The notes below the pieces were generated by a model. The model was given only the letters and a program-made list of their open reading frames with translations, was not told the DNA's origin and did no database searches. From assembly GCA_003663415.1 (NCBI GenBank), contig QMZY01000001.1:1-39320 (forward strand): 39,320 bases of DNA. The letters are read 5' to 3'. This stretch comes from Candidatus Aenigmatarchaeota archaeon. Its GTDB lineage: Archaea > Aenigmatarchaeota > Aenigmatarchaeia > QMZP01. Position numbers and translations under genes: made by a program. Below, piece by piece: positions 1 to 39,320 of this stretch (its first letter is position 1; every line of letters starts with the position of its first letter).

Positions 1-56
1 CCTGACATTAACCTATAAAAACCTTCCTGCCCATTAATTATTAATTGTGAAGCATT

Positions 57-776
57 GTGAAAGAAAATGAAATCCTTGAACTGATAACATCAGAATATTC
101 GTTTGAGCAGGTTATTTATAAGATTATTGCTTTTGAGGGAATGGATCCGTGGGATTTGGACATAAAAAAACTTTCCGATGCTTTTCTCCAATACCTGAAA
201 AAAAGGCGGGAAATGGATTTCAGAATACCAGCAAAATATATAATCATTGCGGCCGTGCTTCTCAAGATGAAATCCGAGGACTTGCAGCAGCTTTACGACC
301 TGACATTTGGTTCAGACCTTGATGTGTTTGAAGCAGAAATAGAATCAGAGGTTATACAACCTGAAACAGAATGTGAAACACAAACCCACCTGAACGCAAC
401 CCTTCATGTTCCGCCCGTAAGGAAGCCTGTCAGGAAAATTGTGGTTGAAGAACTCATCGATGCGTTAAGAAAAGCACTGAAAACAGAGGAAAGAAGAAAG
501 GAAAAATGGGAAAGAAGAAGGGAAAGAATAAAAATAGAACAGGAAAACATAACGCAAAGGATAGAAGAGCTTTACCGCAGGATAGATTCCCTTCTCACGG
601 AAATAAAAAAGGAAATAAAATTTTCAAGCCTTGTAAAACAATGGGAAAGAAAAGAAGTGGTGGAAACCTTTGTCCCTTTGATTCATCTAGACCATCAAAA
701 AAAGATTAAGTGCAGGCAGGAAGAACCGTTTGAAGAGATATTTATAACAAAAGCAGGTGAAAAAAATGCTTCCTGA
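57..776 (+). CDS. scpA: Segregation and condensation protein A (ScpA-like kleisin)
   Basis: GTG-start 239-aa ORF. It has a ScpA-like N-terminus (EILELITSEYSFEQV, DPWDLDIKKLSDAFLQYL) and a charged central region. It overlaps the ScpB-like ORF by 20 nt, the usual scpA-scpB pairing. Confidence 0.7.
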   Translation: MKENEILELITSEYSFEQVIYKIIAFEGMDPWDLDIKKLSDAFLQYLKKRREMDFRIPAKYIIIAAVLLKMKSEDLQQLYDLTFGSDLDVFEAEIESEVIQPETECETQTHLNATLHVPPVRKPVRKIVVEELIDALRKALKTEERRKEKWERRRERIKIEQENITQRIEELYRRIDSLLTEIKKEIKFSSLVKQWERKEVVETFVPLIHLDHQKKIKCRQEEPFEEIFITKAGEKNAS

Positions 777-1260
777 AAAAATAATTGAAGCCGCTTTGTT
801 CATTTCACACAGGCCGTTAAAATTAGAAGAGCTCGCAAAACTTACAGGAATAAATTCCTTGGGATATGTAAAAGACATTGTTGAGAAACTGAAAGAAAAA
901 TATTCTGACAGCGGAATAGAAATCAGTGAAACGCAGGAAGGCTTATATATGCAGGTAAAGCCTGAAATTCTCCCTAAAGTTTCACATCTCACTCCATATT
1001 CAGACCTTTCAGAAGGGTGCAAAAGAACACTGGCTTTGATAGCCTATAAGGAACCAGTCAAGCAGTCAGAAATCATCAAAATACAGGGAAACAAGGCATA
1101 TTCCTACATAAAGCAACTGCTTCAGAAAGGCTTGATAAAGATAGAGAAGGAGGGGCACACAAAAACAGTTTCTCTAACAAAAGAATTTGAAAGGTATTTT
1201 GGAGAAGAAAAGGAAAAAATAAAAGAAAAACTAAGAAGTTATGAATTTGAGAACCAATGA
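757..1260 (+). CDS. scpB: Segregation and condensation protein B (ScpB-like)
   Basis: 167-aa ORF with a ScpB-type winged-helix N-terminus (IIEAALFISHRPLKLEELAKLTG) and a second wHTH (KRTLALIAYKEPVKQSEI). It overlaps the scpA stop. Confidence 0.7.
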   Translation: MKKMLPEKIIEAALFISHRPLKLEELAKLTGINSLGYVKDIVEKLKEKYSDSGIEISETQEGLYMQVKPEILPKVSHLTPYSDLSEGCKRTLALIAYKEPVKQSEIIKIQGNKAYSYIKQLLQKGLIKIEKEGHTKTVSLTKEFERYFGEEKEKIKEKLRSYEFENQ

Positions 1261-1291
1261 GTTTTTATTTTACAAAACCTGAATATATACT

Positions 1292-2773
1292 ATGCCTCAT
1301 GAAAAACCCATTGAAGAGTTAATGAAGGAAAGGAGACAGAAGCTTGAAGAAATAAGAAAGCTTGGTTTTGATCCTTTTGGGCAAAGATTTGAAAGAACAC
1401 ACAAAGCCAAAGACATCCTGTCCAAATTCGGCAAAATAAAACCAGGCGAAAAGCTTGAGAAAGAAAAGGTTTCTCTGGCAGGAAGAATACGTTCAATAAG
1501 AAGGCACGGAAAGTTGGTTTTTGCTCATATAGAGGATTTTTCCGGAAGAATTCAGATTTTTGTTGAATACAAAACAGTAGGCAAAAAACTCTTCAATCTT
1601 ATGGACAAACTGAACACAGGCGATTTTGTTGGCGTTAACGGGTTTGTTTTCAAAACACTTAAAGGCGAAACAAGCATTTGGGTTAAAAGCCTTAATACGC
1701 TTTGCAAATCACTGAGACCTTTGCCCGCTGAATGGTACGGCTTAAAGGACGTGGAAACAAGATACAGGCGAAGATATGTGGATTTTATAGTAAATCCGCA
1801 GGTAAAGAACACGTTTATTAAAAGGTCAGAAATTCTAAAAGCCATAAGGCAGTTTCTCAATGAAAAGGGCTTCATTGAAATAACAACACCAACGCTTCAG
1901 CCGGTTTACGGCGGCGCTTTTGCAAGACCGTTTACAACCTATCACAACGAGCTTGAAAGAAAGCTTTATCTCAGAATATCCCCTGAACTTTACCTGAAAA
2001 GAGCATTGGTTGGCGGATTTGAAAAGGTATACGAGATTTGTGTGAATTTCAGGAACGAAGGAATAGACACAAGGCACAACCCCGAATTCACAATGCTTGA
2101 GCTTTACTGGGCATATGTTGATTACAAAGACAATATGAAACTTACAGAAGATATGTTTGAATACGTAGCAAAAAAGGTTTTGGGAACAATGAAAATAGAC
2201 TATCAGGGAAAAAAAATAGATTTGAAACCGCCCTGGAAAAAAATAACAATGTATCGGGCAATAAAAAAGCATTTGGGAGTAAACGTTGAAAGTGAAAATC
2301 TCTCTGACCTGAAAGCCTTTGCAAAGGAAAAGGGAATCCCAATACCAGATTATTTTAACAAAGGCATGGTTATTGCCAGCTTGTTTGATCTGGTTGAACC
2401 AAAGCTTGTGCAACCAACCTTTATCACAGATTTCCCTATTGATATATCTCCGTTAGCAAAAGCAAAAAGAGACAATCCATCATTGGCAGAGAGGTACGAA
2501 CTCATTATAAACGGTCAGGAATGTGCAAATGCATATACTGAGGAAAACGATCCTGACCAGCAAAGGAAAAAATTTGAGGAGCAGATGAAGCTTAGAAAAA
2601 AAGGAGACGAGGAAGCGCACATGATGGACGAGGATTTCATTCAGGCTCTGGAATACGGAATGCCTCCTGCAAGCGGAAACGGCATCGGAATAGACAGGTT
2701 AGTAATGCTGCTTACAAATTCTCCGTCAATTAGAGATGTTATAGCATTTCCAACGCTCAGAGAAAAAATATAA
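1292..2773 (+). CDS. lysS: Lysyl-tRNA synthetase, class II
   Basis: 493 aa. N-terminal OB-fold region plus class II motifs (FRNEGIDTRHNPEFTMLE; GNGIGIDRLVMLL) and LysRS-like ERYELIINGQECANAYTE. Confidence 0.95.
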   Translation: MPHEKPIEELMKERRQKLEEIRKLGFDPFGQRFERTHKAKDILSKFGKIKPGEKLEKEKVSLAGRIRSIRRHGKLVFAHIEDFSGRIQIFVEYKTVGKKLFNLMDKLNTGDFVGVNGFVFKTLKGETSIWVKSLNTLCKSLRPLPAEWYGLKDVETRYRRRYVDFIVNPQVKNTFIKRSEILKAIRQFLNEKGFIEITTPTLQPVYGGAFARPFTTYHNELERKLYLRISPELYLKRALVGGFEKVYEICVNFRNEGIDTRHNPEFTMLELYWAYVDYKDNMKLTEDMFEYVAKKVLGTMKIDYQGKKIDLKPPWKKITMYRAIKKHLGVNVESENLSDLKAFAKEKGIPIPDYFNKGMVIASLFDLVEPKLVQPTFITDFPIDISPLAKAKRDNPSLAERYELIINGQECANAYTEENDPDQQRKKFEEQMKLRKKGDEEAHMMDEDFIQALEYGMPPASGNGIGIDRLVMLLTNSPSIRDVIAFPTLREKI

Positions 2774-2805
2774 ATCAGGTTTCCAATTCTATATAGTGAT
2801 TTTAA

Positions 2806-2952
2806 ATGATTTTTGCGAAACTAAACAAAATTCAAATAAGAATTGCAAAGGAAATAATCAAAACAGAGAAAAGAGAACTTACTTATGCTGAATACCTTGC
2901 TTTAAAAAGGTTAGAAGATTTAAGTTCTAAAAACAAATTAATTAAAATATGA
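2806..2952 (+). CDS. Hypothetical 48-aa protein (below the ORF-track cutoff)
   Basis: Read by hand as MIFAKLNKIQIRIAKEIIKTEKRELTYAEYLALKRLEDLSSKNKLIKI. Its TGA overlaps the porB-like ATG (ATGA at 2949-2952), suggesting translational coupling. No family recognised. Confidence 0.3.
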   Translation: MIFAKLNKIQIRIAKEIIKTEKRELTYAEYLALKRLEDLSSKNKLIKI

Positions 2953-3836
2953 AATCAGTTGCTTCTTTGAAGAATGAAAGCCTGACAGTCGGCGGTTCTC
3001 CCTTGTGTGCCGGCTGCCCTGCAAGTCTCGGGTTAAAACTTGCTTTGCAGGCGTTAGGAAAAAACACCATTGTTATAAACGCGTCCGGGTGTATGACACT
3101 CTATGTTACATATCCTTACATGCCCCTTAAAACCCCGTGGATACACCTTGCAATAGAAAACGCAGCAGCAGGCGCAAGCGGAATAAGGGCAGCGTTAAGA
3201 GAAACCGGAAAAAAGAACATAAACGTAATCTGCTACGCTGGAGACGGAGCAACGTATGATATAGGTTTTCAGTCTTTATCAAGCGCTGTTGAAAGAGGAG
3301 ACAAATTTATTTATATCTGCTACAACAACCAATCATTTTCAAACACAGGCGTTCAAAAATCAGGGGCAACCCCTGAAAAAGCCTACACAACGACCACGCC
3401 AAAAGGAAACCCTTTCAAAAGAAAACCGCTTGTAAAAATAATGGCAGCACACGGTATGCCTTACACGGCAACGGCCTGCGTTTCTTTTCCAATGGATTAC
3501 ATGAAAAAACTCAGGAAAGCATCCAAAATCAACGGGCCTTCTTTTATAGATTTGCTCTGTCCCTGTCCAACGGGCTGGGGCTTTCATTCGTCAAGAATGG
3601 TAGAGGTTGGAAAACTTGCTGTTCTTACAGGAGCATGGCCTTTGTACGAGATCGAAAACGGAAAATTCAAACTAACATACACGCCCGCAAAGCTTTTGCC
3701 GGTTGAAAGATACCTTTCTCTTCAATACAGATTCAAACACCTGAGTAAAAAGGAAATAAACGAGATTCAAAGAAAAATTAACGAGGAATGGTTTCTCTTG
3801 GAAAAAGGCAAATACTGGGAGGCTGAGGAATATTAA
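2949..3836 (+). CDS. porB: 2-oxoacid (pyruvate):ferredoxin oxidoreductase beta subunit-like, TPP-binding
   Basis: 295 aa. N-terminal Cys motif (LCAGCPASLG) and a TPP-binding GDG...NN motif (GDGATYDIGFQSLSSAVERGDKFIYICYNN). Overall PorB-like length. Confidence 0.8.
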   Translation: MKSVASLKNESLTVGGSPLCAGCPASLGLKLALQALGKNTIVINASGCMTLYVTYPYMPLKTPWIHLAIENAAAGASGIRAALRETGKKNINVICYAGDGATYDIGFQSLSSAVERGDKFIYICYNNQSFSNTGVQKSGATPEKAYTTTTPKGNPFKRKPLVKIMAAHGMPYTATACVSFPMDYMKKLRKASKINGPSFIDLLCPCPTGWGFHSSRMVEVGKLAVLTGAWPLYEIENGKFKLTYTPAKLLPVERYLSLQYRFKHLSKKEINEIQRKINEEWFLLEKGKYWEAEEY

Positions 3837-4224
3837 AAGAATCCTTGCGGTTGACGCTTTAACAGTAAAGGGCAAAAAAATACTTTTAATAAAAAGAAGG
3901 TTTGCTCCTTTTAAAGGTTTTTGGGCTTTGCCTGGAGGATTGGTTGAAAAGAGCGAAAGCATTAAAGAAGCTTTAATAAGGGAAGCAAAAGAAGAAACAG
4001 GTTTGGATATAATTCCTGTCAGGCTTGTTGGAATATATGATGACCCTGAAAGAGACCCGAGAGGGGTTGTTTCTGTCGCTTTTCTGTGCAAACCAAAGAA
4101 TGCAAAAACAAAACCGGGAGAAGAGGTTTTGGATGTAAAGTTCTTTCCTTTAGAAGAAGCCGTTAAAATGAGACTGGCAGCAGACCATAACAAAATGATA
4201 AACGACTTAAAGGCGATGGAATGA
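3832..4224 (+). CDS. Nudix hydrolase (5' boundary uncertain)
   Basis: Perfect Nudix box GLVEKSESIKEALIREAKEETGL (GX5EX7REUXEEXGU). The frame is open from 3760, and ILAVDALTVKGKKILLIKRRFAPFKGFWALPGG precedes the box. The track start (TTG 3928) would delete these core strands. There is no ATG, GTG or TTG between 3760 and 3927, so the start is placed tentatively at ATT 3832. Confidence 0.65.
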   Translation: MKRILAVDALTVKGKKILLIKRRFAPFKGFWALPGGLVEKSESIKEALIREAKEETGLDIIPVRLVGIYDDPERDPRGVVSVAFLCKPKNAKTKPGEEVLDVKFFPLEEAVKMRLAADHNKMINDLKAME

Positions 4225-4634
4225 AAAAGGTTCTTGCGGGAGGAACATTTAACCTTGTGCATCCGGGACATGTTTTTTTTCTTAAAAAAGCCAAAGAGTT
4301 TGGAGACTATTTAATAGTTGTTGTTGCGCACGATGAAACTGTGTTGAAAAGAAAGGGATATCTTTTGAAAACAGCAGAGAAAAGGAAAGAAGAAATAGAG
4401 AAAACAGGAATTCCAGACAAGGTTGTTATAGGAGATTCAAAAGATTTTTTGAAAGTTGTCGAAAAGGAAAAACCAGACATAATAGTTCTTGGTTATGACC
4501 AATCTTTGGGCAGAGAAACAGAATCAAGGCTTCAGGCACTTGGTTGCAAAGTTATAAAACTGAAATCAAAACTAAAAGGGTATAAAACAAGCAAAATGAT
4601 AAAAAATAAAAGGAAACTCACTCTTCTTCGCTAA
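4221..4634 (+). CDS. ribL: FAD synthase / FMN adenylyltransferase, archaeal RibL-type cytidylyltransferase-fold protein
   Basis: 137 aa. GGTFNLVHPGH (HxGH nucleotidyltransferase motif), ...VVVAHDETV..., PDIIVLGYDQ. Its ATGA overlaps the Nudix stop. Confidence 0.7.
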   Translation: MKKVLAGGTFNLVHPGHVFFLKKAKEFGDYLIVVVAHDETVLKRKGYLLKTAEKRKEEIEKTGIPDKVVIGDSKDFLKVVEKEKPDIIVLGYDQSLGRETESRLQALGCKVIKLKSKLKGYKTSKMIKNKRKLTLLR

Positions 4635-4725
4635 ACTCTTCGTTTTCTATGTCCCACTCCTCTTCCTCTTCACTGTTTTCTCCAAAATCCTCTTCCTCCC
4701 AATCTTCATCCTGCAGGAACAGCAT
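4618..4725 (-). CDS. Hypothetical hyper-acidic 35-aa peptide (unlisted small ORF)
   Basis: Hand translation: MLFLQDEDWEEEDFGENSEEEEEWDIENEEFSEEE, with 20 of 35 residues D/E. It is preceded by GGTGA (SD-like) 5 nt upstream and an AT-rich TATA-like stretch around 4764-4775. It overlaps the ribL 3' end convergently by 17 nt. Confidence 0.3.
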   Translation of the reverse strand: MLFLQDEDWEEEDFGENSEEEEEWDIENEEFSEEE

Positions 4726-4785
4726 CTATTTCACCTGCTCATTAATTTTTTATTTAATTAAACGAAAAATATTTAAAGCTTTTCC

Positions 4786-4959
4786 TTAAAACACAGCTGA
4801 ATTGTCCGGGTTATGCCAGAATTCCTCAGGATGCTCTGTAAATTCCTCTTCAATCTCAAAAACTTCTCCGCAGTTTTTGCACTTTACCATTCCAGTATCC
4901 AATAAAACCCTCTGTTCTGCGTCGCAAAAAGGACACACAACCAATCTTGACTTTTTCAT
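4786..4959 (-). CDS. Small zinc-ribbon protein, 57 aa (unlisted small ORF)
   Basis: Hand translation: MKKSRLVVCPFCDAEQRVLLDTGMVKCKNCGEVFEIEEEFTEHPEEFWHNPDNSAVF. It has a CxxC-x14-CxxC motif and an acidic tail. A TATA-like ATTTAAAAATG lies about 25 nt upstream. Confidence 0.45.
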   Translation of the reverse strand: MKKSRLVVCPFCDAEQRVLLDTGMVKCKNCGEVFEIEEEFTEHPEEFWHNPDNSAVF

Positions 4960-4990
4960 ATTTGACTATTTTATGCAAACATTTTTAAAT

Positions 4991-5845
4991 CTATAGGTTT
5001 CCAAACTCAAAACACGAGCAAAAACCTTTTTCAGAAGATGAACACATTTTGCTTTCTGTTATACCCAGTATATATTCCTCCCCCTGATAATCCAACCTAT
5101 ACATTACTTTAATGTTCTCCCCTGACTCTCTTTCGAACATATCCTTTACGTTCTGGTTTTCATACACTTCAGCCTTTCCATTCATAAGCTCTTTACTATG
5201 GAACTGAAAAAGAACAAGAGGGCTTACACAATCAGATTTTTGATTCTGTACAGAACCAAACAAATCTGTTATTTCCTGCGGCGATATCCCGGCTTCCTGA
5301 AATATTCTTTCTGAAAAATTCGGGAATCCTCTAAAACCGCTTACCGAGAAAACAATAAAACCAAAGAAAACAGCGACACCAAGCAAAAAACCGGGATTCT
5401 TCAAAAGCTTTGATTTTTCAGCTCTCCTTGCCTTTTCCAATCTCTGTTCCAGTTTTTTTATGGCTTTTTCAAGTCCTCCTATATTGTAAATATTTCTTGT
5501 AATAAGGAAAACAGCTAAAGAAAGAACAACAGAAGAGACAACACCGCCTGCAAACACGTCTGCCTGGGCAAATCTTAACAGTGTCCCAAGACCTTCATTA
5601 AAATTTAAAAAACCAGAAACTCCGTCTGAAATACCAATTCCACACACAAGAGAAACAAAACCAAAACCAAACTTTAGAATAAATTTAACAGAATAAGAGG
5701 AATATGTTCTGTAACCAAGCATAACTATCCAGCCAAAAAAACTTATAAAACCCAAATAAACAAGTATCTGAAGAATAAAAAGAAATTGCGGCAGCCACTG
5801 AAGCAAATTCATACCAAAATTCATTAAAGACGGTATGTCAGCCAT
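4991..5845 (-). CDS. Hypothetical integral membrane protein
   Basis: 284 aa. Several N-terminal hydrophobic helices, a coiled segment (LEKAIKKLEQRLEKARRAEK), another TM helix and a C-terminal soluble domain. No family recognised. Confidence 0.5.
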   Translation of the reverse strand: MADIPSLMNFGMNLLQWLPQFLFILQILVYLGFISFFGWIVMLGYRTYSSYSVKFILKFGFGFVSLVCGIGISDGVSGFLNFNEGLGTLLRFAQADVFAGGVVSSVVLSLAVFLITRNIYNIGGLEKAIKKLEQRLEKARRAEKSKLLKNPGFLLGVAVFFGFIVFSVSGFRGFPNFSERIFQEAGISPQEITDLFGSVQNQKSDCVSPLVLFQFHSKELMNGKAEVYENQNVKDMFERESGENIKVMYRLDYQGEEYILGITESKMCSSSEKGFCSCFEFGNL

Positions 5846-5874
5846 ATTTAATTAATTGAGCAGATATTTTAAAT

Positions 5875-7041
5875 ATGCACGAAAAGTTTATCCTCTGTTC
5901 TGGCTGCGGAAAGAAATATCCTTTGACCAAAAAGATATTCAGATGCGAAAAATGCGGAGGAAGCCTTGAGATAATTTTTGATTATTCAAAGCTTAAGAAA
6001 GTGGTTTCTAACCTTGACAGCAGAGATTTCAACCATGCAAGGTATACAGAATTTTACCCCGTCAAAAATATTATTTCTCTCAAAGAAGGAGGAACCCCTT
6101 TGCTCAGGTCAAAAAACATAGAAAAAACCCTTAGTCTAGGTTTTGAATTGTATTTTAAATATGAAGCCGAAAACCCAACAGGCTCTTTTAAAGACAGGGG
6201 CTCTTCTGTTGAAATTTCCAAAGCTCTGGAATTCAAAGCAGAAAAAGCGGTCTGCCCATCAACGGGCAATATGGGAGCATCTGTTGCTGCTTATTCTGGA
6301 ATAGCAAACCTCGAGTGTGTGGTTTTTGTTCCAAAAGACACTATTCCAACAAAAATACAGCAAATTATGGATTACGGCGGAAAGGTTTTTAGAGTAAAGG
6401 GGAACTACGGATATGCAGCTGAACTGGCAATGAAAGCTTTCAAAGAGCATAACGCATACCTTTTGGGGGATTATCTCTATAGAAGGGAAGGCACAAAGTC
6501 TGTTGGGTTTGAATTGGCCGAAGAAATAGACGCGGATTATGTTTTCTGTCCTGTTGGAAACGGAACACTAATATCAGCTGTCTGGAAAGCATATAAAGAG
6601 TTTAAAGCCTTGGGTCTGGTTAAAAAAACACCAAGGCTTGTTGGTGTTCAGGCTTCTGGTTGTTCACCTGTGGTTAAGGCATGGGAAACAGGTGAAGAGA
6701 TAAAGCCCGTTAACGGGAAAACAGTCGCTGTTGCAATAGAATGTGGAAACCCGCTGGACGGGAAAAGAGCGCTAATTTCCATTAAGGAATCAAACGGGTT
6801 TGCCGTAAGCGTTAATGACAAGGAAATAATTAAAGCAATGCAGCTTCTTGACAGAAAGGAAGCGCTTCTTTCTGAACCAGCCGGAGCTGCTTCTTTTGCA
6901 GGTCTTTTAAAAACAAAAGACCAGGTAGAAAAAGGCTCAAAGGTTGTTTGCTTAATAACAGGCCACGGGCTGAAAACATTAAAAGCACAACAGCAAAAAA
7001 TAAAAAACATATCATCCAAAGATTTGAAAGCAATATTTTAA
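5875..7041 (+). CDS. thrC: Threonine synthase (PLP-dependent, PALP family) with N-terminal Zn ribbon
   Basis: 388 aa. CSGCGKK...CEKCGG ribbon, PLP-lysine motif ENPTGSFKDRG, STGNMGAS, and ThrC-like length. Confidence 0.85.
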   Translation: MHEKFILCSGCGKKYPLTKKIFRCEKCGGSLEIIFDYSKLKKVVSNLDSRDFNHARYTEFYPVKNIISLKEGGTPLLRSKNIEKTLSLGFELYFKYEAENPTGSFKDRGSSVEISKALEFKAEKAVCPSTGNMGASVAAYSGIANLECVVFVPKDTIPTKIQQIMDYGGKVFRVKGNYGYAAELAMKAFKEHNAYLLGDYLYRREGTKSVGFELAEEIDADYVFCPVGNGTLISAVWKAYKEFKALGLVKKTPRLVGVQASGCSPVVKAWETGEEIKPVNGKTVAVAIECGNPLDGKRALISIKESNGFAVSVNDKEIIKAMQLLDRKEALLSEPAGAASFAGLLKTKDQVEKGSKVVCLITGHGLKTLKAQQQKIKNISSKDLKAIF

Positions 7042-7090
7042 GGAAAAAACTTATAAACCTGTTGCCCATTAATTTGTATACGGTGCAAAC

Positions 7091-7552
7091 ATGGCAAGGA
7101 TGTATTCCAGAAAAAAAGGGAAATCAGGGAGCAAAAAACCACTTAAAAAAGCAGCGCCCTGGGTTAGATATAAACCCAAGGAAATTGAGGAAATTGTAGC
7201 AAAACTTGCTAAAAAAGGATATTCATCAGCAATGATAGGAACAATTCTCAGAGACCAGTACGGAATTCCTTCCACAAGAATTAAGATGGGCGGCGCAGGA
7301 AAAAAACTAACAAAAATAATGAAAGAACAGAATCTTTACCCTGATCTTCCAGAAGACCTTTTCAATTTAATGAAAAAGGCGGTTAATCTGAGAAAACATT
7401 TGGAAAAAAACAAAAAAGACTACACTTCTGCAAGGGGGCTGGAGCTTACTGAATCAAAAATAAGAAGACTTGCGAAATATTATATCAGAAAGAAAATTCT
7501 TCCCTCTGAATGGAAATATGACCCTGAAAGGGCAAAACTTATTGTGAGATAA
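7091..7552 (+). CDS. rps15: 30S ribosomal protein S15 (uS15, S13e type)
   Basis: 153 aa. [17 protein letters not shown]... N-terminus and a C-terminal S15 fold typical of archaeal/eukaryotic uS15. Confidence 0.95.
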
Positions 7553-7609
7553 ATTAAATAAGGCCGAACCAAGAATTCTGCGGGTTTTAACACGCAGACG
7601 CGTAGTGTT

Positions 7610-7813
7610 TTAAATAACTTCGTGCCTTGTAGCCACTGCTACTGAAATCCAGCACAAACCAGCAACTAAAATAAGAACAAACGCTATTATGAGAGCAAAT
7701 AAGTATTGAAACTCGTTCACACCTATATTCATTTCCAGGTTTCTAACAATCCAAACACCGGCAAGCAGGAAGAAACTGCCCATTATCCAGGTAAAAACAA
7801 GTTTTCCTGTCAT
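7610..7813 (-). CDS. Small two-TM membrane protein, hypothetical
   Basis: 67 aa with two hydrophobic helices. It starts 2 nt after the rpoD stop, so it is probably co-transcribed. Confidence 0.4.
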   Translation of the reverse strand: MTGKLVFTWIMGSFFLLAGVWIVRNLEMNIGVNEFQYLFALIIAFVLILVAGLCWISVAVATRHEVI

Positions 7814-7815
7814 AT

Positions 7816-8592
7816 TTATATTTTGTTTATCTGCTTTTTAAATTCTTCAGCTTTTTCCCTAAGAATCTGCACAGATTTTTTCACTATATATTCCGGTTTT
7901 AATCCAGAAACAGACTCTACTCTGAAAATGAACTTGCTTTCATTTCCTTTAACCTCTATGCACCCGTCACCCATACACGCTTCACAAAGGTCGCACTGAA
8001 CAGGGTCAGAAATAACAAGCCTGCTTCCCTTTATTTCAAGCAAGCCTTTTGGGCACTTTTTAATAACTTTTTTCAAATCACATTTTGAATCTTTCACAGC
8101 AACTTCAGGAAAATACTGATAAGCAGCATTTGCCGCCTGCCATTTTGCATGTTCTTTTCCTCTCCCAAGAACAGCAACAGCCTCAAGCCTTAATTCCTGA
8201 TTTTCAAGAAGCTCAACTATAGGAAAATTAGGACTTGTTGGCATTACGTCTTTGTTTGATGATTTCATATCTTTTGAATAAACAGTACATGGGCCTTTTT
8301 TATCAATAACAAACACAACCTGACATAAAGGACAGCCCTTCCCTCCACATTTGCACTTGTCCATAAAATTGATTTTTTCAGGCTCAAATTTTAGCGGAAT
8401 CAACCCAAGCCTGTGAGCTATCATCTCATCAAACAAAGCAGAACTGTTCTCATGAAAATCAACCCATTCAATTGCCAGTGTAGGAATTTCAGAAATCATT
8501 ATTCTTCTTAATGCGTTTGCAAAAGCTGGTGTTGTCCCGTCAAGAAGGAAAACCAGCTTCTCTCCTTTTTTCTGAAGTATTTTGATTTTCAT
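7816..8592 (-). CDS. rpoD: DNA-directed RNA polymerase subunit D (Rpo3)
   Basis: 258 aa. AFANALRRIMISEIPTLAIEWV dimerisation region and Cys clusters (CKCGGKGCPLC; CDLCEACMGDGC). Confidence 0.9.
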   Translation of the reverse strand: MKIKILQKKGEKLVFLLDGTTPAFANALRRIMISEIPTLAIEWVDFHENSSALFDEMIAHRLGLIPLKFEPEKINFMDKCKCGGKGCPLCQVVFVIDKKGPCTVYSKDMKSSNKDVMPTSPNFPIVELLENQELRLEAVAVLGRGKEHAKWQAANAAYQYFPEVAVKDSKCDLKKVIKKCPKGLLEIKGSRLVISDPVQCDLCEACMGDGCIEVKGNESKFIFRVESVSGLKPEYIVKKSVQILREKAEEFKKQINKI

Positions 8593-8993
8593 TTAACCCT
8601 CACGTTTTTTATTTTGAAGTGTCTTGCCATAAGCTCTCTTATGGCTTTTATATTGTTTCCGTTTTTTCCTATGACATTGACTTTATCCTCGTTGGGAATA
8701 CTTATGGTTATTACCCCATCATTTATTTCAATTGTTTTTATACTTGGTATCATGCCTTTTAAAAAAAATTCAAGGTTTTTGTAATATCCAAACACTTTGA
8801 CCTGTTTTCCAAGCTTTTTTTTAACATCTTTTATTACAGACCCGTTTTTTCCTATCACGAATCCGAGTTTTTTAGGGTCCACCACGAAATATATGCAGTT
8901 TTCTGTAATCAGACAGTCTTTTGCATTAACTTTTGTAAGTTTTTCAAATGCCGCCATCATTCTTATGGATTCTGTTTCAAGCTTTACTGTCAT
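8589..8993 (-). CDS. nusA: Archaeal NusA-like protein (two KH domains)
   Basis: 134 aa with two KH GxxG motifs (IGKNGSVIKDVKKKLG; IGKNGNNIKAIRELM). It lies downstream of L30e, as in the canonical archaeal L30e-NusA pair. Confidence 0.8.
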   Translation of the reverse strand: MTVKLETESIRMMAAFEKLTKVNAKDCLITENCIYFVVDPKKLGFVIGKNGSVIKDVKKKLGKQVKVFGYYKNLEFFLKGMIPSIKTIEINDGVITISIPNEDKVNVIGKNGNNIKAIRELMARHFKIKNVRVK

Positions 8994-9030
8994 TTTATCA
9001 GTATAATTACTTTATTTAACCTTTTAAATA

Positions 9031-9285
9031 TTAGTTTTTTACTCCCACCATAAGTATGGTGAAAGGCTTACCGCACAGTTCGCCAAGCTGCTTTGAGTTG
9101 CCTTCGAAGCTTTTAACAGCAGTGTCTGAAATTTTTGAATAATACTCCAAATCTTTTTTTACGTTTTCAGGACAGTTTGAAGCATAAAAAATCATTCTGA
9201 GTTTTTTGTTTTTAAGAAACTTCATCACCCTTCTCGTGCCTATTATAAGCTTGTTCTCTTTCAAGGCTTCTTTTATCTCTTTCAT
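9031..9285 (-). CDS. rpl30e: 50S ribosomal protein L30e
   Basis: 84 aa. KLIIGTRRVMKFL...MIFYASNCPENVKKDLEYYSK...GNSKQLGELCGKPF, an L30e/L7Ae-fold signature, with the nusA neighbour. Confidence 0.85.
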   Translation of the reverse strand: MKEIKEALKENKLIIGTRRVMKFLKNKKLRMIFYASNCPENVKKDLEYYSKISDTAVKSFEGNSKQLGELCGKPFTILMVGVKN

Positions 9286-9291
9286 AGTCCG

Positions 9292-9678
9292 CTAATAAAT
9301 ATAACACAGAAGCTTGCCGCCCGTGTTGTTCTTTTTTGCCTCCTTCTGGTCCATTATTCCTTTAGATGTTGTCAAAATCAAAACACCCACATTATAAGCA
9401 GGAAGGTATTTTTTTTCCCATTTAATCAGTTCTTTTCTTTTCACAGAAAACCTTGGTTTTATAACATTGCAGCTGTTTATTCTTCCCACCAGCTTTATTT
9501 TAAATTTGCCAGCTTTGCCGTCGTTTATGTAATCAAAACCGCCGATATAATTATGTTTGTGAACAACTTCCAACACGCCTTTAACAAGTTTTGACGCTGG
9601 CACAACGCACTCTTTTTTCCCTATAGACTCTGCGTTTTTTATGGTTGCAAAGACATCAGCCAAGATATCATGCCTCAT
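9292..9678 (-). CDS. rps8: 30S ribosomal protein S8 (uS8)
   Basis: 128 aa. DILADVFATIKNAE N-terminus and TTSKGIMDQKEAKKNNTGGKLLCYIY C-terminus. Confidence 0.95.
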   Translation of the reverse strand: MRHDILADVFATIKNAESIGKKECVVPASKLVKGVLEVVHKHNYIGGFDYINDGKAGKFKIKLVGRINSCNVIKPRFSVKRKELIKWEKKYLPAYNVGVLILTTSKGIMDQKEAKKNNTGGKLLCYIY

Positions 9679-9686
9679 TTTATCAC

Positions 9687-9908
9687 CTAATTATATTTCT
9701 TGAAACCCACTTTCTCAGCTTCCTCTCTGAAACACTGTCTGCAGTAAAGCAAACCATACTTTCTTATAACTCCTCTTGTTCTTCCGCACTTCCTGCATTT
9801 GTATACGTTTTTCCCAAACTTCCTTTTCTTAGGAGAGTTAAACTTCAAAAACCTTTTAAGTTTCACTTCCTTGTTTTCAATCTGTTTTTTAACCCTCTCG
9901 AAACTCAT
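9687..9908 (-). CDS. rps14: 30S ribosomal protein S14 (uS14, zinc type)
   Basis: [25 protein letters not shown] zinc-ribbon core. The start is chosen at the internal Met (MSFERV), 1 nt after the L5 stop. The ORF-track start (9938) would overlap L5. Confidence 0.85.
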
Positions 9909-9909
9909 A

Positions 9910-10419
9910 TTACTCACCATTATCCATTTCAACTCCAAGATTTTTTTTCACCCACTCAACTGCTTCCTCTTTCCTTATCACCTGGTTTTTCCCTATTTTT
10001 CCGGGTCTTATCCTCCTTTTTTTCACTCTGTATCCAGGCTTTTCAAGCGTAACGCAAACATCCAATCCAAGCATACCGACATCAGGGTCATACCTCATCC
10101 CAGGAATATGAATGTATTCTTTTATGCCAAAGGAAAAATTTCCGCTTTCATCAAACTGCGAAGTTTTAAGCTTGTTTTCAACAGCAGCCAAAAGCTTTTT
10201 AAGCATTTCCATTGCTTCTTCACCCCGCAAAGTAACCTTAACCCCTATTGGCCTGTTTTTTGCCATAAACGTTGTTCTTTTTTTTGTTTTTGTTATAACA
10301 ACTTTTTTTCCTGATATAACCTCCATTATTTTTTTACACTTTTCCAGTTTGGGGCCAGCCTCTCCAGCGCCCATGTTCAGCGTCACTTTCTCAAGCCTTA
10401 CTTCTTGCATGGGATTCAT
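9910..10419 (-). CDS. rpl5: 50S ribosomal protein L5 (uL5)
   Basis: 169 aa. [19 protein letters not shown]... typical uL5, in synteny between S4e and S14. Confidence 0.95.
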
Positions 10420-11114
10420 TTTGCCTCACCTTTCAAATCAGGATTTCCTACAATTATGTATTTTTTTGCCGTTTCTATCTCTTTTCCTTTTACATCTATT
10501 TTAACAACGCCTCTTTCAAGCATGGTTTTTCTTTTCTTTATCTCCTTTACCTTGCCTTTTAAGCCCTTGTTCCTTCCGCTCACAATCAATGCATCCGCGC
10601 CGGGTTCAAACTTAAAATGTTTTATTATTTTCTGGTCGGGCAATCCAATCAAAACAGAATCACCAACCTTATATACATCTTTTTCCACAAGAACATTTCT
10701 TCCGTCATGCAAATTCAATTGCGTCACACCGCCGTTCACAATTGTTTTTCCTGTAATTTTGCAAAGCTTTGCATTGGCCTTGCTTTTATCTATTTCCTCC
10801 AGACAAAGGCCGTGTTTGTTAACAGAAACCCTGAAGTGCTGCTTTGTATCAGGAATTTCAACAATATCCATCAGGCCTGTTGGAAACTTCGGGTCCTTTC
10901 TTGGTTTTTTGTCCACCAAAACCTTTCCTTCATTAAGTATTTTCTTAACTTCCAAACTGTTTTCAGCATAGTTGAGTATATCCCTTAACAAAACCTTTAA
11001 AGGTATGCACGTTTTTTTTGGATGCGGGCCAGGAGAAGGTGAAACTATGAATTTGTTTTCCTTTTTTGAAACGCGCCAAAACTTCGGTGCCAGTAACCTT
11101 TTCATATGGCTCAT
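10416..11114 (-). CDS. rps4e: 30S ribosomal protein S4e
   Basis: 232 aa. MSHMKRLLAPKFWRVSKKENKF... eS4 N-terminus. Syntenic position. Confidence 0.95.
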   Translation of the reverse strand: MSHMKRLLAPKFWRVSKKENKFIVSPSPGPHPKKTCIPLKVLLRDILNYAENSLEVKKILNEGKVLVDKKPRKDPKFPTGLMDIVEIPDTKQHFRVSVNKHGLCLEEIDKSKANAKLCKITGKTIVNGGVTQLNLHDGRNVLVEKDVYKVGDSVLIGLPDQKIIKHFKFEPGADALIVSGRNKGLKGKVKEIKKRKTMLERGVVKIDVKGKEIETAKKYIIVGNPDLKGEAK

Positions 11115-11515
11115 TCTTTCACACTCGCTGTTTTAGTTCCTCTTTCCAGCGCTTCCAATCTTTTCTTATCATCCAAATTCAATTTAACAATCATAAGGTT
11201 TGATGACCTTAGAGGTTTCAAGACTTCAGAGCCGTCAGCTTTCTTAACCTTTAAATCTTCAATATATATTTTAAGATCCCTTAAATTTACTTTCTCCACA
11301 ACGCCCTTAAAACCCCTAAACTCGCCTCTCATAACCTTAACCTCATCTCCCTTTCTTAAGGGAAAAGACCTTTTTCCAAACCTCTCTCTAAGCTCTGGAG
11401 AAAGGTGGGCAGAGACAAACTTTCTTCTGATATGTAAAGGAGCGTTGTATCTATATTTTCTCTGTTTTCTTGGTTGCTTGCTTCTTATCCATTTTGATGA
11501 CCATTCCTTCCTCAT
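11111..11515 (-). CDS. rpl24: 50S ribosomal protein L24 (uL24)
   Basis: 134 aa. KQPRKQRKYRYNAPLHIRRK and the KOW motif LRKGDEVKVMRGEFRG. Confidence 0.9.
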   Translation of the reverse strand: MRKEWSSKWIRSKQPRKQRKYRYNAPLHIRRKFVSAHLSPELRERFGKRSFPLRKGDEVKVMRGEFRGFKGVVEKVNLRDLKIYIEDLKVKKADGSEVLKPLRSSNLMIVKLNLDDKKRLEALERGTKTASVKE

Positions 11516-11523
11516 TCCATCAC

Positions 11524-11922
11524 CTAAACTATAATGCTTGCTATTTTCCCTATTGCAGGAAACCTTTCAACAACCTCTCTTGCAACAGGACCTTTGATAA
11601 GCGTGCCTTTTGGTTCAAACTTCTCAGTAACCAAAACAGCAGCATTATCCTCAAACAATATCCTCATACCGTTTGCTCTTCTGTACTCTTTTCTCTGTCT
11701 TATTATTACAGCTCTCTGAACTTCATGCATAACCTTTTGAGAACCTTTCAAAACCTTGCAAGACACAATACTTGCGACACCAGCTGTTGGTTTTGTTCTT
11801 CTCTTTCCCTTGAACCCTCTTACAGCTATGATTTCCAACACCTTTGCGCCGCTGTTATCAGCGCATACCAAACTTGCTCCTACAGGAAGGGTTTTTGTGA
11901 TTTTGGCGCTTATCGCTTTCAT
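11524..11922 (-). CDS. rpl14: 50S ribosomal protein L14 (uL14)
   Basis: Core VGASLVCADNSGAKVLEIIAV.... The start is set at MKAISAK, 4 nt after the S17 stop. The ORF-track start (11958) overlaps S17. Confidence 0.95.
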   Translation of the reverse strand: MKAISAKITKTLPVGASLVCADNSGAKVLEIIAVRGFKGKRRTKPTAGVASIVSCKVLKGSQKVMHEVQRAVIIRQRKEYRRANGMRILFEDNAAVLVTEKFEPKGTLIKGPVAREVVERFPAIGKIASIIV

Positions 11923-11926
11923 TCCG

Positions 11927-12262
11927 TCACCTTTCCAAATCCTTTTGAAAACCAACAACCACGAACTTTTTTGTTTTTGATAAAGGCCTGCATTCAGCTA
12001 TCACAACCTTATCTCCTTCCTTCGCCCTTATACATCTTGGGTTGTGCGCTGTAACTCTTGTTTTTCTCCTTTCATACCTTTCGTATTTTTTAACAAACCT
12101 GTGATATCCCCATTCAACAATAACAGTTCTTCTGGATTTTGCTGATTTTACCTCGCCTTGAAAAACCCTGCCTCTAACTGAAAGCGTTCCGTGCCAGGGA
12201 CACTTCTTATCTTCACATTCCCTTTCTGGTGGTTTTATAGGTATACCTATATACTTTTTCAT
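11927..12262 (-). CDS. rps17: 30S ribosomal protein S17 (uS17)
   Basis: 111 aa. CEDKKCPWHGTLSVRGRVFQGEVKS and the archaeal uS17 pattern. Confidence 0.9.
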   Translation of the reverse strand: MKKYIGIPIKPPERECEDKKCPWHGTLSVRGRVFQGEVKSAKSRRTVIVEWGYHRFVKKYERYERRKTRVTAHNPRCIRAKEGDKVVIAECRPLSKTKKFVVVGFQKDLER

Positions 12263-12280
12263 ATCAAACCCTGTTAATTA

Positions 12281-12386
12281 TACAGAACCGAGTCAGCCTC
12301 TCTACCTTCTTCATACCAGAGTATGAAGGTAGGTAACTCAGCTCCTGTACTATACAAAGAATAAGAGCGTTATATATTTATAAACT
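12281..12386 (-). promoter_or_regulatory. Internal promoter (TATA) plus structured 5' leader upstream of rps17
   Basis: On the minus strand, TTTATAAATATATA (12371-12386) begins 7 nt after the Rpp29 stop. About 25 nt downstream starts an imperfect long hairpin: outer TACAG/CTGTA (12281-85 with 12345-49) and an inner 12-bp stem with a 3-nt bulge (12302-16 with 12321-32, loop CAGA). This is the only gap over 100 nt in an otherwise gapless gene array. Confidence 0.4.
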
Positions 12387-12392
12387 TAATGG

Positions 12393-12671
12393 TTACCATG
12401 TTTTCTGTTTTTTCTTCACCCTGTCTTCTGGTCTTGCTACCAAAACCTTTCCGTTAACTCTGACCCGTTCACCAGAGGGCAAGTAAAAAGAAAAAACGCA
12501 CTGGTCTTTTGGAAGCCTTTTAAGACCTTTTTTTGTTTCTATAATTAGCGTGTTTTTTGTTTCATCTATAACTTTCCCTTCTATACCAACTTGATACTTG
12601 TTTTTCGACTCGCTTACTTTTACCTTTAAACCAATAAGTTCATGTTTTATCAAATTCTTTGGAGTTATCAT
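12393..12671 (-). CDS. rnp1: RNase P protein component 1 (Rpp29/Pop4)
   Basis: 92 aa. HELIGLKVKVSESKNKYQVGIEGKVIDETKNTLIIET, an Sm-like Rpp29 core. Canonical position between SUI1/L29 and S17. Confidence 0.8.
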   Translation of the reverse strand: MITPKNLIKHELIGLKVKVSESKNKYQVGIEGKVIDETKNTLIIETKKGLKRLPKDQCVFSFYLPSGERVRVNGKVLVARPEDRVKKKQKTW

Positions 12672-12675
12672 ATAA

Positions 12676-12981
12676 TTATAGAATTTCTATCTGGTCTTCC
12701 TGAAAACCAAGGCTTATGAGAATGTTTTTAATTCTTGTTTTGTGCTCGCCCTGAAGTTCTATATTATTGTTTTTTATTGTTCCGCCGCAAGCAAGTTTTT
12801 GTTTCATCTGCTTAAGTATTTTTTTGGCATCTATGTCTTTGCTCAGGCCTTCAATTATTGTAACTGTCTTTCCATAGCGTTTTTTTTCATTGAAAACCCG
12901 TATTTTTTCTTTTTCTTTTGCTATTGTTTCACAAATACAAAGTTCTTTCGGAAGCCCGCACTTGTCGCATATTTTGCTCAT
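12676..12981 (-). CDS. sui1: Translation initiation factor aIF1 (SUI1)
   Basis: 101 aa. N-terminal CDKCG...CIC knuckle and the SUI1 core RYGKTVTIIEGL...LKQKLACGGT. Confidence 0.9.
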   Translation of the reverse strand: MSKICDKCGLPKELCICETIAKEKEKIRVFNEKKRYGKTVTIIEGLSKDIDAKKILKQMKQKLACGGTIKNNNIELQGEHKTRIKNILISLGFQEDQIEIL

Positions 12982-13187
12982 TTCTTTTTCCTGACCTCCT
13001 CCTTTTGTATAGTAAGAATTCTTGCTATAGTTCTTTTTATTTCCTTTAATTTTCCAGCAGAAGCAGGAGAACTGCCCATTTTTATATTTGCTTTTTCTTT
13101 TGCAAACTCAAGCCTGAGTTCTTTTAATTTTTTTTCCCTTTCTGTTTTGTTCAGTTTTCTCACATCTTTTGCTTTTATTACAGCCAT
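12978..13187 (-). CDS. rpl29: 50S ribosomal protein L29 (uL29)
   Basis: 69 aa. LRKLNKTEREKKLKELRLEF...IKRTIARILT. Confidence 0.9.
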   Translation of the reverse strand: MAVIKAKDVRKLNKTEREKKLKELRLEFAKEKANIKMGSSPASAGKLKEIKRTIARILTIQKEEVRKKK

Positions 13188-13202
13188 AGCTTTATTTTAT
13201 AA

Positions 13203-13811
13203 TTATTTTATTCCTTTTTTATCTTTTACTTCCTTTATCTCTCCGTCAATATCCATAAAACTTTTCATTATCTTTACTGTTATCCCTATTTTTCCCGGTT
13301 TTGTGTTTGCTTCCTCAAAACCGACATCTACCAGATCTTTAGCAGGCTGACCGCAGTGTTTGATATGACCAGCTACGAATTTTGATGTCATTGCTTTACC
13401 GCTTGTAATCCTTCCGGCAATCTTTATCATTGCACCAACAGCACCTGCGTCCATTATCCTTTTCAACGCAAGGTTTCCTATTTTTTTATGGTTATAGCCC
13501 CTTTCCAATGCAGATGCTATTTGTTTTGCCACTATTTTTGCATCCAAATTAGGATTTTTTATTGATTTCACATCCAGCTCTGGGTTTTCCAGGCCAAATC
13601 TTTCTTTTATGGCTTCTGTCATTTCATTAATGTTCCTGCCGCCCCTTCCTATAATCCTCCCCGGCTTGTTGGTGTAAATAACTATTTTTATCCCAAGAGG
13701 AGTTCTTTGCAATTCTGTTCTGGAATAATCGCCCACAGGAAAGTTGTTTCTGATAAATTTTTCAATTTCAACCTCTTTCAAGCCCTGTTTTATAAAATAT
13801 TCGTTGAGCAT
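13203..13811 (-). CDS. rps3: 30S ribosomal protein S3 (uS3)
   Basis: 202 aa. KH domain PGRIIGRGGRNINEMTEAIKERF and the uS3 C-domain. Confidence 0.95.
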   Translation of the reverse strand: MLNEYFIKQGLKEVEIEKFIRNNFPVGDYSRTELQRTPLGIKIVIYTNKPGRIIGRGGRNINEMTEAIKERFGLENPELDVKSIKNPNLDAKIVAKQIASALERGYNHKKIGNLALKRIMDAGAVGAMIKIAGRITSGKAMTSKFVAGHIKHCGQPAKDLVDVGFEEANTKPGKIGITVKIMKSFMDIDGEIKEVKDKKGIK

Positions 13812-14203
13812 TATTTCTCCTCCAAAAATATCTGTATGTTTGTCATTTTTCTTTTTGTTCCCCTAAGCTTAAGCCTTCTCGGTCTCCAGAACGTAAACCC
13901 TTTATGTGAAGATGCCTTAACTATCATTTTTTCAAGCTCAAGTCCTTTGAATTCTGCATTTTTTTCAGCGCTTTCAAGCAGTTTAAGCAGAGTTCTGGAT
14001 ATGTTTGTGTAATATTTTCCGTTGATGCTTCTTTTTTGTGTTATCAGGTCTTCAAGCAACCTCTTTGCTTTTTTTAACGGCTTTCCGTTTATCTCCCTGC
14101 AAATCTTTACTGAGTTTTTTGTTGAAATCCTCAAAGCTCTGCCATAAACCTTAACAGATTTCTGCGGTTTGGGATTCATAACATATCTAAACATATTCAT
14201 CAC
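13811..14203 (-). CDS. rpl22: 50S ribosomal protein L22 (uL22)
   Basis: 130 aa. [35 protein letters not shown]. Syntenic between S19 and S3. Confidence 0.9.
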
Positions 14204-14580
14204 TTCAATGGTATATACTTAGACGATCTTGTTGCACCGAAACCGGGCGCAGAATGTTTAACCTGCTTCCTTGTTAATGCAAACTCTCCAAGTCTGTGAC
14301 CGAGCATTTCAGGTTTTATCTCAACAGGAACAAATTCTTTTCCGTTGTAAACGCCAATCTTAACGCCTATCATTTCAGGAACAATAACCATATCTCTGTG
14401 GTGCGTTTTATGGAATTTGTTTGGGTTTTTTCTTATGTTTTCCAAAAACTTTTTCTGTTCCTCTGTGAATCCTCTCTTGAGGCTTCTCCTTATCCTTGCC
14501 GTGGCTATTTTTGCAAATTCTTCTATGCTCATTTTCTTTATCTCCTTTTTGTCAAATCCCTTATAACCAATTCTTTCCAT
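14200..14580 (-). CDS. rps19: 30S ribosomal protein S19 (uS19)
   Basis: 126 aa. [36 protein letters not shown]. Confidence 0.95.
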
Positions 14581-14581
14581 T

Positions 14582-15250
14582 TTATCTCCTCTTGCCTGTT
14601 TTCTTTGCTGCTAAAGACCCAACCTTTCTTCCCGGCGGAGCGTGCCTTGAAACTGTTTTAGCTCTTCCAAGACCAGTGTAACCGCTGCCAAACGGATGGT
14701 CTACAGCATTCATTGCAACGCCGGACGTTCTTGGATAAAGCTTTCCTCTTGCGTGCATGGCATGCCATTTTTTACCTGCTTTAATCACAGGCTTTTCATT
14801 TCTTCCTTCGCCTGCAGGCACACCAACAGTTACCATACATTCTGGGTGCAACTTTATCTTTTTCTTTGAAGGCAATTGAACTATACACTCTTTCTCTGTT
14901 TTTGAAACAATCACAGCACCGCTTCCCGGTGCCCTGCAAAGCTTGGGACCCGAGTTAGGGGAAGTTTCTAAACATGAAATTTTTTCACCTTCGCTCACGT
15001 TTTGCAAAGAAGTGACATAGGTTTTTACCTCATCTCCAACTTTCATTCCGTCCATGGCTATTATATATCCTGTTGTGTTGTCTTCATATTTTATCTCAGC
15101 CAAAGGAGCATCCCTTTTCGGGTCCCTTATAATATCTTTTACAACCCCGTTCATTTTTTTATACATAACCTTGGGTTTAAATGAATACTCAGGAACCCTG
15201 TATGTGGGAGAACCCCTTCCTCTTCTCTGCTGAATTATTCTCTTTCCCAT
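14582..15250 (-). CDS. rpl2: 50S ribosomal protein L2 (uL2)
   Basis: 222 aa. [18 protein letters not shown]... and [11 protein letters not shown]. Confidence 0.95.
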
Positions 15251-15252
15251 AT

Positions 15253-15660
15253 TTACACCCTTCTGCCTCTCCTTCCTCCGGGTTTGGTTGAATCATGTGG
15301 TATTGGTGTCACATCTTCTATATTACCTATTTTTAAACCAGCTCTAATTAATGCTCTTATTGCTGGTTGTGCTCCTTGGCCCGGGATTTTTTTCTTGTGT
15401 CCACCAGGAGCGCGTATTCTCAAATGAACAGCTGTTATACCCTTTGCTATAGCATCTTGTGCAGCCTTTCTTGCAGCATTTATTGCAGGGAAAGGAGCGC
15501 CCTTATCTTTATCCCTTTTTGTGACCATACCGCCCGAAACCCTTGATATGGTTTCTGCTCCTGTTATGTCTGTTATATGGATTATGGTGTTGTTGTTGGA
15601 TGAATAAATATGAGCTATGCCCCATTTGCCTTTTTGCCCTTCTTTTTCCATTTCATTCAC
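15253..15660 (-). CDS. rps11: 30S ribosomal protein S11 (uS11)
   Basis: 135 aa. [22 protein letters not shown]...[14 protein letters not shown]. Confidence 0.95.
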
Positions 15661-16126
15661 CTTTCATCTTTGACGTTTCATACCAGCTTATTTTGTTTTC
15701 ATATTTAGCAGGAACCAAATATCCAGGAAACTTTATCCTTCTCCCATCAACAGCTATGTGCCCGTGCGTTATCAGTTGTCTTGCCTGTTTTATGGTTTTT
15801 CCAAAACCTTTTTTAAATGCAATGGTTTGAAGCCTTCTATTAAGAACATCATTTACAGAAAGAGCAAGAATATCATCCAAAGCGCTTTCTTTTCCGAGAA
15901 GGCCAAGCTTTTGCAATTTTTCTATGAGATTCTTTTCCTTTTCTTTATCCTTTTCAGCGATCAACTCTCTTGCTCTTTCCCTGAACCTTCTTAATATACT
16001 CTCTACTATCCATATTTCCTTCTTCCTCTTTAAACCATACTCATTGATAATCTTTCTTTCTTCCTTTATTCTACGCAAATCCAAAGGCGTTTTTGGTTTT
16101 TTGTACCTTCTTCTAAACCTTCTCAT
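15653..16126 (-). CDS. rps4: 30S ribosomal protein S4 (uS4)
   Basis: 157 aa. [18 protein letters not shown]... and the S4 domain [16 protein letters not shown]. Confidence 0.95.
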
Positions 16127-16587
16127 GCTCCACCTTGTTTCTTTCTTTTCACGCCTATTGTTTTTCCTTTTCTAAACGCGCTTCTTGTTCTCTGACCTCT
16201 AACAGGCAAACCAAGAATATGTCTTACACCCCTGTAAGATTTAAGTTTTTTCATCTCGTTTATGTCAATTTTTTGCGTTAATTCAAGAGATGAAGCAGTA
16301 AGATGCTTGTTTTTACCGTCAAAGGGGTCTGACCTGCGGTTGTATAACCATTCCGGTATCCCGTGTTTTTTTGGATTTAAAACAATGTCTTCGAGTTTTT
16401 TTATTTCCTCGTCTGAAAGCTCACCGAATATTTTTCCACCCAGACCAGAAACATTTACAACAGCGTTGCTGAACATAAAGGACATGCCTCTAACCCTCCT
16501 CAATGCATTTTCAACGCTAAGTCTGCCGTCTATGTTTGTCTCAATAAACCTTACTATTCTCTTTTGCACACCCTTTTCATCCATCAT
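16123..16587 (-). CDS. rps13: 30S ribosomal protein S13 (uS13)
   Basis: 154 aa. RIVRFIETNIDGRLSVENALRRVRGM...SYRGVRHILGLPVRGQRT. Confidence 0.95.
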   Translation of the reverse strand: MMDEKGVQKRIVRFIETNIDGRLSVENALRRVRGMSFMFSNAVVNVSGLGGKIFGELSDEEIKKLEDIVLNPKKHGIPEWLYNRRSDPFDGKNKHLTASSLELTQKIDINEMKKLKSYRGVRHILGLPVRGQRTRSAFRKGKTIGVKRKKQGGA

Positions 16588-16688
16588 ATCACTCTGATAT
16601 ATTTTAACACAATATTTAAATATTGATTAAATTAAAGTTTATAGCCAATAACATTTAAATGTAAATGTTTAATAAAGTTTTCATTAGT

Positions 16689-17498
16689 ATGAAATTGAAC
16701 ATATACAGCATTAAAGGCGAAGCAAAGGGAAGTGTTAGTGTTAAAACCAACTATCCTGTAAGAACAGATTTGGTTCAAAGAGCAGTTGCATCAGAACTTT
16801 CATTAAAGAGGCAGCCTTACGGAACAGACCCTTTGGCTGGAAAAAGAACGTCTGCGCATTATCACGGAAGAAGGGGCATAAGACACAGCATGATGAACAG
16901 GGAAATGGCAAGAATGAAAAGGATTCATGGTTCTGGTTTTCTTCATATGACTGCAAGGTTCGTCCCGCAGGCAATAAAAGGCAGGAAGGCACATCCGCCG
17001 AAAGTAGAAAAGGACTGGGAAAAGGGAATGAACAAGAAAGAATGGAGAAAGGCGCTGGCTTCTGCGTTTTGTGCCTGTTTGCAGAAAGAGCTGGTGGAGA
17101 AAAGAGGTCATAAAATAAAGGGTCTTAAGCAGGTGCCTGTAATAATTGAAAACAAGTTTGCATCCGTTAAAAAAGCAAAAGAGGTTCTGGCTTTACTGGA
17201 AAAGCTTGGTTTAAAACAAGAGATAGAAAGAGCAAAGGAAAAGAAAGTAAGGGCTGGCAAGGGGACGGCAAGAGGAAGAAGATACAAAAGAAAGAAAAGC
17301 CTTTTAATTGTTGTTAAAGAAGACAAGGGAATATCAAAGGCAGCTGAAAACATACCCGGTGTTGATGTTGTTGAAGTTGGAAATCTGTCCGTAAGCGATT
17401 TGGTTCCGGGAACAAAACCAGGAAGGCTTAGTCTGTGGACAGAAGCCGCGTTCGAACACATGAAAAAATTCTTAAAAGAAAACGGTGTTGAAGTATGA
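16689..17498 (+). CDS. rpl4: 50S ribosomal protein L4 (uL4, L1e type)
   Basis: MKLNIYSIKGEAKGS... start, the 9th codon of the 16665 ORF. Also RQPYGTDPLAGKRTSAHYHGRRG. ATGA-type overlap with L23. Confidence 0.9.
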   Translation: MKLNIYSIKGEAKGSVSVKTNYPVRTDLVQRAVASELSLKRQPYGTDPLAGKRTSAHYHGRRGIRHSMMNREMARMKRIHGSGFLHMTARFVPQAIKGRKAHPPKVEKDWEKGMNKKEWRKALASAFCACLQKELVEKRGHKIKGLKQVPVIIENKFASVKKAKEVLALLEKLGLKQEIERAKEKKVRAGKGTARGRRYKRKKSLLIVVKEDKGISKAAENIPGVDVVEVGNLSVSDLVPGTKPGRLSLWTEAAFEHMKKFLKENGVEV

Positions 17499-17764
17499 AA
17501 AAGAAAGACGTCTGGAATATAATCATGTATCCTCATCTCACAGAAAAATCTGTAAATCTTGTAGAAACGCAAAACAAATTAGTCTTTATAGTCAACAGAA
17601 AAGCAAACAAAAAAGAGATAAAAGAGGCCGTGGAAAAAGAATTTAATGTGAAGGTTGTGAACGTTAATCTTGAGATAACAAGAAAAGGCGAAAAAAAAGC
17701 ATATGTTAAGCTCTCTAAAGAAACGCCAGCCATTGATATTGCTTCAAGGCTGGGAATGGTGTAA
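17495..17764 (+). CDS. rpl23: 50S ribosomal protein L23 (uL23)
   Basis: 89 aa. YPHLTEKSVNLVETQNKLVFIVNRKANKKEIKEAVEKEFNVKV. Confidence 0.9.
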   Translation: MKKKDVWNIIMYPHLTEKSVNLVETQNKLVFIVNRKANKKEIKEAVEKEFNVKVVNVNLEITRKGEKKAYVKLSKETPAIDIASRLGMV

Positions 17765-17766
17765 AT

Positions 17767-18750
17767 ATGGCAAAAGGTCATAAACAGGTTTCGGGTTCAA
17801 GGGGTTACTGGCCAAGAAAAAGAGCGAAAAGCATATATTCAAGATTTAAGTCTCATGTTTCGTCAGAAGAAGCTCTTCCCGTGGTTTTTGCGGGATACAA
17901 AGCAGGCATGACACAGGCGGTTGTAATCGAAAACAAAAAAGGCTCAGCAACACATGGACGAGAGGTTGTAAAGCCTGTTACGGTTATAGAATGCCCTGCT
18001 TTGGTTGTATGTGGTATAAGGCTCTATGAGCAAACAACCTCAGGGCTAAGATGCGCAAAACAGATATGGTCTCAAAAAATTTCAAAGGACCTAAAAAGAA
18101 AAACCAGAATTCCAAAAAAAACAGAAGCAAAGGCAGACAGCGTGGAAAAGGAGATAGAAAAATACTCTGATGTCAGGTTGCTTGTTCACACAAAACCAAG
18201 AGAGTCTGGTTTGGGAAAGAAAAAACCAGAGCTTTTTGAGATAGAAATAGGCAGTGAAGACGTAAGGGAGAAGTGGAATTATGCGAAAATGAAACTGGGA
18301 ACTGAAATAAAAATTACAGATTTTATTAAAGAAGGAGAATATGTTGATGTAAGGGCTGTCACAAAAGGAAAAGGTTTCCAAGGCCCTGTTAAAAGGTTTG
18401 GAATAAAAATAAGGCCAAGAAAACACGAGAAAAAGAGAAGACACACAGGCGTTTTGGGTGCAAGAAATGTTGCAAGGGTTTTGCCAGGAAAGATTCCGAT
18501 GGCAGGGCAAATGGGTTTTCACACCAGAACAGAATATAACAAGCAGGTCCTTAAAATAGGCTCTGAAGGAATAAAGCCATCAGGCGGTTGGTTGGGTTAC
18601 GGTCTTGTTAAAGGAGATTATATTGTTTTGCAGGGTTCTGTTCCTGGACCAAGAAAAAGGCTGATAATGCTGAGAAAAGGAATAAGAGCAAAGCCCCCGG
18701 AACCTGTCACAGTGAAGAAAATAATTCTTGATTCCCAGCAGGGTGTTTAA
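17767..18750 (+). CDS. rpl3: 50S ribosomal protein L3 (uL3)
   Basis: 327 aa. GSRGYWPRKRA...FAGYKAGMT...KGKGFQGPVKRFG. Confidence 0.95.
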   Translation: MAKGHKQVSGSRGYWPRKRAKSIYSRFKSHVSSEEALPVVFAGYKAGMTQAVVIENKKGSATHGREVVKPVTVIECPALVVCGIRLYEQTTSGLRCAKQIWSQKISKDLKRKTRIPKKTEAKADSVEKEIEKYSDVRLLVHTKPRESGLGKKKPELFEIEIGSEDVREKWNYAKMKLGTEIKITDFIKEGEYVDVRAVTKGKGFQGPVKRFGIKIRPRKHEKKRRHTGVLGARNVARVLPGKIPMAGQMGFHTRTEYNKQVLKIGSEGIKPSGGWLGYGLVKGDYIVLQGSVPGPRKRLIMLRKGIRAKPPEPVTVKKIILDSQQGV

Positions 18751-18800
18751 ATATTCGCAAAACGAATAAAGAATTTTTAAGCTCTATAAACTTTCTGAAG

Positions 18801-19139
18801 TCAGCCCACATAGCTTGGTGAAACCACTGCTTCAATTTTTTTGCTTTTTTTATGTTTCGGAACCTTTATTTTTCCAAATGTTTTTTCATATTTCTCCAAG
18901 TTTGCCTTTAAAATTTCCAAGAAACTTTTTGCAAGCACAGGCGACATAATAACCACGTTATGTTTTACCACGAATGTTTGCTGTCCGTTCTGTCCTGTTG
19001 AAGGATTAAATCTTGGCGTTGTTTGCCTGAAGTCAATGGCTATCTGGTTTGGTATGTGTGTTATGGTTATGAAATCAGTCCAGAAAGCGTCTCTTGAATT
19101 ATCAACCTCTATTTTAGAACCCCTGTGGCTCATATACAA
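18801..19139 (-). CDS. DUF3467-like protein
   Basis: 112 aa. The pattern FWTDFITITHIPNQIAIDFRQ...VKHNVVIMSPVLAKSFLEILKANLEKYEKTFGKI matches my recollection of the DUF3467 family core. Confidence 0.55.
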   Translation of the reverse strand: MYMSHRGSKIEVDNSRDAFWTDFITITHIPNQIAIDFRQTTPRFNPSTGQNGQQTFVVKHNVVIMSPVLAKSFLEILKANLEKYEKTFGKIKVPKHKKSKKIEAVVSPSYVG

Positions 19140-19160
19140 ACACCTCCTAATTATTACTTA

Positions 19161-19367
19161 TTATTCCATATTCAAATACGTATTTATAATTTCTCTTGCT
19201 AACTCTTCCCTTTCTCTGCCAGAAAGCTTGCCTCTTTTCAAACCATTCTTTATCTTTCTCAACAAGGATTTGTATATATTGGGATTATTTAACAAAACAC
19301 CCAGAGCATTAGAACTGCTCAAATCATCAACAGGATAGTTTCCAGACAGGTTTTTGTATTCTTTCAT
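19161..19367 (-). CDS. Hypothetical 68-aa protein
   Basis: ORF only. Basic helical C-terminus (LRKIKNGLKRGKLSGREREELAREIINTY). No family recognised. Confidence 0.35.
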   Translation of the reverse strand: MKEYKNLSGNYPVDDLSSSNALGVLLNNPNIYKSLLRKIKNGLKRGKLSGREREELAREIINTYLNME

Positions 19368-19430
19368 TTTATTGCCGCAAAACCGGGAAACAGTGAAAAC
19401 TAATTAAAACAATACTATTTAAATTTTATT

Positions 19431-20516
19431 ATGGAAAGAACAGGTTTTTCAGACCTGCCTCTGCATTACGGCAAAGCACCGAGCTGGTTGTTTCAAAGAA
19501 TGGTAAAACTCAGCAAAAACATAACGCAAGCAATTGTTTTTGAGTACGGAGAAAAGGAATTTTTAAAAAGATTGTCAAACCCTTTCTGGTTTCAGGCATT
19601 TGGTTGCGTTCTTGGTTTTGATTGGCACTCCTCTGGTTTAACAACAACAGTTACTGGCGCTCTGAAAGAGGCTTTAAGTCCTGAAACAGGCATTTGCGTG
19701 GCAGGCGGAAAAGGAAAGGCATCAAGAACAACGCTCTTTCAGATAGAAAAAGCAGCAGAAACCGTTTCTCTTTCTGAAAACAAACTAAAGAAACTAAAAC
19801 ATGCCAGCAGGATGTCTGCAAAAATAGACAACACCTGCGTGCAGGACGGTTATAAGCTTTACCACCATGTTATTTTTTTCACAGAAAAAGGGGAATGGTG
19901 TGTTGTTCAGCAGGGATTAAACCCGGAAGAAAGATACGCGAGAAGATACCACTGGTTCTCAGAAAACATGAACTCTTGGGTAAACGAGCCCCACACAGGA
20001 ATAGTATGCGATAAAAAAGGGAAAAGGGTTTTAGACCTAACAGCCAAAGAAAGCAAAGACACAAGAAAAACCTCTGTGGATTTGGTGAAGGAAAAACCAG
20101 AAAAGCTTTTGACTTTGCTTTCTTTTCAGACCACGCTTGATTTTCCTTTTTTAAAACTGCCAAAAACACACGAAATCAGGGAAATGAGAAAAATAAACAT
20201 TGAAACCCTTAGAAAAGCTTACGAGTTTCAGCCAGAAAACTATGAAGAGCTTGTTTCCTTAAAGGGCATTGGACCAAAAACAATAAGGGCATTGGCTTTG
20301 ATATCAGAGCTTGTTTACGGTGATGCACCAAGCTGGAAGGACCCGGCAAAATTTTCTTTCTCTCATGGAGGCAAAGACAGGATTCCATACCCTGTTGATA
20401 AAGAAACATATGACAAGTCCATAGAAATCCTTGAAACAGGAATACAGGAAGCAAAAATCAGGAGCAGAGAAAGACTACAGGCGTTAAAAAGGCTTAAAGA
20501 CTTTCTTAAATTTTAA
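19431..20516 (+). CDS. DUF763-family protein with helix-hairpin-helix
   Basis: 361 aa. N-terminal LPLHYGKAPSWLFQRM...FWFQAFGCVLGFDWHSSGLTTTVTGALKEAL, typical of archaeal DUF763. HhH motif LVSLKGIGPKTIRALAL. Confidence 0.7.
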   Translation: MERTGFSDLPLHYGKAPSWLFQRMVKLSKNITQAIVFEYGEKEFLKRLSNPFWFQAFGCVLGFDWHSSGLTTTVTGALKEALSPETGICVAGGKGKASRTTLFQIEKAAETVSLSENKLKKLKHASRMSAKIDNTCVQDGYKLYHHVIFFTEKGEWCVVQQGLNPEERYARRYHWFSENMNSWVNEPHTGIVCDKKGKRVLDLTAKESKDTRKTSVDLVKEKPEKLLTLLSFQTTLDFPFLKLPKTHEIREMRKINIETLRKAYEFQPENYEELVSLKGIGPKTIRALALISELVYGDAPSWKDPAKFSFSHGGKDRIPYPVDKETYDKSIEILETGIQEAKIRSRERLQALKRLKDFLKF

Positions 20517-20758
20517 TAACCTTCCCATACTATTGTATCCAGAAAAAACACACTAAGAACCACCCATATAAACAACAACACAAACAAACCAATGCTGATT
20601 TCTAAACCCCATTTCTGCGCAAGAGAATAATAAATAAGAATTAGCAGAGAAACAATAACAACAATCACAATTGTTATAATAACTGCTTTCTCTCTTCTCC
20701 CATGATATTTTTCCCATAAATCTTTAATTCTTTCCTCTTTTGTCCATTTTTTTGCCAT
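20513..20758 (-). CDS. Small two-TM membrane protein, hypothetical
   Basis: 81 aa with a charged N-terminus followed by two hydrophobic helices. Confidence 0.4.
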   Translation of the reverse strand: MAKKWTKEERIKDLWEKYHGRREKAVIITIVIVVIVSLLILIYYSLAQKWGLEISIGLFVLLFIWVVLSVFFLDTIVWEGY

Positions 20759-20797
20759 AATAGATTTTTGATTGAAAAATTAATAAACTATCTTTTT

Positions 20798-21000
20798 TGG
20801 AAACCCTTGCCTTAAGCGCTCTGATTCGCTTCTTTCTGCGAGGGCCTTCCGCGCGGCGTTTTATGCAGCCTTTTGGGCGGGAGCTGTTTGCATGTGGTCT
20901 AATGTTTCTTGCTTTCCAGAACTATAGTTCCTGACACAATAAACTGCAAAGCGTCAGAAACAATCAGCAGGCAACACTTCTAATTAATACGCCGTTTGCT
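20798..21000. ncRNA. Candidate structured RNA of unknown class (GC-rich intergenic island)
   Basis: No ORF. By my count 20801-20900 has 56 of 100 G+C, within visibly AT-rich flanks. Nested complementary segments: 20903-09/20956-62, 20911-15/20948-52, hairpin 20917-33, 20814-18/20827-31, 20863-69/20883-93, and long-range 20854-59/20989-94. Strand undetermined. Confidence 0.3.
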
Positions 21001-21059
21001 ATAAATTCGCAGAACGTCGTAAAATTATATTTAAATACAAAAAGAAATATAATATTATT

Positions 21060-21512
21060 ATGGAAGATGAATATGAAATAATTCCCACTTCACCGCTTAG
21101 AAGGCTTGAAAAAAGAATAGCAGAATTGGAATCTTCTTCTTCGTCTTCTGAGATGCAAAAACTAACAGAGGAAATAATAGAACTTATAAAATCAAACCAG
21201 AGAATAATAGATGACATAGTTAAGTCAGACGCAGAACTTAGGAATGAGATTTCAAAGATTCCCGGAAAAATTGATGAATTGATAGGAAACATGAATGAAT
21301 TTATGGAGTTGTTGAAAACATCAGCAACAGAAGAAACAGTTACAGACATATCCAAAGACGTTATGCAACCGCTTGTTAACAAAATGGACGAGCTTATTCA
21401 ACAAAACAAAAAAAGCATAGAAGTAAATCAGGCAGCTTTAACAACTTTGGGCATTCTTGATAAAAGATTGAAAAGACTATATTTACAGTTTGCAAATATA
21501 TATAGGAGGTAA
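21060..21512 (+). CDS. Hypothetical coiled-coil protein, first gene of the pilus locus
   Basis: 150 aa, acidic and helical with heptad-like regions and no TM. It ends 2 nt before the pilin gene. Confidence 0.45.
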   Translation: MEDEYEIIPTSPLRRLEKRIAELESSSSSSEMQKLTEEIIELIKSNQRIIDDIVKSDAELRNEISKIPGKIDELIGNMNEFMELLKTSATEETVTDISKDVMQPLVNKMDELIQQNKKSIEVNQAALTTLGILDKRLKRLYLQFANIYRR

Positions 21513-21514
21513 AA

Positions 21515-21928
21515 ATGAGAAAGGGAATAACCCCGATAATTGCAATAATAATCTTGCTGTTGATAACAGTATCTCTGGCAGGACTAGCATGGACATATCT
21601 TTCAGGAATCTTGACAGGAAGAACAGAAGGAAGCTTTATAATACCAACGAACGGGATACTCTGCGATGAAGATGCAAGTGGTACGCATATAAGAGTTCTG
21701 ATTCAGAACACAGGAGTTTCTAAAAACCTAAGAGCCAGTGACTTTATCATTGCAGAGGTTGACGGAGCAGATGTAAGCGGCGACCTTAACGGCACAATTA
21801 GTATTAAACCAAAAGAGTCAAAGTTTATACTTGACACGCATTGCGGAGGTTCGTGTGGTTCAGGTGTTAAAAAAGTCAGATTAGGAACAACAGCAACAAT
21901 AGTTGAAAACTACGTGACCTGTCCTTAA
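21515..21928 (+). CDS. Archaeal type IV pilin-like protein (class III signal peptide)
   Basis: 137 aa. MRKGITPIIAIIILLLITVSLAG is the archaeal prepilin/archaellin-type N-terminus (basic-G then hydrophobic helix). Four Cys in the C-terminal domain. Confidence 0.7.
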   Translation: MRKGITPIIAIIILLLITVSLAGLAWTYLSGILTGRTEGSFIIPTNGILCDEDASGTHIRVLIQNTGVSKNLRASDFIIAEVDGADVSGDLNGTISIKPKESKFILDTHCGGSCGSGVKKVRLGTTATIVENYVTCP

Positions 21929-21940
21929 TGAAGAAAAATT

Positions 21941-22561
21941 ATGAAGTTAAAACTCCAAACACAGATAATATCTGTAGTTTTGATAGCGGGCATAGCAGTA
22001 AGTCTTGTTGGCAGCGCTTATCTCTGGGGCAAACCTTTGATAGAGAAAAGAGCAACTATTTCAGAGTATCTTAAAGCAGAGAACTTCATTCTGGAACTGG
22101 ATAAAAAAATCACAGAAATTTCAAACACAGGTTCAGGAGAAGCTTCAATAGATATACCAACAGGTTCTTTGAAGCTGATAAATTATCAAGCAAACGACCC
22201 AAAAAACAACACCCTTATCCTTCAGTTTCTTGTTGACCAACCAATGCTGCTTGGCGAAGCGGTTCCCATAAAAACATCAAGCCTTGGAGAAATCGGTATT
22301 TATGGGGAATCAGAGCCAAGGATTATCTTCCTCAACTCAACAGGGCGAGGAGAAAAATATTTGCTGTCTTTGGAACTGCATTACAGGGAATTAGATACAC
22401 AAACAACGCCTTCAAAAGGATACAAGATTGTTCTTGACGGTTATAATTCGATGGGGAAAGAAAAAGTAATGATTTCTTTTGATAAAAATGAAGTTGTTCC
22501 GGGAGGAGCAGCAAACGGAGGAGACCTTGTATTAACCCATATAAGAATAAATTTGTATTAA
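21941..22561 (+). CDS. Pilin-like protein (N-terminal hydrophobic helix)
   Basis: 206 aa. MKLKLQTQIISVVLIAGIAVSLVGSAYLWG: short basic leader plus a single N-terminal helix. Sits in the pilus operon. Confidence 0.5.
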   Translation: MKLKLQTQIISVVLIAGIAVSLVGSAYLWGKPLIEKRATISEYLKAENFILELDKKITEISNTGSGEASIDIPTGSLKLINYQANDPKNNTLILQFLVDQPMLLGEAVPIKTSSLGEIGIYGESEPRIIFLNSTGRGEKYLLSLELHYRELDTQTTPSKGYKIVLDGYNSMGKEKVMISFDKNEVVPGGAANGGDLVLTHIRINLY

Positions 22562-22568
22562 TTTTAAT

Positions 22569-22985
22569 ATGCCAAAAAAATCCCAAACAATGATTTTTGA
22601 ATATGTTCTTCTTTTCACTATCAGTATTGCAATATTTATAACATCCTTTGCTGTTTTTAACAGTTATCAATCTTATTTTTCTTCTGTTGTATTTAATGAC
22701 CAGTTAAACGGCATAAAAGATTACATTTCCTCAAACCTTCTGAAAATTTCTTTGATTCCCGAAAATACAACAATGATACTACAGATACCAAAAAGAGCCG
22801 GCAATGAATTTTATGCTCTTAACCTTACAAACACCGGACTAAACATAACAGCAGAACCGAGTAACAGGTTTGTTTTCTCAGAACTTTTTTACCTTAATGC
22901 CAGTTTTAATTTTTCCGGTTTTATTGAACCGGGAAGAGAAAGCATTATAATTTCTAAGAAAGGAAACAACATCTTTGTTTCATAA
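22569..22985 (+). CDS. Pilin-like protein (class III signal peptide-like)
   Basis: 138 aa. MPKKSQTMIFEYVLLFTISIAIFI resembles the Q-x-x-hydrophobic-E-Y/F-hydrophobic class III signal pattern. Confidence 0.55.
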   Translation: MPKKSQTMIFEYVLLFTISIAIFITSFAVFNSYQSYFSSVVFNDQLNGIKDYISSNLLKISLIPENTTMILQIPKRAGNEFYALNLTNTGLNITAEPSNRFVFSELFYLNASFNFSGFIEPGRESIIISKKGNNIFVS

Positions 22986-23037
22986 TTGTATATATAAGAA
23001 AAACAAACAATAATTTATTAAAGATAAAGGAGCAAAT

Positions 23038-24846
23038 ATGAGGATAAAGGTTATCAAAAAGGCAACAAAAAAACTGCCGAAAAAAAACGTATTAATGGTT
23101 GCTTCCATAGTAAAAAAATTAAGAAGGGGCTATATCGCCAGTAAAAAAAAACAGGAAATGGAAAAGGGCATCGGAATACCCGGACAGTTTTTTTATCAAC
23201 CAAAAATTTATACAAAATATGAAAAAATAATTTCAGAAGGAGAAAAAGAGAGCGAAAAAACAGAAAAAGCAAAAAAAATTGAAGGTGTTGAGATACCGAC
23301 AAAAATCAAACCACTTGGTTTCACGCCTGTTGTTTCTGAAGAAAAATTTGAATTGCAGAATATCCGTATCACTTATAATCTCATACCAAGGTTTCCGAAA
23401 AAAGGAGAGAAAATATTTGCTTATGCGTATATATACTGGGATAGAAATCAGAAAGAGCTTGTTTATAAGGTTATAGAGCCCAGCATAACACCTTCAGACA
23501 CAGAATTAATTGAAAACATAAAAAGAGAGCTTGAGGAAAGGCTTGATGTGGATTTTGTGAAAATAGGAGAGATAAAGGCAAAAGAGATACTCAGGCAAGA
23601 AATACAAAACATTCTTTACACCATTCAAGAAGTCCAATTTGACGATGAAAAAAAATCTGTTCTAACTTATTATATTGAGAAAGACATTTTAGGTCTGGGC
23701 AAAATTCAGCCGCTTATGGAAGACCCGAACATAGAGGATATTTCTTGTGACGGTGTTGGAATACCTGTTTATATTTATCACAGAGACCCAAGGATAGGTT
23801 CTATTAAAACAAATATAGTTTTTTCTACCAAAGATGAGCTTGATAGTTTTGTAATAAGGCTTGCACAAAAATGCAGGAAAACAATATCCATTGCAGAACC
23901 ACTGCTTGATGCCTCGCTTCCTGACGGTTCAAGGGTTCAGGCAACGCTCGGAACAGACATTGCAAGGAAAGGCTCCAATTTCACCATAAGGAAATTTACT
24001 GAACAGCCTTTAACACCAACACATATGTTAAGGTTCGGAACATTAAATTCAACGCAACTCGCATATTTATGGTTGGCCGTGGAGAACGGGCAGTCAGTGC
24101 TCATCTCAGGCGGAACAGCAACAGGTAAAACCTCTCTTTTAAATGCTCTATCGCTTTTCATTAAACCAAGTTTAAAAATAGTAAGCATAGAAGACACGCC
24201 GGAACTAAGACTTCCTCATCCTCACTGGGTTCCTGAGGTTGCGAGAAGCCCGTTATCAATAGAAGGCAGAAAAGGCGAGGTTAGTCTGTTTGATCTTTTG
24301 AAATCATCATTAAGGCAAAGACCAGATTATATAATAATGGGTGAGGTCAGGGGCAAGGAAGCTTTTGTTTTATTCCAGCAAATGGCAACAGGACACCCGT
24401 CCATCGCTACAATTCATGCAGCGTCAATATCCCAGTTAATAGACAGGCTCACAACACCACCCATCTCTTTACCCCCCACCCTGTTAGAAAACATAAACAT
24501 TATAGTTTTTCTCACGCTTGCAAGAATAAGAGAAAATTATGTCAGAAGGGCTGATAATATTTTAGAAATAGCAGGCGTGAAAGATGGAAACCCGGTTACA
24601 AACAGCGTATTTGAATGGGTTCCTGTTTCAGACAGTTTTGAAATTAAAGGAAAATCTTTGGTGTTGAAAAACATAGCAAAAAAATTAGGCGTAACAGAAG
24701 CGACAATACAGGAGGAACTGCTCAGGAGAAAGCAAATTCTTGAGTGGATGTTAGAGCAGGAAATATTTGATTATAAAGAAGTTGCAAAAATAATCACATC
24801 ATATTATTCAAATCCAGACACTGTTCTTGAATCGATTATGGAATGA
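23038..24846 (+). CDS. Type IV pilus/archaellum assembly ATPase (FlaI/ArlI-PilB-VirB11 superfamily)
   Basis: 602 aa. Walker A SGGTATGKTSLLNAL, Walker B/Asp box PDYIIMGEVRGKEA, His box ATIHA. Lys-rich N-terminal extension. Confidence 0.9.
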   Translation: MRIKVIKKATKKLPKKNVLMVASIVKKLRRGYIASKKKQEMEKGIGIPGQFFYQPKIYTKYEKIISEGEKESEKTEKAKKIEGVEIPTKIKPLGFTPVVSEEKFELQNIRITYNLIPRFPKKGEKIFAYAYIYWDRNQKELVYKVIEPSITPSDTELIENIKRELEERLDVDFVKIGEIKAKEILRQEIQNILYTIQEVQFDDEKKSVLTYYIEKDILGLGKIQPLMEDPNIEDISCDGVGIPVYIYHRDPRIGSIKTNIVFSTKDELDSFVIRLAQKCRKTISIAEPLLDASLPDGSRVQATLGTDIARKGSNFTIRKFTEQPLTPTHMLRFGTLNSTQLAYLWLAVENGQSVLISGGTATGKTSLLNALSLFIKPSLKIVSIEDTPELRLPHPHWVPEVARSPLSIEGRKGEVSLFDLLKSSLRQRPDYIIMGEVRGKEAFVLFQQMATGHPSIATIHAASISQLIDRLTTPPISLPPTLLENINIIVFLTLARIRENYVRRADNILEIAGVKDGNPVTNSVFEWVPVSDSFEIKGKSLVLKNIAKKLGVTEATIQEELLRRKQILEWMLEQEIFDYKEVAKIITSYYSNPDTVLESIME

Positions 24847-25742
24847 TTATGTTGAAAGACCTCCCTTTCAAAGGATTTGCAGTAAAACTTTTCGGGCCAA
24901 TGTTAAATCCCTATCTTGGTTATTTTGAAAACCTTAAAATTAATATGAGAAAAGCGGGCATGAAACACAGGCTTCAAGATTATTTATCAACAATAGTCTT
25001 TTACTCCTTTCTTACGTTTCTTGTAAGCCTTATTCTAACTTCTGTGTTTGTTTCCTTTTACGTGGGTTTGTATTCCAGAACCATGTCACTAACTGACGTT
25101 GTTTATTCTTACACGCTTGCAATAATCTTGTCTTTTATTTTTTCTGGTATTGTTTTCTTTATCGGATATACCTACCCAGTGTTAAAAGCAAAAACGCTAA
25201 AAATAATGATAGAGCGCTCTCTTCCATTTGCTGTATTTTATATGGCAACTTCAGCTTCTTCTGGTGTTATGCCTGTTGAAATATTTAAAATGCTCTCTGT
25301 TAGAGGCGGCGTGATAGGAAAGGAGGCGGGAAGGATTTACAGCGATGTTACGACACTCGGCATGAATTTATCTGACGCTCTTCAAAGAGCAGCTTTAAGG
25401 TCTCCGTCACCGCTTTTTTCTGATCTCTTATGGGGCATGGTTTCAACAATTACAACAGGCGGTGATATGCAGGAATATCTTTCAAGCAAAACAAGAACAT
25501 TTATGAACCATTACAGACTGGCTTTGGAAGAATATGCAAAACAAATCTCCCTTTATACTGAAATCTATATCACACTTATAATTGTTGGCAGCTTGTTTTT
25601 CATTGTTCTCATTTCTATCATAGCGCCCATGACAGGCGGAAGTGCCACGCTTTTGATACAAACATTTCTTGTGTTCTTTTTCATACCGCTTGTTTCAACA
25701 GGGTTTATATTCCTATTAAAAGCAATTTCACCAACTGAATAA
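24843..25742 (+). CDS. Type II secretion system F-domain membrane protein (FlaJ/TadB-C-like, single domain)
   Basis: 299 aa. One T2SF-type soluble domain (LPFAVFYMATSASSGVMPVEIF...GMNLSDALQRAALRSPS...LWGMVSTITTGGDM) flanked by TM helices. Overlaps the ATPase stop. Confidence 0.8.
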   Translation: MIMLKDLPFKGFAVKLFGPMLNPYLGYFENLKINMRKAGMKHRLQDYLSTIVFYSFLTFLVSLILTSVFVSFYVGLYSRTMSLTDVVYSYTLAIILSFIFSGIVFFIGYTYPVLKAKTLKIMIERSLPFAVFYMATSASSGVMPVEIFKMLSVRGGVIGKEAGRIYSDVTTLGMNLSDALQRAALRSPSPLFSDLLWGMVSTITTGGDMQEYLSSKTRTFMNHYRLALEEYAKQISLYTEIYITLIIVGSLFFIVLISIIAPMTGGSATLLIQTFLVFFFIPLVSTGFIFLLKAISPTE

Positions 25743-25744
25743 AT

Positions 25745-26677
25745 ATGGAAAACAAAACAGAAAAAAGAAAAAAAACAACGCTGCTCCCGGCTGGAGTAAG
25801 CATTTTTCTGATTATTTTAGGCCTTATTTTAGGCGATGTCGCTGTTTTGGGGAACCTTGTTATAATTTCTGTCCTCATTTCTATTATTCCGTATTTTCTT
25901 TATAAGTATTCAAAATTTATGTGGCTCAAGGGGATAGAAGAGCAGTTTCCAAACTTTGTAAGAGACCTTGCTGATTCTGCCAGATCCGGAATGTCGTTTT
26001 CAGAAGCTGTTTCAATAGCTTCAAAAGCAAATTACGGGAAGCTTAGTATTGAAGTGGAAAAAATGAAAAACAGGCTTTCCTGGGGAACGCCGTTTCTAAG
26101 GGTTTTGGATATTTTTGGAGAAAAAGTAAAGGATTCAAAAATTATTACAGAAGCCCTTAAAATAATAAAACAATCTTATGAGTCTGGCGGCAATATCGCA
26201 TCAACACTGGATGCTGTTGCAAAAGACATGCTGATGTTAAAAGAGGCTGAAACAGAAAGGCAGTCCCTTGTAAAACAACATGTTTTTATTATGTACGGCC
26301 TGTTCTTTGTATTTCTTGGCATTTCTGTAATGATAATATACGTTATGGTTCCAATGATACAGTCCCAATCATCAATCGAAGCCACGGGCGGCGGTTTGGG
26401 ATTTTCTTTCTCAAACCCCTGTCAAGGCAGTAATATGTTTCCGTGCGATTTCTTCTCAGGCATCTGCTCATTGCTTGCAATTCCTGAAGGCATAGGATGT
26501 TATTATGTTGCATTGTTTTTTTCAGTTGTAGTAATTCAGGGACTTTTCACAGGCCTTATAGCAGGACAGCTTGGCGAAAATTCTGCAATAGCGGGGACAA
26601 AGCACTCCATTATAATGGTTTTTGCTGCCATTGGCATATTTCTTTTCCTTTCAAAAACAGGATTTTTCCCAACATAG
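25745..26677 (+). CDS. Type II secretion system F-domain membrane protein (FlaJ/TadB-C-like, single domain)
   Basis: 310 aa. FPNFVRDLADSARSGMSFSEAV...IIKQSYESGGNIASTLDAVAKDM followed by TM helices. Confidence 0.8.
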   Translation: MENKTEKRKKTTLLPAGVSIFLIILGLILGDVAVLGNLVIISVLISIIPYFLYKYSKFMWLKGIEEQFPNFVRDLADSARSGMSFSEAVSIASKANYGKLSIEVEKMKNRLSWGTPFLRVLDIFGEKVKDSKIITEALKIIKQSYESGGNIASTLDAVAKDMLMLKEAETERQSLVKQHVFIMYGLFFVFLGISVMIIYVMVPMIQSQSSIEATGGGLGFSFSNPCQGSNMFPCDFFSGICSLLAIPEGIGCYYVALFFSVVVIQGLFTGLIAGQLGENSAIAGTKHSIIMVFAAIGIFLFLSKTGFFPT

Positions 26678-34222: not shown

Positions 34223-35629
34223 TTATATTAATCCAAAAAACATCGCAACCCCGAGCAAAAACATTATTATGCCCGCTATAAAGTGCAAATACCTTATATT
34301 CTTCTCTTTCCAGCCCGAAACATCTTCTACCTTAGTTATTCCAAAATAAACAACCAAGGTTATTATTATCATAGGCAGAACAAATATAAAATTATAAATT
34401 AGCAACCAAGGAAGCGTTTCAAGGATATCCAGTGCAGAAAGAATACCGCCTGCAATAACATAAGGCCCTATAGTGCAGGGAAGCAGAAAAAGGGTAACAA
34501 AAACCCCTATAACAAAAGCACCGGCAGGGCTTGTTATTTTATTAATAAGTTGTTTTACTTTTGGCCTTAATGCTACAGGCATTTCAGTAAGAAAACCACC
34601 CGGTTTATACCGCAGAAAATCCTTTATATTCAATACACCCAAAACAACAGCAAAAACCGCGAGAGCTTTGTAAAGAAAAAGCCTTACAGAAGTGAGTGTC
34701 TGGATTACCTGAAAAAACTTTATTATAACCAAACCGTACACTAAATACAAACACAAAACAGAAAATGTAAACGCGAGACCGGCGAATAAAACATTCCTTT
34801 TCTTTTTCGGATTATATGTAAGAATTGCTATTAAAATCAGAGTTAAAACAGCCAAGGCGCACGGATTAACAGAATCAACCAAAGCCAGAGATATTATTTT
34901 TCCAAGGGTTAGGGTATGTTTTGTTGGGATTTTTCCATTTTCTTTTTGCGTTTTGTTTCCAGTCAAGTTGTTTTTATTTTTCTGAACACCTTCACCATTC
35001 CACTCAAATATCCAGTTACCGATCTTTACGGCATGCTGAAATCTTATTTCGCCGCCAGATATCGGAGCAGGAACAGGATCGGTAATCTCGTATTCTGTAT
35101 CCTTAAGAACACTTGTTATGTTTTTGGTTAACAGGTCTCTTAAAATACTGTTTGAAACGTTTCCATCTCCATATTTAATCAGAATCCTTTCTTTGCTCCA
35201 TATTTTCGGCGACCCGGGAAGGGAATTAATATCAGTTTCTCCGAATGGTTTCTTTCCGTCCAAGAGCGGGCAGTCATTTGACTGAACAGAAGAAAGAGAA
35301 TTTCTTATATTCTTTAAGATAGGAGTATCGCCGATAATCCTAAAACTCTCATTAAATATTATCAGGGGTATGCCAAGGCCTGATTTGTATTTGGAGTCAT
35401 AAGACAGCATAAGGTTCGCATTTCTTTCCCTTTCCTGATATATTTCATACTCTATCAAAACAAAATCTGGATATTCATTTGGTAATTCTCCCAGAAGAAC
35501 AGGGTCTGTTTTTGCACAGTGAGGGCATCCTATACCCGTGAAATAAACCGCACATATTGTTCCCTTTGCTTGCACTGCTGGCAAAACCAAAAACAAACTC
35601 GCAAACAGCAAACACAACAGTTTTTTCAT
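34223..35629 (-). CDS. Fusion protein: secreted thioredoxin-fold domain (CPHC) plus CcdA/DsbD-type membrane domain
   Basis: Start at MKKLLCLLFASLF (signal peptide). Trx-like YFTGIGCPHCAKTDP. The C-terminal six-TM domain carries the two DsbD-family Cys motifs (VDSVNPCALAVL and FLLPCTIGPY). Confidence 0.75.
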   Translation of the reverse strand: MKKLLCLLFASLFLVLPAVQAKGTICAVYFTGIGCPHCAKTDPVLLGELPNEYPDFVLIEYEIYQERERNANLMLSYDSKYKSGLGIPLIIFNESFRIIGDTPILKNIRNSLSSVQSNDCPLLDGKKPFGETDINSLPGSPKIWSKERILIKYGDGNVSNSILRDLLTKNITSVLKDTEYEITDPVPAPISGGEIRFQHAVKIGNWIFEWNGEGVQKNKNNLTGNKTQKENGKIPTKHTLTLGKIISLALVDSVNPCALAVLTLILIAILTYNPKKKRNVLFAGLAFTFSVLCLYLVYGLVIIKFFQVIQTLTSVRLFLYKALAVFAVVLGVLNIKDFLRYKPGGFLTEMPVALRPKVKQLINKITSPAGAFVIGVFVTLFLLPCTIGPYVIAGGILSALDILETLPWLLIYNFIFVLPMIIITLVVYFGITKVEDVSGWKEKNIRYLHFIAGIIMFLLGVAMFFGLI

Positions 35630-35662
35630 ATCCAATAATTTACTGAAACTATATATAAAAAT

Positions 35663-35683
35663 TGGTTTCAAAAAATGAAACCA
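35663..35683. promoter_or_regulatory. Perfect inverted repeat TGGTTTCA-N5-TGAAACCA between divergent TATA boxes
   Basis: The 8-bp arms are perfectly complementary. The repeat is centred between the TATA-like 35649-35661 (minus gene) and 35697-35709 (plus gene). Confidence 0.35.
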
Positions 35684-35727
35684 TTGCAAAATCATCATAT
35701 TTTAATAAACCAAAACATATTAATAAT

Positions 35728-37101
35728 ATGAAAAAAATCTTGTGCTTATCGTTTGCTTTCATTTATATGTTCCTTTCCACAGTCAGCGCTGTAAGAATTG
35801 CAGACAACATCAAGTTCACTGTTTCTCCTAACAAAACCCGCTCTCTGGACATAATCCTTCCTGATGATTTTGATCTCGTACCGCAGACTACAGACTATTT
35901 CATAACCCTTTTTACAAACTGGACAGGAGTTGATTTAACAGAGCAGACAGTAACAACAAACATAAACAACACCGTGAAGATTCCAATAAACTTTCCCGGG
36001 TTCAGAAAACAAGAAGGTTACTGCTCATCCTATACAATTACCATAGAAACATCTCAGAGAGCAAGACAATGGGAAGGCAAAGTGTGCGTTTCAAAATATA
36101 ACGATGTTGACACCAGTATTGAGGAACGCACTGATTCTTTTGACATTGGTTTTTACAAAAAATACATATTTTCAAAACCCGGTGAAGAAAGGAATTTAAC
36201 ACTTTTTGTTTTGTCAAGTCTAAACACAACAATTGAATTGTTTGTAAAAGACACCGGTTTGAATATAAAACCTGTTTCTACCTCTTTCCCTGTTTTCAAA
36301 AACCGGAGAAAAACCATAAATTTTACAGTGAAACCACCAGAAAAAAGCGGAACATATCCAATAGAAGTAACAGGAAAAATAAGAAATTGTAACGAGGTCT
36401 CATGTATAAAACAGGCAACCACATATCTTAAAATAGGTAATAAACCAAACGCAAGCTTTACCGTTGACATTTTTCCAACAAACTTGGACACAAAAGCGGG
36501 CGAAAAAATAGAATACATGCTCACCATTCACAACTATGGGCCAGATGCGTTTTTTTCTGTTTATTTAAACCTTCCATCAGGAATAGAAACCACATTTTTA
36601 AACAAAATAATAGAGATTCCTCAAGCAAGCGAAAAAACCATAAACTTTACGCTGATTCCAAAAAAACCAGAAACTTTTTATGAAATAAAGGCAGGAGCCG
36701 TTTCAAAGGGAATAGACAAATACGTAACAGCGTGCATCACAACAGACGAAATGGTGACTGATTTGTTAAGAGGCATGGAAGGTATTGAAAACGGAAAAGG
36801 AAAACAGGAAATGAAAGAAAAATTTAACAAATGGTATTCTGACTATAATAAAACAGGGTATATGAATTCCTTAAAAGAATATTCTGACCTTAATGACTTA
36901 ATCCAGAAGTCAAAAACCCAAAAACCCAAAAACCAAACCAAACCAAACCAATTACCACAAAAAACAAATACACAGAAAAAGGAAACAGCAGACTATTTAT
37001 GGATAATACTGCTTGTTTCAGCGCTTGCTGGTATTTTGTTTGTTTTATTTATCGTATATAAATTCACAAGAAAGGAAGAAGATGAATGGGAATATCAGTA
37101 A
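35728..37101 (+). CDS. Secreted, C-terminally anchored surface protein (CARDB/COG1361-like repeats)
   Basis: Start at MKKILCLSFAFIYMFLSTVSA. Many N-x-S/T sequons, a Ig-like repeat signature (HNYGPDAFFSVYLNLPSGIE) and a basic/Q-rich linker (KPKNQTKPNQLPQKTNTQKKE). One TM helix and an acidic-aromatic tail EEDEWEYQ. Confidence 0.5.
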   Translation: MKKILCLSFAFIYMFLSTVSAVRIADNIKFTVSPNKTRSLDIILPDDFDLVPQTTDYFITLFTNWTGVDLTEQTVTTNINNTVKIPINFPGFRKQEGYCSSYTITIETSQRARQWEGKVCVSKYNDVDTSIEERTDSFDIGFYKKYIFSKPGEERNLTLFVLSSLNTTIELFVKDTGLNIKPVSTSFPVFKNRRKTINFTVKPPEKSGTYPIEVTGKIRNCNEVSCIKQATTYLKIGNKPNASFTVDIFPTNLDTKAGEKIEYMLTIHNYGPDAFFSVYLNLPSGIETTFLNKIIEIPQASEKTINFTLIPKKPETFYEIKAGAVSKGIDKYVTACITTDEMVTDLLRGMEGIENGKGKQEMKEKFNKWYSDYNKTGYMNSLKEYSDLNDLIQKSKTQKPKNQTKPNQLPQKTNTQKKETADYLWIILLVSALAGILFVLFIVYKFTRKEEDEWEYQ

Positions 37102-38789
37102 AAATCCTCGTCACTAAACTCTTCTTCAAGTTCTTCTTCTGTTGGTTTTTTACCTTTGAAGAATTTTGTGTATGCAAACCATCCAACAAGACCAATAACC
37201 ACCAAAACAACTATTATTATTAATGTGTAATCTCCACCTTCTGTACTCCCTGTCGTTCCTGACCACATACAGCAAACACCGACATTACCAGAACTTGTTG
37301 TGCAGGTTTTTCCAGTTGAAACCCATCCCTCTTCGCAACTCACAGCGCACACTTCGCCTGAACTACAACCAGATGAGGACTGGCATATATGGTCAGAACA
37401 AACCTCTCCAGCACTGCAATCATAATCGCTGCAGCAATCCCCTTCAACGCACACACCTGAACAGCAAATACCTTTGCTGCAGGAAGTTCCATCGCTCTTA
37501 TCTGCACATTCATTATCAGCAGAGGTTTTGCAACAAACACCATTTTCCCCGTTTATTGTGCATTTATAATAAGTGTATATAGTGTTTTCAGGGCACGCTG
37601 ACTCATTTTCTCCGGGATAGCACATCCCTTCCAAACAATTTACATCTGTTTGCGAAACACATCTGTAATTTGAGCACTTGGCATTACCGCAATCCAAATC
37701 ATTGCAGCATTCTGCTTTTATCCTGCAAACACCTGAACAGCATATCCCACCCAAACAATATTCACCGTCGCTTTTTCCTTCACAAGAAGTTGGGTCCTGA
37801 TATCCCATAACAGTAATCTTTATGTCAGCTGGTATATTCATAATAAAATCAGAGCCTGTTTTCAGTTTCAAGTCAGTTTTAATTTCCATGCTGCTTTCTA
37901 TTCCATTCAAACTAACTGTCATATATGTTGTTTCCATTGGGTCTAAAGATGTTTTCTCTAAATCAACACTCAAATACTTTTTCAGTTCATCCGGAACCTC
38001 TACCACAAGATTTGTAAAGTTCTGGTCCCCTGTGTTTTTTATCTTAAATCTTGTTATCTCGTAGTGCTGCCCTTTGTCAATTACTGCTGAGAACTCAATC
38101 CTATCAGCTGTCAGCTCACTGCTTCCCTCTTCATTAACACCCACGTTCACTTTCACAACCCCGCCGCCAAAATCATCAGTGGAGTTAGCCTTAAACGCAA
38201 TATAATAGATGTCTTCAGAAAGAGAAAGATTTGCTGTGTATCCTAATATTTCTGTTTTGTATTCCATTTCACCGTTTTTTAATAAATTCAGGTCTTTTTT
38301 ATACACCTCGTACTCGACTCCGTTTACAGGTCCGCTTGCCCATACAACAATATACACCTTATTTCCTGTTACAGTAACTTGCGGTGTTAAAACTATGCCG
38401 CCAACATTTACATTCAATGTTTTGTTTTCCATATGTCCGTTCTGATTGACAGCTTCTGTTTTCATTTCATACGGATACCCAAACGTTGGTAACGGAAAAG
38501 GAGAAGGTCCGCATGTGCTTGAAGGGTCTGTATTAGAAAAATAACAGATCCATTTATCTTTAACCTTAGGGACAAGTCCATACTGCGGCGGCATAACACC
38601 AGGAACATTCCAGGAAACCCTGATAGACTCAGATGGTGAATAATCAGCGTTCACAACCATTAAAAAACTTGAATTCACAGAAATCCGGTCAGGTATAAAA
38701 CCCAATTCCAAATTACTCAAACCATACGCTTGCGAAGGCAAAAACACGAAAAACAAACCCATCAAAATGAACAGATACTGTTTTTTCAT
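37095..38789 (-). CDS. Secreted, C-terminally anchored surface protein with tandem Cys-rich modules
   Basis: Start taken at MKKQYLFILMGLFFVFLPSQAYG. N-terminal beta-rich domains, then 32 Cys in about 170 aa (nt 37269-37784). One TM helix and an acidic-aromatic tail EEELEEEFSDEDFY. Confidence 0.55.
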   Translation of the reverse strand: MKKQYLFILMGLFFVFLPSQAYGLSNLELGFIPDRISVNSSFLMVVNADYSPSESIRVSWNVPGVMPPQYGLVPKVKDKWICYFSNTDPSSTCGPSPFPLPTFGYPYEMKTEAVNQNGHMENKTLNVNVGGIVLTPQVTVTGNKVYIVVWASGPVNGVEYEVYKKDLNLLKNGEMEYKTEILGYTANLSLSEDIYYIAFKANSTDDFGGGVVKVNVGVNEEGSSELTADRIEFSAVIDKGQHYEITRFKIKNTGDQNFTNLVVEVPDELKKYLSVDLEKTSLDPMETTYMTVSLNGIESSMEIKTDLKLKTGSDFIMNIPADIKITVMGYQDPTSCEGKSDGEYCLGGICCSGVCRIKAECCNDLDCGNAKCSNYRCVSQTDVNCLEGMCYPGENESACPENTIYTYYKCTINGENGVCCKTSADNECADKSDGTSCSKGICCSGVCVEGDCCSDYDCSAGEVCSDHICQSSSGCSSGEVCAVSCEEGWVSTGKTCTTSSGNVGVCCMWSGTTGSTEGGDYTLIIIVVLVVIGLVGWFAYTKFFKGKKPTEEELEEEFSDEDFY

Positions 38790-38911
38790 ATTATTTATTT
38801 TGTTTTGCATATTATATAAATTAGGCTTATAGGCTTTATTCTGAGCGTGTCTAATTAGATACACTCTTTAAAGGCGTAAAATATTTAAACCAAAAAATTA
38901 TTGATGGATAT

Positions 38912-39320
38912 ATGAAGGTTTTTAATAAAAAGCATTTTTTGATTTTAAGTCTGGGTTTAGTTCTAATACTTTCAGGTTTTGTGATGGTTCAGGGAGGGGA
39001 TTCTCAAGCATATCTTTTATCACCAAATGTTATTTTCATTCCAAACAACAACTATAAGGTTCTTCTTACAGTTTATGACACCGATGGAACAGAAAACATA
39101 ACCAAGGTAAACATAACATTACCGAATGGTTTTTTGTTTGTCCCAAATTCCAACTGGACATCTGCAAGCGATACAAATTTTTCAAACACATCTATTAATC
39201 CTATTAATCTAACATGGGAAAACACAACTGACAATGGTTTTATCGAATCTCAGGGGAACAACCATACATTTTCCTTTAATGTCAGCATTCCGGATTCACC
39301 TGGAAATTACAATTTTATAG
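38912..39320 (+). CDS. Secreted protein, 5' partial (runs off the window end)
   Basis: ATG at 38912. MKVFNKKHFLILSLGLVLILSGFVMVQG signal/anchor, followed by an N-x-S/T-rich sequence. The frame is open to 39320. Not in the ORF track because no stop is reached. Confidence 0.45.
   Translation, partial: MKVFNKKHFLILSLGLVLILSGFVMVQGGDSQAYLLSPNVIFIPNNNYKVLLTVYDTDGTENITKVNITLPNGFLFVPNSNWTSASDTNFSNTSINPINLTWENTTDNGFIESQGNNHTFSFNVSIPDSPGNYNFI

Follow-up and report, generated by a model that had tools for sequence, protein, structure and literature searches.

What fold, and what role, should be ascribed to a segment of an archaeal surface protein that is packed with cysteine? The question arises near the end of the window, which is the whole 39,320-nucleotide stretch of contig QMZY01000001.1 (Candidatus Aenigmatarchaeota archaeon, assembly GCA_003663415.1) that was analyzed. 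On the minus strand, 37269-37784 encodes residues 336-507 of one gene product; 32 of these 172 amino acids are Cys (18.6%), compared with 2 Cys in the remaining 392 residues of the protein and a Cys content of 1.1% in 31 other long open reading frames of the window (binomial P ~2e-29 for the enrichment). The first-pass annotation had described 32 Cys in about 170 residues, a tandem A-B-A-B layout, and an archaeal anchored surface protein. These descriptions stand: the recount agrees, the four module sequences that it quoted match letter for letter in the order A1-B1-A2-B2, and the origin in Aenigmatarchaeota (DPANN), the extracytoplasmic stalk, and the membrane anchor all hold. A1 and A2 are 54% identical and B1 and B2 are 42% identical, and a six-frame scan found neither module pattern elsewhere in the window. 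The interpretation favored here, held at somewhat better than an even chance, is that 37269-37784 encodes the membrane-proximal stalk of an Aenigmatarchaeota type I surface protein, composed of DPY-type doublets and B mini-domains and serving as a compact rigid spacer.

The product of the stalk gene (Table 1) is identical to database protein P0001, and its AlphaFold2 model has a mean pLDDT of 84.9. At the N-terminus, MKKQYLFILMGLFFVFLPSQAYG looks like a Sec-type signal peptide. The Ig-like region that follows contains a conserved Cys82-Cys93 pair, and the corresponding part of homologues matches the CARDB, HYDIN/VesB-like Ig, and ASH families of Pfam. A Foldseek search with the full-length model matched tandem Ig, FN3, and macroglobulin domains with E-values down to 5e-8; as these matches are generic tandems only, they are uninformative on the stalk. 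After a single transmembrane helix come KFFKGKK and an acidic tail, an arrangement that agrees with the positive-inside rule and would place the stalk outside the cell. The tail ends in [DE][DE]FY in 34 of 36 homologues with a Cys stalk. Judged by these sequence features, the protein is a type I membrane-anchored surface protein with a predicted extracellular stalk.

Table 1. Features of the stalk gene and its neighbors, in positions of the window
Feature	Position	Strand	Basis or description
Whole gene, stalk protein	37095..38789	minus	Open reading frame and translation; ATG start, 564 aa, stop codon 37095-37097
Signal peptide, aa 1-23 (MKKQYLFILMGLFFVFLPSQAYG)	38721..38789	minus	Read from sequence; helix 2-15 in AlphaFold2 model
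Three Ig-like beta-sandwich domains, ~aa 27-130, 134-216, 226-328	37806..38711	minus	AlphaFold2 strands, pLDDT mostly >90
Module A1, aa 336-377	37659..37784	minus	10 Cys, two predicted beta-hairpins
Module B1, aa 385-420	37530..37637	minus	6 Cys, predicted three-stranded antiparallel sheet
Module A2, aa 428-469	37383..37508	minus	10 Cys; weak Pfam matches to DUF7107 (E 0.15) and hevein (E 0.17)
Module B2, aa 475-507	37269..37367	minus	6 Cys, predicted three-stranded sheet
Transmembrane helix, aa 522-544 (TLIIIVVLVVIGLVGWFAY)	37158..37226	minus	Hydrophobic stretch; AlphaFold2 helix 522-544; KFFKGKK next
Predicted cytoplasmic tail	37098..37157	minus	Basic then acidic, end ...EEEFSDEDFY-COOH
Convergent partner gene, 458 aa	35725..37101	plus	Signal peptide, Ig-like region, helical membrane-proximal part, transmembrane helix, acidic tail
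CPHC fusion gene	34223..35629	minus	Signal peptide, thioredoxin-like CPHC domain, and CcdA/DsbD-type membrane domain in one protein

Module A follows the spacing C-x8-C-x4-CC-x3-C-x4/5-CC-x4-C-x4/5-C-x4-C, which had been correctly given in the first-pass annotation and is strongly conserved in homologues: 98 distinct A modules of relatives follow it. Across 76 modules its Cys are invariant, apart from two that are kept in at least 90%. The second half (C6, C8, C9, C10) has the spacing C-x5-C-x5-C-x4-C and a D-x-D-C-x2-G signature in essentially all modules. The first half is spaced x8-x4-x4, with an x8 first loop in 94 of the 98 modules; the other four, all from homologues, have an x5 first loop and show DPY spacing in this half as well. 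Cys4 and Cys7 are both present in 91 modules, both absent from 7, and never found singly (Fisher p 7e-11, with modules counted without correction for phylogeny), and the losses fall at A positions 1, 2, and 3 in different proteins. Because the two residues are kept or lost jointly, a bond between them is implied, which is incompatible with the C1-C4 bond of a cystine knot. This co-variation points to a C4-C7 disulfide in module A.

Searches with the stalk as a whole returned little. A Pfam scan of the entire protein and of the isolated 172-residue region gave no family at E-values up to 1, a phmmer search of the region against PDB sequences gave no match, and Foldseek with a model of A1-B1 gave no match at E <=0.001 in the PDB or a viral library. 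Pithovirus and cedratvirus membrane proteins rich in Cys headed the viral matches, at E-values of at least 0.086.

A profile of module A was more informative. Against PDB sequences it matched CREMP (9pgb, E 1e-4), in four stretches centered on C-x-D-x-x-C-x-x-G-x-x-C, and the DPY module of Dumpy (1oig, E 0.007). Against 1.84 billion representative proteins it gave 172 matches, consisting of its own family and of multi-repeat proteins; 128 of the 139 matches examined were multi-repeat, with a median of seven DPY-spaced units, and Pfam DUF7107, Dickkopf_N, or DUF4215 was found in all eight multi-repeat proteins sampled. When A modules were scanned singly, 7 of 76 matched Dumpy_DPY (best E 3.9e-5) and 5 of 76 matched DUF7107, while an 8-Cys variant in an A position matched DUF7107 end to end (positions 2-42 of 48) at 23.4 bits against a cut-off of 24.6. 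Cys-rich profiles are liable to composition-driven matches, and the A modules of the window lie below the Pfam gathering thresholds: A1 had no match, and A2 reached DUF7107 at 12.8 bits against the required 24.6. These searches lead to a Cys-rich repeat family whose fold differs from the knot, at the level of remote homology only.

AlphaFold2 (pLDDT ~85) predicts two hairpins for each A module and a three-stranded sheet for each B module. The predicted strands of A1 (348-351/354-357 and 371-373/376-378, pLDDT ~80-90) form a loop over a small hairpin. Comparison by hhalign of the first half of A with the second, and of each half with B, gave probabilities below 2%, with profiles that are too short to inform. 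The reading of module A that best suits its Cys pattern and profile matches is a pair of DPY-like hairpin units, each with two disulfides, stapled by one more; such a pair would have arisen by internal duplication.

Module B has the framework C-C-C-C-CC, with all six Cys invariant across B modules. The strands predicted for B1 span residues 389-392, 403-412, and 415-422, which are 57-60, 71-80, and 83-90 in the A1-B1 model. In the Foldseek PDB search with this model, the alpha-defensin HNP4 ranked first (TM 0.68, target-normalized; rmsd 2.0 A; 34 columns; E 2.6; probability 0.44) and APETx1 ranked second. Sub-threshold Pfam matches to Defensin_1 (8/37), Defensin_beta (6/37), and Defensin_beta_2 (3/37) occur in homologue B modules and in no A modules; the best is a Defensin_1 match of 17.1 bits against a cut-off of 21.4. 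B1 and B2 of the window match none of the Pfam defensin families, and a B profile searched against PDB sequences at E-values up to 10 found no defensin, only weak matches to LDL-receptor-A modules and lipoproteins. The PDB sequence and Foldseek searches together yielded no significant relative of module B by sequence or fold. With its flanks, the B profile retrieved nothing at E <=1 from a database of 5.8 billion proteins, its own family members included, and that search is powerless on B distribution. As modeled, module B is a six-Cys three-stranded beta-sheet mini-domain whose likeness to defensins is sub-threshold.

The stalk-protein family comprises 44 homologues, with 16 reference genomes represented, and every named member is from Aenigmatarchaeota. 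By its sequences the family is lineage-specific to this phylum. The named relatives were sampled from sediment, groundwater, and hot springs, habitats that are probably anoxic. A search of the literature on cysteine-rich surface proteins of Aenigmarchaeota/DPANN and on DUF7107 found no description of the family. Its stalks are of AAA, ABA, or ABAB type, the first of these without any B module, and eight relatives have, in place of the Cys stalk, a helical segment and an additional domain rich in beta structure. Among orthologues at one syntenic position, both the order and the number of modules differ. Such variability, together with outright stalk replacement, favors a spacer over a specific ligand. 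Of 42 complete family members, 41 have an even total of stalk Cys, which is what full pairing would produce.

The partner gene converges on the stalk gene and overlaps it by 7 bases at its 3′ end. Its product carries conserved Cys of its own and matches the convergent neighbor at two other loci by BLASTP (E 2e-45 and 3e-73). Starting from an alignment of 10 family sequences, 21 related loci were found and flanks of 6-10 kb were compared at each. A partner lies directly downstream of the stalk gene in 16 of the 21 (tblastn), and in three of the remaining five the gene lies near a contig end. Stalk relatives that lack the Cys modules also retain the partner gene.

The second neighbor, the CPHC fusion gene, had been proposed to match the stalk's need for extracytoplasmic oxidative folding. 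The fusion does exist nearby; its linkage to the stalk gene is not conserved, as tblastn found no CPHC fusion within the flanks of any of the 21 related loci. A functional link based on gene neighborhood was rejected on these grounds, and the rhomboid protease, ABC ATPase, and CARDB genes of the window also show no conserved linkage to the stalk gene at related loci. The fusion matches Pfam DsbD_2 (E 8e-6) and has more than 1346 homologues; the top 120 are 54-64% identical, and the identical protein is named as Aenigmatarchaeota. CPHC is kept in 109 of these 120, with no variation at the Cys of the membrane motifs NPC and LPC. The fusion family is far larger and more conserved than the stalk-protein family. 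CcdA/DsbD-type membrane domains export reducing power, so the fusion suits isomerization or reduction better than de novo oxidation, and the window shows no dedicated oxidase of the DsbA/DsbB or VKOR type. This widespread CPHC-CcdA/DsbD fusion is a candidate isomerase for the stalk disulfides.

Taken together, the stalk may be pictured as a string of four small disulfide-locked modules between the Ig-like domains and the transmembrane helix. Each A module would be a doublet of DPY/DUF7107-type units, and each unit would be a loop and a short beta-hairpin with two disulfides. If bonded as DPY and CREMP are, the first unit would pair C1-C3 and C2-C5, the second C6-C9 and C8-C10, and C4-C7 would be a fifth, family-specific disulfide stapling one unit to the other. 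The string would serve as a compact, rigid spacer, resistant to proteases and denaturation, that keeps the Ig-like head off the membrane, and the conserved tail and the convergent partner protein may tie the stalk protein into a surface complex. A rigid stalk is the role, among those listed in the first-pass annotation, that the evidence favors.

The same annotation had seen the A modules as inhibitor cystine knots, of knottin or conotoxin type, which might act as toxin- or ligand-like elements for host interaction. The first six A Cys do fit the C-C-CC-C-C framework and CCSGxC stretches occur, but four further conserved Cys follow. Two x5-loop variants among homologues weakly match Conotoxin_I2 (E 0.017 and 0.078; 14-16 bits against 27), and the A-profile search of the PDB lists the spider knottin SGTx1 at E 0.31; however, all significant matches are two-disulfide hairpin modules, and no knottin or conotoxin is present among 21 Foldseek PDB matches. 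A knot is contradicted by the strict co-occurrence of Cys4 and Cys7 and by a predicted secondary structure of two separate hairpins, and it is highly improbable. The window modules match no toxin family, toxin Pfam matches in homologues are isolated and far below cut-offs (E at least 0.017), and the shuffling of modules and their replacement in orthologues speak against a specific ligand role. A toxin-like function of the stalk is not supported. A related possibility is that the modules are binding or effector domains, for example a defensin-like, membrane-active, or host-envelope-binding B, through which the stalk attaches to or attacks a host. As a rule, DPANN archaea live as symbionts and rely on surface contact. 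Module B has the six-Cys framework and the predicted three-stranded sheet of trans-defensins (PMC7203481), HNP4 and APETx1 head its structural matches, and the sub-threshold defensin matches of homologues fall in B modules and not in A modules. Nevertheless, every one of these matches is below its curated cut-off, the B modules of the window have none, and no PDB sequence recovered with the B profile is a defensin. The B modules are also neutral to acidic rather than cationic, adjoin the membrane beneath three Ig-like domains, and are entirely missing from AAA-type orthologues, which makes an effector role unlikely. It is similarly doubtful that B has a genuine trans-defensin fold with beta-defensin-like pairing and that A and B form a previously undescribed stalk in the main surface or host-contact complex with the partner.

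Two further alternatives concern the chemistry of the Cys residues. They could be unbonded, either coordinating a metal (Zn or Fe) or kept reduced, as in the surface protein of an anaerobe. The metagenomic sources of the relatives (sediment, groundwater, and hot springs) accord with this, as does the window, which encodes no obvious disulfide oxidase and whose only nearby thiol-redox protein is of the CcdA/DsbD type that sends reducing power outward. Unbonded Cys are nonetheless quite unlikely, given that Cys are lost pairwise, that stalk totals are nearly always even, and that the conserved His or CxxC pairs typical of metal sites are missing. Moreover, the A modules are homologous to DPY and CREMP, whose disulfides are experimentally determined, and the confident AlphaFold2 hairpins put Cys on strands as in those proteins. 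Alternatively, intermolecular disulfides could cross-link copies of the stalk protein, or the stalk protein and a partner, into a covalent surface lattice. The closest characterized module types, Dumpy DPY and CREMP, sit in load-bearing extracellular matrix proteins, and the conserved partner surface protein offers conserved Cys. Such a lattice is also improbable, since Cys counts are even and losses come in pairs, as fully intramodular pairing would predict, CREMP bonds lie within modules, and Cys-less relatives retain the same partner gene.

The envelopes of DPANN archaea are almost uncharacterized, and a conserved two-gene surface unit specific to Aenigmatarchaeota is now defined, one protein of which would stand on a modular stalk with 13 to 16 disulfides. 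If the spacer interpretation holds, archaea too use two-disulfide hairpins of the DPY/DUF7107 kind, in a stapled-doublet form; the modules of this type that have names so far come from animal matrix proteins and from bacterial repeats without annotation. It would also raise the question of how an organism with a small genome and a largely anoxic habitat forms and proofreads so many extracytoplasmic disulfides. The stalk-swapped orthologues (AAA, ABA, ABAB, and no Cys stalk) constitute a natural experiment on the role of the stalk. Were module B to have a trans-defensin fold, it would be the first prokaryotic case of a fold described as exclusive to animals.

Among known systems, the inhibitor cystine knots and conotoxin framework VI/VII share C-C-CC-C-C with the first six Cys of module A, along with CCSGxC-like stretches. 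In a cystine knot C1 pairs with C4, C2 with C5, and C3 with C6, the last of these bonds passing through the ring. Module A differs from these peptides in having ten Cys rather than six and a probable C4-C7 bond in place of C1-C4, and it is embedded in a stalk instead of being a free secreted peptide. Hevein, or chitin-binding type 1 (PF00187), shares C-x8-C-x4-CC-S with the start of A. Residues 1-17 of A2 match positions 2-18 of the hevein profile at 12.6 bits against 27.8 (E 0.17), and hevein-type matches occur in 2 of 76 A modules, none of them over the whole 8-Cys domain. The aromatic residues with which hevein binds chitin are not conserved in module A. The trans-defensins (alpha-, beta-, and big defensins) resemble module B in having six Cys of which the last two are adjacent, a G-x-C that precedes the fourth Cys, and a three-stranded antiparallel sheet, which is predicted in B. 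Alpha- and beta-defensins are cationic secreted peptides whose Cys pair 1-5/2-4/3-6 or 1-6/2-4/3-5. Unlike them, B is a domain inside a membrane protein, is not cationic, and has only sub-threshold scores. Trans-defensins are described as restricted to animals (PMC7203481).

Of the PDB sequences, the A profile best matches the CREMP modules of an avian eggshell membrane protein (PDB 9PGB). Each is a loop-plus-hairpin unit with two disulfides (1-3, 2-4), both within the module, and a row of them makes up an extended structural protein; DPY structures likewise show the loop-plus-hairpin fold, 1-3/2-4 bonds, and extended strings in structural matrix proteins (PMC12723725). CREMP differs from module A in its C-x4-C-x5-C-x8-C spacing, lacks CC pairs and an inter-unit staple, and is part of an animal matrix fiber protein. 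Module A also resembles the DPY module of Drosophila Dumpy (PDB 1OIG, PF21164) and the repeats, bacterial and other, that are classed as DUF7107 (PF23416) or Dickkopf_N-like (PF04706), which have the same C-x5-C-x5-C-x4-C spacing and D-x-D-C-x2-G signature as its second half and give profile matches with it in both directions. DPY/DUF7107 and A also share a predicted loop-plus-hairpin shape and a tandem arrangement in extracellular proteins. Module A is distinguished from DPY/DUF7107 by its fixed doublet form, by two extra Cys (in the CC pairs) that would form the C4-C7 staple, and by a first unit with an x8 loop and a G-G-I-C-C core, and in the window it falls below Pfam thresholds. Its host is an archaeal membrane-anchored protein with two or three A modules rather than a protein carrying tens of repeats.

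The stalk protein is the 564-residue product of the minus-strand open reading frame (ORF) 37095..38789. Its stalk (residues 336-507, window positions 37269-37784) contains 32 cysteines in 172 residues, while the remainder of the protein has two. Cysteine averages 1.1% in 31 other long ORFs of the window, and the excess in the stalk has a binomial P of about 2e-29. The stalk comprises four modules in the order A1-B1-A2-B2, with ten cysteines (C1 to C10) in A and six in B; all four match letter for letter the sequences quoted in the first-pass annotation, whose Cys-rich A-B-A-B stretch is thus confirmed. Identity is 54% between A1 and A2 and 42% between B1 and B2, and a six-frame translation scan found neither cysteine pattern elsewhere in the window.

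Features of the stalk protein and its neighbourhood
Feature	Position	Strand	Description
Module A1	residues 336-377	-	ten cysteines
Module B1	residues 385-420	-	six cysteines
Module A2	residues 428-469	-	ten cysteines
Module B2	residues 475-507	-	six cysteines
Divergent ORF	38912-39320	+	runs past the window end; signal-peptide protein rich in N-x-S/T sequons (MKVFNKKHFLILSLGLVLILSG...)
Partner gene	35725-37101	+	signal peptide, Ig-like region with conserved Cys pairs, helical membrane-proximal segment, TM helix, acidic tail
CPHC protein	34223-35629	-	signal peptide, thioredoxin-like CPHC domain, CcdA/DsbD-type membrane domain
ABC ATPase	33505-34200	-	
CARDB-domain protein	32364-33515	-	
Rhomboid protease	31756-32367	-	
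RimK-like ATP-grasp protein, MscS-like channel, pentapeptide-repeat protein	within 23038-33515		
Type IV pilus-like ATPase and two T2SSF genes	23038-26677	+	ATPase is T2SSE with PilB3_C

The N-terminus of the stalk protein (MKKQYLFILMGLFFVFLPSQAYG) reads as a Sec signal peptide. The AlphaFold2 model, built from an alignment of 44 homologues (mean pLDDT 84.9), contains three beta-sandwich domains (approximately 27-130, 134-216, and 226-328), the Cys-rich modules at pLDDT 71-90, and a single long helix at 522-544. This helix is followed by KFFKGKK and an acidic tail, which places the stalk outside the cell and next to the membrane. Foldseek matches to the full-length model are limited to generic tandem Ig, FN3, and macroglobulin domains; a Pfam scan of the window protein found no family, and its homologues match CARDB, HYDIN/VesB-like Ig, and ASH. 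The cytoplasmic tail (37098-37157, minus strand) ends in a conserved acidic ...[DE][DE]F[SED][DE]E[DE]FY-COOH. Terminal [DE][DE]FY is present in 34 of the 36 Cys-stalk homologues, whereas in most Cys-less relatives the terminus is ...EEI, ...EEV, or some other hydrophobic residue. The tail motif suggests a docking site for a putative cytoplasmic partner. Upstream, an A/T-rich TATA-like stretch (TTTATATAA; 38790-38830, minus strand), noted by eye, lies about 20-30 bases from the ATG at 38789 and would be compatible with an archaeal promoter whose leader is very short.

The stalk protein belongs to a family of unannotated proteins, with 44 relatives found in a search of 5.8 billion proteins. Every organism-named relative is from Aenigmarchaeota/Aenigmatarchaeota, and the 16 loci found in a scan of one genome per GTDB species are labelled Aenigmatarchaeota or 'uncultured archaeon'. 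A database protein assigned to Candidatus Aenigmatarchaeota is identical to the oxidoreductase that neighbours the stalk gene in the window. Cysteine spacing is conserved among homologues: in the 36 relatives with a Cys stalk, module A keeps a nearly fixed C-x8-C-x4-CC-x3-C-x2..7-CC-x4-C-x4..5-C-x4..5-C, nine of its ten cysteines are invariant (76 modules), and all six B cysteines are invariant. Module order varies, with ABA in most relatives, AAA in about nine, and ABAB in the window protein and a few close relatives. Eight relatives (P0037-P0044) lack the Cys stalk, and an extra beta-rich domain and a helical segment precede their TM helix instead.

Module A had been described as cystine-knot-like, a reading that its cysteine co-variation, profile matches, and models do not support. 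C4 and C7, the second cysteine of each CC pair, are the sole variable cysteines and vary together: of 98 distinct A modules, 91 have both, seven have neither, and none has one alone (Fisher p 7e-11, without phylogenetic correction). The losses affect different proteins and fall at the first, second, and third A positions. The simplest reading of this pattern is a C4-C7 disulfide, which is incompatible with the C1-C4 bond of a knot. Against PDB sequences, the A profile matches CREMP (9pgb, E 1e-4) and Dumpy DPY (1oig, E 0.007), and in each case the matching part is its second half. When 1.84 billion representative proteins were scanned exhaustively with HMMER, 172 matches reached E <=1e-3. Among them the strict ten-cysteine pattern is confined to family members (11 of 139 non-query matches); the remaining 128 are multi-repeat proteins built from C-x5-C-x4..6-C-x3..5-C units (median seven), and all eight sampled contain Pfam DUF7107, Dickkopf_N, or DUF4215. 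Among 76 single A modules, Dumpy_DPY is matched by seven (best 3.9e-5), DUF7107 by five, and Dickkopf_N by four, while toxin families appear once each at E >2.

One family member has, in an A position, an eight-Cys variant that aligns with DUF7107 from end to end, scoring 23.4 bits where the cut-off is 24.6, and four homologue A modules have an x5 first loop, which gives DPY spacing in the first half too. Both window A modules fall below every Pfam threshold: A1 has no match, and A2 reaches E 0.15 with DUF7107 and, over 17 residues, E 0.17 with hevein. Comparisons of the half-modules by hhalign gave probabilities below 2%, on profiles short enough to carry little information. Each A module is modelled as two separate hairpins. 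DPY (C-x5-C-x5-C-x4-C) and CREMP have a loop-plus-hairpin shape with disulfides 1-3 and 2-4 (PMC12723725), and the predicted two-hairpin form of module A has the same shape. Foldseek gave 21 PDB matches for the A1-B1 model, and no knottin is among them. Three independent lines (co-variation, profile matches, and predicted structure) therefore argue for module A as a ten-Cys stapled doublet of DPY/DUF7107-like two-disulfide hairpin units; disulfides other than C4-C7 are inferred by analogy.

Five distant matches (P0045, P0049, P0056, P0065, and P0067) are proteins of 1300-2150 residues in which the unit C-x2-D-x-D-C-x2-G-x2-C-x4-C recurs dozens of times, with a maximum of 51 in P0045. The sequences of P0045 and P0049 were read, and in both the units are interspersed with a second repeated domain of about 130 residues. 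These proteins illustrate the wide use of the DUF7107-type unit outside archaea.

Module B has the framework C-x4..5-C-x3..8-C-x9..10-C-x4..9-CC and the conserved motif ...SCPxGxxxTGxC...G(I/V)CC. Its predicted structure is an antiparallel sheet of three strands: strand 1 carries Cys2, strand 2 carries Cys4, and strand 3 carries the CC pair. Trans-defensins have three antiparallel strands and six cysteines (PMC7203481), the layout predicted for B. The best two Foldseek PDB matches to the A1-B1 model are alpha-defensin HNP4 (TM 0.68 on target, rmsd 2.0 A, E 2.6) and APETx1. Homologue B modules match Defensin_1 (8/37), Defensin_beta (6/37), and Defensin_beta_2 (3/37) below threshold, the best of them scoring 17.1 bits where the cut-off is 21.4. 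The A modules, just as rich in cysteine, match none of these families. Window B1 and B2 have no defensin match in Pfam, the B profile finds no defensin among PDB sequences, and B modules, unlike defensins, are not cationic. The evidence for a defensin relationship is weak, if consistent, and B is treated as resembling trans-defensins in framework and predicted topology, not in family membership; a true trans-defensin fold in an archaeon is unlikely.

The CPHC protein is a thioredoxin-like and CcdA/DsbD fusion encoded by a 491-residue ORF that probably starts at an internal Met (MKKLLCLLF...), giving the signal peptide. Among its best 120 relatives (54-64% identity) of more than 1346 matches, 109 keep the CPHC motif, and the NPC and LPC membrane cysteines are invariant. 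The protein proposed earlier as a match to stalk folding is real; the neighbourhood link did not hold. Its gene is absent from the 6-10 kb of flank fetched at all 21 other stalk loci, and its family exceeds the stalk family by far in both size and conservation. CcdA/DsbD proteins pass electrons outward. If the CPHC protein serves the stalk at all, it would act in trans, and isomerisation or reduction would be a more plausible task for it than primary oxidation.

The partner gene is convergent with the stalk gene, and their 3' ends overlap by 7 bases. Convergent neighbours at other loci are its homologues (E 2e-45 and 3e-73), and tblastn places it directly downstream of the stalk gene at 16 of the 21 related loci, Cys-less forms included, making the pair the conserved unit; in three of the five loci without a match, the stalk gene is close to a contig end. 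In other Aenigmatarchaeota (loci L001-L004, L008, L010, and others), CTP synthase, ERCC4 nuclease, and tRNA-binding protein genes flank the pair upstream, and unannotated proteins of about 1250-1400 residues (L001-L004) and about 611 residues (L003, L004) lie downstream. The window lacks the CTP synthase/ERCC4 neighbourhood, so the pair has moved in this genome. The adjacent sequon-rich signal-peptide protein places the stalk gene within a surface-protein gene cluster, and further envelope-related genes lie nearby in 23038-33515. The rhomboid, CARDB, and ABC genes, searched for at the other loci, are not linked to the stalk gene.

In the favoured model, the stalk strings together small disulfide-locked modules that each fold independently, and would serve as a compact, rigid, degradation-resistant spacer from the membrane to the Ig-like head. 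Module identity is better supported than function, and a structural spacer is the most likely role, held with slightly better than even confidence. It is favoured because the stalk adjoins the membrane, because orthologues with a common head, tail, partner, and synteny differ in how many modules they have and in what order, and because an unrelated domain and helical segment can replace it. The toxin-like reading is not supported, and a knottin-type toxin or ligand is highly improbable. Specific adhesion or a defensin-like activity has a low probability. Slightly less probable still are metal-binding or reduced cysteines and, on a par with them, intermolecular cross-links.

The stalk offers a tangible entry point to the envelope of Aenigmatarchaeota, and it poses the question of how disulfides are made outside the cytoplasm in this lineage. 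In the literature library searched, no paper describes the stalk-protein family or DUF7107. The stalk is a new form of an already known type of module: a stapled DPY/DUF7107-like doublet, joined to a six-Cys module that is unclassified, in a surface protein specific to one archaeal lineage. Its closest characterised modules, DPY and CREMP, occur in extended, load-bearing extracellular proteins, which also favours a spacer.
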